Origin: an uncultured Pelagibacteraceae bacterium
GTDB taxonomy: Bacteria > Pseudomonadota > Alphaproteobacteria > Pelagibacterales > Pelagibacteraceae
Reading direction: 5' to 3'
NCBI GenBank assembly: GCA_902583345.1
Contig: CACHVT010000004.1
Coordinates: forward strand, 16,162-80,161
DNA length: 64,000 nucleotides
Positions 1 to 64,000 of this stretch are shown here, piece after piece. The notes under the pieces were generated by a model. It was not told the DNA's origin, did no database searches, and saw only the letters and a list, made by a program, of their open reading frames with translations. The position numbers were made by a program, and so were the translations under genes. The stretch's first letter is position 1. Each line of letters opens with the position of its first letter.

Positions 1-2
1 AT

Positions 3-467
3 GATGAAGAATATAAGGAAGTAGAATTAAATCATATGCTTGCTGATAACTGTTCTATGCAATTATTAAGAAATCCAAAACAATTTGATGTTATTGTAAC
101 TGATAATCTTTTTGGAGATATGCTGTCTGATCAAGCTTCAATGTTAACAGGTTCCTTAGGACTTTTGCCATCTGCATCACTTGGAGCAAAAAATAAAGAC
201 GGGAAAATGAGAGCAATGTATGAACCAATACATGGCTCCGCTCCTGATATAGCTGGTAAAGGATTAGCAAATCCAGTAGCAACAATTTTAAGTTTTGCAA
301 TGGCTTTAAGATATTCTTTAGATTTGGATAAGGAAGCTGATAATTTAGAGAATGCAGTTCAAGATGTACTTAATGATGGATTAAGGACAAAAGATATATT
401 AGCAGAGGGAACAAAGGACGTATCTACTGCTCAAATGGGAGATGCGATTATTTCAAAATTGAAATAA
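3..467 (+). CDS. leuB: 3-isopropylmalate dehydrogenase, 5'-truncated by window edge
   Basis: Frame is open from base 3 ([12 protein letters not shown]...). Motifs [21 protein letters not shown] and ANP are present. Confidence 0.95.
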
Positions 468-486
468 TTTAATTTTTAATTAGAAT
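459..486 (+). promoter_or_regulatory. Candidate sigma70 promoter for the dmd operon (probably leaderless mRNA)
   Basis: TTGAAA(459-464)-N16-TAGAAT(481-486)-N6-ATG(493), with no Shine-Dalgarno. Confidence 0.45.
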
Positions 487-492
487 AATATT

Positions 493-2259
493 ATGCCAAT
501 TTATAATGCACCATTAGAAGACATGCTTTTTTTATACGAAAAGCTTAGAGATAATAAAAATTATAATGAGATCGATAAATATAAAGAAGTTACAACAGAT
601 CTTGTAAAAAATATTTTAGAAGAAGCTGCAAAAATTAATCAAAATTTAATTTTACCACTTGCCAAAGCAGGAGATGAAAACCCTACCGTATTAGAAAATG
701 GAATTGTTAGAACACCACCAGGATACAAAGAAGCTTATAAAAAATTTATTGAAGATGGTTGGACATCGTTATCTTGTGATCCAAAATATGGAGGACAAGG
801 AATGCCAAGAACCGTAAGTGCTTTTTTTGATGAGATGTTATCATCGGCTAGCTTAGCTTTTAAACTTTATACAGAGCTAACACTTGGTGCTTATAATTGC
901 ATTCACCATCATGCTACAGATGAAATTAAAAATAAGTATCTTCCAAATATGGTTGAAGGCAAGTGGAGCGGTACTATGTGTTTAACCGAACCAGTATGTG
1001 GAACCGATTTAGGATTGCTTAAAACTAAAGCTGTAGAGCAACCAGACGGAACATTTAAAATTACAGGTCAAAAAATATTTATTACTTCTGGTGATCATGA
1101 TTTGACAGAAAATATTATACATTTGGTAATTGCAAGAGCATCGGATTCACCCAAAGGCACGAAAGGAATAAGTTTATTTCTGGTTCCAAAATTTATTGTA
1201 AAAGGGGATGGAACTGTTGGCGCAAGAAATGGAATATCTACAGGATCAATAGAAACGAAAATGGGCATTAAAGGTTCAGCAACATGTGTCTTAAATTTTG
1301 ATGAAGCGACTGGATTTATGATTGGTCCTAAGAACAAAGGATTGAGTCAAATGTTTACTATGATGAACTTGGAAAGAATTGTAGTAGGAATTCAAGGTTT
1401 AGGAATATCCGAAATTGCGTATCAAAATTCATTAAGCTACGCTCAAGAGAGAAAGCAAGGTAAAAGTAATAATAATAAATCACAAAATGGAAATGCAGAT
1501 TTAATAATCGAACACGCGGACATAAGAAAATCTTTACTGAATATGAAATCAATAATTGAAGGTGAGAGAGCTTTATGTTTTTGGTTGTCACAACAAACAG
1601 AGGTCAGCTTAAACCATAATGATCAAAAAATTAAACAAGAAGCTTCTGATATGGTTTCATTGATGACTCCAGTTGTAAAATCTTTGTTCTCTGACTTGGG
1701 AATGGAGATTACAAGTGATGCAATGCAAATATATGGTGGATACGGCTATACAAAAGATCAGGGAATAGAACAACTATATCGAGACAATAGAATTACACCG
1801 ATTTATGAGGGAACCAACTCAGTTCAAGCAATTGATCTAGTATTTAGAAAATTAGTAAATAAAAATGGAGATATAATTGCTAAATATATTGAAATGATGA
1901 AAAGTGATTTAGATTTAAATAATGAGAAACTTAAGCCTTTCGCAGAAAAGTTAAAAACTTATATTGAAAAATTAAATTTATTTACAGATTGGATGAAAGA
2001 AAAGATTCAAAATTCAAAAGATGATGCAAATGCAGCATCAAATGATTACTTAAGAGTACTAGGATATGTTGCGATCGGTTATTCTTGGTTAAAAGTTCTG
2101 GAGGTTAGCTACAAGGATTATTCAAATAATAAAGATTTTTATGAGGATAAAATACAGACAGCAAATTTCTACTTTAATAGAGTATTACCAAGAGTGGAAA
2201 GCCATTATATATCTGCAATTACAGGGAGCAAATACATTATGGACTATAAATTTAATTAA
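493..2259 (+). CDS. dmdC: 3-methylmercaptopropionyl-CoA dehydrogenase (acyl-CoA dehydrogenase)
   Basis: 588-aa acyl-CoA dehydrogenase (MCLTEP, KIFITSG, IYEGTN). Lies in an operon with dmdB/dmdA. Confidence 0.85.
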   Translation: MPIYNAPLEDMLFLYEKLRDNKNYNEIDKYKEVTTDLVKNILEEAAKINQNLILPLAKAGDENPTVLENGIVRTPPGYKEAYKKFIEDGWTSLSCDPKYGGQGMPRTVSAFFDEMLSSASLAFKLYTELTLGAYNCIHHHATDEIKNKYLPNMVEGKWSGTMCLTEPVCGTDLGLLKTKAVEQPDGTFKITGQKIFITSGDHDLTENIIHLVIARASDSPKGTKGISLFLVPKFIVKGDGTVGARNGISTGSIETKMGIKGSATCVLNFDEATGFMIGPKNKGLSQMFTMMNLERIVVGIQGLGISEIAYQNSLSYAQERKQGKSNNNKSQNGNADLIIEHADIRKSLLNMKSIIEGERALCFWLSQQTEVSLNHNDQKIKQEASDMVSLMTPVVKSLFSDLGMEITSDAMQIYGGYGYTKDQGIEQLYRDNRITPIYEGTNSVQAIDLVFRKLVNKNGDIIAKYIEMMKSDLDLNNEKLKPFAEKLKTYIEKLNLFTDWMKEKIQNSKDDANAASNDYLRVLGYVAIGYSWLKVLEVSYKDYSNNKDFYEDKIQTANFYFNRVLPRVESHYISAITGSKYIMDYKFN

Positions 2260-2262
2260 AAT

Positions 2263-3891
2263 ATGAGCCATTACGATACAAATTTAAATAAAAATAATGC
2301 AAATTTTGTTCCATTAACTCCCTTATCATTCTTACAAAGAGCGAAAGATATTTATCCTAACTATGAGGCAATAGTATATGAGGATCGAAAGTATACTTGG
2401 CACGATGTTTATAAAAGATGTATAAAATTTGCTAGTGCTTTAGAAAAAATTGGGATTAAAAAGGGAGATACAGTTTCTTTTCTTGCCTTCAATACTCCAG
2501 AAATTTTTGAAGCCCACTACTCCGTTCCCATGACTGGAGGCGTACTTAACACAATTAATATTAGATTAGATGCAAAAACAATTGCATATATCCTAGAACA
2601 TAGTGATGCGAAGGTATTAGTTGTTGATAGACAGCTTCATGTAGAAGTAAAAAAAGCTTTAGGTACTTTAAAAAAAAAAATTACTATAATTGATATAATT
2701 GATAAATATGCAGATCAATCAAAATTAGAGAAAATAGGAGACTTAGAATATGAAGAATTTCTAAAAACAGGTGATGAAAGTTATAATTGGAGGATGCCAG
2801 AAGATGAATGGCAAGCCATTTCTTTAAGTTACACTTCAGGCACAACTGGCAACCCAAAAGGAGTTGTATATCATCATAGAGGTTCATATTTGATGTCAAC
2901 CGGTAGCGCAACAGCTTGGAATATGCCAAATAGATTAAATTTTTTAACAATTGTTCCTATGTTTCATTGTAATGGTTGGTGCTATCCCTGGACAATTCCA
3001 ATGTTAAATGGCAGGACTATTTGCCTAAGAAATATTGATATAAAAAAAATCTTTGAACTAATTGAAAAATACAATGTTACTCACTTCGGTGGTGCTCCAA
3101 TAGTATTAAATATGATTACAGGGGCTCCCGAAAGTGATCGAAAAAAATTAAAACAAAAAGTTTATGTGTTAACTGCTGGTGCTCCGCCTCCGAGTATCAT
3201 TTTTAAAAAAATGAAAAGTTTAGGTTTTGAAGTTATGCATGTTTATGGTTTAACAGAAACTTATGGACATGTAACACAATGTGCATGGAATGAATCTTGG
3301 AATGAATTGGAGGAAGAAAAACAGAACGAAATAAAAGCAAGGCAAGGAGTAAGATATCCTAATACCGAGGGTGTTACGATCATGAATCCAGAAACTATGG
3401 AGGAAGTCCCAAGAGATGGTAAAACGATAGGTGAAATAATGATTAGAGGAAATGTAGTTATGAAAGGCTACTTTAAAGATAAAGAAGCTACTGATAAGGC
3501 TATGAAAGGTGGTTGGTTTCATACTGGAGATTTAGCTGTAATGCATCCAGATGGATACGTTAAAATACAAGATAGATCTAAAGATATAATTATTTCTGGA
3601 GGTGAAAATATATCATCAATCGAGATAGAAAATACTTTAGCAAAACATCCTTCAGTATCTATTGCAGCAGTAGTAGCAAAACCCGATGAAAAATGGGGTG
3701 AAGTACCCTGCGCATTTATAGAAATGGTTAAAGACAAGCCTGTTACTGAAAAAGAGTTAATAGCATTTTGTAAAGAAACTCTTGCTAGTTTTAAAGTTCC
3801 TAAGAAAGTTGAATTTTGTGAATTGCCAAAAACATCAACAGGAAAAATCCAAAAATTTGAATTAAGAAAAAAGGCCAAGGAGTTAAACTGA
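2263..3891 (+). CDS. dmdB: 3-methylmercaptopropionate-CoA ligase (acyl-CoA synthetase)
   Basis: AMP-binding motifs YTSGTTGNPKG, YGLTE, GWFHTGD and PKTSTGKIQK; dmd operon context. Confidence 0.85.
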   Translation: MSHYDTNLNKNNANFVPLTPLSFLQRAKDIYPNYEAIVYEDRKYTWHDVYKRCIKFASALEKIGIKKGDTVSFLAFNTPEIFEAHYSVPMTGGVLNTINIRLDAKTIAYILEHSDAKVLVVDRQLHVEVKKALGTLKKKITIIDIIDKYADQSKLEKIGDLEYEEFLKTGDESYNWRMPEDEWQAISLSYTSGTTGNPKGVVYHHRGSYLMSTGSATAWNMPNRLNFLTIVPMFHCNGWCYPWTIPMLNGRTICLRNIDIKKIFELIEKYNVTHFGGAPIVLNMITGAPESDRKKLKQKVYVLTAGAPPPSIIFKKMKSLGFEVMHVYGLTETYGHVTQCAWNESWNELEEEKQNEIKARQGVRYPNTEGVTIMNPETMEEVPRDGKTIGEIMIRGNVVMKGYFKDKEATDKAMKGGWFHTGDLAVMHPDGYVKIQDRSKDIIISGGENISSIEIENTLAKHPSVSIAAVVAKPDEKWGEVPCAFIEMVKDKPVTEKELIAFCKETLASFKVPKKVEFCELPKTSTGKIQKFELRKKAKELN

Positions 3892-4664
3892 ATCTAAACG
3901 TCGATAATAAAGACGTATTCGTGTCAACAAGCGGCATGAATATTGATACAAAAAAACCATCAATATTATTGATGCATGGTAGTGGGCTAACGCACATAGT
4001 TTGGTCTCTTCATGAACAATTTTATACAGCTAATGGTTTTAATGTTTTGTCAGTTGATCTTCCAGGTCATGGTGACTCGGAAGGACCTTCATTAAAATCA
4101 ATTGAAGAAATATCTGATTGGATAAAATCTTTAATTGGTATTCTTAATATTCCAAAAATTATCGTTGTAGGACATTCTCAAGGAAGTTTAGTGGGAATTG
4201 ATTTTGCTTCTAGATACCCCAACCTGATTGATAAGTTGGTTTTAGTTGCTGGTTCAAATAAAATGCCTGTAAATAAAGACCTAATAGATTTAGCAGAGGC
4301 TGGAGATGAAAAAGCAGTTTTGTTAATGATGAAATGGGGCTATGAAGGATCCAAAGCATTTATCGGAGGTAACCCTGTAAAAAAAATAGTAAATTCTGCT
4401 AGAGCAATCCGCGAAGTATTAGCAGTAGACTTAAATGCGTGTAATAACTATAAGGATGGCGAAAATGCAATTAAAAAAATAAATTGTTCAACTTTGTGTA
4501 TCTTTGGAGATGTGGATAAAATGGTGCCAGTTAAAGTAGGAATCAAAATGTCAGAGCAGATAAAAAATTGTGAAACAAAAATAATCTCAGATTGTGGACA
4601 TATGATAATTTTTGAAAAAGCTTTTGAAATGAGAAAATTAGTAAAAGATTTTTTAATCAAATAA
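3888..4664 (+). CDS. Alpha/beta-fold hydrolase (probable CTG start at 3888; ORF track start is GTG 3921)
   Basis: HGSG oxyanion motif, DLPGHG, GHSQG nucleophile elbow, DKMVP Asp and CGHM His. AAGGAG (3877-3882) sits 5 nt before an in-frame CTG. Confidence 0.85.
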   Translation: MNLNVDNKDVFVSTSGMNIDTKKPSILLMHGSGLTHIVWSLHEQFYTANGFNVLSVDLPGHGDSEGPSLKSIEEISDWIKSLIGILNIPKIIVVGHSQGSLVGIDFASRYPNLIDKLVLVAGSNKMPVNKDLIDLAEAGDEKAVLLMMKWGYEGSKAFIGGNPVKKIVNSARAIREVLAVDLNACNNYKDGENAIKKINCSTLCIFGDVDKMVPVKVGIKMSEQIKNCETKIISDCGHMIIFEKAFEMRKLVKDFLIK

Positions 4665-4670
4665 TAATTA

Positions 4671-5780
4671 ATGAAAAACTTTCCAATTGTAAAATCAAGA
4701 AGATTAAGAAGTACACCTTATACTGATAGAATAGAAGCTCAGGGTGTGAGCAGTTATACAGTTTATAATCATATGTTATTACCATCATCATTTAAATCTT
4801 TAGAATTTGATTACCATCATTTAAAAGAATTTGTACAAGTTTGGGATGTAGCAGCAGAACGACAAGTTGAAATTACTGGAAAGGATTCAGCCAAATTAGT
4901 TCAACTAATGACTTGTCGAGATTTGTCAAAATCTAAAATTGGAAGATGTTATTATGCTCCTTTAGTTGATCATAAAGGTCTTTTAGTAAATGATCCTATT
5001 ATAAATAAATTAGCAGAGGATAAATGGTGGATTTCAATTGCAGACTCTGATGTTATTTTTTTTGCAAAAGGTATAGCAGCTGGAAGCAAACTTGATGTAG
5101 AAATAAAAGAACCTAATGTAAATATTTTAGCGGTTCAAGGACCTTTTGCTGATAATTTAATGGCAAAATTATTTGGTGAAGAGATTAAAAAATTGAAATT
5201 TTTTAATTTTAACTATTTCGATTTTAAGGGTTATAAATATTTTATAGCTAGATCAGGTTGGTCGAAACAAGGGGGCTTTGAAGTTTATGTTGAAAATGAT
5301 TTAGCAGGTCAAGATTTATATGATTATCTTTTTGAAGCTGGAAAAGAATTTAATGTTAGACCTGGATGTCCAAACTTAATTGAAAGAATTGAATCAGCAC
5401 TGTTATCTTATGGAAACGATTTTGATAATAGAGATAATCCTTTTGAGGCAAATTTTGATAAGTATATAAATTTAGAAACTAAAATTGATTTTTTAGGAAA
5501 AGAAAAATTAAAAAACATAAAACAAGAAGGCATCAAAAGAAAGCTAATGGGTGTAAAAATTGATCATGATAAAATTGACATGTATTGTGAAAAAACATTA
5601 TTTGATGATAGTAATAATATTGTTGGCTATGTAAGATCAGCAGCTTATTCTCCTACTTTTAAAAAAGTAATCGGGATCGCAATGATTAATAAACCTTATT
5701 GGGATACGAATGATCAATTTAAAATAGAAATTGATGAAAAAATACATGTAGGAACAGTTTGCGATTTACCCTTCATTTAG
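4671..5780 (+). CDS. dmdA: Dimethylsulfoniopropionate demethylase (GcvT family)
   Basis: 369 aa with [42 protein letters not shown] and terminal CDLPFI, matching SAR11 DmdA as recalled. Confidence 0.95.
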
Positions 5781-5795
5781 TATAACTAAATCACC

Positions 5796-6803
5796 ATGGA
5801 TATAGCAATAGTCGGTGCAACAGGAAATGTAGGAAGAAAAATTTTAAAAGTCTTGGAAAATAAAAATTTTCCGGTTTCTAAATTATATTTAATTGCTTCT
5901 TCTAAAAGCTCAGGACAAAAAATTAATTTTAAAGATAAAGAATACACTGTTATTGACTTAGAAAAATTTGATTTTTCAAAATCAAAAATAGCATTTTTTG
6001 CTGCGGGAAGTACTGTTGCTGAAAAATGGGCTCCTATTGCAGCAAAAAAAACAATTGTTATAGATAATTCAAAATTTTTTAGAAAAGATCCAGAAATTCC
6101 TTTGATTGTGCCAGAGGTAAATTCCAAAGAGTTATCTCATTTTAAGAAAAAAAATATAATTGCAAATGCAAATTGTTCAGTAATACCTATGGTTGTAGCT
6201 TTGAAACCTTTACATGATCTTTACAATATAAAAAGAATTGTTGCATCAACTTATCAATCTGTCTCAGGCATAGGCAAGGCAGGCATGGATGAACTTTTAT
6301 CACAAACAAAAGAATATTTTGAAGGTAAAAAAATTGTATCACAAAATTTTACGAAACAAATAGCATTTAATGCCATTCCACATATTGATAGTTTTTTAGA
6401 AAATGGATCTACTAAGGAAGAACAAAAAAATCATGATGAGGTAAAAAAAATTTTGGATAATAAAATTAATATTACATCTACGTGTGTCAGAATTCCTGTT
6501 TTAGTTTCACACTCAATTAGTGTAAATGTTGAATTTCATAAAAAATATGATCTAAGTGAGATCAAAAATGTTTTATCTAGATCTCCAGGATGTAGAGTTA
6601 TTGATGAGCAAAAAGATGGAGGGTATATCACTCCTGTGGAAGCAGAAAATAAGTATGAAACTTTTATTTCTAGAATAAGAGACGATTCTTCTCAAGTGAA
6701 TACAATAAACTTATGGATTGTTTGTGATAATTTACTTAAAGGTGCTGCCTTAAATGCAGTTGAAATTGCAGAAAGTTTAATTAAACAGAAGTTACATGAC
6801 TGA
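5796..6803 (+). CDS. asd: Aspartate-semialdehyde dehydrogenase
   Basis: GATGNVG, IDNS, NANCS (catalytic Cys), CVRIPV...HS and DNLLKGAALN motifs. Confidence 0.95.
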   Translation: MDIAIVGATGNVGRKILKVLENKNFPVSKLYLIASSKSSGQKINFKDKEYTVIDLEKFDFSKSKIAFFAAGSTVAEKWAPIAAKKTIVIDNSKFFRKDPEIPLIVPEVNSKELSHFKKKNIIANANCSVIPMVVALKPLHDLYNIKRIVASTYQSVSGIGKAGMDELLSQTKEYFEGKKIVSQNFTKQIAFNAIPHIDSFLENGSTKEEQKNHDEVKKILDNKINITSTCVRIPVLVSHSISVNVEFHKKYDLSEIKNVLSRSPGCRVIDEQKDGGYITPVEAENKYETFISRIRDDSSQVNTINLWIVCDNLLKGAALNAVEIAESLIKQKLHD

Positions 6804-7179
6804 TAAAAATCCTTTGTCACCACATATACAAATTTACAATTGGCATATATCGTCTTTAATTTCAATTTGTCATAGAATAACAGGCATAATAAATATAATT
6901 ATTATAAGCCTAGTTTGTTTTTGGGTAGCTTTTTTGCTTTTAGGAAATTCAAGCTATGAATTTATTCAAAATTTTTTTGAAAGTTATTTTGGTAAATTTT
7001 TTATTTTAGGTACAGTTTGGTCCTTTTTGTTTCAGATATTAAGCGAGGTAAGACACATATTTTGGGATTTAGGATTTGGATTTGAATTAAAAACCTCAAA
7101 TATAACCGGTTTAATTGTTATTTTTGGATCTGTGGTTTTAACTGTAATAATTTTTATTTTAGGAAGAAATTTACTTTAA
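6796..7179 (+). CDS. sdhC: Succinate dehydrogenase membrane anchor subunit C
   Basis: PLSPHIQIY, SICHRITG and RH..WD motifs; three TM segments; precedes sdhDAB. Confidence 0.92.
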   Translation: MTDKNPLSPHIQIYNWHISSLISICHRITGIINIIIISLVCFWVAFLLLGNSSYEFIQNFFESYFGKFFILGTVWSFLFQILSEVRHIFWDLGFGFELKTSNITGLIVIFGSVVLTVIIFILGRNLL

Positions 7180-7508
7180 TGATTAGTGCAACTAAAAAAT
7201 GGATATTTTTAAAAATTAGTTCAGTTGTGCTTGTTCCATTAATGTTGTGGTTTTTGTTAAATTTAGTATCACTATACGACAAAAATTATACTGAAGTGTT
7301 ATTTTTTTTTACAAACCAACCGACAAAGTTTTTATTTTCATTATTTATTATTTTTGCTTACTTTTACTCAGCACTTAGTATTAGTGAGGTTTTTGAGGAC
7401 TATATTGAGAGCGAAAGCTTAAAAAATGTCGCAAACAAATTGCTCTTTTTATTTGCTATAATAATACCTATATCAACTCTACTAATATTGACTAAATTAA
7501 CTTTATGA
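7179..7508 (+). CDS. sdhD: Succinate dehydrogenase membrane anchor subunit D
   Basis: Three TM segments, VFEDY quinone-binding motif, positioned between sdhC and sdhA. Confidence 0.88.
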
Positions 7509-9280
7509 GCACATATAAAATTATAGAACACGAATATGACGTTGTTGTTTTAGGAGCTGGCGGGGCAGGTTTACGAGCAGCCGTTGGTTTAAGCGAAGCT
7601 GGGTTGAAAACAGCATGTATATCAAAAGTATTTCCCACAAGAAGCCATACTTCTGCTGCGCAAGGAGGAATCTCTGCAGCATTAGGAAACATGGGAGAAG
7701 ATGATTGGAGATGGCATATGTATGATACCGTTAAAGGAGCTGACTGGTTGGGAGATCAAGATTGTATTGAATATCTATGTAAAGAGGCTCCTAGAGCAGT
7801 ATTAGAGCTTGAGAAATATGGAGTTCCATTTAGTCGAACTGAAGATGGAAAAATTTATCAAAGACCTTTTGGCGGAATGACAAAAAACTATGGGAATGAA
7901 ACTGTGCAAAGAACTTGTGCAGCTGCAGATAGAACTGGTCATGCAATTTTACACACTATGTATGGACAAGCATTAAAGCATAATACAGAATTTTTTATTG
8001 AATACTTTGCTTTAGATTTACTTATGCAAGATGGTGAATGTAAAGGTTTAATAGCTTGGAATTTAAACGATGGAACTATTCATAGATTTAGATCTCATAT
8101 AACAATTATTGCAACTGGAGGATACGGAAAAACTTATTACTCATCTACATCTGCTCACACTTGTACCGGTGATGGCAATGCTATGGTATTAAGAGCTGGA
8201 TTACCGCTGCAAGATATGGAGTTTATACAATTTCATCCAACAGGAATCTATGGACATGGAACTTTAATTTCAGAAGGAGTTCGAGGTGAAGGAGGATACT
8301 TGCTCAACTCTAAAGGTGAGAGATTTATGGAAAGGTATGCTCCAAAAGCTAAGGATCTTGCCTCTAGAGATGTTGTAAGCAGATCAATAGCTGTTGAAAT
8401 TAATGAAGGAAGAGGAGTTGGAAAAGAAAAAGATCATGTGCATCTTCATTTAGATCATTTAGATCCAGAGGTAATTGAGAAAAGACTTCCGGGAATTTCA
8501 GAATCTTCAAGGTTGTTTGCCGATGTTGATGTTACAAAAGAACCAATACCTGTAGTTCCGACAGTTCATTATAATATGGGTGGTATACCGACAAATTATA
8601 AAGCTGAAGTTTTAACCGTAAATGGTTCAGAAAAAATTGTACCAGGACTTATGGCAATAGGTGAAGCTGCGTGTGTCTCAGTTCATGGAGCTAACAGACT
8701 TGGATCAAATTCATTAATAGATTTAGTAGTTTTTGGAAGAGCAGCAGCAAAAAGAGCTGCAGAACTAATAAAACCGGGAACTCCTCATGAGCAAATTTCG
8801 GTTTCTGAAACTGAAAAATGCTTAGATAGATTTGATAAATTAAGAAATGGAAATGGAACTAATAGAACTGCCGATCTAAGATTGTCTATGCAAAAAACAA
8901 TGCAGTCTAAATGTGCAGTATTTAGAACTGAAGAAACTTTAAAAGAAGGTGTGGAAGAAATAAGAAAACCATTCGAGGGAATGGATTCAATTTCAGTAAA
9001 AGATAAATCTTTAATTTTTAATACTGATTTAGTTGAAACTTTGGAGTTTGATAATTTAATAAGACAAGCAATAGTTACACTGGACTCTGCATATGAAAGA
9101 AAAGAAAGCAGAGGAGCTCATGCACGCGAAGATCATCCTAAAAGGGATGATAAAAACTATATGAAACATACATTATCTTGGTGTAAAGGTAGCAAAACTA
9201 AAATTTCTTACAGAGATGTTCACAGATCAACTCTATCAAACGATGTACAATATTTTCCACCACAAGAAAGAGTATATTAA
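7505..9280 (+). CDS. sdhA: Succinate dehydrogenase flavoprotein
   Basis: [16 protein letters not shown] (FAD-His), QFHPTG and [11 protein letters not shown]. Confidence 0.98.
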
Positions 9281-10053
9281 TGGTCCAAATAAATTTACCT
9301 CAAGGCTCAAAAGTTCAAAAAGGTAAATTTTATAAGGACAAGACTGGTTCAAAAAATATTAGAAAGGTAAATATTTATCGATGGGACCCTTCAACGGGAG
9401 AAAATCCTAGAATAGATACTTATGAGGTTGATATGGATAATTGTCCCTCGAAAGTTTTGGATTTGTTAAACAAAATCAAAAATGAAATTGATCCATCAAT
9501 TTCTTATAGAAGATCTTGTGCTCACGGTGTTTGTGGGTCATGCGCAATGAACATGGATGGAAAAAACGGATTAGCTTGTACAAAGCCCCATAAAGAAATT
9601 AAGGGAGACATAAATATATATCCATTACCCCATTTAAAAGTTCAAAAAGACTTAATAGGAGATTTAAGCACATTATATAGGCAATACTCGTCTGTTGAAC
9701 CATGGTTAAAAAATTCTAAAAAAGATGACGGCAAAGAAAATATACAAACTATAAAAGATAGATCTAAGTTGGATGGACTTTATGAGTGTATTATGTGTGC
9801 CTGTTGTTCAACTGCCTGCCCAAGCTATTGGTGGAATGGTGATAAATACCTGGGTCCAGCTGTTTTACTGCAAGCGTATAGATGGATAGTGGATAGCCGA
9901 GATGAAGAAAGAGAAGAAAGATTAAAAAAAGTAGCCGATGAATTGAAACTTTATAGATGTCACACTATCATGAATTGTACTAATGCATGTCCAAAGGGAC
10001 TAAATCCAGCCAAAGCAATTGCTGAGATAAAAAAGATGTTAGTTACATCTTAA
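9280..10053 (+). CDS. sdhB: Succinate dehydrogenase iron-sulfur subunit
   Basis: Three Cys clusters: [21 protein letters not shown] and [12 protein letters not shown]. Confidence 0.97.
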
Positions 10054-10061
10054 TTTTAAAT

Positions 10062-11555
10062 TTAAGATAAAACAGGTATGGTAAACTCAGGACCAGCATT
10101 ATCTTCTACCCAAGTTACTGTAGCAGTCTTAAGTTTTGTATAAAACCTTACTCCATCCGGACCATGGATTGAATGATCTCCAAATAAAGATCTTTTCCAT
10201 CCACCAAAGCTATGGTAGGCAACAGGAACAGGTATAGGAACGTTAACACCAATCATACCAATTTTTGCGTTTTCTGTGAAATGTTTTGCAATATTTCCAC
10301 TTTTTGTAAAAACTGCAGCACCATTTCCTAGCTCGTGTTCATTGACTAGATTTAGAGCCTCTTCATATGTATTTGTTGTCATCATACTTAATACTGGTCC
10401 AAAAATTTCTTCTTTGTATATTTTCATCTCTGGCTTAACATCATCAAATATTGTTGGTCCAACAAAATATCCGTTTTCATAACCTTGTTTTTTAAAATTT
10501 CTTCCATCCGAAAGTAACTTTGCACCCTCCTTTTCTCCGCTATCAATGTAACCTAAAACTTTTTCATAATGAGGTTTACTACTTAGAGGACCAAAATCTG
10601 ATTTTTCATCTGTATAAGGCCCCACATTTAACTTAGATGTTTTTTCTAGTAAATTATTTTTAATCTTTTCATTTGTGTTTTTACCAACACAAACAGCTAC
10701 TGAAATTGCCATACATCTTTCGCCCGCAGATCCAAAAGCTGAACCAATTATTGCATCTGTTGTTTTGTCAACATCAGCATCTGGCATTATCACCATATGA
10801 TTTTTTGCTCCGCCCAATGCCTGTACTCTTTTATTATTTTTTGTACCATTATGGTATACATATTCTGCTATGGGCGTTGAGCCTACAAAGCTAATAGCTT
10901 GAACATTTTTATGTTCTAATAATGCGTCTACTGCTTCTTTATCTCCATTTACTAAATTCAAAACTCCAGCTGGAAATCCTGCTTCTAAAGCCAATTCTGC
11001 GAGTCTAACTGGACAGCTAGGATCTTTTTCTGATGGTTTTAATATAAAAGTATTCCCACAAGCTAAAGCCACTGGGTACATCCACATTGGAACCATAGCT
11101 GGAAAATTAAAAGGAGTAATTCCTGCACAAACACCAAGAGGTTGACGCAAGGTATGAGAGTCAACATTTGTGCCAACATTAGATGAATGTTCACCTTTCA
11201 GAGATGATGTTATACCTGTTACATATTCAACAACTTCAATTCCTCTTTGAATAGATCCTTTTGCATCTGGAATAGTTTTGCCATGCTGTTTGGAAACTAG
11301 TTCAGCTAACTCATCCATATTTTTTACTAATAATTCTTTATATTTTGTAAAAATTCTTGCTCTAGTAATAGGAGTAGTTTTAGACCATTTTAAAAAAGCT
11401 TTAGCGGAACTTTCGACTGCTAAATCTATAACTTCTTTACTTCCTAATTCGACTTCAGCTATTTGCTCACCTGTCGCAGGATTAAATACTTTACTTTTTC
11501 TTGAATCACTTTTTGTAAATTTTTTCCCATCGATAAAATGGCTTATTACTTCCAT
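10062..11555 (-). CDS. mmsA: CoA-acylating methylmalonate/malonate-semialdehyde dehydrogenase (MmsA/IolA/DddC family)
   Basis: ITPFNFPAMVPMW, KPSEKDP, FVGST, GAKNH, AGERCMA (catalytic Cys) and EEIFGPV. Confidence 0.93.
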   Translation of the reverse strand: MEVISHFIDGKKFTKSDSRKSKVFNPATGEQIAEVELGSKEVIDLAVESSAKAFLKWSKTTPITRARIFTKYKELLVKNMDELAELVSKQHGKTIPDAKGSIQRGIEVVEYVTGITSSLKGEHSSNVGTNVDSHTLRQPLGVCAGITPFNFPAMVPMWMYPVALACGNTFILKPSEKDPSCPVRLAELALEAGFPAGVLNLVNGDKEAVDALLEHKNVQAISFVGSTPIAEYVYHNGTKNNKRVQALGGAKNHMVIMPDADVDKTTDAIIGSAFGSAGERCMAISVAVCVGKNTNEKIKNNLLEKTSKLNVGPYTDEKSDFGPLSSKPHYEKVLGYIDSGEKEGAKLLSDGRNFKKQGYENGYFVGPTIFDDVKPEMKIYKEEIFGPVLSMMTTNTYEEALNLVNEHELGNGAAVFTKSGNIAKHFTENAKIGMIGVNVPIPVPVAYHSFGGWKRSLFGDHSIHGPDGVRFYTKLKTATVTWVEDNAGPEFTIPVLS

Positions 11556-11586
11556 AAAAGACCTTAAATTTTAATAATTTTTTAAA

Positions 11587-11595
11587 ATTATAGCA
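11587..11595 (-). promoter_or_regulatory. Extended -10 promoter element for mmsA
   Basis: Minus strand reads TGcTATAAT, a perfect TGnTATAAT, about 31 nt upstream of the start codon. Confidence 0.5.
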
Positions 11596-11691
11596 TGCGA
11601 TTTTTTACAAATCTACTGTTGACTCTGATTTTTACATGTACTTAAATTAGAAGATATTTTTTTATCGAGCTAAGGAGAGGATCTCAAAAAA

Positions 11692-12873
11692 ATGAGAGAC
11701 AACGTTAGAGTTTGTGTGCCTAGATACTTGCAAATTGGCAAAGGAAGTCTAAATCAGCTCCCAGAAATAATCAAAATATTAGGATCTATAAAATCATTGT
11801 TAATTGTTACCGATAAACAGATGGTTCATTTTGGATATGTTAAAAAATTACAAGACGTTTTAAATAAGGCGGGTTTAAAATCCAATGTGTTTGAGGATAC
11901 AATTCCAGATCCTACCGACAAAGTTGTTTTAAATGGTGTTGAAGTTTTACAAAAAAATAAAAATGACGCTGTTATAGGTTTTGGGGGTGGTAGCCCAATA
12001 GATACAGCTAAAGCCATCGCTGTTCTTTCTCAGTATAGTAAAGATATTCAAGATTATAAACCACCTGGGACTTTTGATAAAAAAGGTCTACCAATTATTG
12101 CTATACCTACAACAGCAGGAACGGGTTCAGAAGTTACTCACCATTCAGTTATTATAGATACAAAAACTAATAATCTTGAAAAAATTTCATGTAGAGGTGA
12201 AGGTTTTGTACCGATAGTTTCAATAATAGATTACGAATTAACTTTATCTAAGCCTAGAAGATTAACAATTGATAGTGCGATTGATACCTTAACACATGGA
12301 ATAGAAGCATATGTAAGTAAAAAGGCAACTTTATTTTCAGACAGAATGGCTCTTGATACAATAAGACTTGTTACTGAAAATATATATGCAGTCGATAAAA
12401 ATCCTAAAGATATAAAAGCAAGGGAAGGTTTGATGCTAGCAGCTACCTTGGGAGGATTAGCTTTTTCAAATGCATCAATATGTCTTGTTCATGGAATGAG
12501 TAGACCGTTAGGAAGTAATTTTAAAGTTCCACATGGTTTAAGTAATGCAATGTTATTACCTACTATTACAGAATTTTCAGTAGATCATGCTAAAAGTCGT
12601 TATGCTGATTGTAGCAGAGCAGGAAGATTTGCTTCAGTAGACGATGATGATGAAATTGCGTGTAAAAAGCTGTTACAAGGACTCTATAAAATTAATAAGG
12701 ATTTTGAAGTACCATCTATGAAAAATTTTGGAATAGATCAGAAAAATTTTGAGGACCAGTTAGAAAATATGGCAACAGATGCTGAAATATCTGGCGCACC
12801 TGGCCTTAATCCAAGAGTGCCATCTGTAAAAGAAATGATTAATCTTTATGGAGAAGCATGGAGAGCATTTTAA
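11692..12873 (+). CDS. Iron-containing (group III) alcohol dehydrogenase
   Basis: GGGSPIDTAK and PTTAGTGSE, plus metal ligands in DTLTH, VHGMSRP and PHG. Strong SD (AAGGAGAGG) upstream. Confidence 0.92.
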   Translation: MRDNVRVCVPRYLQIGKGSLNQLPEIIKILGSIKSLLIVTDKQMVHFGYVKKLQDVLNKAGLKSNVFEDTIPDPTDKVVLNGVEVLQKNKNDAVIGFGGGSPIDTAKAIAVLSQYSKDIQDYKPPGTFDKKGLPIIAIPTTAGTGSEVTHHSVIIDTKTNNLEKISCRGEGFVPIVSIIDYELTLSKPRRLTIDSAIDTLTHGIEAYVSKKATLFSDRMALDTIRLVTENIYAVDKNPKDIKAREGLMLAATLGGLAFSNASICLVHGMSRPLGSNFKVPHGLSNAMLLPTITEFSVDHAKSRYADCSRAGRFASVDDDDEIACKKLLQGLYKINKDFEVPSMKNFGIDQKNFEDQLENMATDAEISGAPGLNPRVPSVKEMINLYGEAWRAF

Positions 12874-12939
12874 GTTAGAGTTGGGATGTTCTTCTATTTA
12901 TTAACTAACAACTCTTAAAATAATAAAGAGAGGGAAATA

Positions 12940-14004
12940 ATGAAAAAACTAATGAAAACATCTGTTAGTCTTTTTGCTGTTTTTGCTTTGATGATTTCTT
13001 TTTCATTTCAGCAAGTAAGTGCAGCAGAAAAGATTAGATGGAAAGTACAATCTACTTTTAATACTGGTTGGCCTGCTCTAGGAGATCCTGTTGCACGTTT
13101 ATCAGATACACTAGATAGAGCGACTGATGGTAGAATCAAATTAAAGGTTTATGAGCCTGGAAAAATTCTTCCACCTTTAGAAATTTCACCTTCAATAAGC
13201 AAAGGTGATTTACCAGCAGCTTACAACTACATGGCCTATGACCAAGGAAGAATTCCAGCAGCAGTACTATTTGCAGCTGTACCATTTGGAATGGAACCTT
13301 GGGAATATGCAGCTTGGTGGTTTGAAGGAGAAGGCGCAAAACTAGCTAATGAAATTTACAATAAACAAAATATACAAGTTTTATTGTGTAGTACAATTGG
13401 ACCTGAAACAGCTGGTTGGTATAGAAATCCTATAACTAGCTTAGCAGATCTTAAAGGTTTAAAAATTCGTTTCTCTGGTTTAGGAGGAATGGTTTTAAAT
13501 GAAATAGGTGCGTCTGCAACTTTGATGGCAGGAGGAGAAATTTTTGCAGCTCTAGAAAAAGGAACTCTAGACGCAACTGAATATTCTATGCCTGCAATTG
13601 ATGAGGTTTTAGGTTTTCATAAAATAACCAAGTTTAACCTGTTTCCAGGTTGGCACCAAGTATCAACATCTACCCATTTCATGATCAATTTAGATTTATG
13701 GAAAAAAATGGGAGCAGCTGACCAAGCTTTATTCGAAATGGCTTGTACAGCAGCGGCTATGAGAGCAATAACAACTGGTGAATATTTACAAGGTAAGCAA
13801 ATTCAAAGTTTTCCTGGTAAAGGCGTAACAGCTGCTAGATTGCCTGATAGTGTATTGAGAGAACTTCAAAAAGTAAGCGCAAGAGTTATGAAAGAAGAAT
13901 CTGCAAAAGATGCTGACTTTAAAAGAGTATGGGAATCTCAACAAGCATTCATGAAAGAGTATGATGTTTGGCAAAAATGGGGATATTTACCAAGAAACTT
14001 TTAG
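12940..14004 (+). CDS. dctP: TRAP transporter substrate-binding protein (TakP/monocarboxylate type)
   Basis: Sec signal peptide, conserved Arg in LKIRFSG, GGEIF..LEKG.LDATE and PGWHQ. Confidence 0.9.
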   Translation: MKKLMKTSVSLFAVFALMISFSFQQVSAAEKIRWKVQSTFNTGWPALGDPVARLSDTLDRATDGRIKLKVYEPGKILPPLEISPSISKGDLPAAYNYMAYDQGRIPAAVLFAAVPFGMEPWEYAAWWFEGEGAKLANEIYNKQNIQVLLCSTIGPETAGWYRNPITSLADLKGLKIRFSGLGGMVLNEIGASATLMAGGEIFAALEKGTLDATEYSMPAIDEVLGFHKITKFNLFPGWHQVSTSTHFMINLDLWKKMGAADQALFEMACTAAAMRAITTGEYLQGKQIQSFPGKGVTAARLPDSVLRELQKVSARVMKEESAKDADFKRVWESQQAFMKEYDVWQKWGYLPRNF

Positions 14005-14032
14005 TATTTAATACTGAAAATTTGATTATAAT

Positions 14033-14070
14033 AATAAAAGCGGCCGGTTTCACCGGCTGCTTTTATTTTT
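14033..14070 (+). terminator. GC-rich hairpin with U-tract between dctP and dctQ
   Basis: AATAAAAGCGGCCGGT-ttc-ACCGGCTGCTTTTATT (one G-U pair), followed by Ts. Confidence 0.8.
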
Positions 14071-14084
14071 AAAGAAAGAAATTT

Positions 14085-14654
14085 ATGTCTAATGATTTTG
14101 CTAAAGTTGGAAGTTCACTTGATAAAAAACTTCAACTTAGACATTTGCCTATTACAAAGGCCATAGATAATTTTGTACTACGTATTGGCGAGGTTTTTAA
14201 TTGGCTGTGGGTGATACTTGTAGCTGTTATAATTTTAAACGTAGTTTTAAGATATGTTTTTAAAAATGGAATGATTGAGTTAGAAGAATTACAATGGCAT
14301 CTTTATTGTATTGGGTGGCTAGTAGGTCTTTCTTCTACATATATAGTTGATTCACATGTAAGAGTAGATGTTTTAAGTGAGCGGCTAAGTTATAGAAAAA
14401 AATTATGGTTTGAATTATTTGGGATTCTAATATTATTTTTACCATTTGTAATTCTTGTTCTTTATTATGCGGTCCCTTTTTTTGAACTATCATGGACTAC
14501 GAGTGAAAGATCAACATCTGCAAATGGTCTGCCTGCTAGATGGTTTGTTAAAGGTTTCTTAGTCATTAGTTTTTTCTTATTACTTATCTCTGGAATATCA
14601 AGAATAACAAGAATCATTGCAACGATTCGATTTGGGCTAGAGTACAAAAAATGA
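14085..14654 (+). CDS. dctQ: TRAP transporter small permease
   Basis: Four TM segments, ELQWHLY and HVRVD motifs. Confidence 0.92.
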   Translation: MSNDFAKVGSSLDKKLQLRHLPITKAIDNFVLRIGEVFNWLWVILVAVIILNVVLRYVFKNGMIELEELQWHLYCIGWLVGLSSTYIVDSHVRVDVLSERLSYRKKLWFELFGILILFLPFVILVLYYAVPFFELSWTTSERSTSANGLPARWFVKGFLVISFFLLLISGISRITRIIATIRFGLEYKK

Positions 14655-16015
14655 TTTCATTAGTTACAGAATATTTTTTAGCAATTGCTCTCTTTTTTAG
14701 TTTTATAACACTAATTTTTTACGGATTTCCAGTTGCTTGGACTATGGGCGGTTTAGGAGTTCTTTTTATATTTATTTCAATGCTTTCTGATAGTTTATTT
14801 GACACTTTTTATGGTGTTGACTTTGGATTTGCTTCAATGGTTGTTTATAGGCTTTATGGAGTTATGGCAAATTGGGTTCTTGTTGCATTACCGATGTTTA
14901 TTTTTATGGGCATAATGATGGATAAATCTGGTATAGCAGAGGATTTAATGACTGACTTGTCGAAGTTATTTGGCAAAACAAGAGGCGGACTTGCAATATC
15001 AATTGTATTTATAGGAGTTTTGCTTGCAGCCTCAACAGGAATTATTGGTGCTGCAGTAGTATTGTTAACAATTTTGGGCGTACCTCTCATGCTAAAAAAT
15101 AAATACAATCCAAATTTAGCATGTGGAGTAGTTTGTGCTACTGGAACATTAGGTATTTTGATACCACCTAGCATCATGCTTGTAATAATGGGAGACCAAG
15201 TAAGAATATCTGTTGGTGATTTATTTATGGGAGCAGTTTTTCCAGGACTTTTATTAGGTTTATTGTATACAATTTTTATTGTTGTTTACGCCTATATGAA
15301 TCCAAAAGCTGCACCTCTTCCAAAAGATGCTGAACCAGTAGATTTAAAAATAATTTTAAGAGTCTTGAAATCTATAATTCCACCTGCTTTATTAATTGTT
15401 GCAGTTTTAGGCAGTATATTCATGGGTATAGCAACTCCAACTGAAGCATCAGGAGTTGGAGCTTTAGGCGCTTCCCTATTAGCTATACTTAGAGGAAGGT
15501 TGTCCTTTTCAGATTTAAAGCATGTAATAAGAAAAACTACTCATACAACTGCATATATTTTTGCACTTTTTGTAGGTGCAACTATGTTTGCATTAATTTT
15601 AAGAGGTTTGGGCGGCGATGAACTAATAGAAGGAGCCCTTAAAGCTTTACCATTTGGCACAAATGGAGTTGTAATAGTTGTTCTCGTAGTTGCGTTTTTA
15701 TTGGGATTCTTTTTAGATTGGATAGAAATTACTTTAATTATCTTACCGTTTTTAGCACCAGTTATGGTTGATCTCGGAGTGGACTTAGTTTGGTTTATAG
15801 TAATGTTTGCAGTTGTTTTGCAAACTTCTTTTATAACCCCACCAGTCGGATTTGCTTTATTTTATATGAAAGGTGTTGCGCCACAAGGGATAACAATAAC
15901 AAATATTTACAAGGGAATAATTCCATTTGTAATTCTTCAAGTCGTAGCAGTTGCTATTGTATTTAATTTTCCCGAAATAGTAACTTGGTTGCCTAAAGCA
16001 GCTTATGGCCCATAA
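14651..16015 (+). CDS. dctM: TRAP transporter large permease
   Basis: ALPMFIFMG, GTLGILIPPS, ATPTEA and TSFITPPVG motifs. Confidence 0.94.
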   Translation: MISLVTEYFLAIALFFSFITLIFYGFPVAWTMGGLGVLFIFISMLSDSLFDTFYGVDFGFASMVVYRLYGVMANWVLVALPMFIFMGIMMDKSGIAEDLMTDLSKLFGKTRGGLAISIVFIGVLLAASTGIIGAAVVLLTILGVPLMLKNKYNPNLACGVVCATGTLGILIPPSIMLVIMGDQVRISVGDLFMGAVFPGLLLGLLYTIFIVVYAYMNPKAAPLPKDAEPVDLKIILRVLKSIIPPALLIVAVLGSIFMGIATPTEASGVGALGASLLAILRGRLSFSDLKHVIRKTTHTTAYIFALFVGATMFALILRGLGGDELIEGALKALPFGTNGVVIVVLVVAFLLGFFLDWIEITLIILPFLAPVMVDLGVDLVWFIVMFAVVLQTSFITPPVGFALFYMKGVAPQGITITNIYKGIIPFVILQVVAVAIVFNFPEIVTWLPKAAYGP

Positions 16016-16032
16016 AACAGATATTCAATATC

Positions 16033-16476
16033 ATGAAAAAAATAAATTTTTTTATAGTTATCATGGGTATGCTGAGTCTAACAAATTTTGCTAAAGCAGA
16101 ACTTAATATTTCTTTAAAAAAATATTTAGATGAAAAAAATGTAGAGAATAGCTCAACTCAAATTTATTTGTTGAAAAGATGTAGTGCAATTTATGCGTAT
16201 GCATCTGGAATAGTCCTTAGGTCTGATTCGATATCTTCAAAAAATTTTATAGAAATTTCAAACAATTTATTATTTAAATCTGTAGAATTAATGGTTATTG
16301 ATGAAAGTAAAAAGCTTGAGACGGCACAAAAGGAGGCAGAGAAAGATAGAAAAGATTTTTTCAGTAATTATATAGTTGATGGCAAAAAAAATTGGGAAAA
16401 AAACAAATCTTACTTCAAAGGTTCATATATATCTGAAGATATGGCTATCTGTTCAAAACTAACTGAAGAAAATTAA
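16033..16476 (+). CDS. Hypothetical exported protein
   Basis: 147-aa ORF with signal peptide (AKA cleavage site) and two Cys; no family recognised. Confidence 0.7.
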   Translation: MKKINFFIVIMGMLSLTNFAKAELNISLKKYLDEKNVENSSTQIYLLKRCSAIYAYASGIVLRSDSISSKNFIEISNNLLFKSVELMVIDESKKLETAQKEAEKDRKDFFSNYIVDGKKNWEKNKSYFKGSYISEDMAICSKLTEEN

Positions 16477-16480
16477 AAAG

Positions 16481-17290
16481 ATGTTTAAAAAAATATTCCG
16501 AATTTATCAAGAGGATTCTTTTGGAGGAATTAAAAGACGTTTATTAATTCGTTTTTGGTTAATTAAATTTATAATTTTAAAATTTTTTAAAAAGCAAATT
16601 GTCAATACTTATTATGGTGTTAAGCTTAATTCAAATTATGATGATGCTACTTTTAGGTTCTATATGACTGGTTTTTACGGCGATGATTATTGGAAACATA
16701 TTACTGATAAAAATCAGCCATTTATCTTTCTAGATATAGGAGCAAATCAGGGTTTGTATACCCTTTGTGCAGGAATGAATAAAAATTGTATCGCTTGTTT
16801 TTCTTTCGAACCAGTTGGGAGAACTTTTTCTTTACTTAAAAAGAATGTTATTATTAATGATCTTTCAACCAAATGTCATTTATTCAATAAGGCTATTTCA
16901 AACAAAAGTGGACAATGTGAAATCTCAATTAAGGCTAATCATTCTGGCGCTGCATCAATGTGTTCAGGAAATGATTTGACTAAAGATGCTAATAATAATA
17001 TTGAGTTAGTAGAAGCAATTTCTTACATCGAACTTGACAGTTTGATTAGTAATAAAGATAAAGTAGAGCTTATAGTTAAGATTGATGTTGAAGGATTTGA
17101 AATGAATGTCGTTAAAGAGCTTTTTAAAACTCAAATGGCAAAAGATATTTCCGAAATATACTTTGAAGTAAATGAAAGATGGGTTAATTATAATGATATC
17201 GAGGTTTTGCTTAAATCAAATGGCTATAAATTTTTTTCTAAAACATCAACAAATACAAAGTATTATGACGTTTATGCTAGTAAAAATTAA
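16481..17290 (+). CDS. FkbM-family SAM-dependent methyltransferase
   Basis: FLDIGANQG, FEP and KIDVEGFE motifs. Confidence 0.9.
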   Translation: MFKKIFRIYQEDSFGGIKRRLLIRFWLIKFIILKFFKKQIVNTYYGVKLNSNYDDATFRFYMTGFYGDDYWKHITDKNQPFIFLDIGANQGLYTLCAGMNKNCIACFSFEPVGRTFSLLKKNVIINDLSTKCHLFNKAISNKSGQCEISIKANHSGAASMCSGNDLTKDANNNIELVEAISYIELDSLISNKDKVELIVKIDVEGFEMNVVKELFKTQMAKDISEIYFEVNERWVNYNDIEVLLKSNGYKFFSKTSTNTKYYDVYASKN

Positions 17291-17358
17291 AATATTTTTA
17301 GGATTTTTGATTATTTACAAAAAAGTTTTTATATTGAATAATTATTAGTTATTAATAA

Positions 17359-18338
<980 letters not shown>

Positions 18339-18339
<1 letters not shown>

Positions 18340-19499
18340 TGAATATTCACGAATACCAAGCTAAAGAAATCTTAAAGAAATATGGAGTAACTGTACCAAA
18401 TGGGGTCTTTGGTCTAACGGTAGAAGAGTTAATTGAAAAATCAAAATCGTTAAATACTAAAAAGTATATTCTTAAAGCACAAATTCATGCAGGCGGGAGG
18501 GGTAAAGCAGGAGGTGTAAAAATACTTAATAGTATAACAGAATTAACTGAAGCTTCTAAAGAAATGATGGGTAAGAAAATTATTACTCATCAAACTGGAC
18601 CAGAAGGCAAAATTGTTAAAAGATTATATGTAGAAGAATCTTCTAATATAAAAAAAGAATTTTATTTATCTTGTTTAGTTGATAGGGCAAGTTCAAAAGT
18701 TGCATTTATTTCAAGCGATCAAGGTGGGATAGATATAGAAGATGTTGCAAAAAAAAATCCAGAAAAAATTATTACAACAAAAATTAATTATTCTGAAGAA
18801 GTTTCAGACCAAGATTGTGAAAAAATAATAAATATATTTTGTTTAGAAGAAAAAATAAAAGTTCAAGGAAAAAATTTAATTAAAGCAATTTACAAAATGT
18901 TTATAAGTACAGATGCCAGCATGGTTGAGATTAACCCTTTAATTTTGACTAAAGAGGGAAACATCATTTGTTTAGATGCTAAAGTCAATTTTGATGATAA
19001 TGCTTTGTTTAAGCATCCTGACATAGCTCAACTTAGAGACTTAAGCGAAGAAGATCCAATTGAAATAGAAGCAAGAAAACATGATTTATCTTATATTAAA
19101 TTAGATGGAAGCATAGGATGTATGGTTAATGGTGCTGGTTTAGCTATGGCTACAATGGATATTATTAAACTTTACGGAGAAGAACCTGCTAACTTTTTAG
19201 ATGTTGGAGGTGGAGCCTCTAAAGAAAAAGTTACTGAGGCACTAAAATTAATTCTCTCAGATAAAAATGTAAAGGGAATTTTAATTAATATATTTGGAGG
19301 AATTATGAGATGTGATGTCCTTGCGCAAGGAGTAGTAAATGCAGCAAAAGATATGGATATTAATGTTCCTTTAGTAGTCAGATTAGCAGGAACAAATTTT
19401 AAAGAAGGAAAAAAAATATTAGATAGTTCTGGATTAAAATTAATTTCGGCTGAAAATTTAGATGATGCAGCAAAAAAAATAGTGGGAGCTATAAAGTAA
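18339..19499 (+). CDS. sucC: Succinyl-CoA synthetase beta subunit
   Basis: [27 protein letters not shown] and NIFGGI. Confidence 0.98.
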
Positions 19500-19500
19500 A

Positions 19501-20376
19501 ATGTCAATATTAGTTGATAAAAATACAAAAGTAATTTGCCAAGGTTTTACAGGATCTCATGGCACATTCCATTCTGAACAAGCAATTAAATATGGAACAA
19601 ATTTGGTAGGTGGTGTTACCCCAAAAAAAGGAGGACAAATACATCTTGATCGGCCCGTTTTTAATACCGTTGAAGAAGCAAAAAAAGAAACTGGTGCTAA
19701 TGCAAGCATGATTTATGTTCCAGCTAAATTTGCAGCCTCAGCTATAATTGAAGCAATTGAATCTTCTATAGAAATCATAGTTTGCGTTACTGAAGGAATA
19801 CCAGTTCAAGATATGCTTAGAGTTAAGTTTAAATTAATGAATTCAAAAAGTAGATTAATAGGACCTAATTGCCCAGGAATAATTACTCCTGGCGAATGTA
19901 AAATTGGAATTATGCCTGGTATTATTCATAAGAAAGGTAACGTTGGAATTGTATCAAGATCTGGTACTTTAACTTATGAAGCGGTTGCTCAGACTACAGA
20001 AAATGGGTTAGGTCAATCATCGTGTATTGGAATCGGTGGAGATCCAATAAACGGAACAAGTTTTATTGATTGTTTAGATTTATTTTTAAAGGATGATGAA
20101 ACTAAATCAATTTTGATGATCGGAGAAATAGGTGGAACATCAGAGGAAGAAGCTTCTGAATTTCTTAAAAAACATAAAGTTAAAAAACCAATAGTTGGTT
20201 TTATTGCAGGAATTACTGCCCCACCAGGAAGAAGAATGGGTCATGCTGGAGCCATTATCTCAGGAGGTAAAGGAACAGCTCAAGACAAAATAAATAAGAT
20301 GAAGGAATGTGGAATTACAATCGCAAAATCACCTGCAGAAATAGGCAAAACGTTATTAAAAAAATTGTCTAATTGA
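19501..20376 (+). CDS. sucD: Succinyl-CoA synthetase alpha subunit
   Basis: [20 protein letters not shown] and RMGHAGA. Confidence 0.98.
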
Positions 20377-20413
20377 AAAACTTATTTCAGATAATATAAT
20401 ACAATATAAATTA

Positions 20414-23284
20414 ATGTCCGTTTCAAAAAATATAGAGTTTGAACAAACTTCATTTTTAAGCAAATCTAATAGTGCTTTTATTGAAGATATGTATCGGAAA
20501 TTTATTGAAAAAGATCCAAATCTTCCTGAAAGCTGGAAAAGATATTTTGAAACTTTGGGAGAGGATTTCGATTTAATCCTAAAAGAAATAGAAGGACCGA
20601 GCTGGAAGAGAAATAGAAAAAAAATAAATTTAGAAAAAAAAATAAGCGAAAATAAAAACTTTTATAATGATGCAGAAATTGAAAAAGATAAAGCAAACTC
20701 GATTAGAGCAATAGCTTTAATAAGAGCTTATAGAATTAGAGGCCACTTGATTGCAGAACTGGATCCACTTGGTATGATGGAAAGAAAATACCTTCATGAA
20801 TTACATCCGTCAGACCATGGGTTTAATAAAGAAGATTATGATAAGAAAATTTTCCTTTATTCTTATATGGAAAAAGATTATTCAACAGTTAATGAAATAA
20901 TTACTAATTTAAAAAAAATTTATTGCTCTACAATTGGTGTTGAATATATGCATATATCTGATCCGACTGAAAAAGTTTGGTTTAGAAATAGAATGGAAAA
21001 AGGAGAAAATCAAATTAAGTTTACTGATACTGGTAAAAAAGCAATACTAAACAAAATTATCCAGGCTGAGGGTTTTGAAAAATTTTTAGCAAAAAAATAC
21101 GTTGGAACAAAAAGATTTGGATTAGATGGAGCTGAGTCCTTAATTCCTGCAATGGAACAAATAATCAAAAGAGGAGGCCAGCTTGGAGTTAAAGAAATTA
21201 AAATTGGTATGCCACATAGAGGTAGGTTAAATGTCTTAGCAAATGTATTACAAAAATCTTATAAAAGAATTTTCAATGAGTTTGCAGGAGAGATTTCTAA
21301 TCTAGAAGACTCAGCTGGTGATGTTAAATATCACTTAGGAGCTTCGTCAAATAGAGAGTTTGATGGTAATTCAGTTCATGTAAGTTTGACTGATAATCCC
21401 TCACATTTAGAAGCTGTAGATCCTGTTGTGCTTGGACAGACTAGAGCTAAACAATTTTTCCATAAAGATTTAAATAGAAAAAAGGTAATACCTATATTAA
21501 TTCATGGTGATGCAGCTTTCGCAGGACAAGGAGTTGTTGCTGAATGTTTTGCAATGTCTGGTTTGCCAGGTCATAATACTGGCGGCACGATTCACATCAT
21601 TGTAAATAACCAGATAGGTTTTACTACAAGTCCAAGATTTGCAAGATCTAGTCCATATCCCTCAGACCTAGGAAAAGTAGTAGATGCTCCAATTTTGCAT
21701 TGCAATGGTGATGATCCTGAAGCAGTTACTCATTGCGCAAAAATTGCTATCGAGTTTAGACAAAAATTTAATAAAGACGTAGTTTTAGATATGATTTGTT
21801 ATAGAAGATTTGGTCACAATGAAGGAGACGAGCCTTCATTCACTCAACCATTAATGTACAAAAAAATTAGACAACACCCTACTACATTGAATGTTTATGG
21901 AAATAGATTAATCAAGGAAAAAACTATCAATATTGACGAATTTGATAAAATGAAAAATGATTTTAAAAATTTACTTGATGAACAATACAAAACAGCAAAA
22001 GACTATAAGCCAAAAATAGAATGGTATGAGGGAACGTGGTCTAGATATAAACCAGAAAAAGGTAAGGATAAAAGAGGAAAAAGTGGAGTAGATTTATCAA
22101 AGATTGAAAAAATTTCAGAAAAAATTAACACTATTCCTTCAACTATCAGCGTACATAAAACTATTTCTAAGATTTTAGATCAAAGAAAACAGTCTGTTAT
22201 AAATAAAAAAGGAATAGATTGGTCAACGGCTGAAGCATTAGCATTTGGAACATTGCTTGAAGAGGGTTTTCCCGTAAGACTTGTTGGACAAGATACCGGA
22301 AGAGGAACATTTAGCCAGAGACACTCAGTTTTAAGAAATCAAATGGATAATTCACGATATATTCCTTTAAATAATATATCAACTACTCAAAAAAATTTTG
22401 AGGTTGTCGATAGTTTTTTATCAGAGCTTGCTGTCTTAGGTTTTGAATATGGTTATAGCTTGGTTGAACCGAGCACCTTAACTATTTGGGAGGCTCAGTT
22501 TGGAGATTTCGCAAATGGAGCTCAAGTAATTATAGACCAATTTATTTCATCTGGAGAAAGAAAATGGTCTAGGGCTAGTGGAATTGTAATGTTGTTGCCC
22601 CATGGATATGAAGGTCAAGGACCAGAGCATTCATCAGCAAGGTTAGAAAGATTTCTCCAGTTATGTGCACAAGATAATTTACAGGTAATGAATTGTACAA
22701 CTCCTGCAAATTATTTTCATGCTTTAAGACGTCAAATACATAGAGATTTTAGGAAACCACTAGTTATAATGACTCCAAAATCTTTACTGAGAAATAAAAT
22801 GTGTACCTCAAAATTAGACGATTTTAGTAAAAAAAATTCATTTCATAGAGTTTTATGGGATCATGCAATAGATCCTAAAGAAACTAATTTTATAGAACTA
22901 AAAAAGAATAAAGAAATTAAAAAGGTAATTTTATGCTCTGGAAAAATATACTTTGACCTATTGGAAGCTAGGGAAAAAAAGAAAAAAGATGATGTGATAA
23001 TGTTTAGAATAGAGCAGTTATATCCTTTTCCGGTGAAACCGTTAGTTAAAGAAATTGAAAGATATGCTAAAAACGCAAAATTTTACTGGTGTCAAGAAGA
23101 ACCTAAAAATATGGGACCATGGCTTTTAGTGCGAGATTATATTCAATGGACATTAAATCATATAGGAGCTAAAAATAATGAAATCATGTATATTGGTAGA
23201 AATCCTGCTGCATCTCCAGCTACTGGTTACGCTAAAAGACATATAGCGCAGCAGAAAGAAATAATAGATAAAGTTTTTGAATAA
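20414..23284 (+). CDS. sucA: 2-oxoglutarate dehydrogenase E1
   Basis: [25 protein letters not shown] and GPEHSSAR. Confidence 0.98.
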
Positions 23285-23286
23285 AT

Positions 23287-24606
23287 ATGAGTGAAAAAAT
23301 TGTAGTACCAGCATTAGGCGAAAGTATAACTGAAGCGACAGTTGCTAAATGGTTAAAAAACACTGGTGATACTGTAGAAGTAGATGAACCAATTGTTGAG
23401 TTAGAGACTGATAAAGTTAATCTTGAAGTTCCTTCACCAGTTAATGGTGTATTAGGAAAAATAAGTGCTAGTGAAGGTGATACAGTTGAGGTTGGTTCTA
23501 CATTAGGACATGTAAACTTTAACTCAAAAGGTCAGATCTCTACTGATTTAAAAGAGGAAGAGGAAAAAAAAAATGAAAATAATGTTGTAAATATAGATCT
23601 TGAAAAAAAAAGAGAACAGGAACAAATTAAAATTTTAAAAGAAGAAAAATTTGCAAATCCAGATGAAGAATCTTCAGAAGATGAGCCACTAGTATTAGAA
23701 GATGAATCATTAGTTTTAACTAATGAGGTTGAAGAAAAAGCAGAAGATAGGCAAAATCTTTCTCCAGCAGTTCGAAAAATTGTCGCTGAAAAAAAAATAG
23801 ATATAGAAAAAGTTAAAGGATCAGGAAAAGATGGAAGAGTGCTTAAAGGAGATTTAATTAACTTAATGGGAGTTAATCCTGGACCCGCCGAAAGAAAAAT
23901 TAAATATGGTCATGAGGAAAGAATTAAGATGACAAGATTAAGACAAACAATTGCCAAAAGATTAAAACAAGCACAAGAAAATGCAGCCTTGCTTACTACT
24001 TTTAATGAAGTAGATATGACCAATATCGTAGAAATGAGAAAAGAAAACCAGGATGATTTTCAGAATAGATATAAAATCAAATTGGGATTTATGTCTTTCT
24101 TTGTGAAAGCTTGTGTTGTTGCGCTAAAAAATTTTCCTGCTGTTAACGCGGAAATTGAAGGTGATGAAATAGTATACAAAAATTATTATAATATTAGTTT
24201 TGCAGTTGGGACAGAAAAGGGACTTGTCGTTCCAGTTTTAAGAAATGCTGATGAATTATCATTTGCTGATATTGAAAAAAATATTAAAAACCTTTCTGAA
24301 AAAGCTAAAGATGGAAAACTAACAATTGAAGATCTTCAGGGAGGCACATTTACTATTAGCAATGGTGGTGTTTATGGTTCCATGTTGTCGACTCCTATAC
24401 TTAACTTACCACAGTCTGGAGTATTAGGTATGCACAACATTGTAGATAGACCGTTTGTAGTTGACGGGGAAATTAAAATTAGACCACTTATGTATTTGGC
24501 ATTATCCTATGACCATAGGATTATAGATGGAAAAGACTCTGTATCATTTTTAAGAATGATAAAAGAGAACTTAGAAGACCCAAGAAGGTTATTTTTAAAT
24601 ATTTAA
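23287..24606 (+). CDS. sucB: Dihydrolipoamide succinyltransferase E2
   Basis: Lipoyl motif ETDKV, E3-binding GSGKDGRV and catalytic YDHRIIDG. Confidence 0.97.
23677..23718 (+). repeat. Imperfect 21-bp tandem duplication in the sucB linker
   Basis: gaagatgagccactagtatta / gaagatgaatcattagtttta, encoding [14 protein letters not shown]. Confidence 0.6.
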
Positions 24607-26004
24607 ATGTCAGAAAAATTTCAAGCTATTGTTATTGGTGGAGGTCCCGGAGGATACGTTTGCGCCATAAGATTATCTCAATTGGGGATAAAAACGGCAT
24701 GTATTGATGCGGGGGGAAAACTAGGTGGAACCTGTTTAAATATAGGTTGCATACCTTCAAAAAGCTTACTTAATTTGTCAGAAAACTTTAATAAAGCAAA
24801 AAAATTTTCTAATCTTGGAATAGAAGTAGGCCAAGTTAAATTAAATTTAGATAAAATAATGCAAAATAAAAATAGAGCTGTAGAGACATTAACCAAAGGT
24901 ATAGAATTTTTATTTAAAAAAAATAAGGTTTCATATTTTAAAGGAATTGCTAGTTTTCAAACTGAAAAAAAAATTTTAGTTAAAGATAAAAAAAAGGAAA
25001 CTATAATTGAAGCAGATAAAGTAATTATTAGCACTGGTTCAGAGCCTTTATCATTACCAGGAATTGAATTTGATGAAGAGATAATTTTATCCTCGACAGG
25101 TGCATTATCTCTTAAAAAAATACCAAAAAAAATGATAATAGTTGGTGCAGGTTACATAGGCTTAGAAATGGGATCAGTTTGGATGAGATTTGGAACTGAA
25201 GTTCATGTAGTAGAATTCCTTGATCATATAACACCAGGAATGGATAGAGAAATTTCAAAAGAATTCATGAAAATTCTAAAGAAGCAAGGAATGAAATTTC
25301 ATTTACAAACAAAGTTGGAAAGTATTAAAAAAACCAATAATGGAGCCAAGGTCCTTGTAAAGGACATAGACGGAAAAAAAATTGATTTTGATTGTGATGC
25401 AGTATTAATTTCAGTTGGAAGAAAACCAAATACGAAAAAACTAAACCTAGAAAAAATAAATATTAATTTAGATAATAAAAAACGAATTAAAACAAAAAAT
25501 AACTTTGAAACAAACGTAAAAAATATTTATGCAATAGGTGATGTAATATCTGGTCCAATGTTAGCTCATAAAGCTGAGGAAGAGGGTATTGCTGTTGCAG
25601 AATTAATTGCGGGTCAATCTGGACATGTAAATTATGATGTAATCCCAGGGGTAATTTATACTTCACCTGAAGTGGCATCAATTGGTAAAACAGAGGAACA
25701 ATTAAAACAATCTAATAAAAAGTATAAAGTAGGAAAATTTCCCTTTCTAGCTAATTCAAGAGCTAAGGCTATTGATGAACCAGAGGGTTTTGTAAAAATA
25801 TTAGCTGACGAAAAAACTGATAAAATATTGGGTGTCCATATGATAGGGCCACATGCGGGAGAGATGATTGCAGAAATAGGGATTGCCATGGAATTTGGAG
25901 CCAGCTCAGAAGATATTGCAAGAACCTGCCATGCTCATCCCACTTTTTCAGAAGCTATAAAAGAAGCTGCTTTATCAGTGGATAAAAGAGCAATACACTC
26001 TTAA
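24607..26004 (+). CDS. lpdA: Dihydrolipoamide dehydrogenase E3
   Basis: GGGPGG, GGTCLNIGC and HAHPTFSE. Confidence 0.98.
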   Translation: MSEKFQAIVIGGGPGGYVCAIRLSQLGIKTACIDAGGKLGGTCLNIGCIPSKSLLNLSENFNKAKKFSNLGIEVGQVKLNLDKIMQNKNRAVETLTKGIEFLFKKNKVSYFKGIASFQTEKKILVKDKKKETIIEADKVIISTGSEPLSLPGIEFDEEIILSSTGALSLKKIPKKMIIVGAGYIGLEMGSVWMRFGTEVHVVEFLDHITPGMDREISKEFMKILKKQGMKFHLQTKLESIKKTNNGAKVLVKDIDGKKIDFDCDAVLISVGRKPNTKKLNLEKININLDNKKRIKTKNNFETNVKNIYAIGDVISGPMLAHKAEEEGIAVAELIAGQSGHVNYDVIPGVIYTSPEVASIGKTEEQLKQSNKKYKVGKFPFLANSRAKAIDEPEGFVKILADEKTDKILGVHMIGPHAGEMIAEIGIAMEFGASSEDIARTCHAHPTFSEAIKEAALSVDKRAIHS

Positions 26005-26026
26005 TAAATTTTCATAATATATCTAA

Positions 26027-27988
26027 ATGAAAGTTCCGATTCTTTTACCAAATATTTTTAATCATCCTTTTACATACAAGTCAGACATTAGACTAAAAAC
26101 TGGTGATTATGTTGTTGTTCCTTTTGGTAAAACTAAACTAACAGGAGTGGTTTGGGATCATTTCCAAACCAATAATAAGAAAAATTTTCATACCAAAAAC
26201 GTTATAAGAAAACTCAAAACTGAGCCTTTAAACACAAACACAATTAAATTTTTAAATTGGTTTTCTGAATATAATTTAATCCCAAAAGGTATGGCATTAA
26301 AATTACATTTGATTAGTAACGAAGCAGTAGAAAATCTGCCTGAAAAAGAATTTCAAATATATAAATTTTATAAAAAAATTAGCAATTTCAAGCTTTCTGA
26401 AGAACAAAAAAAAAGTTTTATTGAATTAAAAGTTAAAAATAATCGATTTAGAGTACATGTGTTACAAGGAACAACGGGGTCAGGAAAAACCATTGTTTAT
26501 TTTAATTCCATTCAAGATAGGCTAGACAAAGATTTTCAAGGATTAATTTTATTGCCTGAGATAGGATTGACATCTGAATTTGAAAAAAAATTTGTTGAGT
26601 TTTTTGGTTTTACACCAGCAATTTGGCATTCTGGAATTTCTAAAAAGAAGAAGAAAATTATTTGGAATGGATTGTCAAAAGGTAACATTAAAGTAGTTAT
26701 AGGTGCACGATCCGCATTATTTTTACCTTTTAAAAAATTAGGAATCATAATAGTAGATGAAGAACATGATCAATCTTACAAACAAGACGAAGGTGTAATT
26801 TATAATGCACGCGATATGGCTATTTCGAGAGCATCTTTTGAAAATATTCCTATTAATCTTATAACAGCAGTTCCTTCATTAGAAACATATGAAAATATGA
26901 TAAAAAAAAAATATACTTATTCCAGAATTATAAGCAGGTATAAAAATGCACAACTGCCAAAACATGAAATAATTGACCTAAACAAATACAATCTTAAATC
27001 TCAATCTTGGATTTCACTAAAAACTATTGAAAAGGTAAATAGTCATTTACAAAATGGAGACCAGGTGCTTTTTTTTATTAATCGAAGAGGTTTTTCACCA
27101 TATGTTTTTTGTAAAAATTGTTTAAAAGTTTATTCATGTCCACATTGTTCAATAAATTTAGTTTACCATAAAAATAAAAAAAATCTTTTGTGTCATTACT
27201 GTGGTTTCAAAACAGCTTTAAAAAGAAGTTGTGAAAGGAATATAAGTGGAAATTGTAAGTTTACTTTTAGTGGGCCGGGTGTAGAACGAATATCTGAGGA
27301 AATTAAAATTTTTTTTCCAAAATATAATTCATTAATATTTTCAAGCGATACAATGAATAAAAAATCATCGTTATCCGACTTACAAAAAATTACAAATAAT
27401 GAGGTTCAAATCTTAATTGGAACTCAGTTAATATCTAAAGGCTACCATTTTCCAAATCTAAACTGTATTGTAGTTTTAGATGTAGACTTGACATCATCAG
27501 GACATGACTTGAGAGGTGCAGAAAAAAATCTTCAACTATATCATCAGTTATCTGGTAGAGCAGGTAGAACTGGAAATCCTGCCATAGTTTATTTTCAAAC
27601 ATACAATTTGAGCTCTGATATTATTTCTAAAATAACTAATTCGGATCCATTTATTTTTTTGGAAAACGAATTAAAAATAAGAAAAAAAAATAATCTTCCA
27701 CCGTTTGAAAGATTTATTTCTTTAATTTTGACCTCAAAAGATGAAAAAAAATTAGATTTAGAGTCTCATAGGTTAAAACAACATTTAGTAAATAATATAA
27801 GTGGTAAAATTTTAGGACCAATTAATGCACCAATCTATAAGATAAGAAAAAAATTTAGAAATAGGTTTTTAATAAGAACTAAAAAATCAGTAAAAATTCA
27901 AGAGTCCCTTAGTTCGACACTTAAAAAATTTGATTTTTCCCCTGGAATGAAACTGTCAGTTGATGTTGATCCAATAAGCTTTAATTAG
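26027..27988 (+). CDS. priA: Primosomal protein N' helicase
   Basis: GTTGSGKT, DEEHD, NRRG, Cys-rich Zn region and C-terminal VDVDP. Confidence 0.96.
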   Translation: MKVPILLPNIFNHPFTYKSDIRLKTGDYVVVPFGKTKLTGVVWDHFQTNNKKNFHTKNVIRKLKTEPLNTNTIKFLNWFSEYNLIPKGMALKLHLISNEAVENLPEKEFQIYKFYKKISNFKLSEEQKKSFIELKVKNNRFRVHVLQGTTGSGKTIVYFNSIQDRLDKDFQGLILLPEIGLTSEFEKKFVEFFGFTPAIWHSGISKKKKKIIWNGLSKGNIKVVIGARSALFLPFKKLGIIIVDEEHDQSYKQDEGVIYNARDMAISRASFENIPINLITAVPSLETYENMIKKKYTYSRIISRYKNAQLPKHEIIDLNKYNLKSQSWISLKTIEKVNSHLQNGDQVLFFINRRGFSPYVFCKNCLKVYSCPHCSINLVYHKNKKNLLCHYCGFKTALKRSCERNISGNCKFTFSGPGVERISEEIKIFFPKYNSLIFSSDTMNKKSSLSDLQKITNNEVQILIGTQLISKGYHFPNLNCIVVLDVDLTSSGHDLRGAEKNLQLYHQLSGRAGRTGNPAIVYFQTYNLSSDIISKITNSDPFIFLENELKIRKKNNLPPFERFISLILTSKDEKKLDLESHRLKQHLVNNISGKILGPINAPIYKIRKKFRNRFLIRTKKSVKIQESLSSTLKKFDFSPGMKLSVDVDPISFN

Positions 27989-28008
27989 TTGTTAAAAAAT
28001 AAGAAATT

Positions 28009-28037
28009 TTGACAATCTGCTGCTTGAACAGCATAAT
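28009..28037 (+). promoter_or_regulatory. sigma70 promoter of the F1 ATP synthase operon
   Basis: TTGACA(28009-14)-N17-CATAAT(28032-37). Confidence 0.6.
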
Positions 28038-28095
28038 TTCATATGCTAGTTAACTTCAAAATTTTGAAAAACTTCAAATATTAATAAGGTATAAA

Positions 28096-28653
28096 GTGAG
28101 TAAAAACAAAACTTTTTCTGATACATCCGTACATAGATATTCACTAGCACTTTATGAACTAGCAAATGAAGATGGAAAATTAGAAGAAATAGAAAAAAAT
28201 TCAAATTTTTTTACAAGTCTTATAACTAATAATGAAGAACTCAAATTATTAATAAAAAATCCAACTATTAAAAAAAAAGATTTACACTTTATTATCTTGA
28301 AAATGGCTGAGCAGTTTAAGTTAAACGATCTGATGACTAAATTTTTAGGTTTTTTAATTTCGAAGAGAAGATTTTTTTTCGTTGAAAAAATATTGAGTGA
28401 TTTCATTGAAACTTGTTCAAAAAAAAGAGGTGAGGTAAAGGCAGAGTTATCATCTGCAAAAGAACTTTCTGAAAGTGAAATAAATGATATAAAGAAAGAA
28501 TTGGAAAAAAATTTCAGCTCTCAAATAAAATTAAACTATAAATATGACCCTAGTTTGATAGGTGGTTTGGTAGTTCAAGTTGGAAGCACAATGATTGATA
28601 CTTCAATTAAAAATAAATTACAAAAAATAGAAAATAGAATGATTGAGGCTTAA
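28096..28653 (+). CDS. atpH: ATP synthase F1 delta
   Basis: RYSLALY and DPSLIGGLVVQVGS..IDTS; GTG start. Confidence 0.95.
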   Translation: MSKNKTFSDTSVHRYSLALYELANEDGKLEEIEKNSNFFTSLITNNEELKLLIKNPTIKKKDLHFIILKMAEQFKLNDLMTKFLGFLISKRRFFFVEKILSDFIETCSKKRGEVKAELSSAKELSESEINDIKKELEKNFSSQIKLNYKYDPSLIGGLVVQVGSTMIDTSIKNKLQKIENRMIEA

Positions 28654-30189
28654 ATGGAAATAAATCCTTCAGAAGTAACTAAGATTTTAAAAGAGCAAAT
28701 AAAAAATTTTGGAAACAAGGCTGAAATTACAGAGGTTGGCCAAGTTCTATCAGTAGGTGATGGAATTGCTAGAATCTATGGACTTGATAATGTTCAAGCT
28801 GGGGAGATGGTAGAATTTGCTGATGGGTCCAAGGGCATGGCATTAAACTTAGAAAGTGAAAACGTTGGTGTCGTTATCTTTGGTGACGATAAAGCTATAA
28901 AAGAAGGTGATACTGTAAAAAGAACAGGAGCAATTGTTGATACTCCTGTTGGAAAAGAATTGTTAGGAAGGGTAGTAGACGGTTTGGGAAACCCAATAGA
29001 TGGTAAGGGAGTATTAGATAAAGGAGTTAAAAGAAGCAGAGTCGAAGTAAAAGCTCCAGGAATAATCCCAAGGAAATCAGTGAGTGAACCTATGCAAACT
29101 GGATTAAAATCTATTGATAGCCTTGTTCCAATTGGAAGAGGACAAAGAGAATTAATTATTGGTGATAGACAAACTGGAAAAACAGCAGTTGCAATAGATG
29201 CAATTATAAATCAAAAAAAAATAAACGAATCTAATGATGAGAAGCAAAAATTGTATTGTGTTTATGTAGCGATTGGTCAGAAAAGATCGACAGTCAGACA
29301 AATTGAAAAAACCTTAGAAGAGGCCGGAGCGATGGAATACACAACTATTGTTGCTGCAACCGCTTCTGATGCAGCTCCACTTCAGTTTTTGGCTCCTTAT
29401 ACCGGGTGTACGATGGGAGAATATTTCAGAGACAATGGTATGCATGCTTTAATTATTTACGATGATCTTTCTAAGCAAGCAGTAGCTTATAGACAAATGT
29501 CTCTTTTATTAAGAAGACCTCCTGGAAGAGAAGCATATCCAGGCGATGTATTTTATTTGCATAGTAGACTTCTTGAGAGAGCTGCTAAATTGAGTGATGA
29601 ACATGGTGGAGGATCTTTAACTGCTCTTCCAATTATTGAGACACAAGGTGGGGATGTTTCTGCTTTTATACCCACAAATGTTATTTCAATTACAGATGGT
29701 CAAATATTTTTGGAAACAGAATTATTTAATCAAGGTATCAGACCAGCAATAAACGTAGGATTGTCAGTTTCAAGAGTTGGATCCTCTGCTCAAACAAAGG
29801 CTATGAAAAAAGTTTCTGGATCTATGAAACTAGAACTCGCACAATACAGAGAAATGGCTGCATTTGCCCAATTCGGATCTGATCTTGATGCATCTACTCA
29901 AAAACTTTTAAATAGAGGTTCAAAATTAACCGAGCTTCTGAAGCAACAACAGTACTCACCTATGACGGTAGCAGAACAAGTAATTTCTGTTTTTTGTGGT
30001 GTGAAAGGATATTTGGATGACATTGATCAAAAAAATATCTCAACTTTTGAAAAAAAAATTATCGAAAAATGTAAATCTGAAAAGCAAGAAATTTTAGATT
30101 CAATAACAAGCTCAGGAAAACTTGAGGAAAATGCGGAAAAATCCCTATCCGAAATTATAACTGAACTTAAAAAAAACTTTAATTCTTAG
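28654..30189 (+). CDS. atpA: ATP synthase F1 alpha
   Basis: GDRQTGKT and [10 protein letters not shown]. Confidence 0.99.
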
Positions 30190-30193
30190 ACAA

Positions 30194-32489
<2,296 letters not shown>

Positions 32490-32490
<1 letters not shown>

Positions 32491-32882
32491 TGAGCAATCA
32501 GTTTAAATTAGAAATAGTTAACCCTGAAAAGTCTTTTCTTTTAAAAGATGATGTGACAGAGGCTGTTATTCCTGCTTATGAAGGTGAAATGGGCATCTTA
32601 AAAGATCATATTTCCCTTATATCTTTCTTAAAGCCCGGATTAATCAAAATATTTTCTAAAGGAGTAGAGGAAAAGTTTTTTGTAGAAGACGGAATTGTTG
32701 AATTTAAAGATAATAATTTAACCATCCTTACCAGCTCAATTTCTAATATTAATGATATGAAAAAGGATAGAATTGATACAATCTTAAAAGAAGCTGAGAA
32801 AAATTCCCAGGATAAAGAAATTAGTGATCAGCAAAAGTATCTTGCAGACCAAAAAATTGAAGTTTTAAAATCTATTAATTAA
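32490..32882 (+). CDS. atpC: ATP synthase F1 epsilon
   Basis: LEIVNPE and GEMGIL..H; follows atpD. Confidence 0.93.
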
Positions 32883-33360
32883 TAATTTTTTTTATTTCTT
32901 TCTCGACTTTCTCATAAACTTCTTTTTTAAAATCAACTACTATTTCTGTAATTTGTCCTATTTCAATCCACTTCCAATCCAAAAATTCAGGATTTTTAGT
33001 TTTTATATTGATTTCATTATCTTTTCCTAAAAACCTAAAAATAAACCACTTTTGTTTTTGTCCTTTATATCGTCCTTTCCAAATAATGCCTATGAGTTTT
33101 GATGGTAGATCGTATTGAGTCCAATCTTGAATTTCCTTTATCAATTTAACATTAAATATACTAGTTTCCTCTTTTAATTCTCTGTATGCAGCATTTAAAA
33201 GATCTTCACCATCATCAACTCCTCCCTGAGGCATCTGCCAAAAATTCTTAGGATTATCAATTCTCTTTGCTACAAAAATTTTATTCTCGTTATTTAAAAC
33301 AACAATGCCAACTCCATTTCTATAAGGAAGTTTTTTAAAATTTTCTTGTTTTTTATCCAT
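32875..33360 (-). CDS. rppH: RNA pyrophosphohydrolase (Nudix)
   Basis: YRNGVG, WQMPQGG...RELKEET and GQKQKWF. Confidence 0.95.
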   Translation of the reverse strand: MDKKQENFKKLPYRNGVGIVVLNNENKIFVAKRIDNPKNFWQMPQGGVDDGEDLLNAAYRELKEETSIFNVKLIKEIQDWTQYDLPSKLIGIIWKGRYKGQKQKWFIFRFLGKDNEINIKTKNPEFLDWKWIEIGQITEIVVDFKKEVYEKVEKEIKKIIN

Positions 33361-34489
33361 TAAGAAGTTTTAATGCAAATTTCAGCTGATTATCACTCTC
33401 AGTATTTATTTTGAAATCTTCATCATTTTCAACTACCTCAATATCTGGCACTATACCAACTTCTGAAATAGACTTGCCCGATGGAAGATAGTATTTGGAA
33501 ATAGTTAATCTTATAGCTCCTTTGTTCTTTAGTGGAATAATTGACTGGACAGATCCTTTTCCATAACTTTGCTCTCCAAGCACTATAGCTCTTTTGTGAT
33601 CCTTTAGGGCTCCAGCTACTATTTCTGATGCAGACGCAGACCCATAGTTAATTAAAACGATTAATGTTTTTCCATCAATTAAGTCACCCTTCTTTGCAAA
33701 AAACTTTTTATTTTCGTACTTATTTCTACTTTTGGTGGATACTATTTCTCCTTCATCAAGAAAGAAATCTGAAATTTTTATAGCTTGTGAGAGCAATCCA
33801 CCAGGATTATTTCTTAAATCTAAAATATAACTTTTTATGGCTTCATTTTTTTTTATTTCTTTAAGTTTATTTTTAATTTGATCACTACTATTTTCATTAA
33901 AAGCATTCAATCTTACATAACCAATCTCATTATCAAGTATTTCAGATTTGACAGATTGAATTTTAATAACTTCTCTAGTAATTTCAAAAATCAACGCTTT
34001 CTTAACATCTTTTCTTCTTACTGTTATTTTTATATCGCTTCCAACCGGCCCTCTCATCAATTCAACAGCCTCTGATAATGATTTTCCTTGAACCTGAATA
34101 TCATTAATCTTCACAATATAGTCTCCTGCTTTTACCCCAGCTTTTGAAGCAGGCGTATCATCAATAGGTGAAATTACTTTTACTACACCAGCCTCCATAC
34201 TAACCTCAATTCCTAATCCACCAAACTCTCCACTTGTCTCTGTTTGCATATTTAATAACATTTCAGGGGACATATAAGATGAATATGGATCTAGAGATTG
34301 TAATACACCATCGATTGCTGCATCCATTACTTCACTTTGGTCAATCTCCTCTACATATTCATTATTAATTTTATTTAAAACCTCGCTGAACAGGTCAATT
34401 TTTTTATATATTTGGGCATTATTTGCTGCATAGCTATCTTTGATAAAAATAAAAAATATAAATAGTATAATTTTTATATATTTTTTCAT
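33353..34489 (-). CDS. ctpA: S41 C-terminal processing protease
   Basis: LDPYS, PDZ domain GGLGI, DLRNNPGG, SASASEI and GKGSVQ. Confidence 0.95.
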   Translation of the reverse strand: MKKYIKIILFIFFIFIKDSYAANNAQIYKKIDLFSEVLNKINNEYVEEIDQSEVMDAAIDGVLQSLDPYSSYMSPEMLLNMQTETSGEFGGLGIEVSMEAGVVKVISPIDDTPASKAGVKAGDYIVKINDIQVQGKSLSEAVELMRGPVGSDIKITVRRKDVKKALIFEITREVIKIQSVKSEILDNEIGYVRLNAFNENSSDQIKNKLKEIKKNEAIKSYILDLRNNPGGLLSQAIKISDFFLDEGEIVSTKSRNKYENKKFFAKKGDLIDGKTLIVLINYGSASASEIVAGALKDHKRAIVLGEQSYGKGSVQSIIPLKNKGAIRLTISKYYLPSGKSISEVGIVPDIEVVENDEDFKINTESDNQLKFALKLLNG

Positions 34490-34836
34490 ATTGTGACTTT
34501 TTCCTTAGGTATTAGCTGAGACCACATTTTTTCTAGTTCATAGAATTTTCTTTTTTCTGGATTAAAAATATGAACTATTAAATCTATACCATCTATTAAT
34601 TTCCATTCATGACTATCAGAGCCTTCAATTTTACAATTCTTAATTCCACTTTTTCTAAATTTTTCTAAAACTTGTTCAGATAAAGCTTGAATATGCCTTG
34701 ATGAAGTTCCACTTGCTATTATCATATAGTCAGCCATTGAACTTTTATTAGCAAGGTCAATGCTAATAATATCTAAAGCTTTATTATTATCTAAAGTTTT
34801 TAAAATAATTTCTTTTAGATTCGTGATTTTATCCAT
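34486..34836 (-). CDS. rsfS: Ribosome silencing factor
   Basis: IIASGTSSRH, W.LID..D.IVH and FYELEKMW. Confidence 0.95.
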   Translation of the reverse strand: MDKITNLKEIILKTLDNNKALDIISIDLANKSSMADYMIIASGTSSRHIQALSEQVLEKFRKSGIKNCKIEGSDSHEWKLIDGIDLIVHIFNPEKRKFYELEKMWSQLIPKEKVTI

Positions 34837-34853
34837 TAAATATTAAAATCTTA

Positions 34854-35369
34854 TCAAATTTTTCTTAATTTAGAAGATGAAATATTAACTTTCTTAAACT
34901 TAACAAATTCCAAATTCTTTTGTTTTAGGTGTTTAAAAGCCGTTGATTTTAAAGATTTAGTTTTGAAACCATGTCTATCAAAAACTAAAATATTACATTT
35001 TTGAGAAATCAATTTCCACTTATGCCATCTATGAAAATTTATTAGAATATCCGATCCTATTATAAAATAGATATTAACATTATTTTTTTTTTTAATATAA
35101 TTTAGCAAATTAATAGTTTTATTAGATTTAATTTTATCTTCATAATATCTAACTCTTATAAACTTTTTGGATTTTGATATTTTTTTTGATTGTCTAATTC
35201 TTTCTTCTAAATTTTTGCTACACCTTTTTTTAAAAGGATTTTGTTTTGTAATAGCCCAAATAATATTTCTTAATTTGAATTTTTTTTTTGCTTGAATAGA
35301 TATTGCAAGATGCCCTATGTGAGCAGGATCGAAACTACCACCTAATATTCCAATTTTTTTTATCGCCAA
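34854..35369 (-). CDS. nadD: Nicotinate-nucleotide adenylyltransferase
   Basis: GGSFDPAHIGH, NPFK, GSD and ISSS; TTG start. Confidence 0.93.
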   Translation of the reverse strand: MAIKKIGILGGSFDPAHIGHLAISIQAKKKFKLRNIIWAITKQNPFKKRCSKNLEERIRQSKKISKSKKFIRVRYYEDKIKSNKTINLLNYIKKKNNVNIYFIIGSDILINFHRWHKWKLISQKCNILVFDRHGFKTKSLKSTAFKHLKQKNLEFVKFKKVNISSSKLRKI

Positions 35370-35371
35370 TT

Positions 35372-36622
35372 TTATTTCCTAATGTTGCCTTTTCCAAGAA
35401 CCTCATATTTATAAGAGATTAGTTGATTTAAACCAACCGGACCTCTTGGCGGAAGATTATTTGTTGAAATTCCTACCTCACCTCCAAAGCCAAATTCACC
35501 TCCATCAGCAAACTGAGTTGAGGTATTATGCATAACAATAGAGCTGTTAACATCTCTCATAAATTTTAATGCAGTTTTTTTATTACTTGTGATGATAGAC
35601 TCTGTATGACTTGTACCATATTTATTGATATGTTTTATAGCTTCCTCACAACTATCAACACATTTAACCGAAACAGTAGCAGACAAATATTCGGTTGACC
35701 AATCTCTTTCTTTAGCAACATAAATTTTTCCTTTATAAAATTTTCTTAAAAAGCTATCTCCTATTATTTTACAACCATTATTATGTAAACTTTTTAAAAT
35801 TTCATTACAAAACTTTTTAACAATTTTTTTATGAAATAGAATAGTTTCAGTTGCTCCACATATACTTGTATTTCTTAATTTAGCATTATGAACAATTTTA
35901 TTTGCCATTTTCAAATTTGCATCTTTATCAACATAAGTATGACAAATGCCCTCCAAGTGACCAATTATTGGTATTTTAGAGACACTTTGAACTTTTTTAA
36001 TTAAGTTTTTGCCACCTCTTGGAATAATAACATCAATTTTATTTATCATCTTAGACAACATAAAATCTACTATTTTTCTATTTCGATCGTTTATAAATTG
36101 AACAAAGTTTGGATCTACTTTGTTAATTTTTAAGGCCTTTCTAAAAAGCGAAGATAGCATTCTATTAGTATTTATAGCTTCAGAGCCTCCCCTCAAAATA
36201 ACTGCATTTCCAGATTTAAAACATAAGCTTGAAACATCCGAAGTAACATTTGGCCTGCTTTCATAAATAACACCAATTATACCTATAGGAGTTGAAATTT
36301 TTCTTATTAACAATCCATTTGGTCTTTTCCATCTTTCTAGAACTTTATTAATTGGGTCTTCTAATTTTATAATATCTTTCACTGATTTTTTTATAGATTT
36401 TATTTTTTTTGAATCTAGCACCAGTCTTTCAATTAAATTTGATTTGATTTTTTTTTTATAGGCAAATTTAATATCTTTACTATTTTCTAGTAAAATTTTT
36501 TTTTTTTCTTTTTCGATTAAAAATATAAAACTTTTAAGAACATTATTTTTTGTAGTATAATTAACTTTTTTTTGAATGGCTTTTTTTGCTTTCTTCGCAA
36601 TCAATATAATATTTGATTTCAT
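35372..36622 (-). CDS. proA: Gamma-glutamyl phosphate reductase
   Basis: IYESRPNV, IPRGG, CGATET and RGPVGL. Confidence 0.96.
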   Translation of the reverse strand: MKSNIILIAKKAKKAIQKKVNYTTKNNVLKSFIFLIEKEKKKILLENSKDIKFAYKKKIKSNLIERLVLDSKKIKSIKKSVKDIIKLEDPINKVLERWKRPNGLLIRKISTPIGIIGVIYESRPNVTSDVSSLCFKSGNAVILRGGSEAINTNRMLSSLFRKALKINKVDPNFVQFINDRNRKIVDFMLSKMINKIDVIIPRGGKNLIKKVQSVSKIPIIGHLEGICHTYVDKDANLKMANKIVHNAKLRNTSICGATETILFHKKIVKKFCNEILKSLHNNGCKIIGDSFLRKFYKGKIYVAKERDWSTEYLSATVSVKCVDSCEEAIKHINKYGTSHTESIITSNKKTALKFMRDVNSSIVMHNTSTQFADGGEFGFGGEVGISTNNLPPRGPVGLNQLISYKYEVLGKGNIRK

Positions 36623-36623
36623 T

Positions 36624-37730
36624 TTATAATTCTACCATATCATCTTTATGGACCACTTCGGATTTAGAAATATATCCCAGTAAATTCTCTATTTCATTAG
36701 AGTGGTGTCCCATTATTTTAATAATTTCAAATGATGAAAATGAACTAAGACCCCTTGCGCATTCTTTGTAGTTTTTATCAATAATTTTAATATGATCACC
36801 TTTATTAAATTTTCCAATAACCTTTCTAATTCCTGCTGCTAACAAACTTTTCCCTTTTTTTAATGCTGACTTCGCACCATCATCAATTACTAACTCACCT
36901 TTAGGGGAAATCGAGCTTATTATCCATTTTTTTCTTGCATCTAATTTAGAAATTTTCGGCAAAAACCAAGTACAGTTATTTTCCTTTATTATTTTTTGAA
37001 TTGGTCTAAGTGATAATCCATTTGCTATAGCCATAGTACAACCTGATAATTGACAAACTTTTGCTGCATCTATTTTTGTTTTCATTCCCCCAGTTCCATG
37101 CTCACCTGTACTTTTAGTAGATATATTTTCAATATTTTTATCTATATTTTTAATTTCTTTTATTAACTCAGCATTTTTATTTATTTTTGGATTTTTAGTA
37201 TAAAGCCCATCGACATCTGACAGTAGTATCAATATATCAGCACTTGATATTTGTGCAACTCTTGAGGCAAGCCTATCATTATCTCCATACTTAATTTCTG
37301 TTGTTGCTGTTGTATCATTTTCATTAACAATTGGAACGAAACCTAAATCAAACAAGTTATCAAATGTTCTTTTTGCATTTAATGCCCTTCTTCTCTGCTC
37401 AGTATCATCTAAAGTCAAGAGGACTTGAGAAATATTGATTTTATTTTTATTGAAAGTTTTATTAAATAAGTTCATCAGTTCAATTTGACCAATTGATGCA
37501 ACTGCTTGACTTTTTTCTAATTTAAGGTTTTTTTTACTTAGATTTAATTTTTTACATCCCATTGCTATAGCTCCAGATGTTACAATAATAACTTTTTTAT
37601 TTTGCTTTAATAAATTTTTAATGTCTTTAGAAAACTCAAATAACCACTTATTTCTAATATTCTTTTTTTCGTCTATAAGCAATGAAGATCCAATTTTTAT
37701 TACAATTTTTTTTGAGTTTTTAAGATACAT
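36624..37730 (-). CDS. proB: Glutamate 5-kinase
   Basis: KIGSS, NEND, GDND.L, GTGGM.TK and a PUA domain. Confidence 0.97.
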   Translation of the reverse strand: MYLKNSKKIVIKIGSSLLIDEKKNIRNKWLFEFSKDIKNLLKQNKKVIIVTSGAIAMGCKKLNLSKKNLKLEKSQAVASIGQIELMNLFNKTFNKNKINISQVLLTLDDTEQRRRALNAKRTFDNLFDLGFVPIVNENDTTATTEIKYGDNDRLASRVAQISSADILILLSDVDGLYTKNPKINKNAELIKEIKNIDKNIENISTKSTGEHGTGGMKTKIDAAKVCQLSGCTMAIANGLSLRPIQKIIKENNCTWFLPKISKLDARKKWIISSISPKGELVIDDGAKSALKKGKSLLAAGIRKVIGKFNKGDHIKIIDKNYKECARGLSSFSSFEIIKIMGHHSNEIENLLGYISKSEVVHKDDMVEL

Positions 37731-38703
37731 AATTTAATAGTATTGCCTTAATATTTGAGACCGATTTTTTATTTAAAGTAGATAAAGTTGCAGTTTCTGA
37801 TTTTTTATTTTTGGTAAATTTTTTTACAATGTCTTTAATTTTTTTTTTTTCAATTAAATCAACTTTATTTAAGACTATAATTTCTCTTTTTTTTAAAAGA
37901 TCTTTGCTATAATTTTTAAGTTCATTTTTTACTTGGTTGTAAGAATTTTCTAAATTTTTTTCAGTAATATCTATCAAATGTAATAATGTCTTACATCTTT
38001 CTATGTGTTTCAAAAATTTAATACCTAAACCAACGCCTTTATGTGCACCTTCAATTAATCCAGGTATATCAGCGATAACTATTTCTTTATCATCATACAT
38101 AGCAACTCCTAAATTTGGATTTAAAGTAGTAAACTTATAATTTGCTATCTTAGGTGTTGCGCCAGTTATTGCTGACAATAAACTTGATTTTCCAGCGTTG
38201 GGAAGACCAATAATTCCAATATCTGCAATTGTTTTAAGCTGTAACCAAATTATAAACTCTTCTCCTTTTTTACCTTTTGTGAATTTTCTTGGAGCTCTGT
38301 TTGTAGAACTTTTAAATCTTACATTTCCAAGTCCTCCTTTTCCTCCACTTGCTACTACAAATTTATCATTCTGTTTTTTAAAATCATAAATTAAAGTTTT
38401 ATTATCCTCCTCAAATACTTGAGTTCCTAGCGGAACTTTTAATATCAAATCTTCTCCACCTCGCCCGGTCCTTTTTTTTCCAGCACCATCAGTTCCTCTT
38501 CCTGCCTTATGGTGTTGTTGATATCTATAATCAATTAAAGTATTAAGATTTCTCTCTGATTTTAAAATAACGGACCCTCCATTTCCTCCATCACCACCAT
38601 CTGGACCGCCAAATTCGATAAATTTTTCTCTTCTAAAGCTTGGAGAGCCATCTCCACCATCCCCTGCTTTAATATAAATTTTGACTTGATCTAGAAATTT
38701 CAT
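37720..38703 (-). CDS. obgE: Obg-family GTPase
   Basis: Gly-rich Obg fold, GLPNAGKS, DIPG and NKVD. Confidence 0.98.
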   Translation of the reverse strand: MKFLDQVKIYIKAGDGGDGSPSFRREKFIEFGGPDGGDGGNGGSVILKSERNLNTLIDYRYQQHHKAGRGTDGAGKKRTGRGGEDLILKVPLGTQVFEEDNKTLIYDFKKQNDKFVVASGGKGGLGNVRFKSSTNRAPRKFTKGKKGEEFIIWLQLKTIADIGIIGLPNAGKSSLLSAITGATPKIANYKFTTLNPNLGVAMYDDKEIVIADIPGLIEGAHKGVGLGIKFLKHIERCKTLLHLIDITEKNLENSYNQVKNELKNYSKDLLKKREIIVLNKVDLIEKKKIKDIVKKFTKNKKSETATLSTLNKKSVSNIKAILLNYVS

Positions 38704-38734
38704 AATACAACTCTTGTTAATTTGGTTGTACTGA

Positions 38735-38989
38735 TTAATTGGGTTTTACAGAAACAAAAGTTCTATCTGATTTAGTTTTTTTAAACTCTACTTTTCCTTT
38801 AACCAACGAAAATATTGAATGATCTTTACCCATTTTTACATGCTCTCCAGGAAAAATCTTTGTACCTCTTTGTCTAACAATAATATTACCTGGCAAAACA
38901 TACTGACCACCATATTTTTTAACACCAAGTCTTCTTCCTGCACTGTCACGTCCATTTCTTGATGATCCACCAGCTTTTTTAGTTGCCAT
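38735..38989 (-). CDS. rpmA: 50S ribosomal protein L27
   Basis: [21 protein letters not shown]. Confidence 0.98.
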
Positions 38990-38999
38990 AAATTACCTT

Positions 39000-39404
39000 T
39001 TATTTTTTTTCCGTAGTAGATTTTTTAATTTCTTTTTTTTCATTAATTTTTTTCAATTTTTCAGCCTCAGATAATAATTTTCCATCTTTTGAAAAAATTT
39101 TATTTATTCTAATCAGAGAATATTGTTGTCTATGTCCATTTTTACTTCTTGAATTTTTTCTTCTTCTTTTTTTGAAGATAAGAACGGTTCTATTTTTTGA
39201 GTTTTTTATTAAATTAGCCTCAACTTTAGCACCACTAATTAAAGGTGTTCCAATTTCAATTTTACTATCATCTCCGTATGCTAAGACTTCATCAAAATTA
39301 ACTGTTGATGAAGGTTTAACTTCGTGGAGTTTTTCAACTTTAAGAATCTCTCCAGCTTTTACTTTATATTGTTTACCACCGGTTTGTATAACTGCGTAAG
39401 ACAT
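39000..39404 (-). CDS. rplU: 50S ribosomal protein L21 with basic C-terminal extension
   Basis: YAVIQTGGKQYKV and GHRQ. Confidence 0.97.
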   Translation of the reverse strand: MSYAVIQTGGKQYKVKAGEILKVEKLHEVKPSSTVNFDEVLAYGDDSKIEIGTPLISGAKVEANLIKNSKNRTVLIFKKRRRKNSRSKNGHRQQYSLIRINKIFSKDGKLLSEAEKLKKINEKKEIKKSTTEKK

Positions 39405-39430
39405 TGTATATCTAAAATTTTATAGTGAGC

Positions 39431-39459
39431 AATATAGTCTGAGACTTCTTTTAGTCAAG
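39431..39459 (-). promoter_or_regulatory. sigma70 promoter for rplU-rpmA
   Basis: Minus strand reads CTTGAC-N16-CTATAT. Confidence 0.5.
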
Positions 39460-39468
39460 TTTAATAAA

Positions 39469-40188
<720 letters not shown>

Positions 40189-40189
40189 T

Positions 40190-40786
40190 TTACTTTTCTA
40201 TCAAAAAAATTCCTAATTCAGATGATAAATTTTTCCAATTTAAATTATAATTATTAATTTCAAATGTTCTTTCCCCATGCAAAGCCAATGATTTATACAA
40301 CTTTATTTTTTTTTTTGAGCAGAAATTGAAAAAGTCTTTGATTGTGCACATATGTAAATTTGGAGTATTGTACCATTCATCTGGAAGATTTTTAGTTATA
40401 GGCATTGTTCCTTTAACTAAAAGGTCTAGTCTTACTTTCCAAAAACCAAAATTCGGGATTGTTATAATTGCTTTATCTGCAACATTCAAAAGATTATCTA
40501 TAACCTTTTCTGGATTATAAAATGCTTGTAAAGTTTGACTTAAAATAGCGTAATTGAATGAAGATTTTGGAAACTGTTTTAAATCCTCTTCAGCATTTCC
40601 TTCTATCACTGTAAGTCCCTTTGACACACATATTTGTACTTTATTTTTTGAAATTTCTAAGCCACGGGTATCAACATTTTTTTGATCTTTTAAGTATTTC
40701 ATTAATATTCCATCTCCACATCCTACATCAAGAACTCTGGTATTATTTTCTATTAATTCTGAAATTATTTGAAATTCTTTCTTCAT
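40190..40786 (-). CDS. metW: Methionine biosynthesis protein MetW
   Basis: VLDVGCGDG, LSQTLQA and WYNTPNLH; immediately after metX. Confidence 0.95.
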   Translation of the reverse strand: MKKEFQIISELIENNTRVLDVGCGDGILMKYLKDQKNVDTRGLEISKNKVQICVSKGLTVIEGNAEEDLKQFPKSSFNYAILSQTLQAFYNPEKVIDNLLNVADKAIITIPNFGFWKVRLDLLVKGTMPITKNLPDEWYNTPNLHMCTIKDFFNFCSKKKIKLYKSLALHGERTFEINNYNLNWKNLSSELGIFLIEK

Positions 40787-40791
40787 ATTTA

Positions 40792-41901
40792 TTAATAATT
40801 AGCCTCTAAAAAGTTTTTTACAGTTTTTAAAAATTCTGGCACATCTAAAAGAAAAGAATCATGTCCTTTATCACTTATTATTTCTATAAAACCTACTTCA
40901 ACACCCGCTACATTTAGGGCAATTACGATTTCTTTATTCTCTGCAGTTGGATATAACCAATCGGAAGTGAAAGAAATAATAAAAAATTTCGTTCTAGATT
41001 TTTCAAAGGCCTTTGATAAATTTCCATCATATTGTTTTACAAGATCAAAATAGTCCATTGCTCTCGTTATATATAGGTAACTGTTTGCATCAAATCTATC
41101 AACAAAAATTGATCCTTGATATCTTAAATAGCTCTCAATTTGAAAGTCTGCATCAAAACTAAAATTTAAATCATCTTTTTCTTGAAGCTTCCTACCAAAT
41201 TTTTCTTGCAAACCTTTTTTTGAAAGATAAGTGATATGTGCAGCCATTCTTGCAACTGCTAGACCTTTGTCTGGCGTAGAATTTAAATATGAGTAATTAC
41301 CATTTTTCCAATTTGCATCAGCCATAATTGATTGTCTACCAAGTTCATTGAAGGCAATATTTTGTGCAGAGTGACTTGCAGTGCAAGCTATAGGAATTGC
41401 AGTTTTAGTTTTGTTAGGAAAATTAGCAACAAATTGAAGTACTTGCATTCCACCCATTGAACCACCGATTACGCTATGTAGTTTATCTATTTTAAAAAAA
41501 TCTAATAAGTTATGTTGAGCATTAACCATGTCATTAATTGTTATGACTGGAAAATCTGTTCCAAACTCTTTGTTTGTTTTTGGATTAATATTTCCTGGAC
41601 CAAAGGAACCCATGCAACCTCCAATAACATTAGCACAAATTACAAAAAATTTATTTGTATCTATTGCCTTTGATGGACCAACCAAATAGGACCACCATCC
41701 TTGTTTTTTAGTTATTGGATTTATGCCAGAAGCAAATTGATCTCCTGTTAAAGCGTGGAATGCTAAAACTGCATTATCTTTTTTTTCATTCAGTATTCCA
41801 TAAGTTTCATAAGCCAAAGGGTAGTCAACAATTGTTTCTCCACAATCTAACTTAAGAGGTTTTTTTATAATAATTTTTTTTATATTTTCTTTATTATTCA
41901 T
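40792..41901 (-). CDS. metX: Homoserine O-acyltransferase
   Basis: HALTG, GGSMGG, RFDANSY and GHDSFL. Confidence 0.96.
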   Translation of the reverse strand: MNNKENIKKIIIKKPLKLDCGETIVDYPLAYETYGILNEKKDNAVLAFHALTGDQFASGINPITKKQGWWSYLVGPSKAIDTNKFFVICANVIGGCMGSFGPGNINPKTNKEFGTDFPVITINDMVNAQHNLLDFFKIDKLHSVIGGSMGGMQVLQFVANFPNKTKTAIPIACTASHSAQNIAFNELGRQSIMADANWKNGNYSYLNSTPDKGLAVARMAAHITYLSKKGLQEKFGRKLQEKDDLNFSFDADFQIESYLRYQGSIFVDRFDANSYLYITRAMDYFDLVKQYDGNLSKAFEKSRTKFFIISFTSDWLYPTAENKEIVIALNVAGVEVGFIEIISDKGHDSFLLDVPEFLKTVKNFLEANY

Positions 41902-41936
41902 ATAATTGAGCCGATAGACGAATTGTGAGAAAAAAA

Positions 41937-41986
41937 CTTATTTAGCGGTTTTTTTTAAGCGCTCGCAATTCAGATAAATCAGCGCA
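41937..41986 (-). ncRNA. SAM-II riboswitch aptamer upstream of metX
   Basis: Minus strand GCGCUGAUUUAUCUGAAUUGCGAGCGCUUAAAAAAAACCGCUAAAUAAG. P1 is GCGCU/AGCGC, with conserved GAUUU...UUGC and a 3' GCUAAA pseudoknot strand, closely resembling the SAM-II consensus. Confidence 0.88.
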
Positions 41987-41991
41987 TATTT

Positions 41992-42020
41992 TTTTTACAA
42001 GATCACTTTCAATATGTCAA
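41992..42020 (-). promoter_or_regulatory. sigma70 promoter for the SAM-II/metX leader
   Basis: TTGACA(42020-15)-N17-TAAAAA(41997-92). The predicted +1 near 41985 coincides with the aptamer 5' end. Confidence 0.5.
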
Positions 42021-42096
42021 ATTTTTTGTCAAAAAAATCATTTATCTATAATTCTTGATTAATTTATTTATAAGGATAGTTATATAAAAAATTATA

Positions 42097-43179
42097 ATGT
42101 CTTTATTAAAATTTAAAAAAATAGAAATAGAAACCTATAAACCTGGTAAATCGAAGTTATATCGACTTAAAAATATAACCAAGTTATCGGCGAATGAATC
42201 TGCTTTGGGTGTAAGTAATTTAGTTAAAAAAGAAATTAATAAAAAAATAAAAATTTCTAGCTATCCTGATAGTAAGTCGAAAAGTTTAAGAATAAGTATT
42301 TCTAAAAAATTTAAATGTAAATTTGAAAATATTATTTGTGGGTCTGGATCAGATGAGATAATTCAAATTATTTGTACTTTATTTTTAAAACCAAAAGATG
42401 AAGTTGTAGTCCCACAATATAGTTTTTTAATGTACAGAATTTATGCAAAAATAGCTGGAGCAAAAATTATTTATGCTAATGAAAAAAATTTTAGAATTTC
42501 GGTCAATGAAATTTTAAAAAAAATATCAAAAAAAACAAAAATAGTTTTTCTAGCTAATCCCAATAATCCAACAGGGACATTTTTAGAAAAAAAAGAACTA
42601 ATTGAGTTAAGGAAGAAACTTAGAAAAAATATTTTACTTGTAGTTGACGATGCGTATGTGGAGTATATGAGAAATAAAAATTACGAGTCAGGGTTAAAAT
42701 TATTTAAAAACAAAAGCAATGTCTTAATTCTAAGAACTTTCTCAAAAATTTATGGTCTTGCATCACTAAGAATTGGGTGGGGGTATGGACCTAAAAATAT
42801 AATTGATGCAATGTATAAAATTAAACCTCCGTTTAATGTTAATACTAAGGCTGAAGTAGCTGCTACTGCAGCATTAAAAGATAATAATTTTATTAAAAAG
42901 TCTGTAGCGCATAATTTGTTTTGGGCAAAAAAACTAAAAAAAATATTTGAGTCTTATTCAATAAAAACAAATGAGGTATCAGCTAATTTTTTATTATTAA
43001 ATTTTAATAAATGTAAATTTTCAGCTTCATATATTAAAAACAATTTAGAAAATAACGGTATAATTCTAAGGGGTATGCAAGCCTATAAGATTAAAAATGC
43101 TTTAAGGTTAACAATTGGAAATACCGATGCTAATAATAAAGTGATAAAAAATTTTAAAAAAATATTTAGATCAAGATGA
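42097..43179 (+). CDS. hisC: Histidinol-phosphate aminotransferase
   Basis: KLSANE, GSDE, NPNNPTG, DDAY and RTFSKIYGLA.LRIG. Confidence 0.93.
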   Translation: MSLLKFKKIEIETYKPGKSKLYRLKNITKLSANESALGVSNLVKKEINKKIKISSYPDSKSKSLRISISKKFKCKFENIICGSGSDEIIQIICTLFLKPKDEVVVPQYSFLMYRIYAKIAGAKIIYANEKNFRISVNEILKKISKKTKIVFLANPNNPTGTFLEKKELIELRKKLRKNILLVVDDAYVEYMRNKNYESGLKLFKNKSNVLILRTFSKIYGLASLRIGWGYGPKNIIDAMYKIKPPFNVNTKAEVAATAALKDNNFIKKSVAHNLFWAKKLKKIFESYSIKTNEVSANFLLLNFNKCKFSASYIKNNLENNGIILRGMQAYKIKNALRLTIGNTDANNKVIKNFKKIFRSR

Positions 43180-44069
43180 AAAATATTCTTATAGTTGGAT
43201 GTGGTTTGATTGGGTCTTCTATCTTAAGGTCTATTAGTCAAAAAAGATTATTTAAAAATATTTTCGTTTTAGAAAAATCTAAAAAAAATATATCAGTATT
43301 AAAAAAATTAAAATTAAAGTGTAAAATAATAAGTAACTTAAAAAACATTTCTAATAATTTTGACCTAATAATTTTTTGTACACCAATGAGTCAATACTCG
43401 AATGTGATTTTGAAAATAAATCAATTTATTACTACTAAAACAATAGTTACTGACGTTGGATCAACTAAAGAACAAAGTTATAAAAATGTAAAAAAAATAT
43501 TAAAAAAAAATACTACGTGGATACCTTCTCACCCAATAACTGGATCTGAGGTAAGTGGACCAAAGTTTGGTAATAAAGATCTTTTTAAAAATAAATGGTG
43601 TATTTTAATTAAAGAGAATAAAGTTGATAAATCTAGATTGTCTAAACTCAGAAAATTCTGGGAAAAAATTGGATCAAAAGTAATTTTCATGAATTCTAAG
43701 CAGCATGATATAATTTTTTCAATTACTAGCCACTTACCACACTTAATTGCTTATAATTTAGTGAAAACAGCTACAGATTTTGAAAAACAAAAAAAATACA
43801 ATTTAATTAAATTTAGCGCAGGAGGATTGAGAGATTTTTCACGTATAGCAGCAAGTAACGAAATTATGTGGAGAGATATTTTTTTTAATAATAAAAAGAA
43901 TATGATTTCAGCTATTAATTTATTTATTAAAAATCTTAATTCATTTAAAACTGATATTAATCAAAAAAAAAACAAGCAAATCATTGAAAAATTAGTTAAT
44001 ACAAAAAAAGTTAGAAAAAAAATTATACAATTAAAACAAGATATAAATAAACCAGATTTTGGAAGATAA
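43176..44069 (+). CDS. tyrA: Prephenate/cyclohexadienyl dehydrogenase
   Basis: GCGLIG, DVGSTK, HPITG, SHLPH and RDFSRIA. Confidence 0.93.
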   Translation: MKNILIVGCGLIGSSILRSISQKRLFKNIFVLEKSKKNISVLKKLKLKCKIISNLKNISNNFDLIIFCTPMSQYSNVILKINQFITTKTIVTDVGSTKEQSYKNVKKILKKNTTWIPSHPITGSEVSGPKFGNKDLFKNKWCILIKENKVDKSRLSKLRKFWEKIGSKVIFMNSKQHDIIFSITSHLPHLIAYNLVKTATDFEKQKKYNLIKFSAGGLRDFSRIAASNEIMWRDIFFNNKKNMISAINLFIKNLNSFKTDINQKKNKQIIEKLVNTKKVRKKIIQLKQDINKPDFGR

Positions 44070-45626
44070 TTATTTTTTAATAGAGTTTTCTAAATCTCCA
44101 AGATAGTCATAATAATTTTTCCAGGATGCAACTGATGTTTTATAAATTGGCTGTCTTACTTGTGCTAAGCTAGCTGTAGATACAGAATTTTTGCTTTTAT
44201 AAAATTCAATACACCTCGAACTCCACTTTAAGTCACAGAAACTTAGTAATTTTTTAACACCATCCTCAAAATTTTCTGTCAAAGTTTCATACTTAATATT
44301 GAGTAAATTTTTTTCACCCGAAACTTTTTGCCAAAAAACCATATATTCTTCATATAAATTATAAAATTCACCTAGGTTTTTTAAACTATATGCAAATCCT
44401 AAATTTGAAGAGGAATAGTATTGTTTGTAGTTTGACCAACATATATCCATTGGATCTCGGTTACAATTTATAACGTATGCGTTAGGAAAAATTTTTTTAA
44501 TAAATCCGGCCCATTTAAAATTTAATGGAGCCTTATCAACTATATACTTTTCTGAATAGTTTAACTGATTTACTTTATCAATATAAAATTTCTGAACTTT
44601 CTTGAGTTTTTCAAACGAAATCAAACTAAAATCACAGTTACCAGGATTTATAAAAAATTCTTTATAAATAGCATCTGTTAAAAAAGTAAGCTCTCCAGCT
44701 CCAGCTACTTCTTCGTGTGCTGATAAAACTTGTTCGATCAAAGAGGTACCGGATCTCGGCATTCCAATTATAAAAATTATCTTTTTTTCTGAATTTATCT
44801 TCAAAGATAAACTATTAGTTTTTTCTTCAAAATTATTCTTTAAATTTTTAAGTATATTTTCATCTAACTTAAAACTGAATTTTAATAATTTATTTTTTAT
44901 ATCATTTCCTTCTTTAAAATTTAAAAAAGAATTCTTAAAATCTTTTGTATCATCAAAGGCTTTTCCTAAAGCAAAATGTAAATGCATTTTTTTTATTTCT
45001 GAGAGATTCTTATCATTAAGTTTATTTTTAATTATCTCTAAATCTTCATCATTTTTTTGAAATTTTTTTGTCATACTCATCAATCTATATATTTCTGTAT
45101 ATTCAGGATTTATACTTAATGATTTTTTATAGTGTTTATGACTATTTTTAAAATCTCCCAAAAATTGGTATATTGTTCCAATTGTATAATGTAAAAAATA
45201 ATCTTCAGGATAATATTTCAAGGCTATCTTTAAAATTTCAACAGCATCATTATTTAAATTTAGCTTTTCTTTTAGATTTGCTAAGTTAATTAGTGCATTA
45301 AGAAAATTAGGTTTTATTTTTAAGGCTCTATCAAAATATTCATTTGCTTTTTGATAATTTGCTAAATATCCATGAACTAAACCAAGATTGTTTAGCACAT
45401 GTATATTATTTTCGCCCAGCTTAATTGCACTATCAAGTATATTAAGTGATTCCTCAAATTGGCTAGTGTTCATTAAAGCCATTCCTAAAGCATTATAAAA
45501 AATATACTCATTTGGAAACTTTTTGATCAGAGATTTAGTTTTTGAAATTACCTCTTGAAATTTTTTCGCATTGAGTAAGTTTATTATTTTCTGTATTTCC
45601 TTTTTTTTAAATTCAATTTGATTCAT
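44070..45626 (-). CDS. TPR-repeat sulfotransferase-family protein
   Basis: N-terminal TPRs; PAPS-binding motifs GMPRSGTS and RDP.D...S; TAS..QVRQPIY. Confidence 0.9.
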   Translation of the reverse strand: MNQIEFKKKEIQKIINLLNAKKFQEVISKTKSLIKKFPNEYIFYNALGMALMNTSQFEESLNILDSAIKLGENNIHVLNNLGLVHGYLANYQKANEYFDRALKIKPNFLNALINLANLKEKLNLNNDAVEILKIALKYYPEDYFLHYTIGTIYQFLGDFKNSHKHYKKSLSINPEYTEIYRLMSMTKKFQKNDEDLEIIKNKLNDKNLSEIKKMHLHFALGKAFDDTKDFKNSFLNFKEGNDIKNKLLKFSFKLDENILKNLKNNFEEKTNSLSLKINSEKKIIFIIGMPRSGTSLIEQVLSAHEEVAGAGELTFLTDAIYKEFFINPGNCDFSLISFEKLKKVQKFYIDKVNQLNYSEKYIVDKAPLNFKWAGFIKKIFPNAYVINCNRDPMDICWSNYKQYYSSSNLGFAYSLKNLGEFYNLYEEYMVFWQKVSGEKNLLNIKYETLTENFEDGVKKLLSFCDLKWSSRCIEFYKSKNSVSTASLAQVRQPIYKTSVASWKNYYDYLGDLENSIKK

Positions 45627-46347
45627 TTTTTATAGATTTTACCTTTAAGTTTGATTTTTTTTCTATTTCTTTAATTGTTTTAATTGTATTCATAATAATA
45701 ACTTTTTTTTTAGGTCCATACGCATGAATTAAATTATTTTTAGAAAGACAAATTGCTACATGTCCTTTCCAAAATATGAGATTATTTTTTTTTATTTTGC
45801 TTAATTTAACGTTTCTTTTAAAATATTTAATTTGATCTTTGGTATCTCTTGGACAAAACCTATTGTTAAATTTATAGAATATTTGAACAAGAGCAGAACA
45901 ATCTATACCTTTGAAGCTGTTCCCACCCCATTTATACTTAATATTTTTAAACATTTTTATTTTTGAAAACAATAAATCTTTTTTTTTTATAGGATAAACA
46001 TCTTTTTTACTAATCCAATATTTATCAAAATTAAGAAAATTTTTTTTTTTATTTTTAACTTCTATTAATGAGCAAAAACTTATTTTTTTACTGAGTATAA
46101 ATTTTTTATTAGGTTTAGAATATAAATTAGCAGACAATTTTGAAATTTTATGGGTTATTTTTAAATCTTTTATAAACTTTTTAGTTTTAATGTAACCAAT
46201 ATAATTATCATATTCTGTCTTTATTTTTGTAAATTTTCCATATTTTTTAATAATCTTAAATTTATCTCCATAAAGAAGCTGGGTTGACAAAGGCGATGCT
46301 AAAGATTTTCTTTTATAAACATTTAAAATTATATTTGTATTTATCAT
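45613..46347 (-). CDS. NlpC/P60 (C40) peptidase with SH3-like N-terminus (start revised to ATG 46347)
   Basis: TQLLYG, YKWGG...GIDCS, FWKGHV and LIHA; no signal peptide. Confidence 0.88.
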   Translation of the reverse strand: MINTNIILNVYKRKSLASPLSTQLLYGDKFKIIKKYGKFTKIKTEYDNYIGYIKTKKFIKDLKITHKISKLSANLYSKPNKKFILSKKISFCSLIEVKNKKKNFLNFDKYWISKKDVYPIKKKDLLFSKIKMFKNIKYKWGGNSFKGIDCSALVQIFYKFNNRFCPRDTKDQIKYFKRNVKLSKIKKNNLIFWKGHVAICLSKNNLIHAYGPKKKVIIMNTIKTIKEIEKKSNLKVKSIKNESN

Positions 46348-46349
46348 TT

Positions 46350-47822
46350 TCAATTTTTTATTGGTGCTACTTTTGCTAGCCAAATAATTAATAGTAAAAC
46401 AGGCAAACCAAGTAAAGCAGTTACACAAAAGAAATTTGCATAACCAATAACATCTACCCAGCTACCAGAATAACCTGCTATAAATTTAGGTATAAATAGC
46501 ATTAAAGAGCTAAAAAGTGCATATTGGGTTGCAGTGAATTTGATAGAGGTCAAGCCCGATAAGTAAACCACAAAAGCAGCACCGGCAAATCCACTAGATA
46601 TATTATCAGCAGTAATTACCGCAATCAAAAAAGAAATATTAGCTTCTGATACAGCAAGCCATGCAAATAATAAATTGCTTGAAGCTGCAATCAATGCTCC
46701 TAAAAAAAGTGCTTTCATTGTCCCAAACCTTAATGCAAAAAACCCACCCACTAAACCACCAAGTATTGTTGCAAATACCCCAAAAAATTTAGAATACGTT
46801 GCAATTTCTTTTACATTAAAACCTTTTTCAAGGTAAAATATGTTTGCTACAACGCCCATAACAACATCTGCAATACGGTATAAACCTATTAAAATTAATA
46901 TTGAAATAGCAAATTTACCATATCTTTGAATAAAATTAATTATTGGATTTAAATATATTTTCTCAAAATTATCTTTTGACAAAAATTTTATCTTTATAAA
47001 AAATAGTATTATAAAAGTTAGTAATAAAAAGCATAAACAAATTCTGACAGCTGCAAATAAAAATTTTTTAAAAATGTCTTCAGAACTGAAGGGGTTTTCT
47101 AAAAAAGAATAAAAAAATATAAAGCTTATTATTGAAAATAATATAACTAGTAAAAATCTTGTATGTTGTTTACTTTTAGATGTATTGTTTCTTTTCACTT
47201 TTGGTTCACTTGATAACAATGTTGTTAAAATTCCAACGAACATCAATGCTCCCATAGAAATATAAACTATCATCCAGACAGATTGTTTATAAGTTTCAAC
47301 ACCAAGATAAGACGCAATCCATAAACTTCCTGCACCACCAACCAACATTGCTAATCTATAACCAGCGATATACATCGAAGACAAAGGACCTTGATAACTT
47401 TGTGGTGCACTTTCTATTCTATACGCGTCGATTACTATGTCCTGTGTTGCACTGAAAATTGCTAAAAAAGTAATAGTGACAGCGGTTAAATAAATATTTT
47501 TTGCTGGGTCTGTTAATGCAGTTGCTAACAAACTTAGGAATATCATTATTTGTGAAAAAAGGAGCCAACTTCTACGGTGTCCAAATTTTTGAAAATATGA
47601 AATTTTAAAATTATCAACAATTGGTGACCATAAATATTTAAAGGCATAAGCAAATCCCGCCCAACTAAATAATGTTACTGTACTCCTATCAATACCTGCT
47701 TTATGCAGCCAAACAGATAATGTTGAAAATACTAAAAGAATGGGAAGACCCGATGAAAATCCAAGAAATAAAAGTTTAAAAACTTTTTTTTCAAGAAATA
47801 CAGATAATTGTTTATTTTTCAA
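46350..47822 (-). CDS. ampG: AmpG-family muropeptide MFS permease
   Basis: LGFSSGLP, KYLWSP.VD, RRSW, SATQDIVIDAYRIE and TATQYAL.SS. Confidence 0.94.
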   Translation of the reverse strand: MKNKQLSVFLEKKVFKLLFLGFSSGLPILLVFSTLSVWLHKAGIDRSTVTLFSWAGFAYAFKYLWSPIVDNFKISYFQKFGHRRSWLLFSQIMIFLSLLATALTDPAKNIYLTAVTITFLAIFSATQDIVIDAYRIESAPQSYQGPLSSMYIAGYRLAMLVGGAGSLWIASYLGVETYKQSVWMIVYISMGALMFVGILTTLLSSEPKVKRNNTSKSKQHTRFLLVILFSIISFIFFYSFLENPFSSEDIFKKFLFAAVRICLCFLLLTFIILFFIKIKFLSKDNFEKIYLNPIINFIQRYGKFAISILILIGLYRIADVVMGVVANIFYLEKGFNVKEIATYSKFFGVFATILGGLVGGFFALRFGTMKALFLGALIAASSNLLFAWLAVSEANISFLIAVITADNISSGFAGAAFVVYLSGLTSIKFTATQYALFSSLMLFIPKFIAGYSGSWVDVIGYANFFCVTALLGLPVLLLIIWLAKVAPIKN

Positions 47823-47823
47823 T

Positions 47824-49269
47824 TTAAGTTCTCCAAAAAGAAGGTAGGAATAAAACTAGTATTGCAAACAATTCTAATCTACCCAAAATCATCGCTATAC
47901 TTAATATCCATTTTGAAACGTCTGGCAATAACGAAAAATTTCCATTAGGACCAATAATATTACCCAAGCCAGGTCCTACATTTGAAATAGAAGTTGCAGC
48001 AGCAGAAATCGAGGTAATAAAATCTAAACCACTTATAGATAAAAAGGCAGTAATAATAAAAAAAATCGTTATATATAAATAAATAAACGATATTATAGAT
48101 GACATAAATTTATCATCTAAATTATTATTATCGTATTTAATTACAAAAACTCCCCTAGGGTAAATTATTTTTTTTAATTGATTTTTTAAAAAAATATATA
48201 AAATTTGAATTCTAAATATTTTTATTCCACATGCTGTTGATCCAGCACAACCACCTATGAACATTAATATAAGAAAAAAAATGAGAGGAAAACTTCCCCA
48301 ACTATCGAACTGGTGAGTTACATAACCTGTGCCTGTTAAAATAGAAACTACATTGAAAGAAATTTGCCTAAAGATCTTAAATGAAATTGTTTCATATGCA
48401 AAAATTAGATAAATTGAAATTATAAGTATTGAAACTAAAATTATTTTTAAAAAAGTTCTTATTTGTGTGTCTTGGATGAAAATTTTTTTATTACCGCTTA
48501 AGAGTTTAATATAAGATATGAAAGGTATGCTACCCAATATAATAAATATTATTGCAGTTATTTCAATGCGAGCATTATTAAAATATCCTATTGACTCATT
48601 ATAGTTTGAAAAACCACCTGTAGCAATTGTAGTCATTGAATGTGTTAGACTATCAAAAAAATTCATTCCAAAAAATTTGTAAAAGGATGCGCATAAAAAA
48701 GTTAAAATTAAATAAATTATAATTAGTCTTAATGATATTTCTTTTGATTTAGGTAATATTTTTTCAGATCCATCGTTGCTCGAAATTTTAAATAGCTGCA
48801 TACCACCTACATTCATTATGGGCATTAAAGTTATTGCCATTACAATGATACCAATGCCACCTAGCCATTGTAAAATTGCTCTCCATATAAGTATACCTTT
48901 AGGACTTTCATTTAAATTTGTTATAATTGTAGAGCCAGTCGTTGTAATTCCTGACATGCTCTCAAAAAAAGCATCAGTGATACTAAGTTCTAATGAAGAA
49001 AAAATAAATGGTAGAGAACCAAAAATTGCTATACTAAGCCAAGATAAAGCAGTTAACAAAAAAGCTTGTTGCAAGTTTAATTTTTTTTGATGATCCATAT
49101 TTGATAAAAAGAATAAAATACCAAATACCACAGTAATTATACCCGCTCCAATAAAAGAAGAGTCCAATTCATTAAATACTATCTGAAAAATAATTGGAAT
49201 TATCATAGAAATTCCAAGAATAATTTGAAGCACTCCTAATGTGAAAAAAACAGTTTTATAATTAGGCAT
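47824..49269 (-). CDS. trkH: Trk potassium uptake membrane protein
   Basis: FESMSGITTTG, QWLGGIG, GGCAGST and NVGPG...GRLE. Confidence 0.96.
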   Translation of the reverse strand: MPNYKTVFFTLGVLQIILGISMIIPIIFQIVFNELDSSFIGAGIITVVFGILFFLSNMDHQKKLNLQQAFLLTALSWLSIAIFGSLPFIFSSLELSITDAFFESMSGITTTGSTIITNLNESPKGILIWRAILQWLGGIGIIVMAITLMPIMNVGGMQLFKISSNDGSEKILPKSKEISLRLIIIYLILTFLCASFYKFFGMNFFDSLTHSMTTIATGGFSNYNESIGYFNNARIEITAIIFIILGSIPFISYIKLLSGNKKIFIQDTQIRTFLKIILVSILIISIYLIFAYETISFKIFRQISFNVVSILTGTGYVTHQFDSWGSFPLIFFLILMFIGGCAGSTACGIKIFRIQILYIFLKNQLKKIIYPRGVFVIKYDNNNLDDKFMSSIISFIYLYITIFFIITAFLSISGLDFITSISAAATSISNVGPGLGNIIGPNGNFSLLPDVSKWILSIAMILGRLELFAILVLFLPSFWRT

Positions 49270-49358
49270 TTTTAAAGAACATTATTTTATGGTAAATAAA
49301 TTTCAACTCTATAAGAATAAATAAATACGCCAAAAAATAAGATATATTGTAGAAAATT

Positions 49359-50921
49359 GTGATTGAGAAAAATAATTTAGATAAGACAAATGCTTGGCCT
49401 TTTGTTGAGGCAAAAAAAATTTTACGTGAAAGAAAAAAAACTATAGAAAAAAAAAACAAAATTATTTTGCAGACTGGATATGGTCCAAGCGGACTTCCAC
49501 ACATTGGAACTTTTGGAGAGATTGTAAGAACAAGTATGGTTGTTAATGCTCTAAATTATCTTACGGATATTCCAAAAGAAATAATTACCTTTTCAGATGA
49601 TATGGACGGACTAAGAAAAGTACCAGACAATGTACCAGATAAAAATTTATTGAACCAAAATTTACATAAACCTTTAACATCAATTCCAGACCCTTTTAAA
49701 AAGTATAAGAGTTTTGGAGATCATAACAATGAGATGTTGAAAAAATTTTTAGATAGATTTAAATTTAAATATAATTTTAAAAGTTCTACTAACTTATATA
49801 CGTCAGGTTTTTTTAACTCGAGCCTTCAGAAAATTTTAGAAAATTATCAAGAAATAATGAATATTATTTTACCGACTTTGGGTAAAGAGCGCCAAAAAAC
49901 TTACAGCCCATTTTTACCAATATGCCCAGAAAGTGGAATTGTTTTAGAGATACCTGTTTTAGAAATTTTTAAGGAAAAATCTAAAATCTTATTTGATAAT
50001 AATGGTAAAAAACTTGAGGTGAGTATTTTAGATGGCAAGTGTAAGCTCCAATGGAAAGTAGATTGGGCAATGAGATGGTATGCACTTGATGTAGATTTTG
50101 AAATGTATGGAAAAGATCTTATTGAAAGTGCAATTTTATCCTCAAAAATAATAAAATTACTTGGAAAAAATAATCCATCAGGTTTTGCCTATGAATTGTT
50201 TCTTGATGAAAAAGGGGAAAAGATATCTAAATCAAAAGGAAATGGAATTACAATTGAGCAGTGGTTGGAATATGCATCTCCTGAGAGTCTATCTTTGTTT
50301 ATGTACCAAAATCCAAAAAGAGCAAAAAAATTATATAAAGAAATTGTACCTAAAGCAGTTGATGAATATTTAGATTTTATCCAAAAAAGCAAATCTCAAA
50401 ATGAATTACAAATTTTATTAAATCCAGCCTGGCATGTTCATAGTGGCAAAATTCCTAAAGAAGATTTGATCATGACTTTTTCGATGCTTTTAAATTTAGT
50501 TGAAGCAAGCAATGCTGATTCAAAAGAACTTCTATGGAAATTTGTTAAAAAAAATAAAAAAAATATTATAGAAAACAAGTTTCCCGTGTTTGATAATTTA
50601 ATCGATTATGCAATTAAGTATTTTAATGAAGTTATTAAATTAAAAAAAAAATATAAGAAACCTAAAGAAAATGAAAAAAAATCTTTACAAGCCTTAATTT
50701 CAACACTTGATAAATGTAATGATGATATGTCTCCAGAAGATATCCAAACTTTAATTTATTCTACAGGCAAAGAAAATGGATATGAGGAAAAGTTAAGAGA
50801 ATGGTTCAAGCTTATTTATGAAGTGGTTTTTGGAGATGAGAATGGACCAAGGTTAGGATTTTTTATAAAATTCTTTGGTGTAAAGGAAACAAAGCAGCTT
50901 ATTAAAGATAAGTTAAAATAA
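49359..50921 (+). CDS. lysS: Lysine-tRNA ligase, class I
   Basis: GPSGLPHIGTF, KLQWKVDW, KISKSKGN and GPRLG. Confidence 0.97.
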   Translation: MIEKNNLDKTNAWPFVEAKKILRERKKTIEKKNKIILQTGYGPSGLPHIGTFGEIVRTSMVVNALNYLTDIPKEIITFSDDMDGLRKVPDNVPDKNLLNQNLHKPLTSIPDPFKKYKSFGDHNNEMLKKFLDRFKFKYNFKSSTNLYTSGFFNSSLQKILENYQEIMNIILPTLGKERQKTYSPFLPICPESGIVLEIPVLEIFKEKSKILFDNNGKKLEVSILDGKCKLQWKVDWAMRWYALDVDFEMYGKDLIESAILSSKIIKLLGKNNPSGFAYELFLDEKGEKISKSKGNGITIEQWLEYASPESLSLFMYQNPKRAKKLYKEIVPKAVDEYLDFIQKSKSQNELQILLNPAWHVHSGKIPKEDLIMTFSMLLNLVEASNADSKELLWKFVKKNKKNIIENKFPVFDNLIDYAIKYFNEVIKLKKKYKKPKENEKKSLQALISTLDKCNDDMSPEDIQTLIYSTGKENGYEEKLREWFKLIYEVVFGDENGPRLGFFIKFFGVKETKQLIKDKLK

Positions 50922-51973
50922 TGTACTCTAAAATTAGAAATTTAATTTTTAAAATAGACCCTGAAACAGCTCATGATTTTGCTATCAAATCTCTTAAATT
51001 AAATATTGCACCAAGCATCTTTGCTGAAGACAAAAAAAATCCGATGTTTGAAACTGAATTATTCGGAAAAAAAATAAATAATCCAATTGGTTTAGCAGCA
51101 GGTTTTGATAAAAATGCAGAAATATACAATTCTATGTTTAGTTTAGGTTTTGGTTTTGTTGAAGTTGGGACTGTAACACCTTTAAAACAATACGGAAATC
51201 CGAAACCAAGGGTTTTCAGATTAGTTGAAGATCAAGCATTAATAAATAGGTTAGGATTCAATAATTTAGGAGCAGAGAACATTAGTTCTAGAATTCGTTT
51301 AAATAAACCAAAAGGTTTACTAGGAATAAATCTAGGACCTAACAAAAATAGCAAAGATAGACTGAATGATTATGTTATAGGATTAAAAACTTTTTACGAT
51401 ATAGCAGACTATTTAACAATTAATATCTCTTCACCAAATACTGAAAAACTTAGAGACTTTCATGATGAAGATAAGTTAGATAAATTAATGACAACACTAA
51501 TAAATCAAAAAGAAAAATTAAATTCAAAAATACCTATTGTAGTAAAAATTTCTCCCGACATAGAAGACGCTCAAATAGAAAATATTTCCAAAATGTTAAT
51601 TGAATTTAAGATAAATGCGATAATAATATCTAACTCAACTGACCGTCACAGAGATAAATTGTTTAGCAATTCTAGACATCAAAAAGGAGGTTTGTCCGGA
51701 AAACCCTTAGAGAATAAGTCAAATTCACTTATTAATAAATTCTATAATGTTCTAAATGGTAAAATTGATATAATTGGAGTTGGAGGTATTGACTCAGGAA
51801 AAAGTGCATATGAAAAATTCTTAGCAGGCTCTAATTATCTGCAACTCTATACTGGAATGGTTTATCAGGGCCCAAGTATTATTTCAAAAATAAAGAGAGA
51901 GCTTAAACAAATATTAATTGAAAAGAAGGTTAAAAATTTCAGACAAATAATTGGTAAAAACAAAGTTGATTAA
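50921..51973 (+). CDS. pyrD: Quinone-dependent dihydroorotate dehydrogenase
   Basis: AAGFDK, NRLGFNN, NISSPNT and GGLSG. Confidence 0.97.
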   Translation: MYSKIRNLIFKIDPETAHDFAIKSLKLNIAPSIFAEDKKNPMFETELFGKKINNPIGLAAGFDKNAEIYNSMFSLGFGFVEVGTVTPLKQYGNPKPRVFRLVEDQALINRLGFNNLGAENISSRIRLNKPKGLLGINLGPNKNSKDRLNDYVIGLKTFYDIADYLTINISSPNTEKLRDFHDEDKLDKLMTTLINQKEKLNSKIPIVVKISPDIEDAQIENISKMLIEFKINAIIISNSTDRHRDKLFSNSRHQKGGLSGKPLENKSNSLINKFYNVLNGKIDIIGVGGIDSGKSAYEKFLAGSNYLQLYTGMVYQGPSIISKIKRELKQILIEKKVKNFRQIIGKNKVD

Positions 51974-51978
51974 ATAAA

Positions 51979-52007
51979 CTTGACGTTATTATAATCCCAG
52001 CCTATAT
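51979..52007 (+). promoter_or_regulatory. sigma70 promoter for rpmB-yhhQ
   Basis: CTTGAC-N17-CTATAT, an exact match to the alphaproteobacterial RpoD-type consensus. Confidence 0.65.
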
Positions 52008-52024
52008 AGTCTTTTATTATTATT

Positions 52025-52306
52025 ATGACGAAAAAATGTGAATTAACAGGCAAAAACCCCTTAAAGGGTCATAAGGTCAGTCATGCAAATAACAAAACAA
52101 AAAGAAGATTCCTTCCAAATTTGAAAAAAGTAAGTTTTAAAAGTGAAATTTTAAAAAGAAGCTTAAAACTAAGAGTTTCTAACGCGGGAGTAAGATCTGT
52201 AGATAAAAAAGGTACATTTGACCTTTTTCTTAAAAGTGCAAAGAACAAAAATCTTTCGCCAAGATTGAAAAAAATTAAAAGAAGTCTCATCGCGAAATCT
52301 GCATAA
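52025..52306 (+). CDS. rpmB: 50S ribosomal protein L28
   Basis: CELTGK...[16 protein letters not shown]. Confidence 0.97.
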
Positions 52307-52854
52307 TGAATAAGCCTTTTATTTTACTCTCATTTTTTATGGGAGTTGTAGTTTTAGCATCAAACTATTTAGTTCAATTCCCAATAAAATATTATAATTT
52401 ACAAGATATTTTAACTTATGGAGCATTTAGTTATCCTATCGCTTTTTTAATAACAGATTTAGCAAATAGGTCTTATGGAAAATTGATAGCAAGAAAAATT
52501 GTTTACTTTGGATTTTTTATAGGAATTATATTTACACTAATATTTTCAACAAATTTTGCTGACTTAATTTCTATTAGAATTGCAGCTGGTTCTGGAATAG
52601 CATTTATTATTGCTCAATTGTTAGATGTACAAATATTTGATAAGTATAGAAAAAGAAAATGGTTTATTGCACCATTAACATCATCTTTAATTGGATCAAC
52701 AGTAGATACTTTTTTATTTTTTTCTATCGCTTTTTACGCAACTGGAATACCATGGTTAACTCTTTCCTTAGGCGATTTAACTGTAAAAATTTTTGTTGCT
52801 CTAATTATGTTAATTCCTTTTAGACTCCTTTTGAGTACACTTAAGCCTATTTAG
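52306..52854 (+). CDS. yhhQ: Queuosine precursor transporter (VUT/YhhQ family)
   Basis: SNYLVQ, T.GAF.YP..FL.TD, RIA.GS, AQLLD and S.VDT.LFF.IAF. Confidence 0.85.
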   Translation: MNKPFILLSFFMGVVVLASNYLVQFPIKYYNLQDILTYGAFSYPIAFLITDLANRSYGKLIARKIVYFGFFIGIIFTLIFSTNFADLISIRIAAGSGIAFIIAQLLDVQIFDKYRKRKWFIAPLTSSLIGSTVDTFLFFSIAFYATGIPWLTLSLGDLTVKIFVALIMLIPFRLLLSTLKPI

Positions 52855-53922
52855 CTAACTAGGCTCTTGCTGAGTCATGCAGTGTATTGCTCCAAAACCC
52901 CAAATTAATTTTTCACAATTAATTGTTACTATTTTTCTTTTTTTAAAATTTCTTTTAAAAATTGAAATTACTCTTGAATCATTCTTATCATTAAATATTG
53001 GAAGTAAGACTATTTTATTTGCAATGAAAAAATTCATATAAGATGCAGGTACTATTATTTTTTTTATATAAATTGGTTTTGGCATTGGAACTTTAATAAT
53101 ATTAAATTTTTTACCAATTTCATTTTTCGAATTTTTAAGGATTTTTAAATTATCATTTAAAATTTTATAATTTGGACTTTTTTTATTAACCTCTACAGCT
53201 GTCAAAATAGTATTTTTCGATATAAATCTTGATATATCATCTATATGTCCATGAGTATCGTCTCCTATTATACCTTTGTTTAGCCAAATAAAATTGCTTA
53301 CATTTAAATATTTGTATAATAAATCTTCATATTGTTTTTTTTTAATGCCAGGATTCCTTTCTTGAACTTTACTAAGTAAACATTCTTTTGTTAATAAAAT
53401 TGAGCCTTTTCCATTTACATCAATAGAACCACCCTCTAAAACTATTCTCTTAATTTTATTTTTAATTTTAATTTTTGGATCAATTTTTTTTATTTTTGTG
53501 AAATTTGAGATAAAAGTATTTATTTTATCATCTTTTTTATAATTTTTATATTTGGCCCATCCATTAAACTTAAAATTTAAAAAAATTTTTTTTTTATTTT
53601 TTGTATTTCTTAAGAAAATAGGTCCAGAATCCCTTATCCAAATTCTATCACTAGCTATTACGTGAAATTTTACATTATTTTTTTTATAATTACCTTGTTT
53701 CAATTCTTTCCTTATTAATTTTATATCTTTTTTAGTTTTAATAATAAGGTTTACTGTCTGTGTTTTAGAAACAATTGATACAATTTCTGAAACTGTTTTA
53801 GGTATAAATTTGAATAATCCAGGCCAATCATTTTTATTATATGGCCAAATAATCCATACAGACCTTTGCTTTTCCCACTCTGCAGGCATTCTAAAACCTT
53901 GTTCAGATAAAGATTTATTCAT
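52855..53922 (-). CDS. aguA: Agmatine deiminase
   Basis: RMPAEW, W.RD.GP, LEGG, DDTHGHID and GAIHCMTQQ. Confidence 0.93.
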   Translation of the reverse strand: MNKSLSEQGFRMPAEWEKQRSVWIIWPYNKNDWPGLFKFIPKTVSEIVSIVSKTQTVNLIIKTKKDIKLIRKELKQGNYKKNNVKFHVIASDRIWIRDSGPIFLRNTKNKKKIFLNFKFNGWAKYKNYKKDDKINTFISNFTKIKKIDPKIKIKNKIKRIVLEGGSIDVNGKGSILLTKECLLSKVQERNPGIKKKQYEDLLYKYLNVSNFIWLNKGIIGDDTHGHIDDISRFISKNTILTAVEVNKKSPNYKILNDNLKILKNSKNEIGKKFNIIKVPMPKPIYIKKIIVPASYMNFFIANKIVLLPIFNDKNDSRVISIFKRNFKKRKIVTINCEKLIWGFGAIHCMTQQEPS

Positions 53923-54796
53923 CTTTAGGATTTTTAATAATACCCTTATATGCGTCTATTCTTCTATCTCTTAAAAAGGGCCAATGTTGTCTAGTTTTTT
54001 CTACTGAATTTAAATTAACTTCACAAATTAAAATACCCTCTTTTTTATAACCAAGTTTTGAAATGATATTTCCGCTGGGATCTATAACGAATGAATTTCC
54101 CCAAAATTGTATTTTTCTATTTCCTTTTTTTTCAATGCCAACTCTATTAACTGCAGCTACAAATACACCGTTTGATATTGCATGAGCTTTTTGAATCGTG
54201 ATCCATGAGTCTAATTGCGCTTTGCCAAATTTCTTTTTTTCTTTTGGGTGCCACCCTATAGCAGTAGGATAGAACAAAATTTCTGCACCTTTTAAAACTG
54301 TTAACCTTGCTGCTTCAGGAAACCATTGATCCCAACATATTAGTGATCCAATATTACCGTATTTTGTTTTGGAACTTTTAAAACCTAAGTCTCCTGGAGT
54401 AAAATAAAACTTTTCATAATAACCTGGATCATCAGGTATATGCATTTTTCTATATTTGGAAATTATTTTACCTTTTTCATTTATTAAAATACTTGTATTA
54501 TGGTAGAAACCTGGTGTCTTTTTTTCAAACAATGAAATCATTATAATAACCGAAAGTTCTCTCGCAAGATCACAAAATATTTTACTAGTAGAACCTGGAA
54601 TTTTTTCCGCTAGCTTAAAATTTGAATGATTTTCAGACTGGCAAAAATAATTTGTTAAAAAAAGTTCCGGCAAACAAATAATATTTGCTTTTTTTTTTGC
54701 GGCTAATTTAATTTTTTTAATTGAGTTTTCAATATTTTTGTTAATATTGTTCGATATTTTTAATTGAACTAAACCAATTTTGGTTTTTTTACTCAT
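53915..54796 (-). CDS. aguB: N-carbamoylputrescine amidase (nitrilase family)
   Basis: LPELF...YFC, YRKMHIPD, EKFYF and ICWDQWFPE. Confidence 0.9.
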   Translation of the reverse strand: MSKKTKIGLVQLKISNNINKNIENSIKKIKLAAKKKANIICLPELFLTNYFCQSENHSNFKLAEKIPGSTSKIFCDLARELSVIIMISLFEKKTPGFYHNTSILINEKGKIISKYRKMHIPDDPGYYEKFYFTPGDLGFKSSKTKYGNIGSLICWDQWFPEAARLTVLKGAEILFYPTAIGWHPKEKKKFGKAQLDSWITIQKAHAISNGVFVAAVNRVGIEKKGNRKIQFWGNSFVIDPSGNIISKLGYKKEGILICEVNLNSVEKTRQHWPFLRDRRIDAYKGIIKNPKDE

Positions 54797-54799
54797 ACT

Positions 54800-55843
54800 T
54801 TATATAAATATTTTTGAAAAATTTTTTCTTATTCTATTTTTCCAATAACCTTTGTGATATGCATCACTTGCAATTAGTGGTAAAACACTTGTAGCTTCAG
54901 CAAAAATCATTTGTTCTTTTAATACATCAACTTTTCCCCAAGAACTTGCTTCTTTTAATGTAGAACTGCTACAGGCACCATCTCTAGAGTCCGCTACAGT
55001 AATTTGAATTGCATATTTGTGCATATCCACCTCTTTACCTAAAAGTTCAGCACATATCACTGTGTCTTGAATAAAATTTTTAGGCACTCCACCACCAATC
55101 ATAAATAAACCAGAGCCTTTAGATTTTATTTTTATTTCAGTTAATTCTCTGAACTCTCTAATTGCGTCAATGGTTAAATGTTTTTTAGGATTTTTTTCTT
55201 GGTGCATAACTAGGCCAAAACCCGCACTCGAGTCTGTAAATGCAGGGCAAAATATAGGAACATTATTATCATATGCTATTTCAATCAAAGATTCCTTTTT
55301 TTTAGAGTTTTTTTTTAAAAACTTACCCATTTCTCTAATGAATTCTCTCGAAGTATAACTTTTTGGATCTAAACTATCTGCAATTTCACATATTTTTTTG
55401 TCACACATCTGCAGGTCATCCTCATCTATATAAGTGTCATAAATTCTATCTATGTAATTTTTTCTTAATTCTGTGTCATCTTGGAACTGAGAGCCTTGGT
55501 AATGTTTAAATCCCAGGGCTTCAAAAAAATCCATATCAACAATAGATGCCCCAGTAGCAACTATAGCATCAACCATGTTGTATTTGACTAAATCCTTATA
55601 AATATTCATACAGCCCGCAGCAGATGTAGATCCGGCGAGTGATAAAAAAATAGTGCAATTTTTATCTTTTAACATTTCATTATAAATATTTGAAGCATTT
55701 GCTACTTCTCTTGAAACAAATGACATTTTTGCCATTGAGGAAATAATTTTTCTTGAATCAAATGATGTTATATCTATATGTTCAACAGGTTTTTTTAGAA
55801 AATCTTTTTTACTGTTATGACCGATATTTTTTTTTTTAGACAT
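54800..55843 (-). CDS. Deoxyhypusine-synthase-like protein (homospermidine pathway)
   Basis: DRIYD, PAFTDS, GGGVPKNF, DGACSS and EASSWGK (catalytic Lys retained). Confidence 0.9.
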   Translation of the reverse strand: MSKKKNIGHNSKKDFLKKPVEHIDITSFDSRKIISSMAKMSFVSREVANASNIYNEMLKDKNCTIFLSLAGSTSAAGCMNIYKDLVKYNMVDAIVATGASIVDMDFFEALGFKHYQGSQFQDDTELRKNYIDRIYDTYIDEDDLQMCDKKICEIADSLDPKSYTSREFIREMGKFLKKNSKKKESLIEIAYDNNVPIFCPAFTDSSAGFGLVMHQEKNPKKHLTIDAIREFRELTEIKIKSKGSGLFMIGGGVPKNFIQDTVICAELLGKEVDMHKYAIQITVADSRDGACSSSTLKEASSWGKVDVLKEQMIFAEATSVLPLIASDAYHKGYWKNRIRKNFSKIFI

Positions 55844-57021
55844 TAAGCCACAAGAAATGCTTTATTGGCCTCTTTATCGTACATGCTCATTATTGGCTTG
55901 TCGTCAACCTCAAAAATTTTATCAGAATAAAAACCATTAAATTGAGTTCTAAAAGTTAAACCATATGCTCCAAGCTGGCCTAGTTCTATATAATCATTTT
56001 CTTTAATGTTGTTAGGAAGTATAAAAGGTCCTTTCATGTAGTCCATGCTATCGCAGGTAGGTCCATAAAAATCGAAGGATGTTAATTTTTTAGATATAAT
56101 TCTTCCATTTGTAATTAAACGTGCAGGGTAAACTATATTTGGGACTCCTGCATCAAAAAGAGTTCCATAAGTTCCATCATTGATATAAAGTTTTTGTTTC
56201 TTTCTTAAATTTACTCTTACTATTGTTGACCCGCTCTCGGCTACAATTGCCCTACCTGGTTCACAGATTATCTCTGGAAGTTTTTCTAATCTCAAATTTT
56301 CTAGGCTCTTTTTAATTTCTTCAAAGTAGCTATCTAATGACTGAGGCACTAGGTCAGGATAAATAGTAGGAAAACCTCCGCCAATATTTATATAGTCAGG
56401 AATAATTTTTGTTTTTTTTATAATATTGCCAATTTCTGCAATTCCTTTTGTATATGATATTGGATGCATACATTGAGATCCAACATGAAAACTTAAACCA
56501 ATTTTTTTTGCATATTGTTTAGTTAGTCTAAACAAACCAAGCGCTTCATAGTTTAAAGCTCCAAATTTTTTCGATAAATCTATTTCTGCATGTTCGTTAG
56601 ATACTGAAACTCTAATAAATAATTGAAGATCCTTTGCATTATTAGTCGATTCTAATATTTTAATTAATTCTTCTTTTGTATCTAAGGCAAATGTTTTAAC
56701 ATTAAATTTAAAATAGGCCTCTCTTATACTTTCTCTACTCTTTATAGTATGCATAAAATAACATCTTGCTGTACCGCTAATTTTTTTAATATCCTCAATT
56801 TCTTTTATTGAAGCAACATCAAAATTTTTAATACCACTCTGTAAAATAGTTTTTAAAACTTCAGGTTGAGGATTAGTTTTGACTGCATAAAGAATTCTTC
56901 CAGAAAACTTATTTTGGAAAGTTTTTGAGGCGATTTGTATCGATTTTTTTCTGATACAATAAATAGGTTCAACAGGTTTAAGTTGACTTACAAGCTCGTC
57001 AACACTTTTAAATTTTTGCAT
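55843..57021 (-). CDS. Fold-type III PLP-dependent ornithine-decarboxylase homologue (likely arginine decarboxylase); start revised to ATG 57021
   Basis: YAVK, FHVGSQ, GGGFP, EPGR and GPTCDS.D. GGGGG SD sits 8 nt before ATG 57021. Confidence 0.88.
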   Translation of the reverse strand: MQKFKSVDELVSQLKPVEPIYCIRKKSIQIASKTFQNKFSGRILYAVKTNPQPEVLKTILQSGIKNFDVASIKEIEDIKKISGTARCYFMHTIKSRESIREAYFKFNVKTFALDTKEELIKILESTNNAKDLQLFIRVSVSNEHAEIDLSKKFGALNYEALGLFRLTKQYAKKIGLSFHVGSQCMHPISYTKGIAEIGNIIKKTKIIPDYINIGGGFPTIYPDLVPQSLDSYFEEIKKSLENLRLEKLPEIICEPGRAIVAESGSTIVRVNLRKKQKLYINDGTYGTLFDAGVPNIVYPARLITNGRIISKKLTSFDFYGPTCDSMDYMKGPFILPNNIKENDYIELGQLGAYGLTFRTQFNGFYSDKIFEVDDKPIMSMYDKEANKAFLVA

Positions 57022-57173
57022 TTCATATGCCCCCAAAAAAATTTAACAAAAAAAAGAATTTTAGAATCACTAAAAAACTTTATATCCGCGACCAATTAAG
57101 CCAAAACAACCTCAAAGTAAAGTAATAAAATAATAAGTATTGAATTTTAGAAATTAACAACCATATAAATATC

Positions 57174-57740
57174 ATGGTTGACACAGCTAATAATACAGAA
57201 AAACTGAGCAAATTTAACGATAAATCCTTGCTAGTAGTTGATGACGATAATCCTTTTAGAGAAAGACTTTCAAGAGCAATGGAAAAAAAGGGATTTTTAG
57301 TATCTCAAGCAGAAAGTGTAAAAATTGCCTTAGATGCAGTTAGAACAAATAAACCAGCTTTTGCGGTTGTAGATTTAAGACTAGGAGATGGCAACGGGCT
57401 AGAAGTTGTCAAAGAAATACAAAATTTAAAAATAAATAGCAGAATCGTCATGCTTACCGGATATGGCAATATTCCCACAGCAGTTGCAGCAATTAAAGAG
57501 GGAGCAATTGATTATTTAGCGAAACCTGCTGATGCGGATGATGTAGAAAAAGCACTTTTGGCTGATCCAAATACAAAACCTCAACCTCCAGAAAACCCAA
57601 TGTCTGCAGATAGAGTTAAATGGGAACATATTCATAGAGTTTTTGAATTGTGTAATAGGAATGTATCTGAAACTGCAAGACGGCTAAAGATGCATCGTAG
57701 AACTCTTCAAAGAATATTGTCTAAAAGATCACCTAGATAA
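57174..57740 (+). CDS. regA: RegA/PrrA/ActR redox response regulator
   Basis: Receiver domain plus WEHI.RV..C.RNVSETARRL.MHRRTLQRIL.KRSPR. Confidence 0.96.
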   Translation: MVDTANNTEKLSKFNDKSLLVVDDDNPFRERLSRAMEKKGFLVSQAESVKIALDAVRTNKPAFAVVDLRLGDGNGLEVVKEIQNLKINSRIVMLTGYGNIPTAVAAIKEGAIDYLAKPADADDVEKALLADPNTKPQPPENPMSADRVKWEHIHRVFELCNRNVSETARRLKMHRRTLQRILSKRSPR

Positions 57741-58284
57741 ATTTTCTAAAAGTAAGAAGTTTTTTTGTTAATATAGTTAGTAGAGAAATCTTGAACAATT
57801 CAGCAAACAAAAATGGTTTTAATCCAAGTTCTAGGATAGGTTTGTCCCAGCCTATTAGCGTTCCTAACCATAAAATTCCAATAATATAAATCGATGAAAC
57901 CGATAAAACTAACTTTAAAAATATGATTAAAATATTTGTTTTTAAATTTAAATATCCAGCAATAAAAGTTGCTGACATAAAACCTATTAAGTAACCCATT
58001 GTTGGACCCATAAAATAAGTTAATCCGATTCCTTTTTCCGGAGTTCCAGCAAATACTGGTAAACCAACTAAACCCTCAAACAAGTATAAAGAAATTGTAG
58101 TTATCCCAATTTTCCATCCAAAGGTAACACCTATTAAAATAACTACAAATGTTTGCATTGTCATTGGCACAGGGTAAAAAGGAATTTTTATTTTAGCAGA
58201 TATTGCAAGAAGTAGAGAGCCTAAAAAAATTATTAATAAATATTTTATAATTTTTTGGTTTGATTCTGTTTTAATATTTTCCAT
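57733..58284 (-). CDS. bioY: Biotin transporter S-component
   Basis: PVPMTMQT, GLPVFA and GPTMGYLIGF. Confidence 0.93.
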   Translation of the reverse strand: MENIKTESNQKIIKYLLIIFLGSLLLAISAKIKIPFYPVPMTMQTFVVILIGVTFGWKIGITTISLYLFEGLVGLPVFAGTPEKGIGLTYFMGPTMGYLIGFMSATFIAGYLNLKTNILIIFLKLVLSVSSIYIIGILWLGTLIGWDKPILELGLKPFLFAELFKISLLTILTKKLLTFRKFI

Positions 58285-58316
58285 TAATTTATTTTACTAT
58301 TTAAAAAATTATTAAT

Positions 58317-59258
58317 CTAGTTTTTTGTTATATTTATAAATACATCTTCTAAATCTCCATCATCACTTGAAATATCTACTATTTTAACATTAGCTTTGTT
58401 AAATACTTCAATAATTTCACTAATTGTTAAAGATTTTTTCTCATAGGATATGCAAATTTCATTTGCATTACTATATAATACTTTTAATGATTTTAAAGAA
58501 TCGTTTTTTATGTCTATTGGAGAATTAATCTTAAACGTTACTTTTTTTGTTTGAATTCTATTTAAAAGATTTTTAGTACTATCTAGAGCTACTAAAGTAC
58601 CCTTGTTTAGAATTCCAATTCTATCACACATTTGTTCAGCTTCTTCAATATAATGAGTAGTTAAGATTATAGAAACACCCAGCTTATTAAGTAATTTAAC
58701 ATTATCCCAAAGATTTTTTCTAAGATTAACATCTACTCCAGCAGTAGGTTCATCTAAAAATAATATTGGAGGTTGGTGAACCAATGCTTTAGCCATTAGT
58801 AACCTTCTTTTCATCCCTCCAGATAAACTTCTAGCATAACTATTTGCCTCATTTTCTAAAGATACAAGCTTAAGGACAGTATCAGTAATTCTATCTTGCT
58901 TTTTAACCCCATACATTCCAGCTTGAAGTTCTAGAAGTTTTCTAGGACTAAAAAAAGGATCTAAATTTACCTCTTGAGGAACTATTCCAATCGATGCTCT
59001 AACTTGTCTTGGATTTTTATCTAAATTGAAACCCCAAACATTTACCTCTCCAGAAGTTTTGATAACTGTCCCTCCTAAAATATTTATAAAAGTAGTTTTT
59101 CCAGCGCCATTTGGTCCTAACAAACCAAAAATCTCGCCTTCTTTCACGTCTAAGTTTAAATCTTTTAAAGCCTGAACACTATCTGGACTTTTACTTGAAT
59201 TTTTAGAATATATTTTATTTAAATTTTTAATCGAAAGTACAGTTTTTTTGTTCATCAC
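58317..59258 (-). CDS. ABC-2 type transporter ATP-binding protein (YadG-like)
   Basis: GPNGAGKT, LSGGMKRR, LDEPTAGVD and TTHY. Confidence 0.92.
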   Translation of the reverse strand: MMNKKTVLSIKNLNKIYSKNSSKSPDSVQALKDLNLDVKEGEIFGLLGPNGAGKTTFINILGGTVIKTSGEVNVWGFNLDKNPRQVRASIGIVPQEVNLDPFFSPRKLLELQAGMYGVKKQDRITDTVLKLVSLENEANSYARSLSGGMKRRLLMAKALVHQPPILFLDEPTAGVDVNLRKNLWDNVKLLNKLGVSIILTTHYIEEAEQMCDRIGILNKGTLVALDSTKNLLNRIQTKKVTFKINSPIDIKNDSLKSLKVLYSNANEICISYEKKSLTISEIIEVFNKANVKIVDISSDDGDLEDVFINITKN

Positions 59259-59306
59259 AATTTATACTCATACAACATTCGTTACATTTAAGATAACATT
59301 ATATAA

Positions 59307-62072
59307 ATGGATAAAATAAAAAAAAGTGATCATTTTTATTTGATAGATGGGTCAGGCTATATTTTTAGAGCATATTATGCTCTACCTCCGTTAACAAGGA
59401 AGAGCGATGGACTCCCAGTTGGTGCAGTCAGCGGTTTTTGTAACATGTTATTTAAATTAATAGAAGATTCTAATTCTAAGGATAATTTACAAAAACCCAC
59501 TCACTTTGCGGTTATATTTGATTCAGCCAGAAAAAATTTTAGAAATGAAATATACTCAGATTATAAAGCAAACAGATCTGACGCACCAGAAGATTTGGTT
59601 CCTCAATTTGAGTATATAAGAAAATCTGTAATAGCTTTTAACTTACCATGTGTTGAATTAATTAATTATGAGGCTGATGACCTTATAGCAACTTATACTG
59701 AACAAATTTTAAAGATCGGAGCAAAAGTCACTATTGTCTCGTCAGATAAAGATCTTATGCAGCTCTATAAAAAAGATGTTCGTATATACGATCCGATGAA
59801 AAATAAGTTTATCAGCGAGAAAGACATCCTGAATAAGTTTGGTGTTTATGCAAGCAAGGTGATTGATGTTCAGTCTCTAGCTGGTGACAGCAGTGATAAT
59901 GTACCTGGTGTTCCAGGCATTGGGGTTAAGACGGCTGCTGAGCTAATTAATCATTATGGAAGTCTAGAAAAATTATTAGACAAAGCTCACGAAATCAAAC
60001 AAAATAAAAGAAGAGAAACAATTATTGTTAATAAAGATAAGGCTTTAATAAGTAAAAAGTTAGTTACACTTGAAAAAAAGGTTCCAGTAAAAAATAAAAT
60101 TGAAGAATTCAGATTTAAAGTAATTGATAAAGATAAGCTCTATAAATTTCTAAGGGAAATGGAATTTAATCGCCTTCTAAGTTCTGTAATATCTTCACAT
60201 GGAGAACCTGATATTTCAAAAAAAAATAAAAATCATGAAGTATCTGAAAATGAAATATCTATAAGTTCAAAAAATTATAGTTTAATTAAAACCGAAGATG
60301 ATATTGATAAATGGTTAAAAGAAGCCGAGGAAAATGGAGAAATTGCAATAGATACCGAAACTACCTCTTTAAATCCACACTTGGCAAACTTAGTTGGTAT
60401 TTCTTTAAGTACAAAAATTGGTAAAGCATGTTACGTACCTATAGGTCATAAAAACGGGAAATGCTTAAATAAAGAAAAAATTATAAAAAAAATAAAACCA
60501 ATCTTAGAAGACAAAAGTATAAAAAAAATTGGTCAAAATATAAAATTTGATTTTATTATTTTTAAATACCAAGGCATCGAAATGAATTCCATGGAAGACA
60601 CGATGTTAATGTCATATGTCCTTTATGCTGGTAAAAATAGGCATAATATGGATACTCTTTCAGAAATTCATTTAAATCACAAAACAATCGCTTTTAAAGA
60701 CTTAGTTGGGTCTGGAAAAAAGGAAATTAATTTTAGCGAGGTGGAAATAAACAAAGCAATGCACTATGCAGCTGAAGATGCCGATATAACATTTAGACTG
60801 TATAAAATTTTTCAAAAAAATTTGAAATTAGAAAAATTAATGAATATTTATGAATTATTTGAAAAACCGCTAATTAAAATTTTAGCAAAAATGGAGATTA
60901 ATGGAATTAAAGTAGATAGTATTTTTTTGGAAAAATTATCAAAAAGATTTGATAAAAAAATTAAAAAATTAGAAAACGATATTTATAAAATAGCAAATAA
61001 AAAATTTAATATTGGATCACCAAAACAACTTGGGGAAATTATATATAATGATTTAAAAATCGCAGTTTTAAAAAGAACAAAAAAAGGTAGTTTTGCCACT
61101 AGTGCAGGTGTACTTGAAGATTTATCTTTTAGAGGACATAAATTTCCTAAATTAATACTTGATTGGAGACAGGTTTCAAAATTAAAAAATACATATACAG
61201 ATTCTTTGACGGAACATGTTAACCCTAGAACTAAGAGAGTACATACTTCCTTTTTACTAGCAGCAACAACAACAGGAAGATTAGCTTCAAGTGATCCAAA
61301 CTTACAAAATATTCCTATAAAATCTGAAGACGGTAAAGAAATTAGAAAAGCTTTTATAGCCGAAAAAGGATACACTCTTATTTCTGCGGATTACAACCAA
61401 ATAGAGATGAGAATTCTAGCTGACCTAGCAGATGTTAAGGAATTAAAAAAAGCTTTTAAAAATAATGAAGATATTCATACTTTAACTGCAAGCCAAGTAT
61501 TTAATATTAATATTAAAGATGTCGATAAAGATACTAGAAGAAAAGCAAAAGCAATTAATTTTGGAATTATATATGGTATTTCTCAATATGGTTTAGCAAA
61601 ACAAATTATGGTTTCAAACAACGAAGCTGAAAGTTTTTTAAATTCTTATTTTTTAAAATTTCCTGAAATTAAAGAATATATGAATAAAACAATAAAATTT
61701 TGCAGAAAATCAGGATATGTAAATAATATTTTTGGAAGAAGATCTTACATTTCTGGTATTAATGATAAAAATTATAATGTAAGAAATTTTCAGGAGAGAG
61801 CTGCTATAAATGCTCCAATACAGGGATCTGCTGCAGAAATTATGAGATTGGCAATGATTAGGTTAAACAAAAAAATTAAAGCTAATAAAATAAGGATGTT
61901 ATTACAAATACATGATGAATTAATTTTTGAAGTTCCAAATGATGAAGTCAAAAATTTATGTGAAACAATTCACGAAGAAATGATTAGTGTAAAAGATAGT
62001 GATTTGCATTCTTTTACTACTCCTTTAACTGTAGATATAAATAAAGGAGATAATTGGGGTATACTTCATTAA
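59307..62072 (+). CDS. polA: DNA polymerase I
   Basis: 5'-3' exonuclease (EADD, GD.SDN.PG), 3'-5' exonuclease (DTET, YAAED) and polymerase (DYNQIE, KAINFG, QIHDE) motifs. Confidence 0.98.
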   Translation: MDKIKKSDHFYLIDGSGYIFRAYYALPPLTRKSDGLPVGAVSGFCNMLFKLIEDSNSKDNLQKPTHFAVIFDSARKNFRNEIYSDYKANRSDAPEDLVPQFEYIRKSVIAFNLPCVELINYEADDLIATYTEQILKIGAKVTIVSSDKDLMQLYKKDVRIYDPMKNKFISEKDILNKFGVYASKVIDVQSLAGDSSDNVPGVPGIGVKTAAELINHYGSLEKLLDKAHEIKQNKRRETIIVNKDKALISKKLVTLEKKVPVKNKIEEFRFKVIDKDKLYKFLREMEFNRLLSSVISSHGEPDISKKNKNHEVSENEISISSKNYSLIKTEDDIDKWLKEAEENGEIAIDTETTSLNPHLANLVGISLSTKIGKACYVPIGHKNGKCLNKEKIIKKIKPILEDKSIKKIGQNIKFDFIIFKYQGIEMNSMEDTMLMSYVLYAGKNRHNMDTLSEIHLNHKTIAFKDLVGSGKKEINFSEVEINKAMHYAAEDADITFRLYKIFQKNLKLEKLMNIYELFEKPLIKILAKMEINGIKVDSIFLEKLSKRFDKKIKKLENDIYKIANKKFNIGSPKQLGEIIYNDLKIAVLKRTKKGSFATSAGVLEDLSFRGHKFPKLILDWRQVSKLKNTYTDSLTEHVNPRTKRVHTSFLLAATTTGRLASSDPNLQNIPIKSEDGKEIRKAFIAEKGYTLISADYNQIEMRILADLADVKELKKAFKNNEDIHTLTASQVFNINIKDVDKDTRRKAKAINFGIIYGISQYGLAKQIMVSNNEAESFLNSYFLKFPEIKEYMNKTIKFCRKSGYVNNIFGRRSYISGINDKNYNVRNFQERAAINAPIQGSAAEIMRLAMIRLNKKIKANKIRMLLQIHDELIFEVPNDEVKNLCETIHEEMISVKDSDLHSFTTPLTVDINKGDNWGILH

Positions 62073-62114
62073 TAAACAAGTATTGCCCAAATTAAAACAA
62101 TTTAGTATTTTTAT

Positions 62115-62825
62115 ATGGGTCTTATGAAACAAACTGTAGCTCTTATAGATGATGATAGGAATATTCTTACTAGTATAAGTATAGCTCTTGAAAAAGAAGG
62201 TTATAATGTTCAAACTTATCTTGATGGAGAAAGTGCACTAATTGGACTTACAAGAACTCCGCCAGATTTAGCGGTAGTTGACATTAAAATGCCAAAAATG
62301 GACGGAGAAGAACTTTTAAAAAAATTGAGAAAAAAAAGTTCTTTACCAGTTATTTTTTTAACCTCAAAAGATGAAGAAGTCGATGAATTATTAGGTCTTA
62401 AACTTGGGGCAGATGACTTTATCAAAAAGTCAGGAGGATTTTCCATTAAAGTTCTTATTGAAAGAATAAGAGTTCAGTTAAGAAAAAAAAATATCAGTAG
62501 TCTTGAAGATAACAAAAATATTATTTCCCATGGGAAATTAAAATTGGACCCTTCTCAATTGGAGTGCGAATGGGCAGGAAAACAATTACCTGACAAATTA
62601 ACAACCACGGAATTTTTAATAGTACAAGAACTTGCGAAAAGACCAGGTATTATTAAAGAAAGATCACAATTGATGGATATAGCATACAGAGAAGACACAG
62701 ATATTGAAGATAGAACTATAGATAGCCATGTAAAAAGAATTAGAAAAAAATTTAAAAAAATTGATGAAAATTTTTCTGCTATTGAAACCAGATATGGGAG
62801 TGGATATAGGTGGAATGTTAGTTAA
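62115..62825 (+). CDS. chvI: OmpR-family response regulator ChvI
   Basis: DDDRNILTS, DIKMP.MDG and DRTIDSH.KR.RKKFK; upstream of a sensor kinase. Confidence 0.92.
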   Translation: MGLMKQTVALIDDDRNILTSISIALEKEGYNVQTYLDGESALIGLTRTPPDLAVVDIKMPKMDGEELLKKLRKKSSLPVIFLTSKDEEVDELLGLKLGADDFIKKSGGFSIKVLIERIRVQLRKKNISSLEDNKNIISHGKLKLDPSQLECEWAGKQLPDKLTTTEFLIVQELAKRPGIIKERSQLMDIAYREDTDIEDRTIDSHVKRIRKKFKKIDENFSAIETRYGSGYRWNVS

Positions 62826-64000
62826 TGATCAATGCTTTAATTAAAAATTTATCAATTTTAAAAAAGTTTTTATTTGTAAATTTAATTTTTTTTTTAATTA
62901 TTGGAACCTTCACATTAATTTATATTAACAATGTCCAACCTAGTTTAATTAAAAAAAAAACTGTCAACCACATCCAGATTATTAATAATACAATAAATCA
63001 TTTAGATAGATTAAAGATAAAGTTTTATAACGATGATATTAGAAAATTTTTGTTTTCTACAAGGTTTTTATTTCAAAATCTAGATAGAGTTGTTTTTTTT
63101 GATATTAAATATAATTTAATTGGAGATACAGATACACTTGATTTAGATCCTAGATCATTTTCACAAAGATTAGATGCTATTGAACTTGAACAAATAGATG
63201 AAAAAAATTTAAAAAAAAAAGAAACTACAAAAAAAATAGAAAAAAAAAGCAAACTTTCCTTAAAAGATATTCTTATAAATTATTCTAATTCTAAAGAGTT
63301 TGGAATGCCTTATACCTTAGTCCAAGAAAACTATAACCAGTTTTTATTAACAACAATTAAAAATATTAATATAAATGGAGAAAATATTGGATTTATTACA
63401 ATAACCGAAAATGCCAATGATATTAAAAATGCAATAGATGAAAGAAAAACTTTTATAATCAGAACTGCAATTATAGTTGCAATTGTAATTTTGATTTTTT
63501 CTATAATACTTAATAGATATTTTTTAAAACCCATCAAAAATTTGGTTGATTATACAAAAATTATAAAAGACAAAAGTAAAAAGAAAACAAATATAAATAT
63601 ATTAAAAAATAGAAATGATGAACTTGGTGCATTATCTAAGTCATTAGATGAGATGACAAATAATTTACAAAAAAGAATACAAAATGCTGAAAATTTTTCT
63701 ACAGATTTAGTTCATGAAATTCGAAATCCACTAGCTTCATTAAAAAGTGCAACCGAGATTTTAAATGACACAAATAATAAATCTGAAAGATTTAAGTTAC
63801 TTAATATTCTTGATCATGACATCTTGAGGATAGAAAGATTAATTACTGATTATTCTCAAATATTAAAAGACGAGGTGGCATTAAGTAAAGAAAAAATGAA
63901 TACTATTGATCTTAAATTAATTGTTAAGTCTGTAGTGGATGATTTTAATAGTATTTATGAAACAAAAAGAGGTATTAAAATTGAGTTTATTGAAAAAAAT
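62825..64000 (+). CDS. chvG: Sensor histidine kinase ChvG, 3'-truncated by window edge
   Basis: ATG overlaps the chvI stop (TAATG). Two TM segments, HAMP (RNDELG.LS) and H-box DLVHEIRNPLASLKS. Absent from the ORF track because it runs off the window. Confidence 0.88.
   Translation, partial: MINALIKNLSILKKFLFVNLIFFLIIGTFTLIYINNVQPSLIKKKTVNHIQIINNTINHLDRLKIKFYNDDIRKFLFSTRFLFQNLDRVVFFDIKYNLIGDTDTLDLDPRSFSQRLDAIELEQIDEKNLKKKETTKKIEKKSKLSLKDILINYSNSKEFGMPYTLVQENYNQFLLTTIKNININGENIGFITITENANDIKNAIDERKTFIIRTAIIVAIVILIFSIILNRYFLKPIKNLVDYTKIIKDKSKKKTNINILKNRNDELGALSKSLDEMTNNLQKRIQNAENFSTDLVHEIRNPLASLKSATEILNDTNNKSERFKLLNILDHDILRIERLITDYSQILKDEVALSKEKMNTIDLKLIVKSVVDDFNSIYETKRGIKIEFIEKN

Follow-up and report, generated by a model that had tools for sequence, protein, structure and literature searches.

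A candidate uptake and oxidation island for a short 3-hydroxy acid at the mmsA locus of Pelagibacteraceae

The island and its place in the genome

The stretch of DNA analysed here, referred to as the window, comprises 64,000 nucleotides from an uncultured Pelagibacteraceae bacterium. Between sdhB (9280–10053) and mdh (17374–18339) it carries a divergent set of genes, with an allele of mmsA, termed mmsA′, on the minus strand at 10062–11555, and a gene for an Fe-dependent alcohol dehydrogenase (Fe-ADH) followed by the TRAP transporter genes dctP, dctQ and dctM on the plus strand at 11692–16015. An ORF scan of the window placed these five genes on the strands and at exactly the coordinates given by an earlier sequence-only reading, and the flanking genes named there, sdhB, mdh and, further upstream, dmdA (4671–5780; NF009133, 560 bits), were confirmed by family matches and coordinates. 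Two further plus-strand genes had been overlooked. One of them, the sixth co-directional gene (16033–16476), is the last gene of the island; it lies directly after dctM in every island copy examined and encodes a small secreted protein with a signal-peptide-like N-terminal sequence, for which Pfam and NCBIfam gave no match and the Atlas only unnamed clusters. In genus g1 this gene turned up solely in island genomes (3 of 20), and in genus g17 it also occurs beside canonical mmsA. The other (16481–17290) encodes an FkbM-family methyltransferase (TIGR01444, 76 bits); it was inserted in this genome only, and none of the 13 other complete island loci mapped contains it.

The normal layout in Pelagibacteraceae is sdhCDAB-mmsA-mdh, with mmsA always between sdhB and mdh. 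The unit had been described as interrupting a run of TCA cycle genes, a description that fails because mmsA is itself canonical at this position and the island replaces that copy. At the mmsA locus the island forms a replacement allele, made up of an inverted mmsA′, Fe-ADH, dctPQM and the gene for the small secreted protein; canonical SAR11 mmsA shares ~59% identity with mmsA′ and lies at this locus in reverse orientation. Fe-ADH and mmsA′ are divergent neighbours 136 bp apart, an arrangement kept in all island copies, and in 13/13 other complete loci mapped the order is identical: sdhB, iclR-mmsA′ facing away from Fe-ADH-dctPQM and the small-protein gene, then mdh. The end of dmdA lies 4.3 kb upstream of the island, in agreement with the distance of about 4 kb noted previously; the significance read into that distance has not survived, since in genus g17 the island is found at leuB-asd-sdh, with no dmd genes. 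As the island is also present without adjacent dmd genes, the dmd neighbourhood is coincidental, and closeness to dmdA carries no weight as evidence.

Distribution, ancestry and regulation

This is an accessory catabolic island, present in ~5% of Pelagibacter species. Orthologues of Fe-ADH and DctP (>75% identity) were found in the same five of 150 family genomes, DctP occurring in ~5% of the genus, so that the expected co-occurrence of parts is borne out by a perfect match between these two in the sampled genomes. A search for homologous proteins returned only near-identical marine metagenome proteins without useful names. Outside SAR11, another marine alphaproteobacterium carries between recombinases the genes for an IclR protein, an aldehyde dehydrogenase (ALDH) of the (methyl)malonate-semialdehyde dehydrogenase (MMSDH) type, Fe-ADH (62%), DctP (80%) and DctM (76%), and in G293 and G441 Fe-ADH, mmsA and a TakP-class TRAP system are clustered. 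Across Pelagibacter species DctP is 94–98% identical, compared with only 78–81% for sucC of the same species, and DctM is 95–98% identical across the genus; other TRAP binding proteins in Pelagibacteraceae show ~24–31% identity to the island DctP. Recent transfer was considered as the cause of the high DctM identity and rejected, as the 4-fold sites are saturated (0.45–0.58). Divergence at the 4-fold sites of dctP is low (0.26–0.41), for which codon bias or recombination is a possible cause. Strong purifying selection acts on both proteins, DctP as well as DctM.

The island allele is the sole mmsA in this genome and in other island genomes. In the mmsA tree the clade of island copies and that of canonical SAR11 copies each have a support of 100 and are not sisters; mmsA′ might be a foreign xenologue, but an AU test did not reject monophyly of SAR11 mmsA (p 0.296). 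As the only copy, mmsA′ could be present merely by virtue of the housekeeping role of the gene that was replaced.

An IclR-family gene (~253 aa; PF01614, 1e-28 to 1e-29) stands at the sdhB–mmsA′ junction in 12/12 other island genomes tested. Here that junction is reduced to positions 10054–10061, between the end of sdhB at 10053 and the start of the mmsA′ stop codon at 10062; no regulator gene was found within the island of this window, and no IclR homologue anywhere in this genome (86.8% complete). The divergent promoter spacer (11556–11691) keeps, at 11619, the TTGACT conserved in all aligned island copies. It lacks a 21-nt box, TAAATGAGAAAANNNTTATCA, which occurs once per spacer in all 14 regulator-bearing island genomes and which found no match in this window even with 3 mismatches allowed. 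To call the unit regulator-free, as was done from the window, is correct for this DNA but not for the island as such, given IclR in the 12 others and the box in 14. Scans for sigma-70 promoters and terminators gave nothing above chance. In its usual form the island would be a divergent pair of operons, one arm holding mmsA′-iclR and the other Fe-ADH-dctP-dctQ-dctM with the gene for the small secreted protein, presumably under IclR control. The regulator and its presumed operator have been lost secondarily in this one genome, and with both lost the island is probably expressed constitutively here. The locus provides a clean case of a core gene replaced by a larger cassette, followed by loss of regulator and operator in one lineage.

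The encoded proteins and the proposed pathway

MmsA′ (497 aa) belongs with the CoA-acylating MMSDHs of TIGR01722, which it matches at 660.6 bits (cut-off 448.5), and is related to the solved MMSDHs 4e4g (MmsA; E 3e-191) and 4zz7 (E 3e-184). MmsA′ has the motifs GERCMA (residue 278) and LGGAKNH, both of which it shares with canonical SAR11 MmsA; the cassette ALDH of the other marine alphaproteobacterium has GQRCLA and GGAKNF instead. We take GERCMA to contain the Arg-Cys active-site pair and GGAKN to replace the Glu-bearing motif of ALDHs. By these marks MmsA′ qualifies as a full MMSDH.

The Fe-ADH (11692–12873; 393 aa; PF00465 and PF25137) is DddB-like and is proposed to be a 3-hydroxy-acid dehydrogenase; among NCBIfam equivalogs none scored above cut-off. 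In the alignment D198, H202, H267 and H281, which bind the metal, and the GGGS motif (98–101) are all invariant, so that the Fe-ADH fold has its metal and NAD motifs intact. The enzyme is 51% identical over its full length to DddB of Enterovibrio norvegicus (E 5e-139), the Fe-ADH of a dddD cluster, which agrees with the likeness to a DddB/DddC pair seen in the sequence-only reading, and 62% identical to the mobile-cassette copy. In a tree from a quick search that included one DddB, the Enterovibrio protein belongs to the group that is sister to the SAR11 Fe-ADH clade (SH-aLRT 93); that group also includes Fe-ADHs from unrelated contexts, for example beside pyruvate formate-lyase, so that an identity of ~50% cannot fix the substrate. 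For L074 and L100, two Fe-ADHs of the sister group, the surrounding genes were unrelated or gave no information, and a 46%-identical Fe-ADH (P0122) was discarded as a context clue, its neighbourhood being unrelated. Lactaldehyde reductase is also among the relatives of the Fe-ADH, as are methanol or propanediol dehydrogenases. Elsewhere, Fe-ADH and mmsA adjoin in G239, G393 and two Methylobacterium genomes, and such pairs also recur without any TRAP system.

The transporter comprises DctP (12940–14004; 354 aa; PF03480), a solute-binding protein of the TakP class, and, adjoining it and co-directional, the small membrane subunit DctQ (14085–14654; 189 aa; PF04290, 7.6e-16) and the large membrane subunit DctM (14651–16015; 454 aa; PF06808, 1.6e-74; TIGR00786, 294 bits, cut-off 268), all on the plus strand. 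A G+C-rich palindromic hairpin, GCCGGTGAAACCGGC, lies just after dctP (14043–14057; 6 pairs, 5 of them G-C) and might serve to raise the binding-protein message over that of the membrane subunits. Among solved structures DctP is closest to TakP (2hzk, E 1e-54) and then to binders of keto acids, pyruvate and lactate. Aligned with TakP, DctP keeps the carboxylate-binding Arg177 and Tyr100, plus Glu214; where the cation ligands of TakP are Gln156, Glu214 and Glu240, DctP has Glu at 156 and Gln at 240, the oxygen ligands being retained, and a six-oxygen cation site is plausible. Of the positions that form the hydrophobic pocket of TakP for the aliphatic tail of a 2-oxo acid (Y99, F40, V97, V245, A212, A213, P243, T153 and I47), 5/9 are changed in DctP (V97Y, Y99A, T153I, P243T and V245T), with polar residues at three of them (V97Y, P243T and V245T), and the pocket still has F40, L47 and I153. 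As this tail pocket is not that of TakP, DctP would work in a TakP-like manner but is not to be filed as an alpha-keto-acid binder. The polar residues Y97, T243 and T245 recur in the independent G293 cluster, and E156, Q240 and T243 also occur in relatives without an Fe-ADH neighbour. A 50%-identical relative of DctP adjoins an SDR and a CoA-transferase, a context that suggests 3-hydroxybutyrate or acetoacetate. One observation counts against 3-hydroxypropionate (3-HP) as ligand: the closest solved relatives all bind 2-oxo or 2-hydroxy acids, with the cation chelating the alpha oxygen, and 3-HP has no alpha oxygen.

We propose, with moderate confidence, that the island imports and oxidises a short 3-hydroxy acid, likeliest 3-HP. 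The TakP-class TRAP system would import a short 3-hydroxy monocarboxylate from seawater, the DddB-like Fe-ADH would oxidise the primary alcohol of this substrate to (methyl)malonate semialdehyde, and MmsA′ would convert the semialdehyde to acetyl-CoA (or propionyl-CoA) and CO2. Both the substrate and the direction in which the Fe-ADH works are inferred, 3-HP being the most likely substrate and 3-hydroxyisobutyrate the second.

The same pathway might instead serve 3-hydroxyisobutyrate or a different 3-hydroxy acid, branched or with four carbons, and lead through methylmalonate semialdehyde to propionyl-CoA. MMSDHs accept both malonate and methylmalonate semialdehyde, as the names of TIGR01722 and of the solved entries state, F40, L47 and I153 in the DctP pocket could seat a methyl group, and the closest genomic context of a relative of DctP speaks for a 3-hydroxy or 3-oxo acid of C4. 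We nevertheless regard such a substrate as unlikely: DddB is the only relative of the Fe-ADH with a substrate defined by context, and its dddD cluster yields 3-HP; for 3-hydroxyisobutyrate, Cupriavidus and Pseudomonas have a dehydrogenase, HbdH, whose gene is separate from that of the 3-HP dehydrogenase HpdH; and 3-hydroxyisobutyrate dehydrogenases are not known to be Fe-ADHs.

Two further readings would dissolve the pathway itself. The transporter could resemble TakP in function and take up 2-oxo or 2-hydroxy monocarboxylates (such as pyruvate, lactate or 2-oxobutyrate) in a manner uncoupled from MmsA, with mmsA′ a housekeeping gene and the Fe-ADH devoted to another alcohol or aldehyde. The close solved relatives of DctP, which all bind pyruvate, 2-oxo acids or lactate together with a cation, and the apparently retained cation site favour such an importer, as does the fact that mmsA is in every case a core gene at the locus; SAR11 bacteria are, moreover, known users of pyruvate. 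This reading has only a low probability in our judgement, as it sits poorly with the five pocket-lining positions that differ from TakP, with the cassette in the foreign host, where an MMSDH-type ALDH, though no core gene there, still stands next to Fe-ADH-dctPQM, with the divergent layout, IclR gene and conserved box that tie the two arms together, and with the recurrence of Fe-ADH/mmsA pairs that have no TRAP system. We consider it very unlikely that the Fe-ADH works reductively to clear malonate semialdehyde, or some other reactive aldehyde, or that it oxidises a neutral alcohol, without a linear route from uptake to CoA ester. Lactaldehyde reductase and the methanol or propanediol dehydrogenases among its relatives, and the close relative beside pyruvate formate-lyase, would suit such a role. 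TRAP systems, however, take anionic solutes through a conserved Arg, here residue 177, an aldehyde reductase whose gene precedes that of an importer and lies opposite that of an aldehyde dehydrogenase would be in competition with the latter enzyme, and nothing in the conserved context requires a neutral alcohol. Returning to the uptake and oxidation of 3-HP, a wider scenario is possible, if speculative: the island may hold the first dedicated 3-HP TRAP importer, in a cassette that is mobile among marine Alphaproteobacteria and has become fixed at mmsA in part of the SAR11 population, which would cross-feed on 3-HP from DddD-type DMSP cleavers or other producers, with the present genome as a variant made constitutive by loss of the regulator.

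Comparison with known systems

Among transporters, TakPQM of Rhodobacter sphaeroides (2hzk/2hzl), a TRAP system for alpha-keto acids, provides the best solved relative of DctP, gap-free over residues 27–346; the island differs in its swapped cation ligands (Q156E, E240Q) and in having Fe-ADH and MmsA as genomic partners. Clifton et al. (2024) characterised a single TRAP binding protein from Ca. P. ubique HTCC1062, SAR11_0864. It is likewise a SAR11 TRAP binding protein, its ligand binding having been assayed with added Ca2+, but the compound assayed was the sulfonate isethionate, and the study dealt with HTCC1062 proteins and did not include the island DctP. The carbon sources of SAR11 are poorly mapped, and this systematic binding-protein study covered one strain, which is without the island.

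The hpdH-mmsA operons of Cupriavidus necator and Pseudomonas denitrificans combine a 3-HP dehydrogenase with MmsA, are induced by 3-HP and have their own regulator (PMC6572756); in contrast to the island, HpdH is annotated as choline-dehydrogenase-like rather than as an Fe-ADH, and the regulator is of the LysR type. No transporter is named in that study (PMC6572756). A Cereibacter transposon paper, considered as a link between 3-HP and TRAP transport, mentions both many times and ties no TRAP system to 3-HP. If the ligand of DctP is 3-HP, this would be the first 3-HP transporter, none being named in the literature covered.

The dddD-dddR/dddT-dddB-dddC clusters of Oceanospirillales and Vibrionaceae (Marinomonas sp. 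MWYL1 type) resemble the island in pairing an Fe-ADH (51%) with a CoA-acylating MmsA-type ALDH (51%), and DddB and DddC are held to take 3-HP via malonate semialdehyde to acetyl-CoA (PMC9327192). A complete cluster of this kind in Enterovibrio norvegicus DSM 15893 (L087) encodes a DddD-like double CoA-transferase of 836 aa, a LysR regulator, a BCCT transporter, Fe-ADH and MmsA. The SAR11 island, in contrast, has neither the DddD lyase/CoA-transferase nor the BCCT DMSP importer; IclR stands in for LysR and a TRAP importer for DddT, and its enzyme genes are divergent where those of the dddD clusters are in tandem. Neither dddD nor dddT is present within the island, and a search for DddD in this genome (86.8% complete) gave only a weak single-domain CoA-transferase match (35% over 194 aa); that no DMSP lyase of the DddD type was found fits the scavenging of an external substrate. 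As the island encodes no DddD or DMSP importer, its substrate would have to come from outside the cell, and if that substrate is 3-HP, part of SAR11 would exploit a DMSP-cleavage product while producing no DMS itself, an added cross-feeding link in the marine sulfur and carbon cycles.

The mmsA slot and its occupants

In island-less genomes of five Pelagibacteraceae genera (loci L043-L050) the gene order is sdhCDAB-mmsA-mdh-sucCDAB-lpd on a single strand, so the (methyl)malonate-semialdehyde dehydrogenase gene mmsA is a fixed resident of this TCA run, which corresponds to 6796-20376 of the window. Where the island is present, the canonical mmsA is absent and its slot is filled by an IclR-family gene, an inverted allele (mmsA′, ~59% identical to canonical SAR11 mmsA), an iron-type alcohol dehydrogenase gene (Fe-ADH), dctPQM and a gene for a small secreted protein; the same order occupies the same slot in 13 of 13 other complete island loci mapped. 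The parts also travel together: orthologues of Fe-ADH and DctP (>75% identity) are present in the same five of 150 family genomes, which represent two genera, and of 400 species sampled from the window's own genus 19 have a DctP orthologue. The genomes G041, G058, G087 and G614 are complete, which points to existing cultures.

The source genome is of SAR11 type (47 contigs totalling 1.13 Mb, G+C ~0.30, completeness 86.8%). All five open reading frames claimed from the sequence alone were recovered, with identical coordinates. On the minus strand, mmsA′ (10062-11555) scores 660.6 bits against TIGR01722 (cut-off 448.5) and matches the solved MmsA structure 4e4g with an E value of 3e-191. On the plus strand, the 393-residue Fe-ADH (11692-12873) retains its four metal ligands and an intact GGGS motif; none of the curated equivalogs scored above its cut-off, the highest being ErcA (279 bits, cut-off 550) and lactaldehyde reductase (270, cut-off 523). 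The TRAP genes dctP, dctQ and dctM, identified by family matches, follow 3′ in that order, and the dctP-dctQ spacer holds a G+C-rich palindromic hairpin at 14043-14057, GCCGGTGAAACCGGC, in otherwise A+T-rich surroundings. Two further genes had been overlooked: a 147-residue protein with a signal peptide (16033-16476), which is a member of the unit in all other island copies, and an FkbM-family methyltransferase (16481-17290) between the last island gene and mdh, which only the window genome has among 14 complete island loci compared.

One flank of the island reads dmdC-dmdB-hydrolase-dmdA-asd-sdhCDAB and the opposite flank mdh-sucCDAB-lpd. The closeness to dmdA, pointed out from the sequence alone, is a by-product of core gene order, since g17, a second genus, has the island at leuB-asd-sdh and no dmd genes in the vicinity. 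One g17 metagenome-assembled genome (G028) carries both the island form (contig C53, L037) and a canonical mmsA-hyp-mdh form (C20, L046), which probably reflects strain heterogeneity within the bin.

Regulator loss, age and origin

The description of the unit as free of a regulator is correct for the window and incorrect for the island in general. A 253-residue IclR-family gene lies between mmsA′ and sdhB in 12 of the 12 other island genomes tested, and each of the 14 island genomes that bear the regulator, from both genera, has a 21-nucleotide box, TAAATGAGAAAANNNTTATCA, exactly once, between mmsA′ and Fe-ADH. In the window the sdhB-mmsA′ gap is only 8 bp, the box has no match with up to three mismatches allowed, and a search of the source genome (86.8% complete) for IclR homologues found none; the conserved element TTGACT is still present at 11619. 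The absence of both regulator and box thus represents a secondary loss in the window lineage, and if the IclR protein is a repressor, as we infer, this loss would give constitutive expression.

Fourfold degenerate sites differ between island copies by ~0.5–0.6, as saturated as those of the flanking genes, and across species whose SucC is 78–81% identical DctM is 95–98% and DctP 94–98% identical. Taken together, these values indicate long residence under strong purifying selection. Within the unit, dctP (12940-14004) has a markedly lower divergence at fourfold sites (0.26–0.41 in pairwise, genus-wide comparisons) than its neighbours (0.45–0.70); high expression with strong codon bias, or else recombination, could account for this. 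In the tree, island mmsA′ and canonical SAR11 mmsA fall into two clades with support of 100 apiece that are not sisters, although a common origin is still allowed by an AU test (p 0.296). Within genus g1 the small secreted protein turned up only in island genomes, and in g17 it also adjoins canonical mmsA; from this we infer that g1 may have imported the segment from a g17-like lineage, by recombination in the sdhB and mdh flanks.

Relatives of the Fe-ADH and a mobile cassette

The second-best match in a scan of representative genomes was the Fe-ADH of Enterovibrio norvegicus DSM 15893, which is encoded with an 836-residue DddD-like protein containing two CoA-transferase III domains, a LysR regulator, a BCCT transporter and mmsA. 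This is the synteny of Marinomonas dddBCDRT, in which DddB and DddC convert 3-hydroxypropionate (3-HP) via malonate semialdehyde to acetyl-CoA (PMC9327192). In keeping with the proposed likeness to DddB, the SAR11 enzyme is 51% identical to Enterovibrio DddB over its full length, and a quick tree places the latter in the sister group (SH-aLRT 93) of the SAR11-plus-cassette clade. However, that sister group also holds Fe-ADHs with unrelated neighbours such as pyruvate formate-lyase, so identity of ~50% cannot fix the substrate. An Fe-ADH adjoins mmsA in G239, G393, G293/G441 and two Methylobacterium genomes as well, accompanied in G293/G441 by a TakP-class TRAP system. The cluster of G293, an alphaproteobacterium, adjoins a gene of the carbamoylase/allantoate-amidohydrolase family and an OHCU-decarboxylase-like gene (L075:5700-7666), neighbours that may connect it with the breakdown of ureides or N-carbamoyl-beta-alanine.

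A related cassette (L080:5723-17000; also L070 and L081-L084) was found in a marine alphaproteobacterium with a G+C of ~0.57, compared with 0.475 for the cassette itself. It encodes IclR (54% identical to the island protein), a 506-residue aldehyde dehydrogenase (ALDH), Fe-ADH (62%), DctP (80%), DctQ and DctM (76%). With a 204-residue tyrosine-integrase fragment and HicA/HicB at one border, a 437-residue serine recombinase and DUF2924 at the other, and an IS91-type transposase on one contig, it resembles an integrative mobile element. Its Fe-ADH recurs, identical in sequence, in 255 blocks of the assembly collection. Although the cassette ALDH shares only 38% identity with each of the two SAR11 MmsA forms, it passes TIGR01722 (458 bits, cut-off 448.5) and retains the Arg-Cys and GGAKN motifs. 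That an MMSDH-type ALDH lies divergent from Fe-ADH-dctPQM even where it is not a core gene argues that this enzyme is part of the pathway.

The binding protein and a putative 3-HP module

The solved proteins closest to DctP are TakP, which binds 2-oxo acids, together with a 'ketoacid-binding protein', proteins solved with pyruvate, and a binder of lactate. The alignment with TakP is gap-free over residues 27–346, so the published ligand contacts (PMC1839085) can be transferred directly. Arg177, Tyr100 and Glu214 are retained, whereas Gln156 and Glu240 are exchanged for Glu and Gln and five substitutions reline the hydrophobic tail pocket (V97Y, Y99A, T153I, P243T, V245T). The independent G293 DctP, 42% identical overall, follows the same pattern (W97, G99, I153, E156, Q240, T243, Q245); E156, Q240 and T243 are also common to relatives without an Fe-ADH neighbour, which have F or E at 245. 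One such relative, a 50%-identical TakP-class dctPQM (L209:7438-17195, G243), has genes for a sigma-54 activator, a hydrolase of the alpha/beta type, an SDR and a 661-residue CoA-transferase as neighbours, and may serve uptake of 3-hydroxybutyrate or acetoacetate. Overall, the ligand is likely to be a short anionic monocarboxylate that carries a polar group past C2; a 3-hydroxy acid fits this description, a fit rather than a proof.

We give roughly even chances to the island being a self-contained uptake and oxidation module whose substrate is 3-HP or, with lower probability, 3-hydroxyisobutyrate. The TRAP system would bring in the hydroxy acid, the DddB-like Fe-ADH would oxidise it, and MmsA′ would carry out the CoA-acylating decarboxylation. 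DddD was not found in the source genome (86.8% complete), so the substrate would come from outside. No 3-HP transporter is named in the literature surveyed, in which SAR11 binding proteins were examined systematically for one strain, whose TRAP protein differs from the island DctP. The component families are all known already; the novelty lies in their pairing with a TRAP importer, in an island that takes the place of the core mmsA, in its occurrence as a mobile cassette, and in the loss of both the regulator and its presumed operator from the window genome.
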